Shown: positions 1-64,000, numbered from the stretch's first letter. The stretch is DNA of 64,000 nucleotides from an uncultured Verrucomicrobiae bacterium (GCA_963706955.1 CAVPOC010000002.1:96001-160000); one strand, 5' to 3'. Made by a program: numbers and translations. Notes: generated by a model not told the origin, from the letters alone.

Positions 1-998
1 TGCCTGACGAAATCATTGGTCAGGAAATCATGCGGGAAGCCGAGTTCGATTTTGGTGGCCTCGTCCAGCTTCGCCAACTGCTCATCCGTTAGCTTCCAGT
101 CAAGAGATTTTAAGTTGTCCTCAATCTGCGCGATCCGGCGAGCTCCGATAATCGGAATAACGACGGCCTGGCGTTGGCGCAGCCAGTTGAGTGACACTTG
201 CGAAGCGGAACGTCCTATTTCGTTTGCCAACTGGGTTACCGTTTCTCCTATGCGCAGCTTGCGTTCATCCGGAGGGTTGCCTTCGCTGCTGAAGCGAGCG
301 GTGTCAGAATTCGTCTTCGTCCCCTTGGCATACTTGCCGCTGAGAATGCCACCGGCTAGCGGAGACCATGCGGTGAGGCCAATGTCAAAGGCGCGCGCCA
401 TCGGAAGCAGATCACGTTCAGGTTCGCGCTGTGCGAGGCTGTATTCGACTTGCAATCCAACGAACGGGCTCCAGCCGTGGACTTGGGCGAGTGTGTTGGC
501 TTGCGACACAATCCATGCGGGGGTATCGGAGATCCCCACGTAGAGCACTTTTCCTGCACGAACCATATCATCGAGCCCTCGCATCACTTCCTCAACCGGA
601 GTCATGAAATCCCAAGCATGAACCCAATAGAGGTCGACGTAGTCAGTTTTTAGCCGCTTGAGGCTGGCCTCGAGAGCGCGGGCCATGTTTTTGCGGTGGT
701 TGCCGCACGCGTTGGGGTCGTCCTCTCGGGTGAAGAGTGTGTATTTGGTGGCGACTACGAAGTGGTCCCGATCGGATTCCAGGAATTCGCCGAGGAGGCT
801 CTCGCTCCCGCCCTCGTTGTATTTGTTGGCGGTGTCGATGAAATTGCCGCCGGCCTGAGCGAAACCGTCAAAGATTTTTCGAGATTCGTCTTTCGACGTG
901 GCGAGGCCCCAGTCTTTCCAAGCTTCGCCGAACGTCATCGTGCCAAGGCAGAGCTCGGAAACCCGCAGCCCGCTCCTTCCTAAAAGTTTGTAGCGCAT
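1..998 (-). CDS. Aldo/keto reductase (partial, runs off left edge)
   Basis: Manual translation from ATG 998: MRYKLLGRSGLRVSELCLGTMTFG...GGNFIDTANKY. This is the AKR N-terminal signature. It is absent from the ORF track because the stop lies outside the window. Confidence 0.9.
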   Translation of the reverse strand, partial: MRYKLLGRSGLRVSELCLGTMTFGEAWKDWGLATSKDESRKIFDGFAQAGGNFIDTANKYNEGGSESLLGEFLESDRDHFVVATKYTLFTREDDPNACGNHRKNMARALEASLKRLKTDYVDLYWVHAWDFMTPVEEVMRGLDDMVRAGKVLYVGISDTPAWIVSQANTLAQVHGWSPFVGLQVEYSLAQREPERDLLPMARAFDIGLTAWSPLAGGILSGKYAKGTKTNSDTARFSSEGNPPDERKLRIGETVTQLANEIGRSASQVSLNWLRQRQAVVIPIIGARRIAQIEDNLKSLDWKLTDEQLAKLDEATKIELGFPHDFLTNDFVR

Positions 999-1425
999 AG
1001 TCCGTTTGAATGTTCTCCATTTCTGGCGTCAACGCGACCGGCAAATTCCCGGTTCACTTCCGGCCGTTCAGTTCCCTGTCGAACACAACAACCAGCCTTT
1101 CGAAGATTGAGCGAGTTAGCTTGATCGCTTCGTGGCGCAGATCGGCCATGCGGTTTTGAGCCTTAAGAAATGTCTCAAGGCAAACACCCTTCGAGTTCCT
1201 TGCGCAGTCTGGTGCGATCAAAATCGTGAGAATAAGGGGACAGCCGCCTCATTTCCCGCTGCCTGCTGTCGGCGTGGTGATGCACCGCAATCTTTTCGTT
1301 CTCGCGGTAGACAGCCACGATTTTGGCGCCAGCGTCGCGCCCAACAAAGCTGTTGCAAATATAAGCCATCGTATCTGTGCTTTTCTTCCACCGTTTTCTT
1401 GTCTAGCTCTCTTGCTCAACAATAG

Positions 1426-2389
1426 ATGGCTCCATTCCCTGAGCAATTGCGTGCGTTTATGCTTGCGTCGCCGGGCATTGAAGCTGAAGCCACACGCGGC
1501 AGTCCTGAAGATTATGCTGACCGCAATGGCTACCTACCCGACTTTCTTGGCGCTGGAAGCGACTTCCTCGCTTCCTCTGCTCAAGGTCACGGACGATCTT
1601 GTTCAGGTCGAGCGAGCGCCGAAGGAAAGGCCATTTGAGCTACGCTACCAAAACTTCAGCGTTGCCATGAGCCGATCGCGTCGTCTCTGCTGTATAACGG
1701 GGGTCAATATCGACGGCAGCGCCCCCTTTTTTCATATCAAGAGGCCGGGATGGAAGATAGATCCTCGGATTCCCCAGGAGGCTCAAGTGGGCGGAGCTGA
1801 GTTCTATGTTCCGACCGTATTCGATCGCGGACATATGGTTCGCCGGCTTGATCCCGTTTGGGGTAATGAAGGCACCGCACGCTTGGCCAACGCGGACACC
1901 CATCACTACACCAATTCCTGCCCCCAGGTGCATTCGTTCAACGACATGACGTGGGGCGACTTGGAAGACTGGATTCTCTCGCAAGAGCGAAGCCGCGATA
2001 GTAGAGGGTCTGTTTTCACCGGTCCGATCTTTCAAGAATCTGATCCCGTGTATGAAGGCGTAAAGGTCCCGGTGCAATTCTATAAGGTAGTGGTCGTAAT
2101 CGACGATGCCAAAGGTCAGCTGAGCGTAACTGCATTTCAGATGGACCAATCGAGTGTAATGCCGCCGCGACCGGAGGCCGCGGAACCTAGAGCACCGTTC
2201 GATCCGGGTCGCTTTTCGGTGGACCAGATAACGTTGTCCGACTTGGAAGAACGCTCAGGCCTTGATTTCGACACGCTCAAGGATTTCGATGTTCTGGCGG
2301 CGCAGCCGATACCAAGGTCCGTCTTGGAGGGCGCCCCACTGCGTCTGCCCTTAAGGACTGTCCGAGAGGCCGTGCTGTGGGCTCCTTGA
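1426..2389 (+). CDS. DNA/RNA non-specific endonuclease (His-Me finger, NucA-type), one frameshift near 1567
   Basis: FDRGHMVRRLDP active-site motif and NSCPQ/FTGP/VPVQFYKVVV in ORF 1226..2389. The true N-terminus (DYADRNGYLPDFLG) is in ORF 1426..1638. Confidence 0.85.
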
Positions 2390-2482
2390 CGGGCGTGCTT
2401 TTCGCGGCTTTTGCTCAGGTTTCGGGCTGGGCATGGCTTCGGTTAATTCGTGTTCATGTTCCGAACGCTATGATGTGCTGGA

Positions 2483-2712
2483 TCAACCAAAACGCGGCGA
2501 CGCTTCCGATGGCATAGGGCGGCACGCGCCAGGCCCAAGGAAAGCGGGTGTCAATGTCGGGTGTCGAATGTCGAGCGCCTTGCGAGCCAAGCTAACGACC
2601 ATCAGTACCGCCGCGATAAACAGGAGTTGGCCGGCTTCGACGCCGAGGTTGAAGAACAGGAGCGCAACTGGTATGGCATTTTGCGGCTGTCCGACTTCGC
2701 TCAACGCGCCGG
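2483..2712 (-). pseudogene. HupE/UreJ family protein, C-terminal fragment
   Basis: (AGA)LSEVGQPQNAIPVALLFFNLGVEAGQLLF matches the HupE/UreJ C-terminal FNxGVExGQ motif; no N-terminal part is present. Confidence 0.7.
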
Positions 2713-2736
2713 CGGGTAGAATACTTCGTCTACAGC

Positions 2737-2937
2737 ATGGAAAGTCACCGCGACACTTATGAACGGCACGGATACTCCCTCACTCTGGTGCAGACCGGAA
2801 TTCCACCTGCCCTGCGCGAGTTGCGCCAGGATCGCCGCAGCTACTTTGGGCACCTGACATATCACCTCGCAACCGCCCTCTTTTTTACCGGTTGCCGATT
2901 TCACGAGTTGGCGCGACTCACGTGTGGGCTTGGGTAA
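2737..2937 (+). pseudogene. Possible tyrosine recombinase fragment
   Basis: ALFFTGCRFHELARLT resembles integrase Box I (TGxRxxELxxL); no HxxR or catalytic Tyr region follows. Confidence 0.4.
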
Positions 2938-3271
2938 TCTGCGTGCATGTCTGAACCTTCTGTGTCATGGCGCCGCAGAGAGAATTGAGCACCAGAGCGC
3001 GATGAGGAATATGCAGTCGAGCGAGCGATCCAAACGAAATTCTGAGGCGCAAGCCTTTGCGGGCCTGATCGTCCGAGAGCGGAATCCCGAAAACCTCGAG
3101 TTTCCGTTAAAACCTGGTCGACGTTGTAAGGCGTTGGAACACGGGTGACATCGCCGGGTGTTCTTTGTGTTTGGCGGGTTTGAATGCCGGCGACAAGGGT
3201 GGTTAGGCTCGTTGTTGTGGAAAAAAGACGTCCGCTACGCCACCAGGATGACGACCACAGTCTCGGTCCAC

Positions 3272-3804
3272 TCATGATGCTTGCTGTGACCGCCGCCGCA
3301 TCCTCCTAGTGGCATGGGTTTCCACAAAGGGCGTTTCTTCTTCCTTCAAGAGTCTCCAATCCGTTGAAAGCGACTGTCGAAGTCTTTTCCAAAGCCTACG
3401 CAAAGGCAACGTTACACGAGCGGGGATGCGCGGGATCATTTCTTCCTGCAAGTGGAAACCGTGAAGACATTGGGATAAATGCGCAAGTATGCCTTGACTA
3501 CCGGCGGAATCGTTGTCCCGGCAAATCGCCCGCCTCGGGGACAGCATTCATAGGCCGCACGCATGGCAAAGAGTTTGTGCCGCCTGCTGATTTCAGGCTC
3601 AATCTGCCTTCTTGGCCGCGGCATTCTAGCATCTTTCTTGTCGGACAGTTCTGCCAAACGGACTGGGCCACCCCCGTTTGCACGCCGACTCAAGGTGATG
3701 TCAAGCCAACCAAGCTCCGCCACTTGTTCGATCTCCCAAGGCCAGATGGAAAAGCTGCGCGTCAAGTCCCTCAAGGACCTTATGCCCCCGGGGTGATTGA
3801 GCAC
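3272..3804 (-). pseudogene. Hypothetical protein, frameshifted or truncated
   Basis: Protein-like ORF 3436..3804 appears to continue in ORF 3272..3547; no family recognised. Confidence 0.3.
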
Positions 3805-3852
3805 CCGCCGATACGGTGAAGACGTTCGAGGCAGTTGCCAATACCCAATTTA

Positions 3853-5640
3853 CTACACGCGGGTCGAGCCAAGCAGATTCCCGCCAAGGCTCGGATGGCC
3901 TATCGTGCGGTCGCCGACGACATTGACGAGCGCGGTCTTGCCGGCCCTCAGTGCACGTTCGAGGGCAGGGCGAAACTCCTCAGGTCGCTCGACGTGCTCA
4001 CCGTGACAACCCATGAGTTCGAACATCCGGTCGTAGCGTTGGTTCGGTAGTATCTCGAACGGATCGGTCCGACCTTTCAGGAATGGCATTTCGTCGAAGC
4101 TCGGCCCCCAGGAACTGTTGTTCCACAAAACCGCGACGATCGGCAGGCCATAGCGGCGCGCAGTTTCGAGATCGAAACCGCTGATGCCGAGACCACCGTC
4201 GCCTATTATAAGCACGACCTGTTTTCCGGGCCGTGCAAGTTGAGCACCGATGGCCATGCCGACGCCGTGGCCAACGGGTGCGAGCGGGCCGGCGTCGAGA
4301 ATTTGGCCGGGGAAGCGAGCGTGAAACCATTGCGACATCCAGCCGCTCATCGTGAAGCTATCGATTACGATCGTTGCGTGCGGATCGATCACTTCACAAA
4401 GCTCCCGCGCAACCCTTGCGGGGTGTATCGGTACGTCGTCGTGGTGCTTATGCTCCTGTTCGACGATTACCCGATCAAAGTTAGTCCGCACGTCGGCGAC
4501 CTCCTGGAGCCAGGTCGACTGGCTTAGTCGCCTCCAGTCGTTCGCGCGCGCTGCGTCGGAAAGCTGCCGCAGAACGAGTTTCGCGTCACCGACCATGGCA
4601 ACCTCTGCCGGCACATGGAGGCCGATCCGCGTCGGCGTAGCGTCAGCCTGAATGTAACGTGCGGATTCACTCCAAGTGGGTGCCTCGCCGAACTTCTCGC
4701 CGCTCCAGAACCGAAAGCCAATCGCCAACACCGCGTCGGCGCGCCCGGTGAACGGCTTCTTCCATGGACCTCGGATTGCAAGCGGGTGGTCCTCCGCCAC
4801 GGCGCCTTGCCCGGTGCGCCGGGCGTATACCGGTATCCTGGTGAGCTCAACGAATTCGCGTAGCTCGGCTGCCGCACCCGACCAGAAGATTCCGTCGCCT
4901 GCTGCGATTAACGGGCGCTTGGCGGCAAGGAGGATCTCGATCGCCTGCTCGATGCTGTGCGGGTCCGCTCCCGACCGAAGCTCGCCTGGCGCATAGACCT
5001 TCGCGCCGCGGCGTTGATTGCTCTCAAGCCCGCCTCGGTAGAGAATGTTCGTCGGGATTTCGACCAGGGCGACGCCCTGCGGCGGATCCGTCGCATCGCG
5101 AAACGCCTGCCGCAAATCGACTTCGATCGTCGACCAGTCGATTACTCGCTTGGTGAACTTCGAGAAGGAGCGGCAAACTTCGCTGCCATACGCCTCCTGA
5201 AACGAGCCCAGCCCGTCCTCCGTCGTCGGGTGCTGGCCGGCAATGCACACCACCGCGCTCCCGGCGAGACCCGCGGCACAGAGGCCGGTTACGGCGTTAG
5301 TCAGTCCGCAGCCGGCTGTGACACTGCAAACGCCGGGTGTTCCGGTGGTTCGCGCCCATCCGTCTGCCGCGTAGGCGCATGACTGCTCGTGGCGCATGTG
5401 GATGAGTTTGATCCCATAGTCGCGCAGCGCAGCAAGGATCGGCCAAGTGTGGCCGCCGTTGACCGCAAATAGGTATTTCACGCCTTGGGACTGGAGCACG
5501 CGGGCGACCAGGCCACCGCCATCAATTTCCACTGCCGTAGACGGCACGGATTCAGTCGCTCCTTCCCCTGCCAACGCTGCGCCCGCGGTTTTTCCCATGA
5601 CGACGCCCGAGAGCGCCTCGCTTGGTTCTGGCCCTGTCAC
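3853..5640 (-). CDS. Thiamine pyrophosphate-dependent enzyme (acetolactate synthase / 2-hydroxyacyl-CoA lyase superfamily)
   Basis: MRHEQSCAYAADGWAR (catalytic Glu) and the GDGG...WNN TPP-binding motif. GTG start overlaps the stop of the upstream synthetase. Confidence 0.9.
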   Translation of the reverse strand: MTGPEPSEALSGVVMGKTAGAALAGEGATESVPSTAVEIDGGGLVARVLQSQGVKYLFAVNGGHTWPILAALRDYGIKLIHMRHEQSCAYAADGWARTTGTPGVCSVTAGCGLTNAVTGLCAAGLAGSAVVCIAGQHPTTEDGLGSFQEAYGSEVCRSFSKFTKRVIDWSTIEVDLRQAFRDATDPPQGVALVEIPTNILYRGGLESNQRRGAKVYAPGELRSGADPHSIEQAIEILLAAKRPLIAAGDGIFWSGAAAELREFVELTRIPVYARRTGQGAVAEDHPLAIRGPWKKPFTGRADAVLAIGFRFWSGEKFGEAPTWSESARYIQADATPTRIGLHVPAEVAMVGDAKLVLRQLSDAARANDWRRLSQSTWLQEVADVRTNFDRVIVEQEHKHHDDVPIHPARVARELCEVIDPHATIVIDSFTMSGWMSQWFHARFPGQILDAGPLAPVGHGVGMAIGAQLARPGKQVVLIIGDGGLGISGFDLETARRYGLPIVAVLWNNSSWGPSFDEMPFLKGRTDPFEILPNQRYDRMFELMGCHGEHVERPEEFRPALERALRAGKTALVNVVGDRTIGHPSLGGNLLGSTRV

Positions 5641-7220
5641 GGCGCACCCCCTTCCGCGCTGCGCGCTTCGTGATTGGCGTACCTGCTCCGGAGAACCCGG
5701 TGCAAAAGCTTTCCGGTGGCAGTCCTCGGCATTTCGTCTTCAGCAATAAACGAGATCGATTTTGGTCGTTTGTATCCGGCGATCCTATCTTTGCACCAAT
5801 CGAGGATTTCGGACTCCGATGCGCCTTGATCTTGATGTAAAACCACCACTGCATGAACGGCCTCCCCCCACTTCTCGTGAGGGACGCCAATCACGGCTAG
5901 ATCCTTGATCTTGGGATGAGCGCCAAGAACCTGCTCCACTTCGGATGGATAGATCTTCTCCCCGCCGCTGTTGATCATATTGCTCTTGCGGTCGGCGAGA
6001 TAGTAGTAGCCGTCCTGGTCCCGACGGGCCATGTCGCCTACCGTGCAATACGCGCCTCGGAACGCCTCAGCAGTCTTCTTCGGCGACTTCCAGTAGCCCT
6101 GAAACGCGTAAGGCGTGCGCGAATAGAGGTCACCGACTTCGCCGTCGACGACCTCGTTGCCTTCTGAATCAAGGAGCTTGATCCTCCCGGTACCGAGGCA
6201 TTCGCGACCGATGGAACCGAGCTTGGTCAGCTGCTCTTCGGGACGCAGCAAGGTCACCCATCCCGCTTCAGTCGAGCCGTAGCCCTCATAGAGCCGAGAT
6301 CTCCTGAAATATTCCATCAGCGCCAGCTTGGTGTCCTGGCGGGCTGGCGCGGAGGAGATGAGGAGTTTGGTGACGCTCTCTACACTGATCTTACGCTTCA
6401 CGGATTCGGGCAATCCGAGAATCATGATGTAGTGCGTTGGCACCAGCGAGGTGAAGGTGAATCTGTCGCCGGCGAGCGTTCTCAGCAGATGGTCCGGTTC
6501 GAAGCTTTTCCGGTCGTAGACGCAGGAGGCTGCGCCGCAGGCGGCAAATACGTACGCGAAATAGAGAGAGTTCGCGTGGCACATCGGCATGACCAGAAGG
6601 CCCAAGTCATCTCGACTGAAACCCCAGTCGACCTGAACGAGATACGCCAGCAGGACGAAGCTGCCGTTATTGCGAATGACGCCCTTGGGCTTGCCGGTAG
6701 TGCCAGATGTGTAGAGAAGGGCATAGGGATCGTCGGGCCCAGTTTCGATCAATGGTTCAGACCGCGCGCCCGCCGCGACCAAGTCCTCGTAGGATCGGTA
6801 GCCTGGGGGCGTTCTGCCGCCGAAATGGATGTACTTGTCCTCGGCGATCAGGCGCTCGGCTCGGATTGTTTCAACGCGGTCGAGAAGATCGTCCTGGACG
6901 ATGATGGCTTTAGCTTCTGAGTTCTCGACGATGTACCGGACCTCTGAGCCAATCAGCCTGAAATTGATCGGCACAACGACGAGCCCCGCCTTGGCGACCG
7001 CCGCATAGATTTCCATCCATTCAAGGCAGTTATACGCGAGGACGGCGATCCGATCTCCCTTCTCGAGCCCCAGTCCGACAAGCGCATTGGCGAGCTTGCA
7101 GGACCGATCGTTCCACCCGCGAAAGGTCAAGGATCGTGTGAGATCGCGCGCACCTACCTTGTCCGGAGACAAATAGGCATTCATGGCGACGATCTCGCCG
7201 AAATGGAGCAGCTGGCTCAT
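5637..7220 (-). CDS. Acyl-CoA synthetase (AMP-binding, class I adenylate-forming)
   Basis: YTSGTTGKPKG, YGSTE, TVGD, DRKSNMINSGGEKIYPSEVE and PRTATGKL motifs. Confidence 0.95.
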   Translation of the reverse strand: MSQLLHFGEIVAMNAYLSPDKVGARDLTRSLTFRGWNDRSCKLANALVGLGLEKGDRIAVLAYNCLEWMEIYAAVAKAGLVVVPINFRLIGSEVRYIVENSEAKAIIVQDDLLDRVETIRAERLIAEDKYIHFGGRTPPGYRSYEDLVAAGARSEPLIETGPDDPYALLYTSGTTGKPKGVIRNNGSFVLLAYLVQVDWGFSRDDLGLLVMPMCHANSLYFAYVFAACGAASCVYDRKSFEPDHLLRTLAGDRFTFTSLVPTHYIMILGLPESVKRKISVESVTKLLISSAPARQDTKLALMEYFRRSRLYEGYGSTEAGWVTLLRPEEQLTKLGSIGRECLGTGRIKLLDSEGNEVVDGEVGDLYSRTPYAFQGYWKSPKKTAEAFRGAYCTVGDMARRDQDGYYYLADRKSNMINSGGEKIYPSEVEQVLGAHPKIKDLAVIGVPHEKWGEAVHAVVVLHQDQGASESEILDWCKDRIAGYKRPKSISFIAEDEMPRTATGKLLHRVLRSRYANHEARSAEGGAP

Positions 7221-7280
7221 TGGAGTCCTCGATGAGACTTAGAGCGCGTCGGTGAAATCATGTCGCTTCGGATGCCTTGT

Positions 7281-7690
7281 CTACGTCCATCGTGTCTTGT
7301 ACCTAGGAAACGTTGGATTTCTGTTTGCGGTATCCTTCATGTTGGACGGCGCAGGTGCTTCGAAGGACCATCGTGCGTAGGAGACAAACGCGATCAACCG
7401 CGTCGGAGTTTTGGCACGAGCCGTTAGCTTTAGCTCGTGTATCTGCTGCGGAGTGCATCGCTTGCCAAAACGCCCGTTCACTAGCATCGCTCTTTTCAGG
7501 GAGCTCAACTTCTTCTCCAATGCTTGAATGCGTTGGTCCTGTTCTTCAAGCTCAGCAACCAAACATCAATTATCTGTAAGCCAACAGGTCCCCTTTTGCC
7601 GAAGGTAACGATTTTGCCTTTCTTAGCGTGCATCTTATCGCGGTATTCTTCGATCGCGGATTTAACTGTTTCGAGGCTCATCTTTAGCAA
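7281..7690 (-). CDS. Small coiled-coil hypothetical protein, probable frameshift near 7560
   Basis: ORF 7505..7690 (MSLETVKSAIEEYRDK...QIIDV) joins ORF 7281..7562 (VAELEEQDQRIQALEKKL). Confidence 0.35.
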
Positions 7691-7992
7691 GGATTGCGTT
7701 AAGGCTGAGCACCCAAACGCCCATCGTCGAGCATATTTCGGCCACCTCCGTCACGCCGGGGCTATATGAAGAGCGACAGATAGGAGAGGTCTGACCAGCT
7801 CCGCGTCGGCTCTTGAAATTCACCTGCACCCCGATCGCCAGGCTGGCCACGCGAGTTAGCTAGTTGTTTTAAGAGGCATTCGCTTAGTCACCGCTAGCCG
7901 AATTTTGGAAAAGCCCTCAACAGCTCCTCGTCCTCTTTTTCTTTCGCTCTTCGTCGCGTGATGTTCGGCGAAGAACCGTCAAGTTTCTCTCA

Positions 7993-8981
7993 TCACCTGG
8001 CTGGCATTTTTATCGTCGCGCATTGCCACGACGTGCAATGCCTTAGGTGACCCGCATCGGTCCATTCGACGAAGGCGACCTGGCAAACCAGCTTCGGTAT
8101 GACCCAGCGACATCCTTCCATTTTCTCTGCGGTCAGTGCCTCTCCCCATCGCGAGCCCTTTTTCTCAGGCAAATTGGTGAACGGACAATGCGTAGCTCCG
8201 AGCTTTTTGAGCGCTGGGAAGATCTCCTTCCGAATCCGCGGCACAAAGCCGTTTTTCACCTTTGCTACAAAGATGAGTTGTTCGCTCTCGTAGACGCCAA
8301 GGAGTAATGCATCAAGCCCCTGCGCACCAGGAATGTAACCGCCAATCACGAACTCCTGCTCTCGGTTCGCACGGTGCTTGACCCATGCTCAGGAACGTTC
8401 ACCAGGTTCGTAGGTGGAATCGATTCGCTTACCGACAACCCCTTCCAAGTCAAGCTTGCGCACGGCCCTCAAGAACGTGTCCCGACGGGGCCTGCAGCTG
8501 CGGTGACAAGCGAAGCGGATCGTCGGGGTCGGACAGCAATTTAGCCAGCAATTTGCGACGGCGCTCGATCGGGGAGCTGAGCAAGAGTTCGCCGTCCTGG
8601 TTTAACAGGTCGAAGGCGTAGAAAAATACCGGAACCTCGTGCGACGGGTGCTCTGGAGAACTGAAAGGAAGGTCGCCCTTGCGTGTCAAAAGCAACCACT
8701 TCCCCGTCCAGAACAAACTTCCCTTCGAGTGAAGCCAGGGCGTCGACGATTTTTGGAAAGCGCTTATTGAGCACCTTCTCGTTGCGGGAAAACAAGGTAA
8801 CCTCTGAGCCGCGCTTGACGGCAAGGCATCGATACCCGTCAAATTTGATTTCAAATGTCCAGTTCTCGCCTGTTGGCAAGGATGAGACCGGCTTGCATTG
8901 CATAGGTTCAATGAAGGCGGGCTCTATCCGCTTACGGCGTGTTGCCGAAGTCGTTGAGCGATCTCTCGGCCTTTGGCTCAC
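7993..8981 (-). pseudogene. ligD: ATP-dependent DNA ligase, LigD ligase domain, multiply frameshifted
   Basis: EIKFDGYR (adenylated Lys), LDGEVV, FYAFDLL, IGGY..G and VAFVEWTDAGHLRH spread over three or more frames. Confidence 0.85.
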
Positions 8982-9022
8982 GCGGGCCTGATTGTGCGCA
9001 TTCGATGGCCCGCAGCAAGGGC

Positions 9023-9223
9023 CTATTTCGCTAGGTCACCCCGGTCGCCCTGGCCTTTCGGCACTTTCTGTTTGGCAGTCGTGCGTTTGTCAGAAGAGAG
9101 CGACTTGCCGACATCGACGACCTTGTTGAATTCGCCTTTCGCATTACGACGCACGTAGCGTTTATCGCCTTTGGTCGGCTCGATGAGTTGGCGAGTGCTG
9201 GTGGCTTTCTTTTTTGTGGGCAT
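9023..9223 (-). CDS. Small basic hypothetical protein
   Basis: 66 aa, RQLIEPTKGDKRYVRRNAKGEF...GQGDRGD, with an AGGAG RBS upstream on the minus strand. Confidence 0.75.
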   Translation of the reverse strand: MPTKKKATSTRQLIEPTKGDKRYVRRNAKGEFNKVVDVGKSLSSDKRTTAKQKVPKGQGDRGDLAK

Positions 9224-9304
9224 AGGTTTTCTCCTGTTGATTGCTCAACAATCCATCGCATACCCGCGCACTGTTGCGCGGAACAATAGAGGCCCGCAAT
9301 CGCT

Positions 9305-9602
9305 TCAGGCCGGTTTCAGCGCCGCCAAATCCAACTCACCGTGCTGACTCGTGAACGTCACCTTCCGTCCGCTCCCGCTCTGGTGTTGCTGCACGCCGGA
9401 GATGCGATGATCGCCGGTGTCATACAGTTGGACTTTGCCATCGCCCGTATCGACGGCCAGCCGCTTGTGATCCCCGAAGAATGCATAACGCGTTTCGTTC
9501 TGACCGCCGACTGAGTTGGGATGCTCGCCGAGTTCTTCCGGCCACCATCGCTCTGGCGCTTTCGTGGGCGTCATCGCGTGACATTGGTTTCATGGGTTTC
9601 AT
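9305..9602 (-). pseudogene. Hypothetical protein fragment (WWP..LG.P...GGQN..RYAFF family)
   Basis: ORF 9305..9574 has a protein-like motif pattern; MKPMKPM lead-in is in another frame. Confidence 0.55.
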
Positions 9603-10267
9603 CGTGGTTGTTTTGTTAAAGCTGCAGGCCCTTCGGAAAAAGAGGCCAGCATGGGTTCATGTTTACTGTGGGACGGCTCGCGCACAACCGCTCCACCGGT
9701 CGCGCAACTCGTAATTAAACATAAATTGATCGACGTTCATCGTAGAGAATTTTGAGCCGCATTCACGTTTGCACGTTCACAAAGAATTTCCATCGCGATA
9801 AATCGGCTCGCTTCACCACAGCTTGGCGAGAGCATACAAACAGCGTCACGAAAACCACCCTCGTCCGCTCACCCACTCAATCTGCAAATAGGCCTCCTCG
9901 TTCGCACTCAAAAGGCTCCCCTGTGCTCATGCATGAGAGCGAGTCCCGGGGCCCCCGGGTCGCGCGTGCCAGGCCCCCGGGTCGCTAATCGATCGAAACC
10001 GAGACGGATCCCTTCCGTCAACGGCCCATACGACGGCGGAATCTTCGCACGATTCCATAGCGAAGTAGGTGGCTACATAGACGGAGTAGGTGAAGTCCAG
10101 CAAACGGGTGGGGGCGCTTCAACATGCGAGCGGGGCTCAAACTATTCAGTGAACGTTTGACGGCGGTCCGGTAAAAGCTGATCGCCCAAATCTCAAACCA
10201 ATAGTATCGCCATTTTTTGTAAACCTAACATCGGGAAGGACCCGGCTGTTCAAACCCAAAACTACCT

Positions 10268-10705
10268 ATGAAAACGAAACACAGACTGCTCGCCGCCATG
10301 TGTGGCCTCTTCCTCGCCGCACCGTCCTTTGCCCAGCAGGTGCCCATTGCTACGAAGCCGGCTGACGTCACCTCCGCTGCGCACGGCGTGATCATGCACA
10401 GCGAATATGCCAAAACCATCGGCCGCATGGTTTACGTCTGGGGCTGGCCCATGGTCAACCAAATGAACCGCCGTGCCGCGATCACCCAGGCACCGGCGCC
10501 TGGACGGCTCAACGGCGTGTTGCCAGTTGCTCCTCGCGGCCAGATCGGAATGCTCAACGACTACATTGATCCCGGACAAAACTTCGTCACCTGTCCGAAT
10601 CAGGACGTCGTTTACGGCCTGGGCTTTTTCTCCCTCGATGAGGAGCCGGTGATCATCCAGGGTATCCGTCAGACGAACCCACCTAGTCGAGTTGGCTCAT
10701 TTTGA
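10268..10705 (+). pseudogene. DUF1254-type exported protein, truncated
   Basis: Signal peptide followed by YVWGWPMVN...VTCPNQDVVYG...LDEEPVIIQ, then an abrupt switch to unrelated sequence near 10660. Confidence 0.75.
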
Positions 10706-10891
10706 TGCACTGTTGGGATCCTACTTCTGCCAAAGAATCACCGCGTGCAGCAATCAGCCAATCTGAGCATTTTAAATTTTCTTTCAGTGAGGTGATCCAA
10801 GACGGGCTCCACGCAGTTCTCTAAAACCCAAGCAATGTCTTGCAGTATCGATGGACAGATGGACATACGGGGACAGTAGGAAGAAGCTCGA

Positions 10892-11737
10892 ATGATGAAT
10901 AAGTTCCCCCGACGGTCCTTTGTCACGTCCGATAACGTCCAGTTAAGCTATGTACGTCAAGGAAACGGTCGTCCAATTGTTCTCGTTCACGGCTGGTCCC
11001 AGTGCGCCGAGGAATTCAAACATCAGATCGAGCCACTCAGCGCGCGATATGATGTTATCGCTCTCGATCAACGGTCTCACGGCGAATCACAGAAAGTGTC
11101 CTATGGCTTGAAGATTTCGCGGTTATCCAAAGACCTGTACGAGTTCCTAACTGAGCTGGACTTGAATGATGTGACGCTTCTGGGTCATTCGATGGGATCG
11201 GCAGTGATCTGGTGCTATATCGACCTGTTTGGCCCTGAACACCTGTCGAAGATTATTTTAGTCGATCAGTCGCCATTTCTCACCGCGGATCCGCATTGGA
11301 CGCAACAGGAAGTAGAAGATTCGGGGGCTGTTGATACCCCTCAAAAAGTGTTCGACACCATTGCAGCCTTACGGGGCAAGGAAGTAGAACAGCTAACCCG
11401 ACAGATCATCGATGGGATGTTAACGCGGCACGCAACCTCGGAGGTGAGAGAATGGATGGTCCGATGTAATCTGAAGATGCCCCGGCCCCTTGCAGGAACT
11501 CTATTGTACAATCTCTGCCATACGGACTGGCGAGATGTCATCCCGCGGATTAACCTCCCTGCCCTGATCATCAGCGGTCGAGCAAGCGGAATACCGTGGA
11601 AATCGCAAGAATGGATTCATCGCCAAATTAAGGGTTCGCAGTTCGAAGTATTCGAAGAATCAGAAGGCGGCCGGCATGTTATGTTCATCGAAAACCCTGA
11701 GAAGTTTAATCGGCTGGTCATGGAATATTTAGGATAG
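10892..11737 (+). CDS. Alpha/beta hydrolase
   Basis: LVHGWS, DQRSHGES, GHSMG nucleophile elbow and C-terminal catalytic His (GRHVMF). Confidence 0.9.
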   Translation: MMNKFPRRSFVTSDNVQLSYVRQGNGRPIVLVHGWSQCAEEFKHQIEPLSARYDVIALDQRSHGESQKVSYGLKISRLSKDLYEFLTELDLNDVTLLGHSMGSAVIWCYIDLFGPEHLSKIILVDQSPFLTADPHWTQQEVEDSGAVDTPQKVFDTIAALRGKEVEQLTRQIIDGMLTRHATSEVREWMVRCNLKMPRPLAGTLLYNLCHTDWRDVIPRINLPALIISGRASGIPWKSQEWIHRQIKGSQFEVFEESEGGRHVMFIENPEKFNRLVMEYLG

Positions 11738-11860
11738 CTATGCCCTCTAAGTCCCCATTGGCACGCTGGCGATAGCCTTCACAGCCTGTGAGGAGCTGAG
11801 TTGACTGAAAGGTGGCCATTAAGCTTGCGCCGCTGGCCGGGAGGTTTTAGGAGCTCAATG

Positions 11861-11926
11861 GCCTACTGCTTGGTCGAGCGGCCGTGTGCCCCGCCGTTGA
11901 ATGCCCGCTCGATGGAGAGGTTAGGC
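11861..11926 (-). other. Degenerate integron attC-like site
   Basis: Minus strand reads GCCTAAC (containing the stop of the ASCH fragment), then TCGAGCGG...CCGCTCGA inverted arms, then a degenerate R' (GTAGGC). Confidence 0.5.
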
Positions 11927-12094
11927 AGCCCTTTCGGGTGGGGCTCCACGGTAGATGACCTCGAAGCGCTCGCAGACGATTGGCATTCTCGGGCTTGGCA
12001 CTCTTCTAATGCGTTTGCATACTCTTCCGAAGTATGCCCAATGGACTTCGCGCCAATAGCGCAACGATCCATCGCCTTCGCCCTCGGTAGCGGC
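11921..12094 (-). pseudogene. ASCH domain protein, C-terminal fragment
   Basis: AATEGEGDGSLRYWREVHWAYF...MPIVCERFEVIY matches the ASCH (YhfF-like) EGEGD.SL..W...H..F...CE.F motif. Confidence 0.7.
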
Positions 12095-12497
12095 AGACGG
12101 GAAGCCGCTAAAAAAGCTTCCCAAGAGCGCATACCTGGAGCGACCACCCATTATGCCCATTGATTTGCAACCAAGTCTTGGGGCTCTGAGGTGGTGAGGC
12201 GGTGGTCCGTCCGTCGGCAAAAAAGACGTGCTCGTCACTTCGAAATTTCCGGGATAGCATGCAAAGTGGTTTACTTGGTACCAGCTCGAATGCTCACAGG
12301 GCAGACCGTTGAACACCAGCCGAAAGCACTCGATGAAACCAGAGAGTACACTTCGCCCGCATCAAGAGACAACTGGCTGCGAAGCCGGTAGCAGCCTGAT
12401 AAATAGCAAAGAATGCCTTTGCGGATTGTTGGATTGGCAAGTCGACAGCGACCAATCATTTGGAATTCCTGTCAACAAATAATTAAAGGACAAGATA

Positions 12498-12901
12498 TGT
12501 ACGAAACTGAAACACTTAACGAAGTTGTGGAGATGGCCGATGACTCGCGGGTCCGGCCGCTATTTCCGGTGAAGGGTGCTGACCCGAGGGCCGCCGTAAG
12601 TAACGGGTTCACTTACCGGCACCCTTGGAGAAGCAAGTTTAAAGGAATCTTCACCCTTAGGGTGAATAACTTCTTTGGGATTAAGCCGGACTGGAACGTC
12701 TTCGTGTCCGCGGGCGAAGCCGTCGTGCTTGGCGATGCGACCGCCGGCTCGTTCATTGGAGACGCGAGGTACACGGTGAACAACGTGTCGCCTGGCGATA
12801 ATTTCATCATCATCAGGGTGACGATCGACAACAAGAATGGAGGACCTTGGGAGGGGAATCCTCTCGCGATCCTCACCGACTACCTCGTGGTTCCGTTCTG
12901 A
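12498..12901 (+). CDS. Hypothetical protein (predicted beta-rich)
   Basis: AAGGA RBS before ATG 12498; 134 aa with protein-like composition; no family recognised. Confidence 0.6.
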
Positions 12902-13251
12902 GCCAGTGGTGCCACTATACTAAACTAACGAGTTCGACCTGAGAAGTTACGGCGGCTGGCTGGCCGCGGCAGCAGAGCAAATGCGGCAAAGGAAACCCCC
13001 AAGTCTCGGTGCGCGTCGATGATGGTGGAGACTCGTCGATGGCTCTTAACGGATCGGCGACTCCTGAAGGAGAAGATAAGGCCGTTTGTGGCAACCCACG
13101 CCACGAGCAAAAATGCCCCTGCGGTCACAGCAAGCATCAAGATCGAGCCGAAGTTGTGATCGTTCGGCGGTCGGCGCGGCAACTTGCGCTTCTGGTGATA
13201 CCGAATCTCGCAACTCGAAAAGGTTATCCAAAAACTCTGAGCCGCGATGAA

Positions 13252-13291
13252 TGTAATCCGCAGGTCCCCGGTTCGAATCCGGGTGCTGGCT
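13252..13291 (+). other. 3' half of tRNA-Thr(UGU), putative att site of an integrated element
   Basis: TGTAA-TCCGC-AGGTC-CCCGG-TTCGAAT-CCGGG-TGCTGGC-T gives anticodon, perfect T-arm and acceptor 3' strand. No D-arm or 5' acceptor strand upstream. Confidence 0.75.
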
Positions 13292-13585
13292 TACGGTAAG
13301 TAACTGGTTACGAAGATCATGAGATAGCGGGATCATCTCGTTTCGTGTGCGGTGCCAATACTGCCGAAATTGGGGCAAAAACAGTCCTCGATCTGCGGTT
13401 CAATCGCATAGCGGGATTTCCTAATTCACGTTCGTTATGAACGACACGCCGGCAAGGCTCATTTGACCCTGCTTTGCGACGACCGAGGGACGATTCCTTC
13501 ATTCCTGATAACGCCACCCGGTTCGGCTACAACGGCAGTATTGTTTGAAATCTGTTATTCTCGCGTTAAACTAGTACTGTTCCCA

Positions 13586-14041
13586 ATGGAAGTAAGTCCC
13601 CTGGTATTGGTCCCGTTGGCCGCTTACGCCTTTTTGGTGCTTTTTGCGGTAGGTGTCGCGCAAGGACATGGTAGGATGGAGGGCGAAGAGGAGTGTCTTC
13701 ATCGAACGGAGCGAAAGGCTGATGGCAGAACCCCAACCAGGGCCGCGCAAACGACAGGAACGAGCGAGACCGTCGCTAAGAGCTCTGAAAAGAATGCAGC
13801 TTCCATCCAAGGTCCTAGCCAGACAACCTACGTGCGCAGTGTGATGGAAAGGCAGCCGTACTACTGCTTTGAAAACCAGTCGTTGGATGAAGCTCGCAGA
13901 GTCATGAGCGAACTTCATCTTCAATACCTGGTGGTCTTGGACGAGAACATGCGTGTTGTAGGTACGGTGAAGATGGAAAATCTCAACCGACGTCAGAAGC
14001 AAGACCCACCTGAGCCAGACTCTCCGCAAGGCGGAGGATAG
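13586..14041 (+). CDS. CBS domain protein with N-terminal hydrophobic segment
   Basis: VRSVMERQPYYCFENQSLDEARRVMSELHLQYLVVLDENMRVVGTV is one CBS repeat; start codon uncertain. Confidence 0.7.
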   Translation: MEVSPLVLVPLAAYAFLVLFAVGVAQGHGRMEGEEECLHRTERKADGRTPTRAAQTTGTSETVAKSSEKNAASIQGPSQTTYVRSVMERQPYYCFENQSLDEARRVMSELHLQYLVVLDENMRVVGTVKMENLNRRQKQDPPEPDSPQGGG

Positions 14042-14274
14042 CTTGAGAACATTCGGGCTTTGCCTGATTCAGTCACACGCTTGAGGCGTTCGGTCGAGGC
14101 GGCAATTTGCAGCATTGTCAGGCGCACCCAAGCGCGCTCTCAATTTGACGGGAACTTGAATTGGCCTGTAGTCGGGTGACAATTCTAAGTAACATCGCTG
14201 GCGAAAAAATCGTTTAAGCATCGATTCGAGTAGTGCGCGCGTAGCTTCAATAGATACATCTCAAGAGAGCATCC

Positions 14275-15627
14275 ATGAGCGAAAAAAGTGAAAGCGAATC
14301 CGGGACCCAGCCGGTCCGCGTAATCGAAGCCATTCCCACTGCGGGTGAGCACGAAGTGGGGCAACGTGAGATCGAGTCGGAGAGCATTCCGATACCCGCG
14401 CATTTGCGTGTTTATCGCGAGCTTGGCCATGGCGGCATGGGTCGTGTGCACCCGGCAACCGATCGTAATTTACTGCGCCAGGTTGCCCTCAAGTGGCTCG
14501 ACAAGGAACTTGCCCGCGAGCCGATGTATCGCGATGGCTTCATCGCCGAAGCTCAGATTACCGGCCAACTCGAACACCCGAACATTCTTCCGGTGCACGA
14601 GTTGGCCATCTCGAACAAGGGTGTTCCCTATTTCACGATGAAGCTGGTGGAGGGCATCGGATTCGACAAATGGCTGCAGGAACCCTCCCGTCGACCCGGC
14701 GCGCGAGAACGCCTGCAGGACGGTCTCGACATTATTCTCAAGGTTTGTGACGCGGTGGCTTACGCCCACTATCGCGGAGTCGTCCATCGTGACTTGAAGC
14801 CGGAAAATATCATGCTGGCCTCCTTCGGTCAGGTGTACGTTATTGACTGGGGTCTCGCGCGCTTAACGAAAACACGGCCCGCCTCTGGCGATATTTCGCA
14901 AATGGAAGCGGAAGGAGAGGTCGGCGCGCCGGCGTATATGTCCCCGGAGCAGGCACGCGGCAACCCAGCCGATATGGACGAAAGAAGCGACATTTTCGGC
15001 TTGGGCGCAATTCTCTATGAAATCGTTTGTGGTCAGCTGCCCTACGGAAACATCTACAATACTGATCTGGTTGTAGAAAAAGCTCGCCGCGGCGAGGTGG
15101 TCCTCATCGATCGGTTTGCGCAACGCTATCACATTCCCAAGCGTCTCTGTGAGATCGTGAACAAAGCGATTGCGCCGCAGCCCTCCGATCGCTACCAAAC
15201 CGTGCTCGAACTGCAGCAAGACGTGCGTGAGTTTCTGCGCGGCGGCTTGTATTTGCCTCACCAGACTTTCGCTCCGGGAAGCCTGATTATTCAGGAGGGC
15301 GATCGGGGCGATAGCGCCTACATGATCGTGAGTGGCCAGTGCCGGGCTTTCCGAACGATCGATGCTGCTGAAGGAACGCCGGCGCAAGAGACCCTTGCCG
15401 TGATGGCAGCGGGTGATGTCTTTGGCGAGATGGCCTTGATCCTTGACGAGCCGCGCTCTGCGAGTGTGGAAGCCGTGGATGAGGTGACCGTTCTCGTCCT
15501 CGACAAGAAAACCATGGCGGAGGGACTTGGCGAGGGTGGATGGGCCGGCGCGCTGGTGCACGCTCTCGCTCAGCGTTTTCGCAACCTCGAACAACAAGTG
15601 CGCGCTTCGGGAATTCGGCGCGGGTAG
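14275..15627 (+). CDS. Hanks-type Ser/Thr kinase fused to C-terminal cyclic nucleotide-binding domain
   Basis: LGHGGMGRV, VALK, HRDLKPENI, DWG, YMSPEQ; C-terminal IIQEGDRGD...GDVFGEMAL...PRSASV. Confidence 0.92.
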   Translation: MSEKSESESGTQPVRVIEAIPTAGEHEVGQREIESESIPIPAHLRVYRELGHGGMGRVHPATDRNLLRQVALKWLDKELAREPMYRDGFIAEAQITGQLEHPNILPVHELAISNKGVPYFTMKLVEGIGFDKWLQEPSRRPGARERLQDGLDIILKVCDAVAYAHYRGVVHRDLKPENIMLASFGQVYVIDWGLARLTKTRPASGDISQMEAEGEVGAPAYMSPEQARGNPADMDERSDIFGLGAILYEIVCGQLPYGNIYNTDLVVEKARRGEVVLIDRFAQRYHIPKRLCEIVNKAIAPQPSDRYQTVLELQQDVREFLRGGLYLPHQTFAPGSLIIQEGDRGDSAYMIVSGQCRAFRTIDAAEGTPAQETLAVMAAGDVFGEMALILDEPRSASVEAVDEVTVLVLDKKTMAEGLGEGGWAGALVHALAQRFRNLEQQVRASGIRRG

Positions 15628-15757
15628 GCTCGCCATGCCCCCTCGAGGGCCGCCACCTGAATATCCCGTCGATTCCTGCCGTAATGTGGCGGCGTTGCGA
15701 AAGCTTTTGGTGCAAATCTGCATTCAGGCTAAGTTTTCGTTGAGGCGAGTCGCCATT

Positions 15758-18016
15758 GTGGAAGATGCTAAAAAAGGCTGCGTAATTCGCGAGGTATCCA
15801 AGATCCTTGAAGAGGAACCCTGCCTGGAGGCAGTTGCCCTCAGTCCGGACCAACAGAAGCTCTCGATTGCGACGCTTGGTCCTGATCATGATCATCGCCT
15901 GGCGGACCGTGTCTCGCGGGCAGTATCGGCGGCTCTGCCCGATTGCGCTCATTTAACCAAAGATGGCGTCTGCAGCGTCTGCGGCGAACGACCGGGAACG
16001 CAGGTCGGCAGTTCGCGCGTCGTCGTCAAAGACGTGCTCGGCAGCACGCTCGTTGAAAAGCAAACATGCTCTACCGCGATTTCGTTTTGGAAGTGGGTCG
16101 CTCTGAAATGGCCCCAGTATGCTCCCAGAGAGCACAAGCCGTTCGCGCACGGCGACGATGAGTGGAAACCTCTCGCTTTGCTCGCCGCGGGCTGCCTGAT
16201 TCTCGGCATACTCGGCGCGCTAGTCGATAGGGTGAATCAGGACGTCGCCTGGCTGCTTTATGTTGGCGCCTACCTTTGTGGCGGATGGGACGCTGCTATC
16301 GACGCTTGGGAACGCCTTCGTAAGGCGCGTCTGGACGTGCATTTTCTGATGCTCGCCGTGGCCGGCGGTGCCGCCTTGATTGGCGCCTGGCGTGAGGGGG
16401 CCCTGCTGCTCTTCCTGTTCTCGGCCTCTGGAGCGATGGAGCACTACGCCATGGGGCGGACACGACGAGAAATCAGTGCCCTCTTTCGCGGTGCTCCGAA
16501 AACTGCTCGCGTCCTGCGGGGTGGTTCCGAGGAACAAGTCACAGTGGCATCGCTCGAACCCGGGATGAGGGTGATCGTTACCTCAGGCGAGCAGATCCCG
16601 GCGGATCTTGAAGTCCTTAAGGGGGAGACCGCTTGCGACGAGTCGAGCATCACTGGCGAATCAGTCCCAATTCGCAAAGAGCCAGGTGACGTTGTGCTTT
16701 CCGGCACAATGAATTTGTGGGGCGCCATCGAGGGGCGCGTGCTGCGCAAGGCCAGTGAGAGTGCTCTGCAAAGAATAATCAACCTCATCCAGGAAGCTCA
16801 GGAGATGAAGGCGCCCTCTCAAAGGTTCACTGACAAGTTTGGCACCGGATACACCTGGGCAATCCTAACACTCTGCACGCTGATGTTTTTCATTTGGTGG
16901 ATCGCCTTTGATCTGCCGCCCTTCCTGGAAGAAAACGGCCGGGTAAGTGCGTTCTATCGCGCCATGACGCTCCTGGTCGTCGCCTCGCCCTGTGCCTTGG
17001 TTCTTTCGGTGCCTTCTTCGATTTTATCGGCGATTGCCTCTGGTGCGCGGCGCGGCATTTTATTCCGCGGGGGAGCTGCGGTGGAGACCCTCGCCGATGT
17101 CAACGTCGTTGCTTTGGACAAGACGGGAACTTTGACGACCGGCGAACTTAGCCTCAAATCTTTCGAGTGCCTCCGTGGAGAGGAAGCACATCTGAAGCAA
17201 ATCGCTTGGACCCTCGCCCGACTCTCGCAGCATCCGCTTTCCCGCGCCATCCGCAAGATGGCGCACCAGTGGGGCGTCGAGACGACCAGCGAGGTAACTG
17301 ACTTCCAAACGATCCCCGGACAGGGCCTGCGCGCCTGCATCGCCGACCAGACTTACGCTCTTGGAAGTCGCCAGTTGCTTGGACAGAAAAATCTGCCCGC
17401 CGATGAATCGGGCTCAGCAAGCGCCGAGGTCTGGGTTGCAGGTCCTGATCTTCTCGGGCGAATCATTTTCCATGACGCGATCCGACCGGAGGCTGCCCGG
17501 ACCTTGCAAGAGCTTGAAAGCATCGGCGTGCGAACGGTCATGCTCACGGGGGACCGGCGCGACGTGGCTGAGCAGATCGCTCGTGGCATTGGCATCGGCG
17601 AGATTCGCGCTGGACTGCTGCCCGAGCAGAAGGTCGAAGCCATTCAGGAACTCAAGGAAAACGGAGCACGCAAAGTCGCGATGATAGGCGATGGAGTCAA
17701 CGACGCTCCTTGCATTGCGGCCGCGGATGTCGGCGTAGCCATGGGCGCGCGAGGTTCCGACGCCGCGCTTGAACAGGCGGAGGTCGTTCTAATGAACGAC
17801 CGGCTCGAGAATTTCCTTTTGGCGCGAACGCTCAGCGTTCGCTCACGCCGCATCATCTATCAAAATATCGCTATCGCGCTTGGCGCCATCGTTTTCATGA
17901 TGTGCGCGGCTTCCCTTTTGCCAATTCCCCTCGCACTCGGCGTGGCGGTGCACGAAGGCAGTACGGTCATTGTCGTGCTCAACAGCCTGCGCTTACTGCT
18001 CGCCCAACCCGCTTGA
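15758..18016 (+). CDS. Heavy-metal P-type ATPase, P1B-4 subtype
   Basis: TGES, SPC in the transmembrane helix, DKTGTLT, HPL, GDGVND and HEGST. Probable GTG start at 15758. Confidence 0.92.
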   Translation: MEDAKKGCVIREVSKILEEEPCLEAVALSPDQQKLSIATLGPDHDHRLADRVSRAVSAALPDCAHLTKDGVCSVCGERPGTQVGSSRVVVKDVLGSTLVEKQTCSTAISFWKWVALKWPQYAPREHKPFAHGDDEWKPLALLAAGCLILGILGALVDRVNQDVAWLLYVGAYLCGGWDAAIDAWERLRKARLDVHFLMLAVAGGAALIGAWREGALLLFLFSASGAMEHYAMGRTRREISALFRGAPKTARVLRGGSEEQVTVASLEPGMRVIVTSGEQIPADLEVLKGETACDESSITGESVPIRKEPGDVVLSGTMNLWGAIEGRVLRKASESALQRIINLIQEAQEMKAPSQRFTDKFGTGYTWAILTLCTLMFFIWWIAFDLPPFLEENGRVSAFYRAMTLLVVASPCALVLSVPSSILSAIASGARRGILFRGGAAVETLADVNVVALDKTGTLTTGELSLKSFECLRGEEAHLKQIAWTLARLSQHPLSRAIRKMAHQWGVETTSEVTDFQTIPGQGLRACIADQTYALGSRQLLGQKNLPADESGSASAEVWVAGPDLLGRIIFHDAIRPEAARTLQELESIGVRTVMLTGDRRDVAEQIARGIGIGEIRAGLLPEQKVEAIQELKENGARKVAMIGDGVNDAPCIAAADVGVAMGARGSDAALEQAEVVLMNDRLENFLLARTLSVRSRRIIYQNIAIALGAIVFMMCAASLLPIPLALGVAVHEGSTVIVVLNSLRLLLAQPA

Positions 18017-18292
18017 GCGCAGCAGCGTGCCGACGATTTCTTCCCACTCTGCTTCGAGAGGGCCGAGAGCTGCGGAGCGTCCCGCCCGCCCGTACCAATA
18101 ACCGGCATTTCCATCGTCCCCTTCGCGTCGATGCAAATAGGCATGCACCCAGGCGGCCTCACGCGAATCGTCATCTTGAGCAATCCGGTGCGCTGACTCC
18201 CAGTCACCGTTTGCATCGTGCCACATGGCGCGCAGCGGAGGTGTTAAGCCGACGGGTTCGGTGGCGCTTTGGCGGAATTCGTCAACTGTCAT
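17993..18292 (-). CDS. Conserved hypothetical protein
   Basis: GDWESAHRIAQ...WVHAYLHRREGD.GNAGYWY.RAG motif pattern; ATG at 18292. Confidence 0.75.
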   Translation of the reverse strand: MTVDEFRQSATEPVGLTPPLRAMWHDANGDWESAHRIAQDDDSREAAWVHAYLHRREGDDGNAGYWYGRAGRSAALGPLEAEWEEIVGTLLRSSGLGEQ

Positions 18293-18320
18293 AGAGCAAC
18301 ATTGCACTTCTGAGCAGAAA

Positions 18321-19310
18321 TCAGGATGGTTTTTTCCCAAAGACAGTGCGGATGACGTCCTCGATCGGTAACTCCGCCACGGTGAGATCCGCCACCGGAG
18401 CCCGGTCGAGGACAAAACGGCAAACCTCAGCGACACGCGCCCGCGGCACCTCGATCTTCACCGAATCCGGTGTTTTTTCTAGGACCGAGCCCACACAGCT
18501 AAAGTCCGCATCCGTCGGTCGGGAAAACTTGGCGTCGATGATCTTGCTGCCGGAGAACTGTTCGACGATGCCTTCGAGGGCTCCGTCGAACATGACGCAC
18601 CCGTGATCAATAAGGATGACGCGCTCGCAGAGCTCTTCGATGTCTTGCATGTAGTGACTGGTCAGCAAGATCGTGGTCCGGCTAGTCGCATTGTGTTGCT
18701 TGAGAAACTCGCGCACGGTCTTTTGGCTGACGACATCAAGGCCGATCGTCGGTTCATCGAGAAAAAGCACTCGTGGACTGTGCAGCAACGCTGCGATGAG
18801 TTCCATCTTCATCCGCTGGCCCAAACTAAGCTCCCGCACCATCACGTCGAGCTGCTCGCGCACATCGAGCATCTCGGTCAGCTCGCCCATGATCTTCTCG
18901 AAATTCTTCCTGGGAATCCCATAGATGACCCGGTTCAGTTCGAGCGATTCGCGGGCCGGCAGGTCCCACCAAAGCGCGTTTTTTTGGCCCATCAAAAGGC
19001 TGATCTGGCGCTTCATGGCATCCTTGCGTTCCCACGGGACATAACCGAGAACGCTGGCCGTTCCCGAGGTTGGGTAAAGCAAGCCGGAAAGCATTTTCAA
19101 GGTCGTGGTTTTTCCAGCGCCGTTGGGGCCGAGAAATCCGACAAAATCGCCGGTGGCAATCTGAAAGGAGACAGCGTCCACGGCTCGCGTCTCAACATGC
19201 CTGCGACGGAAAAGTCCTTTAAGGGCGCCGAGAACCCCGCGTTCCTTCCGATACGTGCGAAACGTTTTGGTGAGTCCACGAAGGTCAATGGCGATGTGGT
19301 TATTGTCCAT
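18321..19310 (-). CDS. ABC transporter ATP-binding protein
   Basis: GPNGAGKTT, LSLGQRMK signature and [11 protein letters not shown]. Confidence 0.93.
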   Translation of the reverse strand: MDNNHIAIDLRGLTKTFRTYRKERGVLGALKGLFRRRHVETRAVDAVSFQIATGDFVGFLGPNGAGKTTTLKMLSGLLYPTSGTASVLGYVPWERKDAMKRQISLLMGQKNALWWDLPARESLELNRVIYGIPRKNFEKIMGELTEMLDVREQLDVMVRELSLGQRMKMELIAALLHSPRVLFLDEPTIGLDVVSQKTVREFLKQHNATSRTTILLTSHYMQDIEELCERVILIDHGCVMFDGALEGIVEQFSGSKIIDAKFSRPTDADFSCVGSVLEKTPDSVKIEVPRARVAEVCRFVLDRAPVADLTVAELPIEDVIRTVFGKKPS

Positions 19311-19311
19311 G

Positions 19312-19764
19312 CTAGAGGATCCGGAGCTGCCTGACGGCTTCGTAAAGGACGATGCCGGCCGCGGTCGCCAGGTTGAGGCTGCGTGCTTCCTCTCGCATGG
19401 GAATCGTCAAGCAATGGCTGGCGTTCATTGCGAGCAGGCTTTCAGGAAGACCCTTTGTCTCGCGTCCAAATACCAGGTGGTCGTCCTCCTCAAAACGCTG
19501 ATGCCAGTAGGGTCGGCCTCGCTTTTTCGTAAGAAAGAAGAACCGTGCTTCGCCAGACTTCTGTCGAACGTCCTGAAAAGTTGGCCAAACTCGCACATCG
19601 CATTTGCTCCAGTAGTCCATTCCAGCGCGTCGCAGAAATTTGTCGTCCAAAGAAAACCCGAGCGGCTCGACCAGGTGCAGACAGGCACCGGCGGCCACGC
19701 AGAGTCGCGCGATATTTCCCGTGTTCGGCGGGATCTCCGGTTCGATCAGGACGACATGAAGCAT
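19312..19764 (-). CDS. trmL: tRNA (cytidine/uridine-34 2'-O)-methyltransferase
   Basis: EPEIPPNTGNIARLC, LRRAGMDYW, FGRETKGLP and RSLNLA SPOUT motifs. Confidence 0.93.
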   Translation of the reverse strand: MLHVVLIEPEIPPNTGNIARLCVAAGACLHLVEPLGFSLDDKFLRRAGMDYWSKCDVRVWPTFQDVRQKSGEARFFFLTKKRGRPYWHQRFEEDDHLVFGRETKGLPESLLAMNASHCLTIPMREEARSLNLATAAGIVLYEAVRQLRIL

Positions 19765-20009
19765 CGAAAGACATTATCCCAAGGCCGCGTAATGAAAACG
19801 ATGGATCGGAGGCGAAGGTCGTCGAGATCCGTTTCCTTCAGATCGCAATGATCTTGTTTGGCAGACCCCCAAGAGGCGCGGAGCGTCAGCGAGCGAGCCG
19901 GTTAGCCCGCAAGAATCTGCTCGTCTTCGCCTAACTTGAATGATACGCGGAGAACCGGCGTTCGCCGGAACATAGGGTAAGCGAACGTTCACCAAACTTC
20001 TTTTATCCT

Positions 20010-21095
20010 ATGGGCCTCATCAATCTCCTCCGCGGCGAACTCATCGAAATCATCGAGTGGATTGACGATTCGCGCGACACCCTGGCGTGGCGATTTCCCG
20101 ATGACGACAAAGCGATTAAGAATGGCGCGCAATTGATCGTGCGCGAGTCACAAGTCGCGCAACTCGTCATGACCGGGCAGTTTGCGGATACCTTTTGGCC
20201 CGGCAAACACACGCTTAGCACGCCCAATGTGCCGGTGCTGGCGCGAATCCAAGGTTGGAAGTACGGCTTCGTCTCTCCGTTCAAGGTGGATATTTATTTT
20301 GTCTCGACGCGGCTGTTCACAGGCAACAAGTGGGGGACTTCAAACCCGGTGATGATGCGAGATCAGGATTTTGGCGTCGTCCGCCTCCGGGCCTTCGGGA
20401 TTTTCGATTTTAAGGTGGTAAACCCTCAGCTCTTTCTTAAAGAAGTCGTCGGGACGGACCAGAATTTCCGGATCGACGAGTTCGCCGATACGATGCGCTC
20501 GCGCGTAGTCAGCGCCTTCAGCGATGCGCTCGCCACCGCTAAAATTCCGGCTCTGGATGTGGCCAGTCGCTACGGCGAACTCGGCGAGGCATTGGTGCCG
20601 GCTATCAACCCGGCGATGATCGGAAAGTACGGCCTCGAGGTGACAAGCTTTATCCTTGAGAACGTCTCCGTGCCGCCAGAAGTCGAGCAAGCAATCGACA
20701 AGCGTTCCGGCATGAGCGTGGTCGGTAACCTGAACGACTACGTGAAGTATCAAATGGGCCAGGGCATGGCTCAGGGTGGGGGCGCCGCCGGCGCGCCCGC
20801 CGAGATGGCAATGGGATTCGCCATGGCGCAACAAATGATGCGCGACGTCGGTCAACCCGCACCGACGGCGTCAACGCCGCCTCCGTTGCCTGGCGTGCCG
20901 CCTCCGCTTCCTGGAGCAGCCTCTCCCGCCGGAGGTGCGCCCGAGGTGTTTACGGCCGAGCAGGTGGCGGAGCGGCTTGGTGTGGCAGCTTCCGACGTCA
21001 TTGCAGCGGTAGAAAGTGGAGAGCTGAAGGGCCGCAAGATCGGCAGCCAGTTGCGCATTACCAAGGCCGCCCTCGACGACTTTCTCGCGCATTGA
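20010..21095 (+). CDS. SPFH (YdjI-like) domain protein with C-terminal excisionase-type HTH
   Basis: IKNGAQLIVRESQ...KWGTSNPV..RD..FG.VRLRAFG, a Pro-rich linker, then FTAEQVAERLGV...GELKGRKIGSQLRI. Confidence 0.85.
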   Translation: MGLINLLRGELIEIIEWIDDSRDTLAWRFPDDDKAIKNGAQLIVRESQVAQLVMTGQFADTFWPGKHTLSTPNVPVLARIQGWKYGFVSPFKVDIYFVSTRLFTGNKWGTSNPVMMRDQDFGVVRLRAFGIFDFKVVNPQLFLKEVVGTDQNFRIDEFADTMRSRVVSAFSDALATAKIPALDVASRYGELGEALVPAINPAMIGKYGLEVTSFILENVSVPPEVEQAIDKRSGMSVVGNLNDYVKYQMGQGMAQGGGAAGAPAEMAMGFAMAQQMMRDVGQPAPTASTPPPLPGVPPPLPGAASPAGGAPEVFTAEQVAERLGVAASDVIAAVESGELKGRKIGSQLRITKAALDDFLAH

Positions 21096-21125
21096 TCAGC
21101 TCAAGTTTCGGCTACCGGCCTGCTC

Positions 21126-22235
21126 ATGGCTGAAATCACAGCACTGCGCAAGTATCCCTGCCCCGAGTGCGGCGGGGACGCCGAATGGAGCGCTTCCAAA
21201 CAGGCCCTCGTCTGTCCCTATTGCGGCACAATCGTGCCATGGACGCCGGGAAAAGATACCCTCGGAGAAACGATCCGGGAAACCGAGCTCGCTGCGGCTT
21301 TGAGTTCGGCAGGATCCGAGACTCGGGATTGGCACTTCGACAAACGCGAAGTCAAGTGCCAGAACTGCCAGGCCATCACGGTTTTCGAAGCGTCGCGCGC
21401 CGCGCAGCGATGCGAATTCTGCGGCTCGCCATCCATTGTTCCGTTGGAGACAACGCGCGATGCAATCACACCGACAGCGGTGCTCCCGGCCAGACTTTCC
21501 GAGCCGCAGGTCCGTGATCGACTCCGCCAGTGGTATTCCTCGCGAATGTTCGCGCCAGACCGGTTCAAAAAAGCCGCGCTGACTGACACCCTGCACGGAC
21601 TCTATTTGCCTTACTGGACCTTTGACGCTCATGTGCACGCGGCTTGGACGGCGATGGCCGGCTATGTCTATTTCGAGAACGTGCAGCGCCGCGGGTCCGA
21701 TGGCCGGCTCGTGAACGTTGCCGAGCAGCGCGTCCGCTGGCAACCGGCTAGAGGTGAGGTGGAGCATTTCTTCGACGATGATCCTGTTCCCGGCACGATG
21801 GGGGTCGAACTCGCCCTTCTGCGCAAAGTGGAACCTTTCCCTACCCGTGGCGACGAACTGAAGCCCTACGAACCTACCTACCTGCGAGGATGGACTGTAG
21901 AACGTTACCAGGTCGACCTGCGGAAAGCGGCCGAACTAAATCTTGCGCAAATGGACACGGCAATGAGGGAACTCTGCGCCAAACAGGTGCCCGGCGATAC
22001 TCAGCGGGACTTGCAGGTGAAAACCCAGTATCAAGGCCGCACGTTCAAGCATGTTCTCGTGCCGGTGTGGCTCGTTACTTATACTTATGGGCCGAAGAAC
22101 TACCAAATCGTCGTCAATGGCTACACAGGGATCGTCGCCGGCGATCGTCCGATCAGCTACATAAAGGTCTTCGTCTACGTCATTTTGCCCGCGCTGATCA
22201 TCATTTTGCTGCTGCTCCTGACGCAGCAGTCGTGA
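21126..22235 (+). CDS. Double zinc-ribbon membrane protein, SPFH operon partner
   Basis: CPECGG..CPYCG and CQNC..CEFCG; GLYLPYWTFD; VNGYTG; C-terminal transmembrane helix. Confidence 0.8.
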   Translation: MAEITALRKYPCPECGGDAEWSASKQALVCPYCGTIVPWTPGKDTLGETIRETELAAALSSAGSETRDWHFDKREVKCQNCQAITVFEASRAAQRCEFCGSPSIVPLETTRDAITPTAVLPARLSEPQVRDRLRQWYSSRMFAPDRFKKAALTDTLHGLYLPYWTFDAHVHAAWTAMAGYVYFENVQRRGSDGRLVNVAEQRVRWQPARGEVEHFFDDDPVPGTMGVELALLRKVEPFPTRGDELKPYEPTYLRGWTVERYQVDLRKAAELNLAQMDTAMRELCAKQVPGDTQRDLQVKTQYQGRTFKHVLVPVWLVTYTYGPKNYQIVVNGYTGIVAGDRPISYIKVFVYVILPALIIILLLLLTQQS

Positions 22236-22443
22236 TCCGAACGTCTCGAGTGCGCGCCAGCCACGCCGCTCGACGCAGCCGGTGCACGGAGGCGGGCGCA
22301 TTTCAAAGATCTCCGCGTGCCCAAACCGCGCAACGAAAGCTGGTCTGCGGTCGGAGGCGAGTGATGAAGCACCGTTTTTCCGTGCTTTCGGGAAGATACG
22401 TTGGCAATGTCGGAGTTGATGCCGGACGTATCGCCGTGTCTTT

Positions 22444-23587
22444 GTGAGCTGGAAAGGTAACGAGTCGAGATTCTCACTGAGTCGGCTTCCGCTTTTCTGG
22501 AAGCTTCACATTGCTGGATGTCTCCTGCTTTTCTTTGGGCTGTTTCCGCTGCGGCTTTTCCTCATCCCGTACGAAACAGAGCTGCTGGGCTCACTCCAAC
22601 GCCATGCCTATTACCTTATCTGGTGCGATATCACCTGCTTCCTCCTGGCGATCGGCCTGCGCTATCTTTACCGGCTCGAGTATTTTTATCGCATAAGTCG
22701 CGTCTCCCTCGGAATACACATTGTCTTCATTTCTGCCGCGCTCGCGCTCATTGACATCGGACTGACCTTTCCTGTCTTTAGCCTGGTTGAGCGGCTGCAG
22801 ACATCACGCCAGCCCGCATCTCTACATTGCATCATCCATCTGGCCGCGCTTCTGGTTCTTCACAACGTGGAGCCTGCTCTATTTTCTCCTCAGGGCCTTT
22901 CAAGATGCCCGTCGCGCTGACGCGGCGCTGAGAGGCGCTGAGAACCGTCGTCGAGAGGCCGAGCTCCTCATGCTCCGCTCGCAAATTAACCCGCATTTTC
23001 TTTTTAACGCTCTCAACACGGTCCTCAGCGAGTCCGACGGCAACCAACGGCTGACGCTGGTGGTCAGAGGACTTTCCGATTACATGCGCTATGCCTTGGC
23101 AAATCGTCAAAACCTCTTCGTGCCTCTTGGCCAGGAGGCGGAAGCACTCGCCCGGTATGCGGACGTAGAGCAAGCGAGATTCGGCGGCACTCTTTGGATC
23201 CAAATCGCCATCGACCCGAATACTCGAGAGTTGCCCGTGCCCGGAGTCTTCATGCAGCCGCTGGTTGAAAACGCCATCAAACATGGCCGCGAATCGTGTG
23301 AAGAAACTCTCCGGATCCTCGTGCAGGCCGGGTTGGAGAATCGCACCCTTCACATTAAGGTCTCGAATACCGGGGCGTGGGTTCCGCCACCGACTGCTCC
23401 TCTCGACCGGCCCTCGGGCGCCGGGCTATCCATCTTGCGACGTCAACTCGAGCTCCTTTATCCAGGACGATCCGAGTTCCGGATCGGGTCGGAGAATGGA
23501 GGCGTCGTGGCCGAGATTCTGATCGATGATCCCGTCAACGCTGCGAACGAAGCGCAAACGAGCCTCAGGGACGCACGTCAAAGATGA
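22444..23587 (+). CDS. LytS/YehU-type sensor histidine kinase, one frameshift near 22820
   Basis: Transmembrane helices in ORF 22444..22920; LRSQINPHFLFNALN and QPLVENAIKHG in ORF 22787..23587. Confidence 0.88.
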
Positions 23588-24315
23588 CTTGGCGGACCCT
23601 GATTATCGATGACGAGCCTCCCGCTCGAAAACACCTTAGGCGACTGCTGGCCGAGCATCCCCAAATTGAGGTCGTCGGCGAAGCGTCCGGAGTCGCCGAA
23701 GCCATCGAAATGTGTGAAAAGTATCAGCCAGGACTTTTGTTCCTCGATGTGCAAATGCCTCGAGCGACGGGTTTCGATCTTCTGCCTAAGCTAACGCCGG
23801 TGCCAAAGATTGTCTTTGTCACCGCGCATGAGGAATTCGCGCTCCGCGCCTTCGAGGTGAATGCGGTTGATTATCTCATGAAGCCGGTGTTCGCGGACAG
23901 ACTGGCCCTTGCTCTTAAGCGCATTCTCTCAGGCTCGGGGTTGGATCCCGCTGCCGATGACCCCTTGGAAGCCGGCGATGCCGTTTTCTTGCAGAGCGGT
24001 CGAACTCTACGCATGGTGCCACTTCGCCAGATCGTTTGCATCGTAGCCGAGGGAAATTACTCCACCGTGGTCCTCAGCGACGGTAAGGAGTTTCTCATTT
24101 ATCGAACCTTGAACCAGTGGGAAAAGCGCCTACCCAGCAGTCTGTTCGTGCGGCTTGACCGCTCGATTCTCGTTAATTTGACTCATCTTTTGGAGGTCAA
24201 GATCATCGACCGGGACGCGGGTCATTTGCATCTCACCGGCCGCAAGGAACCTCTAATGCTCGGCCGGACGGCCATCAATCGCGTGCGGCTCTCTCTGCAA
24301 GAACGGCAAAGCTGA
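23584..24315 (+). CDS. LytTR family response regulator
   Basis: IIDDEPPAR, FLDVQMP, FVTAH, DYLMKP receiver domain; AEGNYS...FVRLDRSILVN LytTR domain; ATGA overlap with the kinase. Confidence 0.93.
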   Translation: MTWRTLIIDDEPPARKHLRRLLAEHPQIEVVGEASGVAEAIEMCEKYQPGLLFLDVQMPRATGFDLLPKLTPVPKIVFVTAHEEFALRAFEVNAVDYLMKPVFADRLALALKRILSGSGLDPAADDPLEAGDAVFLQSGRTLRMVPLRQIVCIVAEGNYSTVVLSDGKEFLIYRTLNQWEKRLPSSLFVRLDRSILVNLTHLLEVKIIDRDAGHLHLTGRKEPLMLGRTAINRVRLSLQERQS

Positions 24316-24551
24316 TCTGGCGGTTGGCGCTTCGCGGCCCCTGCCAACTTCGGAGAGAACTTCGCCGGATTGGGATAAGAAAACTTCCCGCAGCTGCAAG
24401 CTCTGGCACTTAGCTGCGAATCTCATAGCGAGACAAAGCTATGAACAGACGCAGAAAGACCTTCTCAACTTTTCGCAGAGCTTCCGACCGTGGTCGGAAT
24501 TTCCCTGGGCATCGCGCTCCTCAACCCACGTTTTCTCAGACGCTGCGAGAC

Positions 24552-25352
24552 ATGTCTTTCGGAGACATTCTGCCGGGCTCAATCGAAAAACGGATTGCTG
24601 GCAACTGGATTACACCGGAGGAAGCCGCTGTGGCCATCCGAGACGGCGACGGATCGGGGATACGCATCGCCATTCTGGATTCCGGCGTCGAGATTGGGCA
24701 CCCCGATTTTCGTGGCCGGCAACTCGACGACGACCTTGTCATGGATGACGTAAATCTCGGCGAGTTCGCCGAGGGCGAAGGAGAGGACACCTATGGACAT
24801 GGCACGGCGATCGCCGGGATCATCTGGAAAGTCGCTCCAGAAGCGGGCATCACCAGCTTCCGCGTGCTCGGACCAAAGCTCGCCGGACGCACGGCCCAGG
24901 TTTGGCTCGCCGCAAATGAGGCCATCACCAGAGGTTTCGACATCATCAATTGCAGTTTCGCATGCGGCATCTCCGGTCACTTATCTCTCTACAAGGAGTG
25001 GACGGACCGGGCTCTCGTCAAAGGCGTTCACGTAGTGGCCGCCTCGCACGGCGAGGAGCCGGAATGGCCTGCACATTTCGCGAGCGTGCTGGCCGTCGAC
25101 TATGCCGAGTCAGAAATGGACGAAGGCCAGATCTCGTATTCGGAAGGTCGGATGGTGGGATTTACGGCCGCTGCCGATGGCGAGGTTCCTTGGAAGGATG
25201 GCACCCATCGTTCGATGACGGGAAGCAGTTTCGCCGCCGCTCTGATGACGGGAATCGTGGCACGGCTGCTCTCGGTTTACCCGATTCGAGACCCTCTCCT
25301 GCTCAAGGCCCTCCTCCGGAGGGTCTACGGCGGCGAGGAGAATTGGAATTGA
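24552..25352 (+). CDS. S8 family (subtilase) serine peptidase, compact, with no signal peptide or propeptide
   Basis: Catalytic triad motifs ILDSG, YGHGT and TGSSFAA. Confidence 0.85.
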   Translation: MSFGDILPGSIEKRIAGNWITPEEAAVAIRDGDGSGIRIAILDSGVEIGHPDFRGRQLDDDLVMDDVNLGEFAEGEGEDTYGHGTAIAGIIWKVAPEAGITSFRVLGPKLAGRTAQVWLAANEAITRGFDIINCSFACGISGHLSLYKEWTDRALVKGVHVVAASHGEEPEWPAHFASVLAVDYAESEMDEGQISYSEGRMVGFTAAADGEVPWKDGTHRSMTGSSFAAALMTGIVARLLSVYPIRDPLLLKALLRRVYGGEENWN

Positions 25353-25544
25353 ATGGTCGACTCGGTGGAAGCGAGCCCGAGCTGAATTGCAGCATCCTTT
25401 CCAATAACGGCAGTTATTGCAAAATAGGCACGACTGTACGGGATCGCTCCGTGTTGGGGAAAAATGCATCTCGATAATTTAAAGGTTGTCGTACGTGCGA
25501 ATGATCTACTACAAAACTAGACCCAAAAGAGCTCACTATGATCA

Positions 25545-25994
25545 ATGCTGATACAATACGCACGACTGATTCTGAAAATGGCAAGTCCCCTGCGACGGAT
25601 TCGGTTGTTGAGGAAATCAAGGGGGAGCTTGAAACCAGTAGACCAGTCTAGTTTCCCGGCCAATGAACCTGAGCAGGGTTCTGAAGCGAATGAGCCAGAT
25701 CGCGAAAGTTCCTTTACGAGGCGTGCCCTGCTGCTCAAGGTGGGCTGGGCTGTCCCGGTAATTCTCGCTGTCGGGCTGCCTTCAACGGTGTTAGCCGGTA
25801 TGACGTCTCCGTCGCGTGGCCATGACCACAAACCTAAGTGTGACTTCTGGCCCAAGAAAAACCACGGGTCCGACAAAAACCACGGGTCCGACAAGAACTA
25901 CTGGCCAGGCAAAGACCACTGGTTCGACAAGAAGCACTGGCCCGACGATAACAAGAAAAAGGACTCACATCATTACGACCGATTGTGGTGGTAA
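25545..25994 (+). CDS. Putative RiPP-like precursor with Tat-type leader and His/Trp/Lys/Asp repeat core (start uncertain; TTG 25629 possible)
   Basis: FTRRALLLKVGWAVPVILAVGLPSTVLA followed by KNHGSD-type repeats; lies immediately upstream of the PqqD, kinase and nucleotidyltransferase genes. Confidence 0.7.
   Translation: MLIQYARLILKMASPLRRIRLLRKSRGSLKPVDQSSFPANEPEQGSEANEPDRESSFTRRALLLKVGWAVPVILAVGLPSTVLAGMTSPSRGHDHKPKCDFWPKKNHGSDKNHGSDKNYWPGKDHWFDKKHWPDDNKKKDSHHYDRLWW
25839..25946 (+). repeat. Six in-frame 18-bp tandem repeats
   Basis: Units encode CDFWPK, KNHGSD, KNHGSD, KNYWPG, KDHWFD and KKHWPD. Units 2 and 3 are identical (AAAAACCACGGGTCCGAC). Confidence 0.9.
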
Positions 25995-26138
25995 TTAAGG
26001 ATGCTGCGGACGTTCATCATGCCGGAGTCGACTTTGGAGCGTGCTTCGGCTGCTTAGACAGTGTCCTTGAAGACGGTCACTGGATACTCAGTGGATTCCA
26101 GAATCGCCCAAAAGCCCTTGATACATCCTCTGGATACG

Positions 26139-26435
26139 ATGCTTGCCCGACCTAACCGGCTGGGGAGCGTCAACTGCTATGATTTAGACGACGAGGTGTT
26201 ACTCTACTCCAGCGGGAGTGAGAGGGTGTTCTCGCTCAATAGTTCCGCCAAAGCCATCTGGGAACTATGTGATGGCAGTCACACCATCGTCGAAATTGGT
26301 CAGGAACTCGGCGAGCGCGTCGGCTGCTCTGGCGATGAGCTGTTTGATGACATCATAAACGCTGTAGGTGAATTCCGTGAGCACGGTCTTCTGGAGTTGG
26401 CGGAAGCGTCTCGTGCGGAAATCCCTGGAAAATAG
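26139..26435 (+). CDS. PqqD family RiPP recognition element (stand-alone)
   Basis: LDDEVLLY...VFSLNSSAKAIWELCDGSHTIVEI...DI...EFREHGLL is the PqqD winged-helix signature. Confidence 0.9.
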   Translation: MLARPNRLGSVNCYDLDDEVLLYSSGSERVFSLNSSAKAIWELCDGSHTIVEIGQELGERVGCSGDELFDDIINAVGEFREHGLLELAEASRAEIPGK

Positions 26436-26451
26436 CGAAGAAACGGTCGCT

Positions 26452-27390
26452 ATGAACGGGCAGACATTACACGTTGGGTTCGGCGGCAGCAAGGTAGCTG
26501 TCTACTCTGATGCCCCCGAGGTGCTTGCGGGATTGAAACGTATCTTTGGTGAGATGCTCGAGTCCGAGCCCACGAGGACGGTGGAGCGTTTGGAGGTGAA
26601 GCGGAGAGACGGCAATTACAATGTCTTGGGGATTACGGAAGCTTGCATCGAGTATGGTTCGCTGGCCGATACAGTGGAACGCCTGCGGTTTGAAGTGGTC
26701 TTGCGCCTGATCCAGGCACGCTCCGACCTCATGTGGCTCCACGCGGGGGCTGCGGCCTACCGGTCTGGTTCTGTCATGATTCTGGGCCCTTGGGGGCGGG
26801 GCAAGAGTACCCTCGTCACAAGCCTCTACGCAAACGGCTGGACCTACCTGTCCGACGACGTCGTCCCCCTGGACCCGAATTCTGGTAGAGCATTTCCCTT
26901 TCCTTTGACTCCAATGGTTCGCGAGGACCCAGGACAGGAATTGCCTTTCGAGCGTCTTTCAGAACTGCGAAAGACGGTGGTGCCCCTCCTACCGGAAAGA
27001 ATATGCCGAGATCCCGTCCCAATTAGGACGGTGGTATTTCCAGTTTACCGCCGTGGGTGTCACACCGAACTTCTGCCCTGCTCCCCCGCGACTGCCGCGC
27101 TGGAGCTACTTCAAAATTGTCTAAATTTCCCGAGTCACCGGGAGGCCGCGGTGCGATACGTTTGCGATCTGGTAAGGAAAGTGCCCGCTTTCCGCCTCTC
27201 TTACAGCGACGGCAGACTCGCCGCCGAGCTCATAGCTGAAGCGCATGAAAGCTGGGAGCAGGTAAAAAGCTTCCCACAGCATCCTGACGCAGCCGACGCG
27301 GTCCTCCTCACTTTCCGATCGGGCGCCGATCATCCCCAAGCAACAAAGGCTCGGAGGACACCTTCGGCGTTCATTTCGATGAGGGTCTAA
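26452..27390 (+). CDS. HPr kinase-related P-loop kinase
   Basis: LHAGAA, GPWGRGKST Walker A and YLSDD. Confidence 0.85.
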   Translation: MNGQTLHVGFGGSKVAVYSDAPEVLAGLKRIFGEMLESEPTRTVERLEVKRRDGNYNVLGITEACIEYGSLADTVERLRFEVVLRLIQARSDLMWLHAGAAAYRSGSVMILGPWGRGKSTLVTSLYANGWTYLSDDVVPLDPNSGRAFPFPLTPMVREDPGQELPFERLSELRKTVVPLLPERICRDPVPIRTVVFPVYRRGCHTELLPCSPATAALELLQNCLNFPSHREAAVRYVCDLVRKVPAFRLSYSDGRLAAELIAEAHESWEQVKSFPQHPDAADAVLLTFRSGADHPQATKARRTPSAFISMRV

Positions 27391-27537
27391 GCGCTCGCTA
27401 GTCGGCCTTGCCCGGAGGTAGCTACCGGAAGAAATCCGGAGCGCTTCGAACTGGCAACGCTCTACATGGTGCAGACGCTTGCAAAAAGTTAATTAAACAA
27501 GCGTCGGCTTTTATTACGCGTTCTCAGTTAGGAGCAT

Positions 27538-28641
27538 ATGTTCAAGACCTCCAGTAACGGCGGCGCGGGGCAATTTTGCGCTGAGATCGAGCTGCTCCTG
27601 TGCTGCGCTAGAACGTGCGTGGATTCGAAAGCGGCCGCGCGCGTCGAAGTCCTGCTGAGACAAGGCGTCGACGTGGCCTACCTAATGCGGGTAGCGCGAC
27701 GCCATGGGCTGTTGCCTTTGGTTTACTGGAACCTGCATAAAGACTGCCGAGTTCCCAAAGCTGTTCTCGATCAGTTACGGGGTTATTTCAGGACTAATGC
27801 TGTCCGCAACATAATCCTAGCTGAAGAGCTGATCGAAATTTTGAAGTTACTCAAGACACAAAATATTCTCGCGGTTCCATTCAAAGGCCCGCTTTTGGCC
27901 GCCCTGGCTTATCGAAACCTTGCCCTCAGGGAATTCTTCGATCTGGATCTTTGGGTTCACCAACGTGATTTCGCGGCGGCCCAGACCGTGCTCGAGTCGC
28001 GTGGATACCGACTGGAGGTCCAAGCTCCGTGGGAATCTTGCTTTGTCCGCAACGATGGCAAAATGGCGATGGAGGTGGATCTTCACAGCGGCATTACGCC
28101 GCCGGATTTTCCTCTCGCGCTCGACTTTGACCAATTGTGCGAGCGACTTCGTCACGTCAAACTTTCGACACGGATAGTCCCTACTTTTTCGCCGGAGGAC
28201 CTCCTCATAATCCTGTGCATTCAAGTGGCTAAGGATGCATGGGAGTGTCGTAATCGGCTACTGCAGCTCTGTGATATTAGAGCAGTGATCGACAGTCAAC
28301 AAACAATCGATTGGCGAAAACTGATGAGACAGGCTCGAACCATGGGCTGCCAGCGCATGGTCCTTCTCGGCTTCCGCTTGGTTAATGAGCTTCTGGAAGC
28401 ATCCGTGCCTATGGAAATCCTCCAGGAAGCCGCGGCACATCGGGGGGTCGAAACCCTTTGTCAGCGAGTGCGTGCGGTGCTTTTTGGAGCCGCGACTGCT
28501 GGCTTTCCCAGCAGTTTTGTTTTGCGACATCACGCAATCGATCGTGCGCGTGATCGGGTCCGTCACGCTTTGTGGTACTTTTACTTCAGGAAGGACCGCG
28601 CACTTATGGCGTCGCCACGATCTCTTTCTGGCCATGGATAA
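27538..28641 (+). CDS. Nucleotidyltransferase family protein (NTP_transf_5-like)
   Basis: [12 protein letters not shown]...[16 protein letters not shown] and RLLQLCDI motifs. Confidence 0.88.
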
Positions 28642-28913
28642 GGTAGCTGTGCAGATGTTCGCCGCTCCAATCGAACGCACTCCGAAGAACATCGTGAGTT
28701 TGGCGATACTGGTGTCGCTTGCCACGAGGAAACGTCGCCGAGGGGAACGCAAATACGTCGAACACCTTGGACTTGCTGCTGCCGTTTGGTCCAAGCAAGA
28801 CTGTCATTGGGCGCGTAGGCGCTACGCGCCCAGCGCTCTGGGCGTGTCCTCACGGAGCTTTCCGGCGCTGGGGACACCTAGGTGCGCCTGGCGGGGACTG
28901 CGGCCGCCGCGCG

Positions 28914-31895
28914 TCAGGCGGATCGTCCGCAGCAATTCTTAAACTTCTTCCCGCTGCCGCACGGACATGGTTCATTGCGGCCGACCTTGGGAACCTCCCG
29001 CCTGATAGGAAGTTCAATCTTCGGGACGGGCGGCTCCTCACTGTTCTCCACGAGCGGAGCAGCAGCCGGCTCCGGACGGGAGGAGAGCCCGGGAATGTCT
29101 GCCTGGATGAGATTCTGCGGCAGACTGCGAAGGAGAGTTTCGAAGGCTTGCAAGTTGGTGGTGCTCCGAAACAAGTTGTTGAGAACTTCGAGTTTGATGT
29201 TGTCCATCAACTCGCCAAACATGGAGAAAGCCTCATTCTTGTATTCGACGAGGGGATCTTTTTGTGCGAAGGCGCGCAGGTAAACAGCTTCGCGGAGCCC
29301 GTCCATGGCATAAAGATGCTCCTGCCAAAGCCGGTCAACAGCATTCAGGATGACGAAGCGCTCCAAGCCGCGGAGTGCTTCGGCATGTTCCATCGCCGCC
29401 TTCCGATTGTAAGCATCCTTGATCACCTGAAGGAGCCAATTGCTGTTCTCTTCGACGGTCCGCGATTGCAGATCCGCTTTCTTCGCCGTGAGACCAAGCG
29501 GAAAGGTCGTGTTTACCCAATTCAACAATCCCTCCCGATCAGGCTCTTCGCTGTCGGTTTGGCCAAGATATTCGCCGACCTTCTTTGGCACCATCTCGTC
29601 GATGACCTCAAAGACGAGCTCTCGCGGATTCTCTGAATCCATCACCTCCTGGCGATAGCCATAGATCACCTCGCGCTGTTGGTTCATGACATCGTCAAAC
29701 TCGAGCGTTCGCCGACGAATCATGTAGTTGCGCTGCTCGACCCGTTTTTGCGCGGTTTCGACGCTCTTGTTCAACCAAGGATGCTCGAGTTCTTCGCCCT
29801 CTTTCAGCCCAAAGGTCTCCATGATCTTGGTCATGCGGTCGCTCGCCCCAAAATTCCGCATGAGGTCGTCCTCAAAACTTACGTAAAAGCGTGACAGACC
29901 TGGATCGCCCTGCCGGGCACAACGGCCGCGCAGCTGGCGGTCGATGCGCCGGGCTTCGTGTCGCTCGGTGGCCAGGACGTAAAGGCCACCTAAGTCGGAG
30001 ACCCCTTGACCGAGTTTGATATCAGTGCCGCGCCCCGCCATGTTTGTCGAGATGGTCACCGAGCCTTTGAAGCCGGCGCGGGCGACAATCTCGGCCTCCT
30101 GCATGTGGAATTTCGCGTTCAGGACCGTGTGGGGGATTTTCTGCAGCTTGAGCATCCGGCTGAGCAACTCGCTCGCTTCGACACTGGCGGTGCCGACCAG
30201 CACCGGCTGACCTTTGCCGTGAGCATCTCTGATCGCCTCGATGACCGCCGTGTACTTTTCCCGTCTGGTCTTGTAGATGCGATCGTTCTCGTCGAGGCGA
30301 CGGACGGGTCGATTGGTAGGGATGACATTGACATCGAGGCGATAGATGTCGTGAAACTCATTGGCCTCGGTCTCGGCGGTGCCGGTCATACCCGCGAGCT
30401 TCTCGTAGAGACGAAAGTAGTTTTGGATGGTGATCGTCGCGAGAGTCTGAGTCTCGCGATCAATCTGGACACCCTCCTTCGCTTCGACCGCCTGATGCAG
30501 ACCATCACTCCACCGGCGGCCAGGCATTTTGCGGCCGGTGAAAGTATCGACAATGATCACCTTGTTTTCTTCGACGACATATTCGACATCCTTCTCGTAG
30601 AGGCAGTAGGCCTTGAGAAGCTGCGAGATGTTATGGATGCGCTCCGCTTGTGCGTCGCAGTATTGTTGCCGTGCTGCCTTTCGTTGCGCCTTTTCACCGT
30701 CATTGAGATCCGGCTTGTTATCGATGTCCGCGAACTCGGTGAGCAAATCCGGAAGCACAAAGGCATCGGGATCGTCAGGATTGAGAAAGTCGCGTCCTTT
30801 TTGGGTCAGGTCGGCATCGTGCTGGCGCTCCTCGATGGTGAAAAACAACTCTTCTTTGAGCTCCACAAGGGCCGCCTTCCCGTCGGTGTCTTTATAAAAC
30901 TCGAGTTCAGCCTTATCGACCAATTTGCGGAGCTCGGGATCTTCCATCATCCGCGAGAGACCTTTGTTCCGTGGTTGTCCAAGCTTCAGCTTAAACAAGA
31001 TGCGCCCGGCTTCGTCTCTCTTCCCACCATCATGGAGCTCCTTCGACTCGGTCGAGAGCCGATTGCAAAGCATGGTTTGCTTGCGGACGAGCTGTTCGAC
31101 AAGCGGTTTGAAGCGGTCGTATTGATGCGTCGAGATGGTCGCGGGGCCGCTGATGATCAGCGGCGTGCGTGCTTCATCGACCAAGATCGAATCCACTTCG
31201 TCGACAATGGCGTAGAAGTGCGATCGCTGCACCTGTTGGTCGCGGCTGGTGGCCATTCCGTTGTCTCGCAGGTAGTCGAAACCGAACTCGCTATTGGTCC
31301 CGTAAGTGATGTCGCACTGGTATTGCGCCCGGCGCAAATCTGGCGGCTGATCGTGCTGGATGATTCCAATGGTCAGTCCGAGAAATGCGTAGAGTTGGCC
31401 CATCCATTCCGCATCGCGGCGGGCGAGGTAGTCGTTGACGGTGACCACGTGAACGCCGCGTCCGCTGAGAGCGTTCAAATAGACCGGTGCAGTAGCCACC
31501 AACGTCTTTCCCTCGCCGGTCGCCATCTCAGCGATGCGGCCGCGATGCAGGACCACTCCGCCGATGAGTTGAACGTCGAAATGGACCATTTCCCAGGTCG
31601 TCGGCTGATCGCACACCGTAAAGGTGTGCTTTCGATCGGAAAGACGTCGAGCGCCCTGCTTAACTACCGCGAATGCTTCAGGCAAAATTTCCTGCAAGCG
31701 CGCCTCGAGAGCGTTTGAGTCGGTGATCGCCGAAAGCTCCTCTTTCCAAGCGGCGGTCTTGCCTCGCAGATCGTCGTCTGAAAGCTCACCCAGTCTCTGC
31801 TCGAACTCATTAATCTGATCGATAAGAGGCTGTATACGGCGCAGCTCGCGTTGATTTTTCGAGCCGACGATGGTCTTGAGAATCCAATTGAACAT
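28914..31895 (-). CDS. secA: Preprotein translocase ATPase SecA
   Basis: [38 protein letters not shown] and C-terminal [13 protein letters not shown]. Confidence 0.99.
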
Positions 31896-32017
31896 GAAAG
31901 CGATTCAAAAAACAATAGCCGAAGAGACTAAAAGTCCACCGCAATTCTGAGGAGACGCGTGCGTGTCGCCGCACCAAACTAGTAAGTCACGATAACCTCC
32001 CACAGTGAAACCGAAGA

Positions 32018-32056
32018 AGTTTGTGGGGGCGCTTGACACAAGCGCCCCTACAAACT
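32018..32056. repeat. Long intergenic palindrome (REP-like hairpin)
   Basis: AGTTTGTGGGGGCGCTTG-ACA-CAAGCGCCCCTACAAACT forms an 18-bp stem with one G-T pair. Confidence 0.65.
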
Positions 32057-32773
32057 CGTCGATTTCGGCTGGGTAAATTTCTTGTTTTGGCGTCCAAATT
32101 AGCAAGATCGACCGATTCGATCGAACACCTCTTAAACCTGTTGAAGTCCTCCCCGCGAGGGCCGGTCTTCAATCCATGGTGGCAGGTCGATGCTGCCAAC
32201 GATATTGGCCGGCAAGCTCCGCGGATCCGGCGCGAGCAACTGCGGGCCTACTTGTCAGAACGCATCGGCAAAGCGCAACTGGCATTGATTGGAGAGGCTC
32301 TCGGCTACCGCGGCGGGCATTTCACCGGCATCGCCATGACTTCCGAGCGAATCCTTCTGGGCGAAAATCCGGACGTCGCGCCGACCGATGTTTTCTCTGC
32401 AATTAGACCTCGGCGGGCAAGCAAGCTGGAGAGAGCGCCGCGGGGGTTCTCCGAGCCTACAGCAAGCATTGTCTGGAGCACGCTGCTTCGCCTTGGGATG
32501 CGGAGCGACGAATTTGTCCTGTGGAACGTGTTTCCGTGGCACTCGTTTGCTCCGCGCTTCGGCATGTTGAGCAATCGGATGCCGACTACTGGGGAGGTGA
32601 GAGCAAGCGCACCTGTCTTGAAGGCATTTCTAAGCCTCTTCGCCAGTGCACGTGTCGTGGCTGTGGGGCGGGTCGCTGCCTCGCAACTTCCATCGGCAGC
32701 ATGCGTGCGACACCCGGCGAGCGGAGGATCTGCGCTCTTCCGTCGACAGATCGCATCGCTTCTCGTCGTCTAA
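32021..32773 (+). CDS. Uracil-DNA glycosylase superfamily protein (true start probably downstream)
   Basis: IGEALGYRGGHFTGIAMTSE, SEPTA, WNVFPWH and VRHPASGG. Confidence 0.8.
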   Translation: MWGRLTQAPLQTRRFRLGKFLVLASKLARSTDSIEHLLNLLKSSPRGPVFNPWWQVDAANDIGRQAPRIRREQLRAYLSERIGKAQLALIGEALGYRGGHFTGIAMTSERILLGENPDVAPTDVFSAIRPRRASKLERAPRGFSEPTASIVWSTLLRLGMRSDEFVLWNVFPWHSFAPRFGMLSNRMPTTGEVRASAPVLKAFLSLFASARVVAVGRVAASQLPSAACVRHPASGGSALFRRQIASLLVV

Positions 32774-32959
32774 TGCCGGCAGCAAAGCTGGGAGGGCAAC
32801 GGGCAAGAGCGCTTCCCTGGAGAAGGCGCTGAGAACCGGCTGGGAAGACACACCGATCGCGGGCCAAGTCGATGAGAAGCGAAACTCACTCTTCTTCCAC
32901 GAAGGCGAGACGAAGCTGCTGGACAGCGTTAGTTGACCGATTAGTTTTGCGAATTTCGC

Positions 32960-35900
32960 ATGCTCAAACATCCGCTGCTGACAGAGAGCCGCATCCGACA
33001 GACTCTCGAACGCATTGAAAAGTTGGTCAATTGGCCGACGGCTCCGCTCGAGATCGCCGCGTGGGCTGTGCACGGGGAACCAGTTCCTCCGGAGCGCGCT
33101 TTTAAGGCGAAGTATCGGCCGTTCTCCGTTGGAGAAATGTGGGGTTCGTTGTGGGATACTGTTTGGTTCCGCTTTCAAGGGCAAGTCCCTACGGAGTGGA
33201 AGGGGCGCGAAGTCGTTGCTCTGGTGCGGCTGACCAGTCTCGGACCGGAAGGTTTTGCGGCTGAAGGAGCAATTTATCAAAACGGCCGGCTCATTCGCGC
33301 CTTGAATCTGAACCGACGCGAGGTCGAGATCACCGCGAAGGCGAAAGGCGGTGAGCGATTCGAGTTCTTTGTCGAGGCCGCTGCCAACGGTGGAACCAAC
33401 TCCACCGGAGATGCCATCGGACTTAACCTTCCCGACTATCACGGCAAGCCACTTTTCCAGCTCGAACAAGCCGAGCTCGCCTGTCGAAACTCCGAGGCGT
33501 TTAATTTTTACTTCGACTTCAAGTTTGCCGCCGAAGCGATGGACGCGCTGCCCGAGAATTCGCAGCGTCGCGCCGAACTGCGCTACGCCTTGAACGAGTC
33601 GGTCAACGAATTCGATCAGGACGATCCCTCGACCCTCAAGCGAGCAGCGGCCGCCTTGCGCGCCGTTATGGGACGTCGAAACGGGGACACCGTGCATAAG
33701 CTGTCGGCGGTCGGCCACGCGCACATCGACACAGCCTGGCTCTGGCCATTGCGGGAGACGATTCGGAAGTGCGCCCGCACCTTTTCTACCGCGTTGAACT
33801 ACATGCAGAAATATCCCGGCTACGTGTTCGTCTGCTCCCAAGCACAGCAGTACGCGTGGATGAAGGCCTACTATCCGGAGATCTGGGAAGGCATAAAAAA
33901 AGCGGTCCGTCGGGGACAATGGGAGCCGGTAGGCTCCATGTGGGTCGAAACAGATTGCAATCTCGTCTCTGGTGAATCGCTCGTTCGCCAAATCCTCTTG
34001 GGGAAAAGCTTCTTCGAAAAAGAGCTCGGCTACGAGACCAAGGACGTTTGGATTCCGGACGTATTTGGCTATGCCGCTTCCCTGCCGCAGATCATGCGCA
34101 AGTCCGGGATCGACTACTTCCTCACTCAGAAGATCTCCTGGAATCAATTCAACAAATTTCCGCACCATACGTTCTTCTGGGAGGGAATCGATGGCACGCG
34201 CATCTTTGCACACTTCCCACCGGCGGACACCTACAACGCGGATACTGGACCGGGTCAACTCGTTCGAAGTGTGCAAAACTTTCGAGAACTCGATCGCGCG
34301 ACAAGGTCGCTGCTGGTATTCGGCTGGGGTGACGGAGGAGGCGGTCCCAGCATTGAGATGCTGGAAAAAGTGCGTCGGGCCCGAGACTTCGACGGCCTTC
34401 CGCAGGTCCAGCACGAAAAGGCGATCAAGTTTTTTGAAAAAGCGAAGGCCGACGCCAAGGATCCCCCCGTTTGGGTTGGCGAGCTCTACCTCGAACTTCA
34501 TCGCGGCACCTACACGAGCCAGGCGAAAAACAAACGCGCCAACCGTAAATCAGAGCTTCTCCTTCGAGACGCCGAGTTTCTCGATGCCGTTACCTTCGCG
34601 CTTGCGCCTGGACGCAAGCAATCCGTAGCGGATCCGGAGCGTGCTCTCTACGATGTCACCGGCCTGGAAGAATCGCCGAAGACACATCGCGCTGCTCTGG
34701 AACGCGCGTGGAAACTCGTGCTACTAAATCAATTCCACGACATTATTCCCGGCTCTTCGATCAATTGGGTCTACCAAGATAGTCAGCGCGACTACGAGAC
34801 CATTCGCCAACTCGGAGAATCTGTGCGCGACTCCGCGCTCGCGACGCTCGCGATGCTGATCGACAGCGCCTCGTTCAAAAACCCTGTTCTCGTGGCGAAC
34901 AGCCTCGGTTTTCGCCGTCAGGAAATCATCGAGTTGCCAGACGGAGAGCTCGCCAGCGTCGACGTTCCGCCTTGCGGCTATATCGTTGTCGAGAAGGCCG
35001 ACCAATTTCTTCGCACGACGGACCAGCCGGTCAAAGCTTCCCAGTCGCGCAACGGGATCATTCTCGAGAACGGCCTCTTGCGCGTGAAAGTCAACGCCAA
35101 AGGCCACCTGGCGAGTGTCTTCGATCTGCGAGCCCGCCGCGAGGTCCTCAGTGAACAGGGAAATCTCTTCCACCTGCATCGCGACATCCCCGATCGCTGG
35201 GACGCCTGGGACGTGGACATCTACTACAAAGAACGGTGTGACGTCATTGAGGGGTTGGAAAAGTTGGAACTGGTCGAAAGCGGCCCGCTGCGTGGTAGAG
35301 TCAGAATCGTCCGCACCTTTGGAAAGTCTCGGATCGAACAGCAGATCATCCTCACTGCGGGCTCGGCTCGAATCGATTTTCCGAGCGAAGTAGAATGGAA
35401 GGAGAGCCAAAAGCTTCTCAAAGTCGCCTTCCCCGTGGATGTTCATGCACAAAAGGCGACATACGAAATCCAATTTGGACACCTCGAGCGGCATACGCAT
35501 GCCAACACCAGCTGGGATATGGGCAAATTCGAGGTTTGCGCCCAGAAGTGGGTCGATCTCTCTGAGGCGAGATACGGCGTCGCGCTGCTCAATGATTGCA
35601 AATATGGGCACGACATTCAGGGAAATGTCATGCGCTTGAGCCTGCTCCGCGCGCCAATTTCTCCGGATCCACTGGCCGACCGCGGCAGGCATGCATTTAC
35701 CTATTCGCTGCTCCCGCACATCGGAGATTTGCGCGACAGCCACGTGGTCGAACAGGCCTATAGCCTGAATGCGCCTCTCATTATCCGCGATCTTAAGCCT
35801 GCTGCCGGCAGCCTTCCGGCGTCGCATTCGTTTTTTCTAGGCAGCCGCCCTGGAGTCGTCTTCGAAACCATTAAAGTCGCCGAAGCTGGCACGGGAATTG

Positions 35901-36085
35901 TCGTTCGGCTTTACGAAGCCGAAGGCGGGCGCGGTCCGCTGGAGGTCACTACGACTCTACCGGTGCGGAAGGCGTGGTTGACAAGTCTGCTCGAAGGCGA
36001 CGAGGAACCGCTCCCCATCAACAATGGCGTCGTTCATCTCGATTTAAAGCCGTTCGAGATTATCACGCTCAAGTTCGTGCTTTAG
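32960..36085 (+). CDS. Alpha-mannosidase, GH38
   Basis: GHAHIDTAWLWP, WIPDVFGY, GWGDGGGGP, ELHRGTYTSQ and NQFHDIIPGSSI. Confidence 0.96.
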   Translation: MLKHPLLTESRIRQTLERIEKLVNWPTAPLEIAAWAVHGEPVPPERAFKAKYRPFSVGEMWGSLWDTVWFRFQGQVPTEWKGREVVALVRLTSLGPEGFAAEGAIYQNGRLIRALNLNRREVEITAKAKGGERFEFFVEAAANGGTNSTGDAIGLNLPDYHGKPLFQLEQAELACRNSEAFNFYFDFKFAAEAMDALPENSQRRAELRYALNESVNEFDQDDPSTLKRAAAALRAVMGRRNGDTVHKLSAVGHAHIDTAWLWPLRETIRKCARTFSTALNYMQKYPGYVFVCSQAQQYAWMKAYYPEIWEGIKKAVRRGQWEPVGSMWVETDCNLVSGESLVRQILLGKSFFEKELGYETKDVWIPDVFGYAASLPQIMRKSGIDYFLTQKISWNQFNKFPHHTFFWEGIDGTRIFAHFPPADTYNADTGPGQLVRSVQNFRELDRATRSLLVFGWGDGGGGPSIEMLEKVRRARDFDGLPQVQHEKAIKFFEKAKADAKDPPVWVGELYLELHRGTYTSQAKNKRANRKSELLLRDAEFLDAVTFALAPGRKQSVADPERALYDVTGLEESPKTHRAALERAWKLVLLNQFHDIIPGSSINWVYQDSQRDYETIRQLGESVRDSALATLAMLIDSASFKNPVLVANSLGFRRQEIIELPDGELASVDVPPCGYIVVEKADQFLRTTDQPVKASQSRNGIILENGLLRVKVNAKGHLASVFDLRARREVLSEQGNLFHLHRDIPDRWDAWDVDIYYKERCDVIEGLEKLELVESGPLRGRVRIVRTFGKSRIEQQIILTAGSARIDFPSEVEWKESQKLLKVAFPVDVHAQKATYEIQFGHLERHTHANTSWDMGKFEVCAQKWVDLSEARYGVALLNDCKYGHDIQGNVMRLSLLRAPISPDPLADRGRHAFTYSLLPHIGDLRDSHVVEQAYSLNAPLIIRDLKPAAGSLPASHSFFLGSRPGVVFETIKVAEAGTGIVVRLYEAEGGRGPLEVTTTLPVRKAWLTSLLEGDEEPLPINNGVVHLDLKPFEIITLKFVL

Positions 36086-36166
36086 TCTGGCTGTGCCTTC
36101 GCCAGCCAGTGCCTCGCCGCCCAGTTCACCATTGTCAGGAGGCCCTTGGCGCGGTAAGACGCGCAT

Positions 36167-37885
36167 GTGCTTGAGCTCAATCCCGAGAACAAGATCGCGG
36201 GTATCCTGGCTCCAGTCTTCGCGGTGCGCGGCCAGCGAGATTTGGGGGTTGGCGATACTGAAGCACTCAAGGAATTGATTTCCTGGACTGCTCGGCAGGG
36301 GCTTTCGGTTGTTCAAATCTTGCCGATCAACGAAACCGGCGGGGATTGCAGTCCTTACAACCTCCTGAGCGCAATGGCCCTTGAGCCTACCACCATCGCC
36401 ACGCTTCCAGGGGTTCTCCCCGACTTAACCCAGGAGGACTTCGATCGGATCGTTGCTCGTTACGATCTGGCCGCGCTGCGCCAGGGAATCGTCCAATACC
36501 GCGAGGTAAGAAAACTCAAGCGACAACTCCTCTACGCCGCTTTCAGGACATTTCGTTCCCGCTCAGCTGAGAAATCCAGATCGAGAGAGTTTGCGGACTT
36601 TGAGCGCGCGCATGCCCACTGGCTGCCCGCTTACGCGACCCATCGCGCGCTCGTGAGCTGGCATGACGAGTGCGAAGACTGTGAGCAATGGCCGCGCGAA
36701 CACGGCTCTCCCACCGCCGTCCGCGTCTGGACCGAATCTCTCACTCCCGGCAGCAAGCGGCAGTTCCGCGACCTCCTGCGCTTCCACGCGTATGTCCAAT
36801 GGATCGCTTATTCTCAGTGGCTGTCTGTCCGCAGCCATGCAGAGCAAGAAGGCGTGGCGCTGATGGGTGACATTCCGGTGGGGGTCAGCAGGCACAGCGC
36901 GGATGTCTGGGGTGATCCCGACATCTTCGATCTCAAGCATTCCAGCGGCGCGCCGCCTGAAAAGGCGTTCAAGGCCGACCCTTTCACCGCCAAATGGGGA
37001 CAGAATTGGGGCTTCCCGCTCTACAATTGGGAACGGATGGCCCAGGACAACTATGCCTGGTGGCGAAGACGCTCCCGACTCCTCATGAGTATTTTTCACC
37101 TCTTGCGCGTGGACCACGCCCTCGGCTTTTTCAGGATCTACAGCTTCCCGTGGCCTCCCTCGGAGAATCTCTAGGTTTGTGGATCTTGCGCCCGAACAAG
37201 TGATGAAAATCACCGCCGGGGAGTTGCCGCGCTTCATGGATCGCGACGATAGCAACGACGAAAACCGCGAATACAACCGCCAGCATGGCGAACGACTCTT
37301 CAAGATGCTCCTCGAAGAGATCGGCCAACCATCGCCTGATCGCCGAAGATCTCGGCGAGGTTGCCCCTTACGTCCGACCCACTTTGGAGCAATTGGAGAT
37401 CCCAGGTTTCAAAATCCCCCAGTGGGAACGCAATTGGGACCGCCTGATCCCGGGCACTGACTATCAGCGCCTTAGCCTTGCCACTTTCGCGACCCATGAC
37501 CACCCGCCAGTCAAGTCCCACTGGGATGAGCTGTTCCTTGTCGCCCAAAGCGAAGACAAGACACTGCGCGATGCCGCCATTCACGGTATGTGGGAGCTGA
37601 TGGATTTTTGCGGCAAACCGGATACCGAGCTGCCCCAGGCCTTCAGCCCGCAAATCCAGGAGACCCTGCTCGGCGGGACTCTTCTCCAGCAATTCCTGGA
37701 TCGCTATTCACATGATTCCCGATCTTTTTGGCACCGAAGAACGCTTCAACGTGCCCGGATCCGCCTGCGAGGCCAATTGGACCCAGCGGATGCCTCTGCC
37801 TATTCAGGAATGGGACAACGCATACAGTTCACCCCTAAAACTTGTCCGCCAATCCCTCTCTCAAACCGGAAGATCGAGAAAATAA
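36167..37885 (+). CDS. malQ: 4-alpha-glucanotransferase (GH77), about three frameshifts
   Basis: QILPIN...SPY, MGDIP, GAPP, GQNWGFP, RVDHALGF, IAEDLG, THD and RFNVPG..NW across frames; stop at 37885 by manual translation. Confidence 0.9.
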
Positions 37886-37951
37886 CCAAAAGCAAGGTTG
37901 CGAAACGGTCCGAGATCTGCTTACTAAACTTCAAGGCAACAGATATTTGCA

Positions 37952-38284
37952 ATGGCCAATCTTACAAAACGGGATCTAGTAATGCGGATCAGCAAGGAGA
38001 CGGGGCTTGTCCAGCAGGACGTCTTCGACGTCATCCAGAAAACTCTGGATTATATTACCGAAGCCCTCTCCAAGGGACAGGATGTCGAGCTTCGCAATTT
38101 CGGCGTTTTCGAAGTGCGCCTGACAAAGTCGCGTGTCGGACGCAACCCTCACAAGCCGGAGCACGACGTGGTGATTCCCGCGCGCGCAACTGTCAAGTTC
38201 AAGTCCGGCAAAATTATGCGTCAGCGAGTCCTGCTGCGCACCGAAGAGCTCAAAAATGTCGAGAAAGACGGCGCGACTGCGTAA
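37952..38284 (+). CDS. HU/IHF family DNA-binding protein
   Basis: LTKRDLV...VELRNFGVFEV...GRNP...IPARATVKFKSGK. Confidence 0.95.
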   Translation: MANLTKRDLVMRISKETGLVQQDVFDVIQKTLDYITEALSKGQDVELRNFGVFEVRLTKSRVGRNPHKPEHDVVIPARATVKFKSGKIMRQRVLLRTEELKNVEKDGATA

Positions 38285-38305
38285 GTTTCCGTCGTAGAGT
38301 GGACG

Positions 38306-41300
38306 GTGTCCTCGATCATACGCGTCCGCGGCGCGCGTCAAAATAATCTCTGCGGTCTAGACCTCGACCTGCCCCTTGGGCAGCTCATCGTGGTCACGGG
38401 GCCGAGCGGCAGTGGCAAGTCAAGTCTTGCCTTTGATACCCTCTATGCCGAGGGGCAGAGGCGTTATGTAGAGACCTTCAGCCCCTATACGCGCCAATTC
38501 CTCGAGAGGATGGACAAGCCCAAGGCCGACCTTATCGAGGGGATTCCTCCGGCCATCGCCATCGAACAGGCCAATCATGTCAAGACGACGCGCTCGACGG
38601 TGGGGACGATTACCGAAATCAATGACTATCTAAAGCAGTTCTTTCCCAGGGTTTGCCACGCGTTTTGTCCATCGTGTCAGCGTGAGATTCGCACCGAGAC
38701 GACTAGCTCCGTTCTCGAGGAAATCGTGCGCGAATACGGCGGGCGCCAGGTCTTGGTGACATTTGGCGTCACCGCTCCGATCGGCACCGCCCCCGCCGAC
38801 TTTTTCGCCTTTCTTCGACAGCAGGGATATTTGCGCGTTTGGCTCAATCATCGCGCGATTCGCACCGACGAGCCCCCGGAAATGCACACTCTTCCTGTGA
38901 TCGTGCCCGTCATCCAGGACCGCCTGACCGTTTCCGCGGAGAATTGTTTGCGCTTAAACGAAGCCATTGAGGCGGCTTTCCGCTTCGGCTCCGGAAAAAT
39001 TCAAATCGTGCACGAAGGTTCAAGCCATCCCTTCTCCACGGGCTGGCATTGTCCGCACTGCGATCTTGCCATCCGGGCTCCGACGCCGGGACTTTTTAGC
39101 TTCAATAACCCGCTGGGGGCCTGTCCGACTGCCGCGGCTTTGGGCGAACAATCGGCATCGATTGGAGCCGCGTCATGCCAGACCGGTCGCTTTCGATTGC
39201 ATCCGGCGTCGTCAAGCCCTTCCAGAGTGGTCACTCGAAGGAATGCCAGCGCGATTTGATGCGGGCGGCAGCGCGAAATGAAATCGACGTGAACTGCCCT
39301 TTCGAGGAACTGCCGCTACCAGATCAAAACTGGGTCATCGAAGGCGATGGCGGGAATCCCGATGAGGCGTGGGAACAGGGCCAATGGTATGGAGTGAAAG
39401 GCTTTTTCAATTGGCTCGAATCGAAGACCTACAAGATGCACATCCGGGTTCTTCTGAGCAGGTATCGAAATTATCAGCCGTGCCCACGGTGCGGCGGAGC
39501 ACGCCTGCAGCCCGAGGCGCTCAATTTTCGCCTGCAGCCGGCGCATAAAACGCTACCCGAAATCGCGGCGACCCCAGTGCGTGAGCTTCTCGACGAGGTC
39601 GAGGCGGCGCAGTTGCCGGCTGGGGACGCCACTTCGAAACTCTTGCGCGAGCAGATTGCTTCGCGTCTTCGTTACTTAAACGAAGTCGGCCTTGGCTACC
39701 TCACTCTGGATCGTCCGACGCGAACGCTTTCCGGCGGCGAGATTGAGCGGGTCAACCTCACGACCTGCCTCGGAGCTTCGCTCGTCAACACGCTCTTTGT
39801 CATGGACGAACCAACTGTCGGTCTGCACCCGCGCGACACCGGAAGGCTCGTGGATATCATGCAAGCACTGCGCGCCAAGGGAAACACCCTCGTCGTCGTC
39901 GAACACGAAGAGGCGGTCATTCGACGGGCCGATCACATCGTTGACATCGGACCGGGTCGTGGCAGCGACGGCGGAAAGCTGATGTTTAGTGGCCCGGCGG
40001 CCGAATTCCAAAACTCCGAGCCCGGGTTTTCTTCGCTCACCGCCGATTATCTTTCCGCGAGAAAAGTCATTCCGGTGCCTGCGCGCCGCCGCAAGGCGAA
40101 GCGAGATGCTGAAGTTGCGCGGCATTCGGCACCACAATCTTCAGGATCTCGACATCGATATTCCGCTTGAGCGTTCTTTGCTGCGTAACCGGCGTCTCCG
40201 GTTCCGGAAAGAGCTCGCTGGTCCATGATGTCCTCTATCGAAGTCTGGCGGGCAACGCCGGACTCTACGGCATTTCTCGGTTTGACGAGGATGGGGCGTC
40301 TGGGACCTGCCGTTCCATCACCGGAGGAGAAGAGATCAGCGACGCGATCATGGTGGATCAATCTCCCCTGGCGCGAACCCCGCGCTCCACGCCGGCGGTC
40401 TACATCGGCGCCTACGATGCAATTCGCGAGGTCTTCGGCACTCATCCGAATGCGCTTTCGGCCGGCCTCTCTCCCTCCTCGTTTTCCTTTAATACGGGGG
40501 ATGGCCGATGCGAACGCTGCGCGGGATTGGGTTTCGAGAAGATCGAGATGCAATTTTTGAGCGATCTTTACTTACGCTGTCCCGAATGCGAAGGACGCCG
40601 CTTTCAACCGCATGTCCTCAAGATCCGGGTTGGCGATCGCTCAATTGCCGACGTGCTGGAGATGACGGTGGGTGAGGCGATCGCCTTTTTCCAGGAGGAC
40701 GAGCGCATCGCCATGCCTCTCAGCCTGCTGGCGGAGGTGGGTCTCGATTATCTTCGCCTCGGTCAGCCCGTCAACGCTCTCAGCGGTGGAGAATCTCAGC
40801 GCCTCAAGTTGGCGGGGCACCTTGCGGAACCGAGCGGAGCCGGCGCGCTGCTGATCTTTGATGAACCGACCACCGGCTTGCACTTCGACGACGTCGCACG
40901 ACTGCTCAGAGTGTTTCATCGTCTCGTCGACGAGGGCAAAAGTCTGGTTGTCGTTGAGCATAATCTCGAAGTGATCAAATGCGCGGATTGGGTCATCGAT
41001 CTGGGTCCGGAGGCTGGCGATCAAGGCGGTCGGCTGGTGGCCGTAGGAACTCCCGAGCAGATTGTCGCGAGCGACGCTTCCCACACCGGACGCTTTCTCG
41101 GGAATGCTCTGGCTGACCGGCGCGGCCGAATTGAGGATCGGCTCCTTCAGCCGACCGCACGCGCATCGGCGAACAACTTTTCCAATGCGATTCGGCTCCG
41201 CGGGGCACGTGAACACAATCTCAAGAATGTGACGCTTGAAATCCCCCGAGAGAAAATCGTCGTGATTACAGGGCTGAGCGGATCGGGCAAATCGACACTC

Positions 41301-43887
41301 GCCTTCGACATCTTGTTTGCGGAAGGCCAGCGACGCTTTCTGGACAGTATGTCGGCCTATGCAAGGCAGTTTGTGGAACAGCTCGAAAAGCCGGATGTCG
41401 ATTCCATCGAGGGCCTGCCGCCGAGCGTTGCGATCGAACAACGCATCACCAGGGGCGGCGGAAAGTCGACCGTGGCAACCGTCACCGAAGTCTATCATTT
41501 CCTTCGGCTCCTCTTCTCAAAACTCGGCACGCAACATTGTCCCGACTGCGGTGTCGCCGTCGAAAAGCAGACGCTTTCCGCCATTACCGGAGCCGTTCAG
41601 CGACTCGCCAGCCGCGGCGCGGTTCAAGTCTTTGCCCCGCTGATCAAAGCACGCAAGGGCTTCCATACAAGAGTTGCCGAGTGGGCGGCGCGCAATGGTA
41701 TCGATTTTCTTCTTGTGGACGGCGCGATCACGCCTGTCGCCAGCTTTTCGAGGCTCGAGCGGTTTAAGGAACACTCGATCGATGCACTGGTCGGCGAAGT
41801 CCTCCCTCGCCGCGATGCGAGGGAACTCGTCCGTCGAGCGCTTGAAATTGGCAAGGGCTCGGCTCGCGTTCGGGACAGCAAAGGGAAGTTCCACATCGTC
41901 AGCTCGGAAATGAATTGTCCGGAGTGTGGCCGCGCCTTCGAGGCGCTGGATCCGAGGCTTTTCTCCTTTAATTCGCCGCACGGCTGGTGCTCGCATTGCC
42001 GCGGATTTGGCGAGGTGTGGGAGGATTATTCGGAGAAGGACTTCGATTCGGCACTCGAGGCTGAGCTCGCGGAGGAACGCAGCCACGAGGTTCTTGATGA
42101 TGGCGAGGCACGTCCCTGCCCGGTCTGCCGTGGAACACGCATCAACGAAACCGCTCGGAGCGTCTTCCTTCATGGAGAAACAATTACCAGCATCACGCGG
42201 CTCGCTGCCGATGCTTCGCTCAAGAGCATTCAACGGCTTAAATTTCAAAGGAAACGAAAAGGAAATTGCTTCCGACATTCTTACCGAGATCGTTCAGCGC
42301 CTGCGCTTCCTTTGTCAGGTAGGATTGGGCTACCTGACATTGGATCGTGCGTCCAACTCGCTTAGCGGCGGCGAGTCTCAACGCATCCGCCTGGCCGCCC
42401 AGCTTGGCTCCAACCTGCGAGGTGTGCTCTATGTTCTTGACGAGCCGACCATCGGACTGCATGCGCGTGATAACTCCCGCCTTCTCGAGGCGCTGGAAAC
42501 TCTCGCGCGACAGGGGAACTCACTCGTTATCGTCGAGCATGACGAAGAAACAATGCGCCGCGCCGACCACATCATCGATCTCGGACCGCAAGCCGGCGCC
42601 CACGGCGGCGAGGTCGTCGCTACGGGTCAAATTGCGGAAATTATCGCCCATCCAAATTCTCTCACCGGTCGATGCTTGAAGCACCCGATGATCCACCCGT
42701 TCCGTGGGCTCCGGCGGAGCTTGGCGGATGCTCCGGGCTGGATCGAAGTTGCCGGAGCGCGACTCCATAACCTCAAGGATCTTGATGTTCGCTTTCCCAT
42801 CAATCGGCTGACTGTCGTCACCGGAATCTCGGGCTCGGGCAAGAGCACTCTCGTTGGCGGCGTATTGCTGCCAGCGGTCAGGGAAGCGCTCCAGCGAAAA
42901 TCTGCGGCCACCCAGCGCGCACGGCTCTCGGCCTCGGCAAACGACGCACCCTGGCAGGCACAGCGAGGAACCGAGCTGCTCGGAGCGGTTTTGGAGGTCG
43001 ATCAATCTCCGATTGGCAAGACGTCGCGTTCAATTCCCGCAACATATATCAAGGTCTTCGATGAAATTCGGGCGCTCTATGCCACGCTCCCTGCTGCACG
43101 GATGCGCGGATACAGCGCGAGTCGGTTTTCGTTCAATAACGAAGGCGGTCGTTGCGAATCCTGCCTAGGCCAGGGAGTCATCAAGCTCGAGATGAACTTC
43201 CTGCCACCCTCTTACATTCCTTGCCAGGAATGTGAGGGGAAGCGCTACAACGGAGCGACGCTGGAAATCGAATACAATGGCAAATCGATCGGCGATGTCA
43301 TGGAGATGACGGTGGAGGAGGCCGCGGAATTCTTCGGCGCGCACCCGAAAATTCGCCGCGCTCTGCGCCTGATGGTGGAAACCGGTCTCGGCTACCTGAA
43401 GCTCGGCCAGCCAAGTCCGACATTGAGCGGTGGTGAGGCCCAACGGATCAAACTCGTCTCGCAACTCGCCCGGCGCGCCACCGCTGCGGCTGAGGAGATC
43501 CAAACGAGCCGTCGTGGCAAGTCGACTCTCTACATCCTGGAAGAACCAACCATAGGCCTGCACGCCCAAGATGTCGCCCAACTAATCAATATCCTTCATC
43601 GGCTCGTTGACGAGGGCGGCACCGTCGTCGTCGTCGAGCATCACATGGACGTGATCGCGGAAGCCGACTACATCGTCGATCTTGGTCCGGAAGCCGGAGC
43701 CAACGGCGGAGAGATTGTCGCCGTCGGTTCACCCGAGGAGGTCGCCCTTTCCCGACGCAGCCGCACGGCGCCATTTCTGCGTGAAATTCTCAAAAGAAAT
43801 CCGCACCCGTATCCGGCAAAATTGCCGGCTGACCGCCCGAACGCAACCGCGCCTGCGGCTGCCCCATTCGAGCTGGAACTACTTTAA
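38306..43887 (+). CDS. uvrA: Excinuclease ABC subunit A, double-length form, three single-base frameshifts
   Basis: Four GxSGSGKS Walker A and four LSGGE motifs, two AEGQRR motifs and zinc fingers. Frame changes near 39129, 40170 and 42245. Confidence 0.95.
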
Positions 43888-44003
43888 ACAGAGGCAGAGC
43901 GACCGCCGCGAGATTTGCCGGCGCCGCATTTACTCTCGCGCGCACCTCCATGCACACGTTGACAACCCGCCGATGGGACGATAGTTAGTTTAACCTTTTT
44001 ATC

Positions 44004-45821
44004 GTGAGTTTTCTCCCTGTTTTGCAAGACGCAACCTCCTCCGACATTGGGGGACTTCGGGCTGATTTGAGGCCGCAAAGTATTCGCGATGCCGTGATCC
44101 GGCTTGCCGGAAATTCTCAGGACGGCATTCAGTCTGCGGGCGCGATGTTGGCGCGGTTGGCCGGCCGCAGCGCGCAAGAGGTGATGACCTACATGACGAT
44201 CCCGTCCACCATCTCGGGAGGTCCGTCGATTTTCCAAGTGCGCATTGGATCCGGCGAAGTTCTCTCGGCGGGAGACGAAGCTGACTTCCTGGTAGCCTTG
44301 CATCAGCACAGCTACGAGGACCATATCGGCTTTCTTCGCGACGGTGGAGTGCTGCTCTACGATGCCGACAATGTCCAGCCCGACCCAAACAAGAAGCAGT
44401 TTGTTCATGTGGGCGTTCCGATCACCGGGCTGACCATCGAAGCGCTCGGCGGATCTGCGAAGGACAAGGGAAAAAATATCTTTGTCCTCGGATTGCTCGC
44501 CCGCATTTTTCATCTCGATACGGAGAAGCTGAAGAAGCTGATCGCGGAGCGGTTCAGCGGAAAATCCGAGGATGTCGCCAACACGGCCCTGACGGCGTTC
44601 CAGGCTGGCTTTGCCTATCCGGTCGGCAATGTGCTTTCGCGCCTTTACCGCTTCGAACACAGCGTGGAAACTGCCACCGGCAAAGCGCAGGTCACCATGG
44701 ACGGGAACCAGGCGCTGGCTTACGGGCTGATTGCCGCGGGCGTGCGCCACGGCGCCGGCTATCCGATCACCCCTTGGTCTTCCATCATGGAGATTCTGCG
44801 AAGCGAGTTTCCGAAGTATGGAGGAGTTTTCGTTCAGGCAGAAGACGAGCTTGGCGCAGTATCGCTCGCGCTTGGTTTCTCTTACGCCGGGCATCTGGCG
44901 GTTACCGGCAGTGCCGGTCCCGGGATCTCTCTGAAGAGCGAAGCGATTGGCTGGGCTTCCATGGCGGAGATTCCGCTCATTGTTATCAATGTTCAGCGCG
45001 GCGGACCAAGCACGGGCCTGCCCACGAACGTGGAACAGAGTGATCTTTATCAGGCGATATTTGGCGGTCATGGTGACAGCCCCCGCGCGGTGCTGGCGGC
45101 GTCGACCGTGGAGGATTGCTTTTACATCGCTCTCGAAGCGGGTCGCATTGCCCGAAAGTACAGCACGCCGGTAATCATTTTGAGCGACTCCTCGCTGGCT
45201 ACGAGAATCGAGGCCTTCGACGAGCCCGACCTGAAAAGCTTGATGCAGGAGCCCAAGCCGGACCTTACTCCTCGCGAGGAGGGCTTCAGACCCTACGCCC
45301 TTGATCGTGTCACGAGTCACGCTGCACCTGGAACCCCGATGCGTGACGGCAAGTATCCGGTCGTCACGGGCCTCGAACATGACGAGATGGGTCATCCCAC
45401 CGGAAGCCCGAAGCTCCACACCGCGATGACTGCCAAGCGCCGGCGCAAGCTGCAACTGCTGGCCGAGGAAATTCCCCTGCCGGAAGTGCACGGCGATCCC
45501 TCAGGCGAGGCATTACTTGTCGGGTGGGGCTCGACCTATGGTCCGATTCACGAGGCGGTCAACCAGGCGCGAGAGCGGGGCGAAAGCCTTTCCGCGCTTC
45601 ACCTTCGTCATGTGCATCCACTGCCCGACGGTTTGAACGAAATCTTCGACCGGTTCAAACGAGTTATTGTCATCGAGATGAACGACGCCGGCCTTTATGG
45701 ATACGGACAGCTCGCGACTATTCTCAGAGCGAGATATTGCAATCCAAAGATTCGCAGCCTGACGAAGACAGATGGGCTGACCTTCCGGGTCCGCGAGATT
45801 TTAGAAGGAGTTTTGAAATGA
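44004..45821 (+). CDS. 2-oxoacid:ferredoxin oxidoreductase alpha subunit
   Basis: GYPITP, QAEDE, SAGPG, VQRGGPSTGLPT and TGLEHDE. Confidence 0.95.
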   Translation: MSFLPVLQDATSSDIGGLRADLRPQSIRDAVIRLAGNSQDGIQSAGAMLARLAGRSAQEVMTYMTIPSTISGGPSIFQVRIGSGEVLSAGDEADFLVALHQHSYEDHIGFLRDGGVLLYDADNVQPDPNKKQFVHVGVPITGLTIEALGGSAKDKGKNIFVLGLLARIFHLDTEKLKKLIAERFSGKSEDVANTALTAFQAGFAYPVGNVLSRLYRFEHSVETATGKAQVTMDGNQALAYGLIAAGVRHGAGYPITPWSSIMEILRSEFPKYGGVFVQAEDELGAVSLALGFSYAGHLAVTGSAGPGISLKSEAIGWASMAEIPLIVINVQRGGPSTGLPTNVEQSDLYQAIFGGHGDSPRAVLAASTVEDCFYIALEAGRIARKYSTPVIILSDSSLATRIEAFDEPDLKSLMQEPKPDLTPREEGFRPYALDRVTSHAAPGTPMRDGKYPVVTGLEHDEMGHPTGSPKLHTAMTAKRRRKLQLLAEEIPLPEVHGDPSGEALLVGWGSTYGPIHEAVNQARERGESLSALHLRHVHPLPDGLNEIFDRFKRVIVIEMNDAGLYGYGQLATILRARYCNPKIRSLTKTDGLTFRVREILEGVLK

Positions 45822-46747
45822 ATGCGCCAGCTGTGCTCCCCGAGCGGGAGAAACTTACCAAGAAGGCTCTCACGGCCGACCATCCGACCTGGTGTCCGGG
45901 TTGCGGCGACTTCGCAGTTTTGGCTGGCTTTTACAAGGTCCTTGAAAAGCGGCAGCTGCCGCACGAGAACATTGTCACGCTCGCGGGGATCGGTTGTTCG
46001 TCGCGTTTTCCCTACTTCGTGAACACTCACGGCGCGCACTTCATTCATGGTCGCGCCGTGCCGCTGGCTTCCGGGGTTAGCCTCTCGCGGCCCGATTTGC
46101 ATGTCTTCCTCTTTGGTGGCGATGGGGATGGATTTTCCATCGGGGGCAATCATCTCGACCACGGAGCGCGCAAGAATATCCGGCTCACTTACGTGATCAT
46201 GGACAATTTTGTCTATGGTCTCACCAAGAAGCAGACTTCTCCTACCTCGCCGATTGGATATCGATCAAAGACCGATCCCACCGGAGCGATCGATCAGCCA
46301 GTCAACCCGATCAAGAAACTGATCGCCGCGGGCGCCACCTTTGTTGCTCGAACTCACGCCACCCAGATCAATCACATGATGCAAATGATCGAGCGCGCCA
46401 TGGACCATGACGGTTTCTCGGTGGTCGAGGTGCTCTCCGAGTGTGTCGAGTTTTTCCCGGGCGCATTCGATGCCGGCAACCCGCGCAAAGGGGGCGCTTT
46501 CACCATCATCGACGAGAAAAAGTGGGATAACACGGCTGAGGACGAGGCCCGCCACGACGTGACCGACGAGATCGCCGCTTACCGGCTCGCGAACCTGCCC
46601 TTTCCGGGCCTCTTCGGAGTATTCTATGAGATCGACAGGCCAACCAAGAATTCGCTCGAGAGCAAGTGGATTGCCGAAGCACGGGCAAAATCCGGGGCCT
46701 CTAGCGATTTGGAAATCCTTCAGAAGACGTTCGATCGCCTGAAATAG
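45818..46747 (+). CDS. 2-oxoacid:ferredoxin oxidoreductase beta subunit
   Basis: WCPGCGD, GIGCSSR, HGRA, GGDGDG and DNFVYGLTKKQTSPT; ATGA overlap with the alpha subunit. Confidence 0.95.
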   Translation: MNAPAVLPEREKLTKKALTADHPTWCPGCGDFAVLAGFYKVLEKRQLPHENIVTLAGIGCSSRFPYFVNTHGAHFIHGRAVPLASGVSLSRPDLHVFLFGGDGDGFSIGGNHLDHGARKNIRLTYVIMDNFVYGLTKKQTSPTSPIGYRSKTDPTGAIDQPVNPIKKLIAAGATFVARTHATQINHMMQMIERAMDHDGFSVVEVLSECVEFFPGAFDAGNPRKGGAFTIIDEKKWDNTAEDEARHDVTDEIAAYRLANLPFPGLFGVFYEIDRPTKNSLESKWIAEARAKSGASSDLEILQKTFDRLK

Positions 46748-46769
46748 CGGCCTTTGCAGGCAAGCTTTC

Positions 46770-46826
46770 TGTAGCGACCGTGTCCCACGGTCGAGAACCC
46801 TCGGCGGCGGGGACGCCGCCGCTGCA
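46770..46826. repeat. GTAG-type REP doublet, copy 1
   Basis: TGTAGCGACCGTGTCCCACGGTCG followed by the inverted CGGCGGCGGGGACGCCGCCGCTGCA. Confidence 0.75.
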
Positions 46827-46982
46827 ACAAAAACGCCGCGCCTTCGCTTCATTCCGTCCCGGGTGTAGCACATCCGGCATCCCCGGGTGCGGCACGTTGC
46901 CGCAAGCGGCTCGGCTGTCCCGCCGGGCGCGATCTTGGCAAGAACACTGATCGGTAGATTCGATCAGCTTCCTTGCTAAGAT

Positions 46983-47033
46983 TTGTCCGGCGAGACGCCG
47001 GACAACCACACCCGAGGACGGGTGTGCTCCCCC
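46983..47033 (-). repeat. GGAGCACACCCGTCCTC-type REP (second family)
   Basis: Reverse complement GGGGAGCACACCCGTCCTCGGGTG...GGCGTCTCGCC matches 54135-54183. Confidence 0.7.
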
Positions 47034-47153
47034 AACCTTGGCGCTCAGCTGCTCTTATCTCAAAGGGTTTCCACTGATCCGGCAGTACTTCCTCGACTCT
47101 CCGCAAGAATTCTTTTGCTGCCAGGCCTGCGGCGTGAGACAAACTGCCCCCCA

Positions 47154-48527
47154 ATGCTCAACTGGATTTGGCTCGGGCTTGTCCTGCTGGCTGTTCTTCT
47201 CGGGGCGGTGTCCGGACAGCTCGGCGAGGTAACAGGTGCCGCCTTCGAGGCCTGCAAGACCGCCGTAATGACGCTGGCCTTGCCGCTCGCAGGTATCATG
47301 GCCTTATGGCTCGGGGTGATGCGACTGGCAGAGAAGTCTGGCCTTGTCGGCTTTCTGGCCGCGGCTCTTCGGCCGATCATGCGATGGTTGTTTCCGGATG
47401 TCCCCGCCAATCATCCCGCGATGGGTTCGATGGTCATGAACATGGCGGCCAACATGCTGGGGCTGGCGAACGCGGCCACGCCGCTGGGCTTGCGCGCCAT
47501 GCAGGATCTCGAACGGCTGAACCCGCGACCCGGTGTGGCAACAAATGCGATGTGCACTTTTCTTGCCATCAACACCAGTTCGATCCAACTGATACCCGCA
47601 ACCGCTGTCGCGATCCTTTCCGCCGCCGGTGCAACCAATCCCACCTCCATCATCGGAACGGCCTTCATCGCGACGGTCTGCTCGACGGCCGCCGGAATCA
47701 TCGCCGTGAAATCGCTGGAAAAGCTGTCGTGGTTTGCTCTTCCTAAAGTGGAAGTGAGTTCAACCGAAAGTGTGCCTGCGTCGAACGACCTCGTCGCCGA
47801 TGAGGAGGAAGTGCCACCGCTTCGCCCGACTTGGCGCATTCTCCTCGTGTTGACGCTGGTGTTTTTTTGCGTGCTTTTCGTGGCGATGGCATACTTTCCG
47901 GCGACCTTCGAGGTGCTTGCCAATGCCGCCCGAGAGTTTTTATCGGTTTCCACTCCATTTGCTTTTCCTCCGGAGTGGACCGGCCGACATTGGGTTGCTC
48001 GAAGTGTCGAGGCGATTTCCCTTCTCGCGATACCATTCATCCTGACAATGTTTCCCCTGTATGCCGCCGCCAGGCGGGTTCCGGTCTACGAAGAATTCGT
48101 CGAGGGGGCCAAGGAAGGGTTTCAGGTTGCCATTCGCATCATTCCCTTTCTTGTGGCCATTCTGGTTGCCATCGGCATGTTTCGGGCGGCCGGCGGGATC
48201 GACCTTCTTGCTCGCATCCTTTCGCCGATTTTCCAGCCGTTACGATTCCCTGCAGAATTGCTCCCCCTTGTCCTGATGCGACCACTCAGCGGCAGCGGGT
48301 CAAATGGTATCTTCGCGGAACTGGTGAAGACCCATGGTGCCGATAGCCTGATCGCCAAGATGGGCGCCACGATTATGGGCAGCACCGAAACGACCTTTTA
48401 TGTTATTGCAGTCTATTTCGGGTCGGTGGCGATTCGCAGGACGCGCCATGCGGTTGCCGCTGGCCTTCTCGCTGATCTGACCGGCGTCATCGCATCGGTC
48501 ATCATCTGCAATCTAGTCTTCGGCTAA
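47154..48527 (+). CDS. SpmA/SpmB fusion (nucleoside-recognition gate domain) membrane protein
   Basis: NMAANMLGLANAATPLGLRAM (SpmA); VYEEFVEGAKEGF, RPLSGSG and GSTETTFYV (SpmB). Confidence 0.9.
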   Translation: MLNWIWLGLVLLAVLLGAVSGQLGEVTGAAFEACKTAVMTLALPLAGIMALWLGVMRLAEKSGLVGFLAAALRPIMRWLFPDVPANHPAMGSMVMNMAANMLGLANAATPLGLRAMQDLERLNPRPGVATNAMCTFLAINTSSIQLIPATAVAILSAAGATNPTSIIGTAFIATVCSTAAGIIAVKSLEKLSWFALPKVEVSSTESVPASNDLVADEEEVPPLRPTWRILLVLTLVFFCVLFVAMAYFPATFEVLANAAREFLSVSTPFAFPPEWTGRHWVARSVEAISLLAIPFILTMFPLYAAARRVPVYEEFVEGAKEGFQVAIRIIPFLVAILVAIGMFRAAGGIDLLARILSPIFQPLRFPAELLPLVLMRPLSGSGSNGIFAELVKTHGADSLIAKMGATIMGSTETTFYVIAVYFGSVAIRRTRHAVAAGLLADLTGVIASVIICNLVFG

Positions 48528-48557
48528 GCGCATCCAGCATCTTCGAGATCGCCAAAC

Positions 48558-49514
48558 GTGATCGCCGAGTTTTTCTTTCTCCTTCAGATCGTCGCTCCCA
48601 TTTTCATCGTCATGGCACTGGGCTACGCCATGCGGAAGATCGATATTCTCTCGAGCGAGGCAGATCGCTCGCTCACTCGGCTGGTCGTCACCTTGCTGGC
48701 GCCTTGCCTGGCATTCGACACGATCATCGGCAATGAGGGGCTCGCCAATCCGAAGAACTGGATCCTCCCTCCCATTCTCGGCTTTGCATCGATTGCTCTC
48801 GGAATCGTCGTATCCCGATTGGGCGTAAAGTGCTTCCGAATCCCGGAAGGCAATGCCAGCAGGACTTTTGTTTTCACGGCCTGCCTTCACAACTATGGCT
48901 ACATTCCCCTTCCGCTCTGCCACGCCCTATTCGACCGCGAGACCCTGGGTGTGTTCTTCGCATTTTTTCTCGGCGTCGAGCTGGCGTTTTGGAGTATTGC
49001 TGTTGCGCAACTCACCGGCCATTCCGAGCCCGGAGGTTGGCGCCGCGCGATCAATGCTCCCATCGTCGCGATCCCGACAGCGATAGTCCTAAACGCTCTC
49101 GGCGCAAAAGCCTGGATCCCTCCGGCGGTGGCGACGACCTTTCACTTGCTGGCCGTCTGCGCGATTCCGCTGGCACTGCTTCTCAGTGGCGCGCTTATTG
49201 CCGACTATGTGAACTGGGAGTCCGTGCGCCACGGGCGGCGGACGATTCTGGCATCCGCCGCCGTTCGCATCCTCGCTCTGCCCGCGCTAATGATGACCTT
49301 CACGCGGTTTGCTCCGTTGGATGTTCCCCTAAAGTCCGTGCTGATCATTCAAGCAGCCATGCCGGCCGCCATTTTTCCCATCGTGGTTACGAGAGCGCAT
49401 CACGGAGACATGCCAACTGCGCTTCGTGTAGTCCTCGGCACTTCCGTCATTGGCTTGATCACGATCCCGCTCTGGATCGGATACGGCCTGCATTGGATAT
49501 TGCCAGGGCGCTAG
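48558..49514 (+). CDS. AEC (auxin efflux carrier) family transporter
   Basis: About ten transmembrane segments; NYGYIPLPL, NAPIVA and QAAMPAA. Confidence 0.88.
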   Translation: MIAEFFFLLQIVAPIFIVMALGYAMRKIDILSSEADRSLTRLVVTLLAPCLAFDTIIGNEGLANPKNWILPPILGFASIALGIVVSRLGVKCFRIPEGNASRTFVFTACLHNYGYIPLPLCHALFDRETLGVFFAFFLGVELAFWSIAVAQLTGHSEPGGWRRAINAPIVAIPTAIVLNALGAKAWIPPAVATTFHLLAVCAIPLALLLSGALIADYVNWESVRHGRRTILASAAVRILALPALMMTFTRFAPLDVPLKSVLIIQAAMPAAIFPIVVTRAHHGDMPTALRVVLGTSVIGLITIPLWIGYGLHWILPGR

Positions 49515-49540
49515 CAATCCGCCGCAGCCGACGGGCAGGG

Positions 49541-50665
49541 CTACTGTTTCCTGGCCTTGTAAAAATTTATCGCGGTAACGAGATCGACCGCTCTCTGCAG
49601 CACGGTATCGCGGATAGGCGGAGCCTTGCCGCGATCTCGCAGCGCCGCTTGCACGGTTTCAATCTCGGGATTGAGGTTCGCGACGAGCGAGGCTTCGTTC
49701 ATTCTGCGGCGCTCAGGATCGTAGACAAATTGGCTCACCCCTGTTTGCTTGCTTTCCCGAAAGATTTGATCGCGAACGTCGCGCGCCAACCAAATCGAGA
49801 CGTCTGGTTTCACCCCATGAGGGAACATCGCCCCCGCATTGGGAAGAATAACTTGGGCGATGGCCACGCGCAGCGTGGCGTTTCCGTTAATGGTCGCTTC
49901 AGCGAACTCGACGGCTTGGCCGCTCGTCTCCGATCCGATAATCATCGCGCCGGCGTTCAGGCGCAGCGTTCCTGCGAGCGCCTCTGCGGAACCCGCCGTA
50001 TCTGAATCCGTCAGGACGACGAGCACCCCTTCAAAAGAAGGATCCTGGTTCGAGGTAAAGATTCGTTCCTGCTTCGCACTGGGCTTTTGAATCGAGAAGA
50101 GCAGTTTGCCCTTGGCACAGAACCGCCGCGCGAACTCGGCCGCAGCTTCGAAGTCGCTGCCCTCTGAAAGTCCGCGCAAGTCGAGAACGACTGCATCGAT
50201 CTGGCTTTGTGGAAACCCTGCCAACGCGGCATCGAATTGCGCCAGCGTATCCTTGGTGAGCGCACCCGGCCTGATGTAGGCGATGTGCGAATCGAGAATC
50301 TCTGCGAGAAATGGAGTGGCTGGCGCTGGACCGGATTTCGCCGAGGTGCTCACGATAGCAGCACCGGGAGACAGTCGATTGATGAGCCCTTCCAAAGTCG
50401 CTCGCTTAAGCGCCTTCTCATCGACCTTTGAAGTGTCGAAAAAGCCCTCAGTAAATGTCCGCAGCGCCTTTTCCACATCTTCATCCTTCATTTCATCGAT
50501 AAGCTCGCGCATCGTTTGGACCGGCGGCGTGGGACTAGGAGATGGCGACGGCGAGGGAGATGGAGACGGCGACACCTCGGGCGACGGAGTCGGAGAAGGT
50601 GAGGGCTGTTGGGCCCGGAGCGATACTGCCAGGACACCGAAAATCAAGAGAGCGCGAAAAATCAT
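49541..50665 (-). CDS. Exported S41 peptidase-like protein, probably catalytically inactive
   Basis: Signal peptide and Pro/Ser linker; IAYIR, VLDLR, TAGSAE, TSGQA and GVKPD. Confidence 0.75.
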   Translation of the reverse strand: MIFRALLIFGVLAVSLRAQQPSPSPTPSPEVSPSPSPSPSPSPSPTPPVQTMRELIDEMKDEDVEKALRTFTEGFFDTSKVDEKALKRATLEGLINRLSPGAAIVSTSAKSGPAPATPFLAEILDSHIAYIRPGALTKDTLAQFDAALAGFPQSQIDAVVLDLRGLSEGSDFEAAAEFARRFCAKGKLLFSIQKPSAKQERIFTSNQDPSFEGVLVVLTDSDTAGSAEALAGTLRLNAGAMIIGSETSGQAVEFAEATINGNATLRVAIAQVILPNAGAMFPHGVKPDVSIWLARDVRDQIFRESKQTGVSQFVYDPERRRMNEASLVANLNPEIETVQAALRDRGKAPPIRDTVLQRAVDLVTAINFYKARKQ

Positions 50666-51921
50666 GGAGCGCCAATGTCCTCTCTGCGTTGCATTTGGTC
50701 AAAGTGGATTGTGTTCGCCGCTCCATAGGCAAGTTTTCTGGCTCCATCGCGATCGGAGCCGAGTGCGCTGACCCCCAGCACGCGTCCTCCATTGGTGACG
50801 ATCTGCGGCCCATCCTGTTTGGTCCCGGCATGGAAGAGGACCACATCCGCAATCTTTTCAGCTTCGTCCAGCCCACCGATCGGGATTCCCTTTTCGTAGG
50901 TGCCGGGATAACCGCCTGAGGCAAGAACGACACACACTGCCGCCCGATCGTCCCATTGCGGGCGCTGCAGCGCGACAGCGTTGTCAACGCAAGCTTCGAG
51001 GAGATCGAGCAAGTCGCTGCGGAGGCGGCGGAGAAGCACCTGGGTTTCGGGATCTCCAAAGCGGCAATTGAATTCGAGAACCTGGGGACCATTCTCTGTC
51101 AGCATCAATCCCGGAAACAACATGCCGCGAAAGCCGATGCTCTCCGCCCTGATTCCGGCAACAAAGCGATCGAGCACTTCGCTCTTCACTCGCTCAATAA
51201 GCGTTGCATCGAGCGCTCCCGACGGCGAAACGGTTCCCATGCCACCCGTATTCGGACCTCGATTTCCGTCGAATGCGCGCTTGTGATCCTTTGCATCTGG
51301 AAAGAGGCAATATCCGGATTCATCGACAAGCGCATGAATCGAGCACTCCACGCCCCGCAAGCACTCCTCGATGACGATCCTGCGGCCGGACTCCCCGAAG
51401 ACGCCCAGGTCCATAGCGCGATGGATGGCCATGGCTGCTTCCAGGGGATTTTCCGCTACAACCACGCCTTTGCCCAAGGCCAAGCCATCCGCTTTGATCA
51501 CTATAGGATACTTTGCGCCACGACACCAGGCGTGTGCCTCCAGACTGTCAGAAAACTCACTGGATTCCGCGGTCGGGATTCCGTGACGCCGCATGAATTC
51601 CTTGGCAAATATTTTTGACGATTCCAGGCGCGCCGCAGCCGCCCGTGGACCGAAAATTCGCAGTCCCTCGTTCTCGAAGACATCAACAATTCCCGCTGCC
51701 AGCGCGTCGTCCGGTCCGACGACGGTAAGACCGATGTTTTCGCGTTTCGCGAATGCAGCCAGCGCCGGAATTTCCCCCACACCGATGTCAACATTGTCGC
51801 CGATCCTGGCCGTCCCCGCATTTCCCGGCGCACAATATACCTTCGTCACGCGGGGGGACTGCGCGAGTTTCCACGCAAGAGCATGCTCCCGTCCACCCGA
51901 ACCGATGATCAAAACTCTCAT
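50662..51921 (-). CDS. purD: Phosphoribosylamine--glycine ligase
   Basis: MRVLIIGSGGREHALAWKL, KADGLALGKGV, GPNTGGMG, EFNCRFGDPETQ and TNGGRVL; ATG at 51921. Confidence 0.97.
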   Translation of the reverse strand: MRVLIIGSGGREHALAWKLAQSPRVTKVYCAPGNAGTARIGDNVDIGVGEIPALAAFAKRENIGLTVVGPDDALAAGIVDVFENEGLRIFGPRAAAARLESSKIFAKEFMRRHGIPTAESSEFSDSLEAHAWCRGAKYPIVIKADGLALGKGVVVAENPLEAAMAIHRAMDLGVFGESGRRIVIEECLRGVECSIHALVDESGYCLFPDAKDHKRAFDGNRGPNTGGMGTVSPSGALDATLIERVKSEVLDRFVAGIRAESIGFRGMLFPGLMLTENGPQVLEFNCRFGDPETQVLLRRLRSDLLDLLEACVDNAVALQRPQWDDRAAVCVVLASGGYPGTYEKGIPIGGLDEAEKIADVVLFHAGTKQDGPQIVTNGGRVLGVSALGSDRDGARKLAYGAANTIHFDQMQRREDIGAP

Positions 51922-52654
51922 GAGCGCCGGCCCGTTGTTAAAAGAGAACCACCATCTGGTCTGGGCGGCAAAATCTCCTTGGAGAGCAAGATCGAAGGTT
52001 TCCGGGGACGGTAGACTTTCGAAAATTGGCTCGCAAAACCCGAGAATGCTTCGGATCGACCCATCGGGATGATCAAACGTGGACGCAACTGGCCGACAAT
52101 CGTGCAGCCTATCTTCATCTGTAAGCCCCGCCGGCAATCCAACCGGCATGAACAAGATATCGACCGGTCCGATTTGCTGCACTTGCGCAGGGGTGAGCCG
52201 ACGCTGAATGTTTCCTAAATAGCAGAAGCGCATTCCTTCGAGTGGCCAAGCAAAAATCAGATTCAGCTCGCCGCTGCTCGCCTCGGGATTGTCGTATGTT
52301 GGTATGCCGCGAATCCGTAGCCCAGCGGCGTTATTCGTCCCGATTCCTATCGCTCCTCGAAAGGTGGTCGGCGAGTTGTCAAAAGCATCGACAAAATTGG
52401 CATCGGAGCGTTCCGTCGAAACCAGCAGAACATCAGGACGCAGGCCGCGTGGCAGAACTCGCCCTGTAGTCCCGGGAGCTATATGGATTGGTAAGCACCT
52501 TCTTGCCAATCGATGAGGTAATCACAAACGTTTCGTGACCGAGCCAGTCTACCCGAACGTAGCGGGAACGAGCCGGAGTCGTTTCCTCCGGTCCTGCGCA
52601 GCCCGCAAGCATCCAGCAGAAAAGCCAGCCGTAAAGGAGATGATTCCAGCGCAT
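51918..52654 (-). CDS. MBL-fold lipoprotein, frameshifted, with degenerate metal ligands
   Basis: Lipobox LAGC; WLGHETF, TNPY, PDVLLVS, NLIFAW..GMRFCYLGN, DILFMPVG and PRLIIPM across three frames. Confidence 0.7.
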
Positions 52655-52778
52655 AGAGGAAGACTGCGAAAAATTTCCCGGCTATCTAAACAGCGCAAGT
52701 CTGGCGAGGCAAGTAGCGGCCAATGCACCGCAAAGGAATTGCATCTCACTTCGTGCCGTCCATATTGAGCGCCCGAAC

Positions 52779-54093
52779 ATGACCAGACCTGCCGAGAAAT
52801 ACTTTTCTTTGATCGAAGAGAAGTTGACGTCGGACTATGCGGGGATGTTCCGTGAACCCGGCGGAGCCCTCAAACATCCATTCCTAACACCGGGCAGCGA
52901 CCAGTATGCCGACGTTCTCTGGGATTGGGATTCGTGGCTGAGCAACGTCGCCCTCCGACAAATTCTCGCCAAAGTCAGGCAACAGCGTGGAACTGGATCG
53001 AGCCAGGCCTTACGAGCGCGGCTGCGTGCTCAATTTTCTCGAATTCGGCGGCATGGACGGCTGGATTCCGATCCTCTCCGGTCGCGACGGTTTTCCAAAG
53101 CCCGAGCACATCTATGAGGAAAACATGCGCAAGCCGTGCCTGGCTCAACATGCCGCCTTCCTTATCGAGTCTGACGGGGGCGACGCGGAATGGCTGCGGC
53201 CTAAATTCTATTTCCTGCAAACCTTCCTGAACAACTATCGCCACCATCACCGGCATTCCTGCGGGCTCTATTTCTGGCAGAACGACCTCTCGATCGGGGT
53301 GGACAATGACCCGTGCACCTATTATCGCCCGCCGCGCAGCTCCGGATCCATATACCTCAATGCTCTCATGTCCAAAGAGCTCGAAGCGATGGTCTATCTT
53401 TGCCGGCGCCTTAGCTTGGACGAAGTTGCCGAGCATTACCGAGAAGGACGCCAAGACCTGCTCGCCGCCATCCACGAGCATTGCTGGGATGAACGCGACG
53501 GCTTCTTTTACAGCGTCGATCTCAACCTGCTGCCGGTCGAATCGAAGCGCACATTCGGCCTGCATCAAGGAATGCCACGGGACTGGCCGTGTTTGATCCA
53601 GCGCATCGGCGTCTGGTCAGGATTTCTCGCACTCTGGGCCGGCATTGCCACACCGGAACAAGCGCACCGCATCGTCCAGGAACATTTCCACGATACCAGG
53701 ACCTTCAACGCGCCCTTCGGCATCCGCACCCTCTCGCGCATGGAAAAGATGTACAACGTCCGGGCCACCGGAAATCCATCGTCGTGGCTCGGACCGATCT
53801 GGGGCGTCTCGAACTACATGGTCTGGCGTGGATTGGTCAACTACGGCTTCCGCAACGAAGCCGAAGAATTAGCGACCAAGACCGTTGAGCTCTTCGGCCG
53901 CGACCTGGAACGCTTCGGCGCGCTTCACGAATACTATCAGCCCGACAACGGCGAACCGATTCTCAACCGCGGCTTCCAAAACTGGAACTATCTTGTCCTT
54001 AACATGATTGAATGGCTCAAAGGCAACACGCCCATCGCCGAATTCGGCATGGGCGGGGCCCTAAGAGGCCCTGCGGCCGGCTGCAGCTCGTGA
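52779..54093 (+). CDS. GH63/trehalase-like (alpha/alpha)6 glycoside hydrolase, frameshift near 52975
   Basis: LWDWDSW, IGVDNDP, CWDERDGFF, WLGPIW and LHEYYQPDNGEP. Confidence 0.85.
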
Positions 54094-54102
54094 CCCATCT
54101 CA

Positions 54103-54345
54103 TCCGCAGATTCCACAGATTACACAGATGGAATGGGGAGCACACCCGTCCTCGCGTGACCAGTGAGGCGTCTCGCCTCACACCAGAACTATGATAATAA
54201 CAGAGACTCTCTAAGCCTTGCCCTTTTCCCATTCACACCCTTTCTCGAACGAGCGCCAACGGCGCGACCTCATTTCAGCCTGGGGCAACGCCCCAGGAAT
54301 GACACACACCGCCCCAAAACTAGCGCTGAAAGTGCGACTCATCCA
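54103..54345. repeat. Cluster of three intergenic repeat types
   Basis: CACAGAT-type 9-mer triplet (54103-54131); GGAGCACACCCGTCCTC REP (54135-54183); GCGCCAACGGCGC and CCTGGGGCAACGCCCCAGG hairpins (54251-54297). Confidence 0.65.
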
Positions 54346-54827
54346 AAAGACTATCGCCTAGATCGGCACCGAACGGCCTCTCGACTTGCACGCCCACACT
54401 CCGCTCTCAAATAAAACGAGCTTTACCTATACCACCAAGCTTGAATAGATGACAACTTGTCAGCACATCAACTAGGACTAAGCTTTTCACAACCAAAAAG
54501 AGCATTCGTCGCAGCATGCTTGTCGCATTAGGTGTAAACGCAGCCGATTCCGATCACAACCGACTGCCATCGCTTCACTTCGCCCTTCAAGGGCTTGCGA
54601 GTTCGGATAATGCTTGGCGCAGTACATGTCGAATCACAATGGCCGCCGGAACTTACCTCCACCGGACGAGAAGCCGTATTCTACCTATCCGTGAAACAAA
54701 CGAAGTTACTCCTTACGATTCCCGATATAGTGAACTTTAGTCCATCTACACAACGTTCGGCGCGGCAAAATGGACTTTCCAACCCTCGGCCGCGACTTAA
54801 ATTTGTGAATCCTACCAGGCAAAGAAC

Positions 54828-55637
54828 ATGCGGCAATTAGCGATCATTACGGGCGCGACGCGCGGCCTTGGGCTTGCACTCACGCAGCGGCTCCTCGCCG
54901 AGGGCATGCGCGTTGTCGCAATAGGACGGCGGCTGGACAATCTGAAGAGCCAAAAGGAGGAATATGGCTCAGCGTTGCGAACGATGAGCGCCGAGCTGGG
55001 AACCCATGATGGTATTCGCGCTGCGAGTTGCGACCTCCGGCAGGTCGTCAAGGGAGAGCAGGTGCATTACTTGGTCAATTGCGCTGGTATCATCACGCCG
55101 ATTGGTCCGATTACCACCATAGACTTGGCGGATTTCTTGCAGCTCATGAATGTCAATTTCTTCGCCGCTTTCCAACTGATCAATGTCCTCATACCGCAGT
55201 TCGCCGACGGAGCGCGCGTGCTAAGCGTTTCCAGCCGGGCAGCTGAACTGCGTTTGCCCGGACTCGGTATGTACTGCGTCAGCAAGGCCGCCTTGGAGAG
55301 CCTTACCGGTTCCTACCAGGTAGAACTCGCCAAGGTGAGCGTGTCGACCTGTATTCCGGGGGAGGTCGATACCGACATGCAATCGGACTTGCGTAGCGGT
55401 CCCCAGTCCCCGTCAAGCGACCCAGACAGCTTGGGTGGATTCTTCGACCAACAGTTCTTCCTTAAGAACAAGACGCGTCTGATCCCTCCGGCGATTTCAG
55501 CGAGATTTTTGTACTGGCTCCTGACCGGCCCTGATAGCGAAGAGTTTGAAGCCAAGAGGCCTTGGACAATCTATGATCAGGAAGTGCAGCCCAGGTGGCT
55601 GGAGAAGGGTGAAGCGTTTTCTTACGAGTGTCCTTAG
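54828..55637 (+). CDS. SDR family oxidoreductase
   Basis: TGATRGLG, VNCAG, SS, YCVSK and PGEVDTDMQ. Confidence 0.92.
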   Translation: MRQLAIITGATRGLGLALTQRLLAEGMRVVAIGRRLDNLKSQKEEYGSALRTMSAELGTHDGIRAASCDLRQVVKGEQVHYLVNCAGIITPIGPITTIDLADFLQLMNVNFFAAFQLINVLIPQFADGARVLSVSSRAAELRLPGLGMYCVSKAALESLTGSYQVELAKVSVSTCIPGEVDTDMQSDLRSGPQSPSSDPDSLGGFFDQQFFLKNKTRLIPPAISARFLYWLLTGPDSEEFEAKRPWTIYDQEVQPRWLEKGEAFSYECP

Positions 55638-55715
55638 ACTCTCGACTGGCGGCGGGCAGCCTGTGGGTAGCACTCGCTTGTTTCCTTATGAGCTGAAGAG
55701 AAGCCTGATTATGTG

Positions 55716-55747
55716 GCCGAACAAGGCGCTGAGCTACGACGTTCGGA
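55716..55747 (+). other. Internally deleted attC site
   Basis: GCCGAAC-AAGGCGCTGAGCTACGAC-GTTCGGA has complementary core sites only 32 bp end to end. Confidence 0.55.
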
Positions 55748-55754
55748 ATAGAAT

Positions 55755-56008
55755 ATGTCCTGGAACTCGAAAGAACCTCGCTGGCAAGGCGCCAACAAAC
55801 CGAGAATAGCGCCCACCCAATTCGTAATCAACAGCTCGGAGTTTGATCGGATTCCCGACGGGCAAGGGACGATGAACTCGATTTTCCACAATGCGATGAC
55901 TGCGGCGTCTCTCGTGGGAATTTGCATCTGCTTGGATGTGACCTAAAGCACTGCCCTCGATGCGGCGGACAGGCAATCTCATGCGACTGCTTTTACGAAG
56001 ATGATTAG
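55755..56008 (+). CDS. Integron cassette gene, small Cys-rich (probably Zn-binding) protein, frameshift near 55867
   Basis: Adding one G to CAAGGG gives ...RIPDGQGDDELDFPQCDDCGVSRGNLHLLGCDLKHCPRCGGQAISCDCFYEDD*. Flanked by attC sites. Confidence 0.7.
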
Positions 56009-56018
56009 AAACAGGAAG

Positions 56019-56087
56019 TCCAAACCAAGCGGTGCATCGAATCCCTGTCCCTCCCGGACTTGGGATCGCTGACCGCCAACGTTAGGC
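56019..56087 (+). other. Integron attC site
   Basis: TCCAAAC...GCGGTGCATCGAATCCC...GGGATCGCTGACCGC...GTTAGGC, a 69-bp imperfect palindrome. GCGGT(G)CA pairs with TGACCGC leaving an extrahelical G. Confidence 0.8.
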
Positions 56088-56099
56088 CGCTTCGCACGC

Positions 56100-56425
56100 A
56101 TGTCACAGCAGAGCGACTTGGCAGACGGTTTCTACGCCCGACTGAGCACCTGCCCGGTCGCTTCAGCTCAGCTTGTGCGGGAGTTGCGCAGTCGGTGGGG
56201 TGCGGGGCACGGTGTCGGTTAGTGCATGGTTTTGTTCGCGAGGTAGCCACGTGCCTCTTGCACCACGATGACGTTGAGGTGGGCGACGTGAGAGGCGGCC
56301 AGTTCGTTTCTTGGTCGTTGCCAGCGTGGGATGCAGACGAGAGGATTGACGCGGAGTTGATGGCGATGGACAGATTTCTCGACGACGAGAGTCAGTATGT
56401 ATTCCGAAAGACACCAGCGGCCTAA
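56100..56425 (+). CDS. Integron cassette gene, hypothetical protein, frameshift near 56220
   Basis: ATG 13 nt after the attC (MSQQSDLADGFYARL...) joins VHGFVREVA...FRKTPAA*; the TAA stop lies inside the next GCCTAAC. Confidence 0.65.
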
Positions 56426-56497
56426 CCATGCGCTGCAGCGAACCCGCCTTCGCGCTCCGGTTGCAATCCACGCGTCTCATGGGCCGGGTCGCTGAGC
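56420..56497 (+). other. attC site truncated before R'
   Basis: GCCTAACCATGCGCTGCAGCGAACCC...GGGTCGCTGAGC has L arms with an extrahelical G but no GTTRRRY end. Confidence 0.7.
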
Positions 56498-56520
56498 CTA
56501 CCTCTGGACAACTGACAACT

Positions 56521-56677
56521 AGGGGTCAGTGTGCATAAAGGTATTACTAACAGATAGGGTTGAGGGCAGAGATTGGTCGGGCAGGGATTGAAGGCGGCGG
56601 GGCTAGATCGGCAGGATTCGAGTGGGAAGCTAATGGCTTCAAATGAGATGTGTATGTGATTATGCACACTGACCCCT
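56521..56677. mobile_element. MITE-like 157-bp element
   Basis: Perfect 18-bp terminal inverted repeats AGGGGTCAGTGTGCATAA / TTATGCACACTGACCCCT; no coding capacity. Confidence 0.65.
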
Positions 56678-57045
56678 GACTGGCGCCTGACTGGCGCGAG
56701 AACACCGGCCGTGAGGAGGAGGTAGCAGACATTTCATGCGCGAAGTATCAGAAGACGAAGTGGTCGAGATGGCTGGGAATCCGACTGTCCGGTGCTAGGC
56801 AAGGAAGAATCTGACGAGATGGACGCTGTTTGTCTGAAGCAGTTTCCTCAGGGATACGTTCTTGGAATAAGCGACAAGCATGAAGATCTGAAGTTATTGT
56901 TCACTCCGAGTAGAGAAGAGGCGGAAAGTGGTATCAGCATTACAGAGCACGCCTGCGGGAATTCGGAACCCCGTTTGGCGGACCTACCTGACGCCTGCGC
57001 CAACCGAACTTCATTCCCCAAACTTCGCGCCGGAGATAACGATCC

Positions 57046-57949
57046 TTAAGGAGGTGGGGAGTTGATCTTTTCGACGACGAGCAGATCGGCAGGATAGGCA
57101 GGGACTGCTGGCAATGTCTCCTCGGTGCAGCCCAGAGTCGGCGCGATAATCCTCCGCGGCAAAGCGGCCAGGGCCCCGGTAAAGCCGATGTCCTCCGGTG
57201 TCGTATTATCGAAGAAGATAAGGAACCGCAGTTCGTCATCGCGGAGGTTCTCAATATGATGAGGATAGCCCTTGGGAATGAAATACATATCACCGGGGCC
57301 GAGCAGATAGGTATCGACGCTGGCGCCTGGACTTAGCAGCGTCATGCGAGCATTCCCCTGAAGCACGTACCCCATCTCAGCGGTTTGTGGATGCCAATGC
57401 GGCTCCCGCATGCCGGTGCCGAGAAGCCGCAGGGAATACATGGCGAGACCTTCCAGAACCGGCCAGAATTGCTTCCGCGCCGTCCGGGCAGAGCCGAAGT
57501 TTGTCGCGAGCATCGGTGGCAGGCTTTCCACCGCCAGCTTGTAATGATTCGAGAACCCCGCCGCCCAGGGGACCTCCAGAGTGCCCTCATACTTACCGAT
57601 GACGACATCCTCCGGCGAGTATCGGATGCCCGTTGTCGCGGTTTGAGAAATGCCCAACGTATTCCCCATTACATTAGCGTTCATGCACCCAACGGCCCCG
57701 GACATGCCAAAGTCCTCCGGTTCATGATTAGAGAAGGCAACGAGAAACTCTGCGTTTTCCCCGCCAGTATTGACGATGGCATGTAAATAGCCGCTAGGCA
57801 CAAAGAACATTTCCCCCTCGGCGATCGTAAAGGTGCCATGTTGCTCAGCAGGGGAAAATTCGTGCGATTCACCGACGTCCGGCTTCCAAGTCATTCGAAA
57901 ATTGCGGGCGGCTCGTGCCCAGAGGAAACACGTGTTTGGACTTCTGCAT
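57046..57949 (-). pseudogene. Oxalate decarboxylase-like bicupin with internal deletion and frameshift
   Basis: MQKSKHVFPL...NFPLLSNMA jumps directly to HGTFTIAEGEMFFVPSGYLH. The second cupin (MREPHWHPQTAEMGY...PKGYPHHIEN) is intact. Confidence 0.8.
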
Positions 57950-58336
57950 GGGTGCGTGTTTAGGCCGGTGCCGTCCCGATGGCAAGTTTGGCAATCGATT
58001 GCCAATAGTCCAAAGACGTTTCCCTTCGCCGGATTAGACAGGTCAAGGCTGGCTAGTTAAGCTCAACAGAGCAAAGGTTCGACCCGATTAGAGATCTAAA
58101 GATATCGTTCTCCGAGGATAGCGGAGAAGTGGTATCAGCGCTACATAGAGCGCCTGCATGAAGCCACGTTCGGCTTACAAAGAGTGAGGAAGGCTCCTCA
58201 CCATGCTCTGCGGCGAAACCGCTCCGGCCAATTCCTAGACTTAGGATCATAGCCGTCCGTGAAGACCGCCTTTATGCTCGGCTGCCACGATCTGGAGCCG
58301 ACGTCCTGCGCGACGAAAAATGGGGTCAGACCTTGA

Positions 58337-59861
58337 CGGGCTGTTGCCCAAATCAGCCCATTCTGGCGTGAAAAATGCTTAGGGATGGAGTTAGCTATGA
58401 TGGGCCATTGGCAGAAGCAGACCGAGCTGTGGGTGGAACCGATAAACTTAGGCAGACGAATTCCGCCAGATCATTTGCTAAGAAAGATCAATCAGGTACT
58501 CGACCTCGGGTTCGTGCGCCGCGAAGTGACCGGCTTTTACGGGAGCAATGGCCATGTGTCGGTCGACCCGGTGATCATCATCAAGCTGATGCTCCTGCTC
58601 TTTCTCGACGATGTGCGCAGCGAGCGCGAGCTGATGCGGATTGTGCCGCTGCGCTTGGATTATCTGTGGTTCTTAGGCTACGGGCTCGAGGATGAGATCC
58701 CCACTCACAGTGTATTGAGCAAAGCGCGCAAGCGTTGGGGAGCCCAAGTCTTTGAGCGGCTCTTTACCCGGAGCGTCGAGCAGTGTGTTGCTGCGGGCCT
58801 GGTCGATGGCAGCAAGCTGTATCTTGATGCCTCTCTGGTCGCGGCGAATGCGTCCCGCAACTCAGTCATCGAGGTGGTGGTTCGGCGCGAGGTGAGTAAG
58901 CTTGAGGAGCAGGAGCAAGAAGAAGACCAGGACTCCGGCAGCAGCGGGGGCTCGGTCAATCGAAAGCTGCGCAGCACCACCGACCCTGACTCGACGGTGG
59001 TCCGGCACCAGCAGGGCAGGCCGACTCCCTCCTATAAGAATCATCGGGCTCTTGACGACAAGGCGGGAGTGGTGACGGCGATCACGACAACGACGGGAGC
59101 TGTCGATGAAGCCAGCGAGTTAATCGAGCTCATTGAAAGACACGAGCGGGTCACCGCTGCCAAGACCAAGGTGGCGGTAGCCGACAGCCGCTACGGCAAT
59201 ACGGCTAACTTAATTGCTTTGGCACAGCGTGAGATTCGGGCGCATGTGGCCGATCTGCGCAGCAAACTGCGCAATGCGCGCAGCCAAGGAATCTATCCGC
59301 CAGAACACTTTGTCTATCAGCCCGAAGCGGACTACTACACGTGCCCGGCGGGAGAGATCCTTTACCGGCACCACTTTGTTGCCAAGCGCGGCTACTATGA
59401 ATATCGGCCGAAGCGGGGAACCTGCGCGAGCTGCAGGCTGCGACAGTTCTGCACGCGTGATAAGAACGGTCGCACCCTCAAGCGCTACGCGGGCCAGGAG
59501 CTTCTGGATAAAGCGCGCCAGCAATCCCATTCCCCGCAAGCGCGCTCTGACCGCATGCGCCGGCAATGGTTTCAAGAGCGCAACTTCGCCGAGGCCGCCG
59601 TGCAGCACGGCTTTAAGCGAGCCCGCTGGCGCGGACTCTGGCGACAAAGCATTCAGGATTACCTCATCGCGGCCATTCAAAACCTGAGGATCATCGCCAA
59701 AAACCACAAGCATCTACTCCTCGCGCTTACTCGGATACTGGCTAAGGCCAAACTGCTTCCAATCTTTTTCGCTGCCGACCATTGATCGCGGCATCGCTTA
59801 ACCACTCAGAGTCACCTGCCTAAATTTTGCCACAAGCTCATCCTTTTTGAGCAACAGCCCG
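58337..59861 (+). mobile_element. IS1182 family insertion sequence (1525 bp)
   Basis: IRs CGGGCTGTTGCCCAAA / TTTGAGCAACAGCCCG (15/16 match); 4-bp direct repeats TTGA at 58333-58336 and 59862-59865. Confidence 0.9.
58385..59785 (+). CDS. IS1182 family transposase
   Basis: IPPDHLLRKI, SEREL, WFLGY, LDASLV.ANAS, TTDPDS, ADSRYG, CPAG..C..C..C and QNLR. Confidence 0.93.
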   Translation: MELAMMGHWQKQTELWVEPINLGRRIPPDHLLRKINQVLDLGFVRREVTGFYGSNGHVSVDPVIIIKLMLLLFLDDVRSERELMRIVPLRLDYLWFLGYGLEDEIPTHSVLSKARKRWGAQVFERLFTRSVEQCVAAGLVDGSKLYLDASLVAANASRNSVIEVVVRREVSKLEEQEQEEDQDSGSSGGSVNRKLRSTTDPDSTVVRHQQGRPTPSYKNHRALDDKAGVVTAITTTTGAVDEASELIELIERHERVTAAKTKVAVADSRYGNTANLIALAQREIRAHVADLRSKLRNARSQGIYPPEHFVYQPEADYYTCPAGEILYRHHFVAKRGYYEYRPKRGTCASCRLRQFCTRDKNGRTLKRYAGQELLDKARQQSHSPQARSDRMRRQWFQERNFAEAAVQHGFKRARWRGLWRQSIQDYLIAAIQNLRIIAKNHKHLLLALTRILAKAKLLPIFFAADH

Positions 59862-60094
59862 TTGATTTATGACCTCGATCTCCTTCTGCAGAATGTTGAA
59901 AGCGGGTCGAGACGGGCATCCGCCCGGTTGCCGCCGAACAGCTTGAACGAGCCAGAAAGAAGATATAAGGGCTACACCGCCCGTTGCCAAGACAGCCGCG
60001 TTGAGGCATCCGCTGCAGCCGACCCTTCCACGGTTTCATGCCGTTGTTTCTCGATTTTCCCGAGAAATCCACTACCTGCTTCGGGCGAGATATC

Positions 60095-60679
60095 ATGTCA
60101 TCTCAGCGTTTCAGCCATCGAGTAGTGATTATTCTTCTAATCTGGTGCCTATCGGCGGCGCTTGTCGGAGTTCTTGGCGTCCTTGCTTCCGTGCACCCGC
60201 CCCTTCCGCAACTGATCTTGTTTGGCTTAGTCGCGCTTCTCCTAATAGCTTACGGGTTATCAAGCGAATTTCGCCGCTGGCTTTCTTCCATTCCTCTCAA
60301 ATGGCTTGTTTGCGTGCATTTAGTTCGCTTCGTAGGCTTCTATTTTCTCTGGCTGTATGAGCACGGGCAATTGCCTTTCGCCTTCGCGGTCCTAGGCGGT
60401 TGGGGGGACATCGTGGTGGCCACCCTTGCCCTTGTCCTGTTGGTTCTGCGGCCTCGATCTCGCATGATTTATCAAGTCTGGAACACGCTTGGGTTCGCAG
60501 ATATCCTCTTTGTTGTCAGCACGGCGACGAGATTGGCTCTCGAGGACTCCGCGTCCATGGCGGCACTTCTTCGCTTTCCGTTGAGCCTCCTCCCCACGTT
60601 CATTGTACCCCTAATTATTTTCACCCATATCGTGATCTTTCTACGATTGAAAAGCGACCCACTCAATAGGGCCCGTTAA
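60095..60679 (+). CDS. Hypothetical integral membrane protein
   Basis: About six transmembrane segments; H.VRFVG, LP..FA..GGWGDI, WN.LG..D and FPLSLLPTFIVP pattern. Confidence 0.8.
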   Translation: MSSQRFSHRVVIILLIWCLSAALVGVLGVLASVHPPLPQLILFGLVALLLIAYGLSSEFRRWLSSIPLKWLVCVHLVRFVGFYFLWLYEHGQLPFAFAVLGGWGDIVVATLALVLLVLRPRSRMIYQVWNTLGFADILFVVSTATRLALEDSASMAALLRFPLSLLPTFIVPLIIFTHIVIFLRLKSDPLNRAR

Positions 60680-60884
60680 TCCGAAGCCCCAATTTCGATT
60701 TCATATGACGTTTAGATGGACCGGCGTAATCCGCGTCAAGGATCGGCCAGATCTGGTTCTGCTGCGTCCTTGAATGGGCGGGCAAGGCCACCCTTACCGA
60801 CTTGCAAGGCGCATCAACGCTTCTGGAAGGTTAAAGACCTGACCGGCCGGGGCCGGGAGCTATCTCGTCGACGCGAGGCACGCC

Positions 60885-61244
60885 ATGAAAAAACGATCGG
60901 AAATTGCGGACATTGATGCGTATATCGCAGCTGCCTCACCGGATGTGCGCGACATCCTTGAACGGATACGGCAGGTCGTGAGAGTAGCGGTTCCGGCAGC
61001 CACCGAGACGATCAGTTATCAAATGCCAGCGTTTAAGCTCGATAAGATGTTCTTCTATTTCGCCGCATTTAAGAAGCACATCGGCGTTTATCCGCCCGTG
61101 AAGGGGGATCGCAAACTCCAGAAGAAATTGCTTCCCTATCGCGGCGACAAGGGCAACCTCAAGTTCCCCTTGCGAGAACCGATTCCCTACGAACTGATTG
61201 GTCGGGTCGCGTCAGCATTGTCACGGGAGCATTCGAGATCGTGA
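60885..61244 (+). CDS. DUF1801 (YdhG-like) protein
   Basis: IDAYIA...LERIR...P.ATETISYQMPAF...FAAFKKHIGVYP...KGNLKFPL. Confidence 0.88.
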   Translation: MKKRSEIADIDAYIAAASPDVRDILERIRQVVRVAVPAATETISYQMPAFKLDKMFFYFAAFKKHIGVYPPVKGDRKLQKKLLPYRGDKGNLKFPLREPIPYELIGRVASALSREHSRS

Positions 61245-61267
61245 GTGTTGGCGAGCTTGACCCGCGC

Positions 61268-61327
61268 TGTAGCGGCGGTGTCCCCACCGCCATGAGACCG
61301 CCTGACCGTGAGGACACGGTCGCTACA
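61268..61327. repeat. GTAG-type REP doublet, copy 2
   Basis: TGTAGCGGCGGTGTCCCCACCGCC followed by GACCGTGAGGACACGGTCGCTACA. Confidence 0.8.
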
Positions 61328-61431
61328 AAATGCGCTCGCACTCTTTCCAAATGCTGGGTCTGCGCGCCGTGGGCGATTGTTGTTGGGACATCGATATGTC
61401 TAAGGTTCGATTATTCCATTCGAAGGTTTAC

Positions 61432-61461
61432 AATCTGCGTCGATCTGTGTCCATCTGTGGA
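61432..61461 (-). repeat. CACAGAT-type short tandem repeat
   Basis: Reverse complement TCCACAGATG GACACAGATC GACGCAGATT is the same family as 54103-54131. Confidence 0.6.
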
Positions 61462-61551
61462 GAATCCCCCGTGCGCTTGAAATCCATGGATCCTATGTCC
61501 GGACATGACCACGGATCTGTGACAAGAATCTAACCCATCGCTTTTGCTCAT

Positions 61552-61917
61552 ATGCCGAAGATCATCGAAGCACCGGCTCGCATTGAAGCCCACGGCCAAC
61601 CACCCAAGGTCATCGAGGAGTTTGTTGGCAGAGTCAACTCCGCAACTGAAGCGGTGAGTGTCGCGCGCATGGTTAGTCCATCGGGTTGGAGTGAGCCGGG
61701 ACAGACACCAGAATTTGACGAGGTCACCGTCGTTCTCCGCGGAGAGCTCCAGGTAGAGAGCAACGCAGGTGTTCATCAAATTCCCGCAGGGCAAGCGATT
61801 ATCGTCAGGCGTGGCGAGTGGGTGCGCTATAGCACACCGTCACCGGAAGGGGCTGAATACATCGCGGTTTGCATGCCGGCCTTCTCTCCGACGATCGTGC
61901 ACCGCGATTCGGACTGA
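61552..61917 (+). CDS. Cupin domain protein
   Basis: IEEFVGRVNS...SPSGWSEPGQTPEFDE.TVVLRG...GEWVRYSTP. Confidence 0.88.
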   Translation: MPKIIEAPARIEAHGQPPKVIEEFVGRVNSATEAVSVARMVSPSGWSEPGQTPEFDEVTVVLRGELQVESNAGVHQIPAGQAIIVRRGEWVRYSTPSPEGAEYIAVCMPAFSPTIVHRDSD

Positions 61918-61926
61918 GGTTTATCG

Positions 61927-62008
61927 TGTAGCGACGGTGTCCCCGCCAGGGCGCGCCTAGGTGGGCCCACCGTCGGAAGACCTCCCCTGTGACAACACGA
62001 TCGCTACA
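61927..62008. repeat. GTAG-type REP doublet, copy 3, with loop insertion
   Basis: TGTAGCGACGGTGTCCCC[insert]ACCGTCG followed by CGATCGCTACA. Confidence 0.7.
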
Positions 62009-62158
62009 AATGCTCTCACACTCTTCACTTGGATTGTAGTAAGTTCTCTGGAAATTTTCCCGACACCTCTACTTGGTATCCGCCCTTCGAACCTTAATCT
62101 TCGGCTTTGGGAACTCGTCGCGAGGCTCTTTCGCGGGCGAGTTAACCTGACTTGATCC

Positions 62159-63094
62159 GTGCGCAGCTTTCTCTACCTGACACTCCTCGGCATCTGTTAC
62201 TCCGTTTGCCAGGCGCAACCGATCTTCAAGGTCATCCCGCTTGGTGTGGAGGGTGGCAACGACGAAAGCAATCTATCGGCTTATGCCGTAGCGGTCAACG
62301 GGACGGACGCCTATGTCAGTCTCGACGCCGGGACGATCTACGACGGCATTGAACGGGCCGTGGCCGCTCAACTCCTCAGCGGAACCGTGTTGGAAGTATT
62401 GCGAAACAACATCAAAGGCTATTTGATTTCGCATCCTCACCTCGACCACATCGCAGGGCTTATTCTCAATTCGCCAGACGATTCACCCAAACCGATCTAC
62501 GGCTTGCCCTTCTGCCTCGAAGCAATCCAGGAGACCTATTTCAATTGGAAGAGCTGGCCCAACTTCGGCGATCGGGGAATAAAGCCCCTCAACAAATACC
62601 GCTATACGATCGTATCCGGACAGGAAGAGACACCGCTGGAGGGGACATCGATGTTCGTGCGAGCATTCCCGTTGAGCCACGCCAAACCTGGTCAGAGTAC
62701 TGCCTTCCTTATCCGACACGCCGAAAATTACCTTCTCTACTTGGGCGATACTGGAGCCGATACGATCGAGGGATCAGATCACCTCGAACGACTTTGGCAC
62801 GCCATTAGCCCGTTGATGACTGCCGGAAAAGTGAAGGCCATTTTTGTGGAAGTTTCATTTGCAAACGCCCGGCCCGACCAGCTCCTGTTTGGCCACCTCA
62901 CACCCCGCCTGCTCATGGATGAAATGAAAAGACTAAGTCAGCTTTCCGGTGACGGGCTGAAGAAGTGCCCGCTGGTAATAACGCACATCAAACCAGATAC
63001 GCCGAGCGACGAGATCAAAAGAGAGCTCGATCAACTAAACGAGCTTGGTCTCAAACTTATCTTTGCGGAGCAGGCAAAGCTGTTGGAATTCTAA
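62159..63094 (+). CDS. Class II 3',5'-cyclic nucleotide phosphodiesterase, exported
   Basis: Signal peptide; PLGVEGG.DE.NLSAY, LDAGT, ISHPHLDHIAGL, LGDTG, LFGHLTP and THIK. Confidence 0.9.
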   Translation: MRSFLYLTLLGICYSVCQAQPIFKVIPLGVEGGNDESNLSAYAVAVNGTDAYVSLDAGTIYDGIERAVAAQLLSGTVLEVLRNNIKGYLISHPHLDHIAGLILNSPDDSPKPIYGLPFCLEAIQETYFNWKSWPNFGDRGIKPLNKYRYTIVSGQEETPLEGTSMFVRAFPLSHAKPGQSTAFLIRHAENYLLYLGDTGADTIEGSDHLERLWHAISPLMTAGKVKAIFVEVSFANARPDQLLFGHLTPRLLMDEMKRLSQLSGDGLKKCPLVITHIKPDTPSDEIKRELDQLNELGLKLIFAEQAKLLEF

Positions 63095-63104
63095 GGCGGT
63101 CTAC

Positions 63105-63169
63105 TGTAGCGACGATGTCCCCATCGTCGTCGCAAACGAGCCCTCGACCGTGGGGACACGGTCTCTACA
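63105..63169. repeat. GTAG-type REP doublet, copy 4
   Basis: TGTAGCGACGATGTCCCCATCGTCG followed by CGACCGTGGGGACACGGTCTCTACA. Confidence 0.8.
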
Positions 63170-63188
63170 GTATTTCTCTGAAGAACAG

Positions 63189-64000
63189 GTGAGCGAGCTT
63201 CCCATTAGTTACCGCGACATTGTCGCCGCCCATGAACGCATCGTCGGCGTTGTGCACCGGACACCCATCCTGACCTCGAGGACAGTCGACGAAGCGGTCA
63301 ACGCGCGTGTGTTTTTTAAGTGCGAGAATTTCCAGCGGGCGGGGGCGTTCAAGTTCCGCGGAGCCTACAACGCGCTCGTCCAGCTCTCGCCCGAGCAGAG
63401 GGCTGCTGGGGTGGTTGCTTTTTCTTCCGGCAATCATGCCCAGGCGGTCGCCTTGGCGGCCAAACTTCTCGGGATCAAGTCCGTCATGGTGATGCCACGC
63501 GATGCGCCTGCGTCGAAGATGGCGGCCACGCGCGATTACGGTGCGGAGATCGTCCTCTACGACCGTTACCTCGAGGATCGCGAAGAGCTCGCCGGCCGGC
63601 TTTCCGACCAACATGGGCTGACCTTGATTCCGCCCTTCGATCACCCGCACGTAATGGCGGGTCAGGGCACGACAGCTAAGGAATTGTTTGAGGATACCGA
63701 GGGGTTGAATGTCGTTCTGGTGCCGCTGGGCGGAGGTGGATTGCTCTCCGGTTGCGCAGTGGCCGCCCGTGCCCTAAATCCGAAATGCGCGGTAATCGGA
63801 GTGGAACCAGAGGTTGGGAATGACGGCGAGCGTAGCTTCAAAACTGGTGCGATCGTCCATATCAATGTTCCGGAAACCATCGCCGACGGCGCGCAAACTC
63901 AGCATTTGGGAAGGCATACTTTTCCCGTGATTCGCGAGCTGGTGCACGACGTGGTCACCGTTTCCGACGCCGACTTGGTCGCGACGATGCGTTTTTTGGC
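63189..64000 (+). CDS. PLP-dependent Ser/Thr dehydratase (threo-3-hydroxyaspartate ammonia-lyase-like), partial
   Basis: Manual translation from GTG 63189: HRTPILTS...FKCENFQRAGAFKFRGAYN, FSSGNHAQ, AGQGT, LGGGGL, TIADGAQ; runs off the right edge. Confidence 0.92.
   Translation, partial: MSELPISYRDIVAAHERIVGVVHRTPILTSRTVDEAVNARVFFKCENFQRAGAFKFRGAYNALVQLSPEQRAAGVVAFSSGNHAQAVALAAKLLGIKSVMVMPRDAPASKMAATRDYGAEIVLYDRYLEDREELAGRLSDQHGLTLIPPFDHPHVMAGQGTTAKELFEDTEGLNVVLVPLGGGGLLSGCAVAARALNPKCAVIGVEPEVGNDGERSFKTGAIVHINVPETIADGAQTQHLGRHTFPVIRELVHDVVTVSDADLVATMRFL

Follow-up and report, generated by a model that had tools for sequence, protein, structure and literature searches.

Linear phosphopeptides made without a cyclase were described in 2026 from Bacillota, where the LPP systems combine a discrete RRE with an HprK kinase and an NTP-transferase (PMC13381572). 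For the cluster lppA-K-B-S-D-N from Paenibacillus alginolyticus, the available part of that paper gives Tyr-16, Pro-13 and Ser3 in the precursor LppA, and reports that the kinase LppK rejected S3Y and S3T and that deletion of LppN brought no change in its host. In Bradymonas, BsfK phosphorylates Ser3 of BsfA with the help of an RRE, within a cluster that also holds BsfN, a B2 protein, a cyclase and an ABC transporter and that yields a lasso product (PMC10368454). The paeninodin and pseudomycoidin pathways (PadeK; PsmK/PsmN) likewise combine WxxP leaders with an HprK-type kinase bearing an essential Asp-Asp pair, the acceptor being a C-terminal Ser and a cyclase being needed; PsmN requires D134 and D136 for placing a hexose on the phosphate, with direct sugar transfer by PsmN left open in the accounts available (PMC6993621; PMC8498205). 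The available text of a preprint on daptides (10.1101/2023.03.08.531785) does not cover the cassette family considered here.

The cassette lies on the plus strand of a stretch of 64,000 nucleotides, the whole of which we call the window, and its four co-oriented genes, as claimed in the initial annotation, encode a short precursor (25538..25994), a stand-alone PqqD/RRE protein (26061..26435; PF05402, E 5e-12), a putative HprK-like peptide kinase (26368..27390, with a likely start at ATG 26452) and an NTP_transf_5 protein of the PsmN/LppN-like kind (27538..28641; PF14907, E 3e-63). The catalytic motifs are intact, the kinase retaining H-A-G with His95, the Walker A sequence GPWGRGKST and LSDD with Asp135-Asp136. 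A conserved Asn and Asp in the RRE family stand 37 residues apart, which is the spacing of N33 and D70 in LppB, the comparison being one of spacing with LppB itself outside the alignment. In the nucleotidyltransferase K116, D135 and D137 are invariant across 48 homologues, D135 and D137 resembling the essential DxD of PsmN (D134/D136), and an AlphaFold model (pLDDT 91) resembles pol-beta-type nucleotidyltransferases such as MenT1, LnuA, ANT(2'') and FKRP. Sequence searches of the PDB gave relatives of PqqD (best E 0.012) and of HprK (best E 3e-4, with the kinase family profile) and no match for the nucleotidyltransferase, and the LppB structures were absent from the matches. The best NCBIfam model for the kinase is TIGR04352 (HprK_rel_A; 75.2 bits, cut-off 200) and the PqqD protein matches TIGR04353 (28.4 bits, cut-off 35), so the cassette shares the kinase and PqqD neighbourhood of the HPr-rel-A group and, since both scores fall below cut-off, is best placed as a sister subfamily of it.

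Set beside the LPP systems as described in the available text (PMC13381572), the cassette has the same gene set of a free-standing RRE, a kinase of HprK-like type and an NTP transferase without a cyclase, a conserved leader in which [Y/W]xxP precedes the cut by about 16-17 residues, Ser close to where the core begins, variable cores in precursors of 35-200 aa, a signal-peptidase-I-type cut (predicted here) and a patchy distribution; the proposal that it represents a wholly new type of system is thus overtaken by a published cyclase-free one. The likeness is incomplete, however. LPP clusters encode both LppS, a SipW-like protein of their own, and an MsbA-like exporter, neither of which is linked to this cassette; their leader reads YxxPxVLxHQxIxFETxxS, whereas WxxP occurs here with RR and AxA; they are restricted to Bacillota, whereas hosts of the present family belong to more than ten other phyla; and Tyr often stands in place of the core-start Ser here, unlike in LPP. 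Both the [Y/W]xxPx[L/V/I] leader motif and the discrete RRE of lasso systems are also present, while the cyclase and B2 that define those systems, and that Bsf retains, are missing.

The precursor gene is interrupted by one extra base in a run of G at 25621-25625. Its start is ATG 25538, as judged by comparison with close contigs: in locus L090 (93% identical DNA) a single frame runs from the equivalent ATG with one base fewer near 25621-25625. Near-identical contigs from four sequencing runs were compared; that of run X1, which is more than 99% identical over the whole stretch, and those of X5 and X15 also have one base fewer at this position, and that of X6 is without cover there. Without the extra base the product is about 151 aa long, and the extra base is probably a homopolymer error of this assembly, as the sequence comparison suggests, the alternative being a true mutation of the strain. 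The conserved leader and core lie downstream of the frameshift and are hence unaffected. The initial annotation, which gave an open reading frame of 149 aa from 25545, therefore had the N-terminus wrong, and it overlooked both the frameshift and the Tat-signal and AxA character of the leader. Contigs of the RNA run X15 cover the precursor and parts of the other genes (17/30 bins); we do not count these as expression because contigs cannot show transcription. A promoter scan of the locus returned 0 promoters, and the 7 terminator-like elements (4.1 +/- 2.1 in shuffles) are nothing notable.

On its left the cassette is bordered by a subtilase gene (24441..25352, plus strand; PF00082) and beyond the nucleotidyltransferase gene by a convergent open reading frame of 993 aa, which we take to be secA. 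At the right edge, 28604..28807 on the minus strand holds apparently non-functional debris, a weak AAA_21 Walker-A match and pRiA4b ORF-3 fragments, all below cut-offs. The kinase is present in two of 41 related genomes, the window's own included. In four cassette-free relatives (G001, G004, G008, G010) 84-240 bp separate the end of the subtilase match from the secA match, as against 3.6 kb here, so that the cassette is an insertion between the two genes, and both, flanking an empty site, fall outside the system. The convergent end at secA that the initial annotation noted thus marks the insertion site and is no component of the system. For the same reason the subtilase was rejected as a leader protease; among 73 close loci it occurs only in the same-lineage L090, and its best NCBIfam model, QhpE, is below cut-off.

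An alignment of 79 kinase sequences retrieved 79 genome and 52 metagenome loci, 73 of which (L011-L063 and L090-L109; over ten phyla, several near-duplicates) were taken as close, and a motif search showed that a conserved small open reading frame adjoins the kinase in related loci. A leader profile matches within 48 of the 73 close loci, a count that is partly circular because the profile was built from 46 leaders of these same loci. In the 27 loci flanked by 5 kb or more on either side, the leader is found in 25, PqqD in all 27 and the nucleotidyltransferase in 19, so that the last is absent from eight; leader misses are mostly at contig ends. The upstream RR...WxxP peptide that the initial annotation had proposed to look for in homologous clusters is therefore there, and its leader is conserved across phyla. 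In four of five genomes tested that have a kinase locus without a leader, the leader is encoded elsewhere (9 ORFs). The profile matched none of 58 loci with distant kinases and none of 10 lasso-type loci, gave one match in the own genome, and finds no fewer than 519 clusters of precursors when these are grouped at 50% identity. Across 300 genomes of the phylum it gave one further, weak match, located N-terminally in a long protein; read by eye, this is the signal peptide of a TonB-dependent receptor.

That the locus might be a truncated or decaying lasso cluster is suggested by its use of the same three enzyme families as the paeninodin, Psm and Bsf clusters, by the precursor frameshift, by broken nucleotidyltransferase genes in L011, L027 and L051 and by the gene debris at the right edge. 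The extra base, however, is missing from near-identical contigs, and the cyclase profile matches in 0/73 close loci. The B2 profile matches in two of the 73 (L021, L040), and whole-genome searches of 50 hosts agree, with B2 near the kinase in two and wholly absent in 23, and with the nearest asparagine-synthase gene among the matches listed 14 kb from the kinase. In the window's own genome (92.5% complete; the host is a soil bacterium) a B2 search gave nothing above cut-off, and the four Asn-synthase matches are all on contigs other than that of the cassette, in keeping with the reported lack of both genes. One B2-like match, at L001, was set aside: it is below cut-off and belongs to a transglutaminase-like gene, with none of the cassette genes seen there. 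In a rough midpoint-rooted tree of kinases sampled by similarity, leader-linked kinases cluster apart (support 0.90) from 10 of the 11 kinases beside cyclase-family genes, and a loose lasso pattern fits just 13 of 143 cores. We regard decay as very improbable and already largely refuted, since a cyclase in none and B2 in only two of the 73 loci, together with the whole-genome searches, speak against a remnant; a self-contained, cyclase-free peptide-modification system is supported instead, homologous clusters neither lacking the upstream peptide nor regularly including a cyclase or B2.

The conserved leader occupies 25716..25796, with Thr before the twin Arg (T-RR at 25719), W-x-x-P-V-I (Trp codon at 25746), an uncharged stretch and a predicted cut after V-L-A ending at 25796; a predicted core of 65 aa follows (25797..25991), starting G-M-T-S-P-S and containing 12 Lys, 10 Asp, 8 His and 6 Trp. 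The family leader can be written (S/T)RRxLLxxGWxxP(V)...AxA; its consensus WxxPVVLAVxLPxxAxA agrees with that of LPP only in the xxPxVL part and in spacing. In this precursor the register is Trp-17, Pro-14, Ile-12, equal to Y-17, P-14, L-12 of BsfA (PMC10368454). Of 56 precursors found, we left out 2 and merged 13, which gave a non-redundant set of 41, and we also analysed a wider set of 149 library matches to the profile, of which one protein of 5367 aa was dropped and 147 were parsed. Under a cut rule that favours Ala near +17, the distance from Trp to the predicted cut is 17 in 20 of the 41 (16-19 in 35) and 17 in 103/145 of the wider set. Ser falls within core positions +1 to +4 in 27 of the 41 precursors, against a shuffle mean of 13.6, and counting Tyr as well raises this to 36 (shuffle mean 15.6); anchoring on Trp without any cut rule gives Ser in 30 and Ser or Tyr in 37 (shuffles 16.8 and 19.1). 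The wider set gives Ser or Tyr in 126/143 (shuffle 49.4), a count inflated by the selecting profile, which includes the first core residues; position +2 is Ser in 50/143 and Tyr in 33/143. Two full cores carry no Ser.

These patterns narrow the acceptor sites originally listed for the precursor. A C-terminal Ser, the acceptor in paeninodin and pseudomycoidin, was rejected, only 4/143 cores ending so. L090 and P0122, both close relatives, lack the two GSD repeats, because of which these are unlikely sites and were likewise set aside. Since the leader register matches those of BsfA and LppA and the core starts G-M-T-S, the acceptor here is likely Ser4 of TSPS (codon 25806), by analogy with those systems, and of the earlier candidates the TSPS serine thus stands, whereas GSD, DSHH and His are unlikely. 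The cassette would then work like LPP and like the tailoring arm of Bsf and Psm: the RRE would bind WxxPV in the leader and present the precursor to the kinase, which would phosphorylate, or polyphosphorylate, Ser at core +2 to +4 (Ser4 here, Tyr2 in a large subgroup), and NTP_transf_5 would cap the phosphate, a hexose or another nucleotide-activated group being the likeliest cap. With these precedents behind it, RRE-guided phosphorylation followed by capping is the part of the scheme that we hold with good confidence.

How the peptide would leave the cell is less plain. The consensus of Tat signals is S/T-R-R-x-F-L-K, which the leader fits except for Leu in place of Phe. RR is present in 38 of the 41 precursors and in 137/147 of the wider set, the other 10 having KR, about 8 residues before Trp, and S/T precedes it in 128/147. 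An uncharged stretch of at least 13 residues occurs in 37 of the 41 leaders, and a TatFind-like motif in 36. The predicted cut site is small-x-Ala followed by Gln, Gly, Ala or Ser, with Ala at -1 in 144/145, under the same Ala-favouring rule, and AxA in 97. Tat signal-binding chaperones of the TorD/DmsD type are cytoplasmic proteins that hold the signal until maturation, and the parallel extends to S/T-R-R-x-hydrophobic-hydrophobic-K/R, an uncharged stretch, AxA and a signal-holding cytoplasmic protein; unlike in TorD/DmsD-type signals, Leu stands for Phe, an invariant WxxP lies in the h-region, the passenger is tiny and unfolded and the chaperone would be an RRE. The own genome encodes TatC and one signal peptidase I, and TatC occurs in 49 of 50 homologue genomes, TatC being common anyway. 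Linked alternatives are scarce. No SipW-type peptidase was found in the own genome, or on the kinase contig in any of the 50 homologue genomes, and a single-sequence query found no MsbA-like exporter linked to the kinase in the 73 loci and the window, returning just five ABC ATPases, all stand-alone and 247-361 aa long, of which one lies inside the window, 7 kb from the cassette. We propose that the same leader acts as a twin-arginine signal, that Tat carries the modified peptide out and that housekeeping signal peptidase I cuts at AxA, the two replacing a dedicated protease and ABC exporter; a leader doubling as export signal would explain why the cassette has neither of its own. The product would be a linear phospho(glyco)peptide, either secreted or periplasmic. 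Judged from these sequence features, export by Tat stands at somewhat better than even odds.

The same chemistry could also proceed without Tat, if RR...WxxPV...AxA were just a longer sequence read by the RRE and kinase; the peptide would then stay cytoplasmic, remain anchored in the membrane through its hydrophobic stretch left uncut, or be cut and exported by unlinked enzymes. When bound to an RRE, leaders adopt a beta-strand form in which hydrophobic residues alternate, and such binding alone could account for part of the uncharged stretch. Curated Tat models score weakly: TIGR01409 matches 2/39 leaders (E 0.025) and PF10518 1/39 (E 0.19), the window leader being among neither. N-regions can be long or fused to domains, the median position of RR being 31, about 61 from the start here, more than 50 in 18/147 and near residue 150 in cyanobacterial KilA-N fusions. 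Flexible cores would moreover be poor Tat substrates, natively unfolded FG repeats having been barely exported at native Tat levels according to the available account (PMC9436932). Against this, a strict S/T-RR with KR as the sole variant, the uncharged stretch and small-x-Ala are foreign to lasso and LPP motifs as far as described, and in the two B2-bearing loci, two cases only, the gain of B2 coincides with loss of RR or AxA: the leader of L021 lacks RR and is fused to NHLP domains, and that of L040 lacks AxA. The main text of the LPP paper mentions neither twin-arginine nor Tat nor signal peptide (PMC13381572), and a literature search in which most subscription papers fell outside turned up nothing on a twin-arginine RRE leader. 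Weighing these points, we find a Tat-free route possible and rather doubtful, and give the reading as a whole, an LPP-like phosphopeptide system with a Tat-export leader, a probability of roughly 0.55.

A different view would make the small gene an exported structural or metal-binding mini-protein, with the enzymes forming a glycan or envelope tailoring set that treats it like a glycoprotein, or acts on another substrate, outside any RiPP pathway leading to a small-molecule-like product. Cores run from 12 to more than 300 aa and are low-complexity, mucin-, extensin- or His/Asp-rich, the modelled nucleotidyltransferase fold lies near FKRP and antibiotic nucleotidyltransferases, and LPP and paeninodin clusters are located in capsule loci (PMC13381572). 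A dedicated RRE in 27/27 well-flanked loci and a leader in lasso/LPP register nevertheless indicate leader-guided processing, and the difference between the two views is partly one of naming; we consider the mini-protein improbable. That the small open reading frame is the substrate is further argued by the pairing of core types with optional enzymes, in counts where kin are not independent. Thirteen loci carry an unknown protein, which an unassigned radical SAM/SPASM enzyme adjoins in 11 of 13, wherever the contig reaches, and 10 of the 13 called cores have at least two HxD units compared with 1/42 other cores; a search for literature on HxD radical-SAM peptides, again with most subscription papers outside it, found nothing. 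Pro-Thr cores, with Pro contents of 39, 49, 43 and 17%, are seen in the four loci that hold a 2OG oxygenase and transferases of GlcNAc or HPAT type. Neighbours were scanned with Pfam for 125 of about 350 representative proteins, the remainder with our own profiles only. Beside the window's cassette there is no radical SAM enzyme, oxygenase or glycosyltransferase, and its genome has no second PF14907 protein and only one other PqqD, within pqq genes identified by eye.

More tentatively, at odds somewhat short of even, the family may represent a widespread RiPP platform in which one sequence doubles as leader for the RRE and as Tat signal. The RRE would act like a Tat proofreading chaperone, masking the signal until the peptide is phosphorylated and capped; plug-in enzymes would diversify the core, and housekeeping Tat and signal peptidase would complete the process. 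Such plug-ins would include the radical SAM enzyme with its unknown partner on HxD-repeat cores, the 2OG oxygenase with a GlcNAc/HPAT-type transferase on extensin-like Pro-Thr cores and, as a variant, HprK-type tyrosine phosphorylation in a QY/EY subgroup.

If the main reading is correct, linear phosphopeptide RiPPs would no longer be confined to Bacillota but would reach over ten further phyla, and a dual-purpose leader would hand both its removal and export to Tat and signal peptidase, a design absent from the literature that we searched. What orphan HprK-like and PqqD neighbourhoods act on, and which reaction the PF14907 enzymes carry out, would become testable, the four-gene set being small enough to be expressed whole and having one predicted site, and the matching of optional enzymes to cores suggests that bacterial peptides undergo new chemistry of the radical-SAM and prolyl-hydroxylation/glycosylation kinds.

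Precursors with HxD repeats are adjoined by an unassigned radical SAM/SPASM enzyme and a Pfam-less partner at L012, L016, L035, L036, L043, L055, L057, L059, L061, L062 and L092 (loci retrieved by kinase homology), the highest repeat count, up to 57 units, being that of the L062 precursor. The partner is fused to a methyltransferase at L016 and occurs alone, at contig ends, at L015 and L107; NCBIfam returned no equivalog above cut-off. Pro-Thr repeat cores are accompanied by genes for a 2OG-Fe(II) oxygenase and for a GlcNAc-transferase of family PF11397 or an HPAT-like protein (L044, L047, L050, L105, L052 and L054, where the NTP_transf_5 nucleotidyltransferase is fused with PF11397), a gene set that, at the level of gene content, resembles that of eukaryotic hydroxyproline glycosylation.

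Precursor architecture also varies. One precursor (L021:8568-9470), adjoining a B2 protease, carries two NHLP domains and keeps the AGWxxPVV part of the leader with loss of the RR. Cyanobacterial precursors can have long N-terminal extensions (L016, L020, L026 and L063; library proteins P0203, P0227 and P0240), and a KilA-N domain was detected in three library proteins of this kind. Rhodothermales genomes (L166-L175) hold at most three stand-alone precursors, distant from the kinase, with helical, two-Cys cores.

In the window, a zinc-ribbon protein adjoins an SPFH/Band-7 protein that carries an HTH_17 domain at its C-terminus (20010-22235). A LytS/LytTR-type two-component pair with a small subtilase after it (22444-25352) is kept beside secA in relatives; the top NCBIfam match of the subtilase, under cut-off, is QhpE. 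Within the kinase-nucleotidyltransferase spacer (27419-27495), four small deletions (10 bases) are common to contigs from three sequencing runs.

At the distant kinase loci L064-L089 and L121-L137, many from Pyrinomonadaceae and Nitrospirota, searches for the cyclase and the RR leader matched neither; the nucleotidyltransferase and B2 are present, and by their predicted gene content these loci constitute another cyclase-free type.
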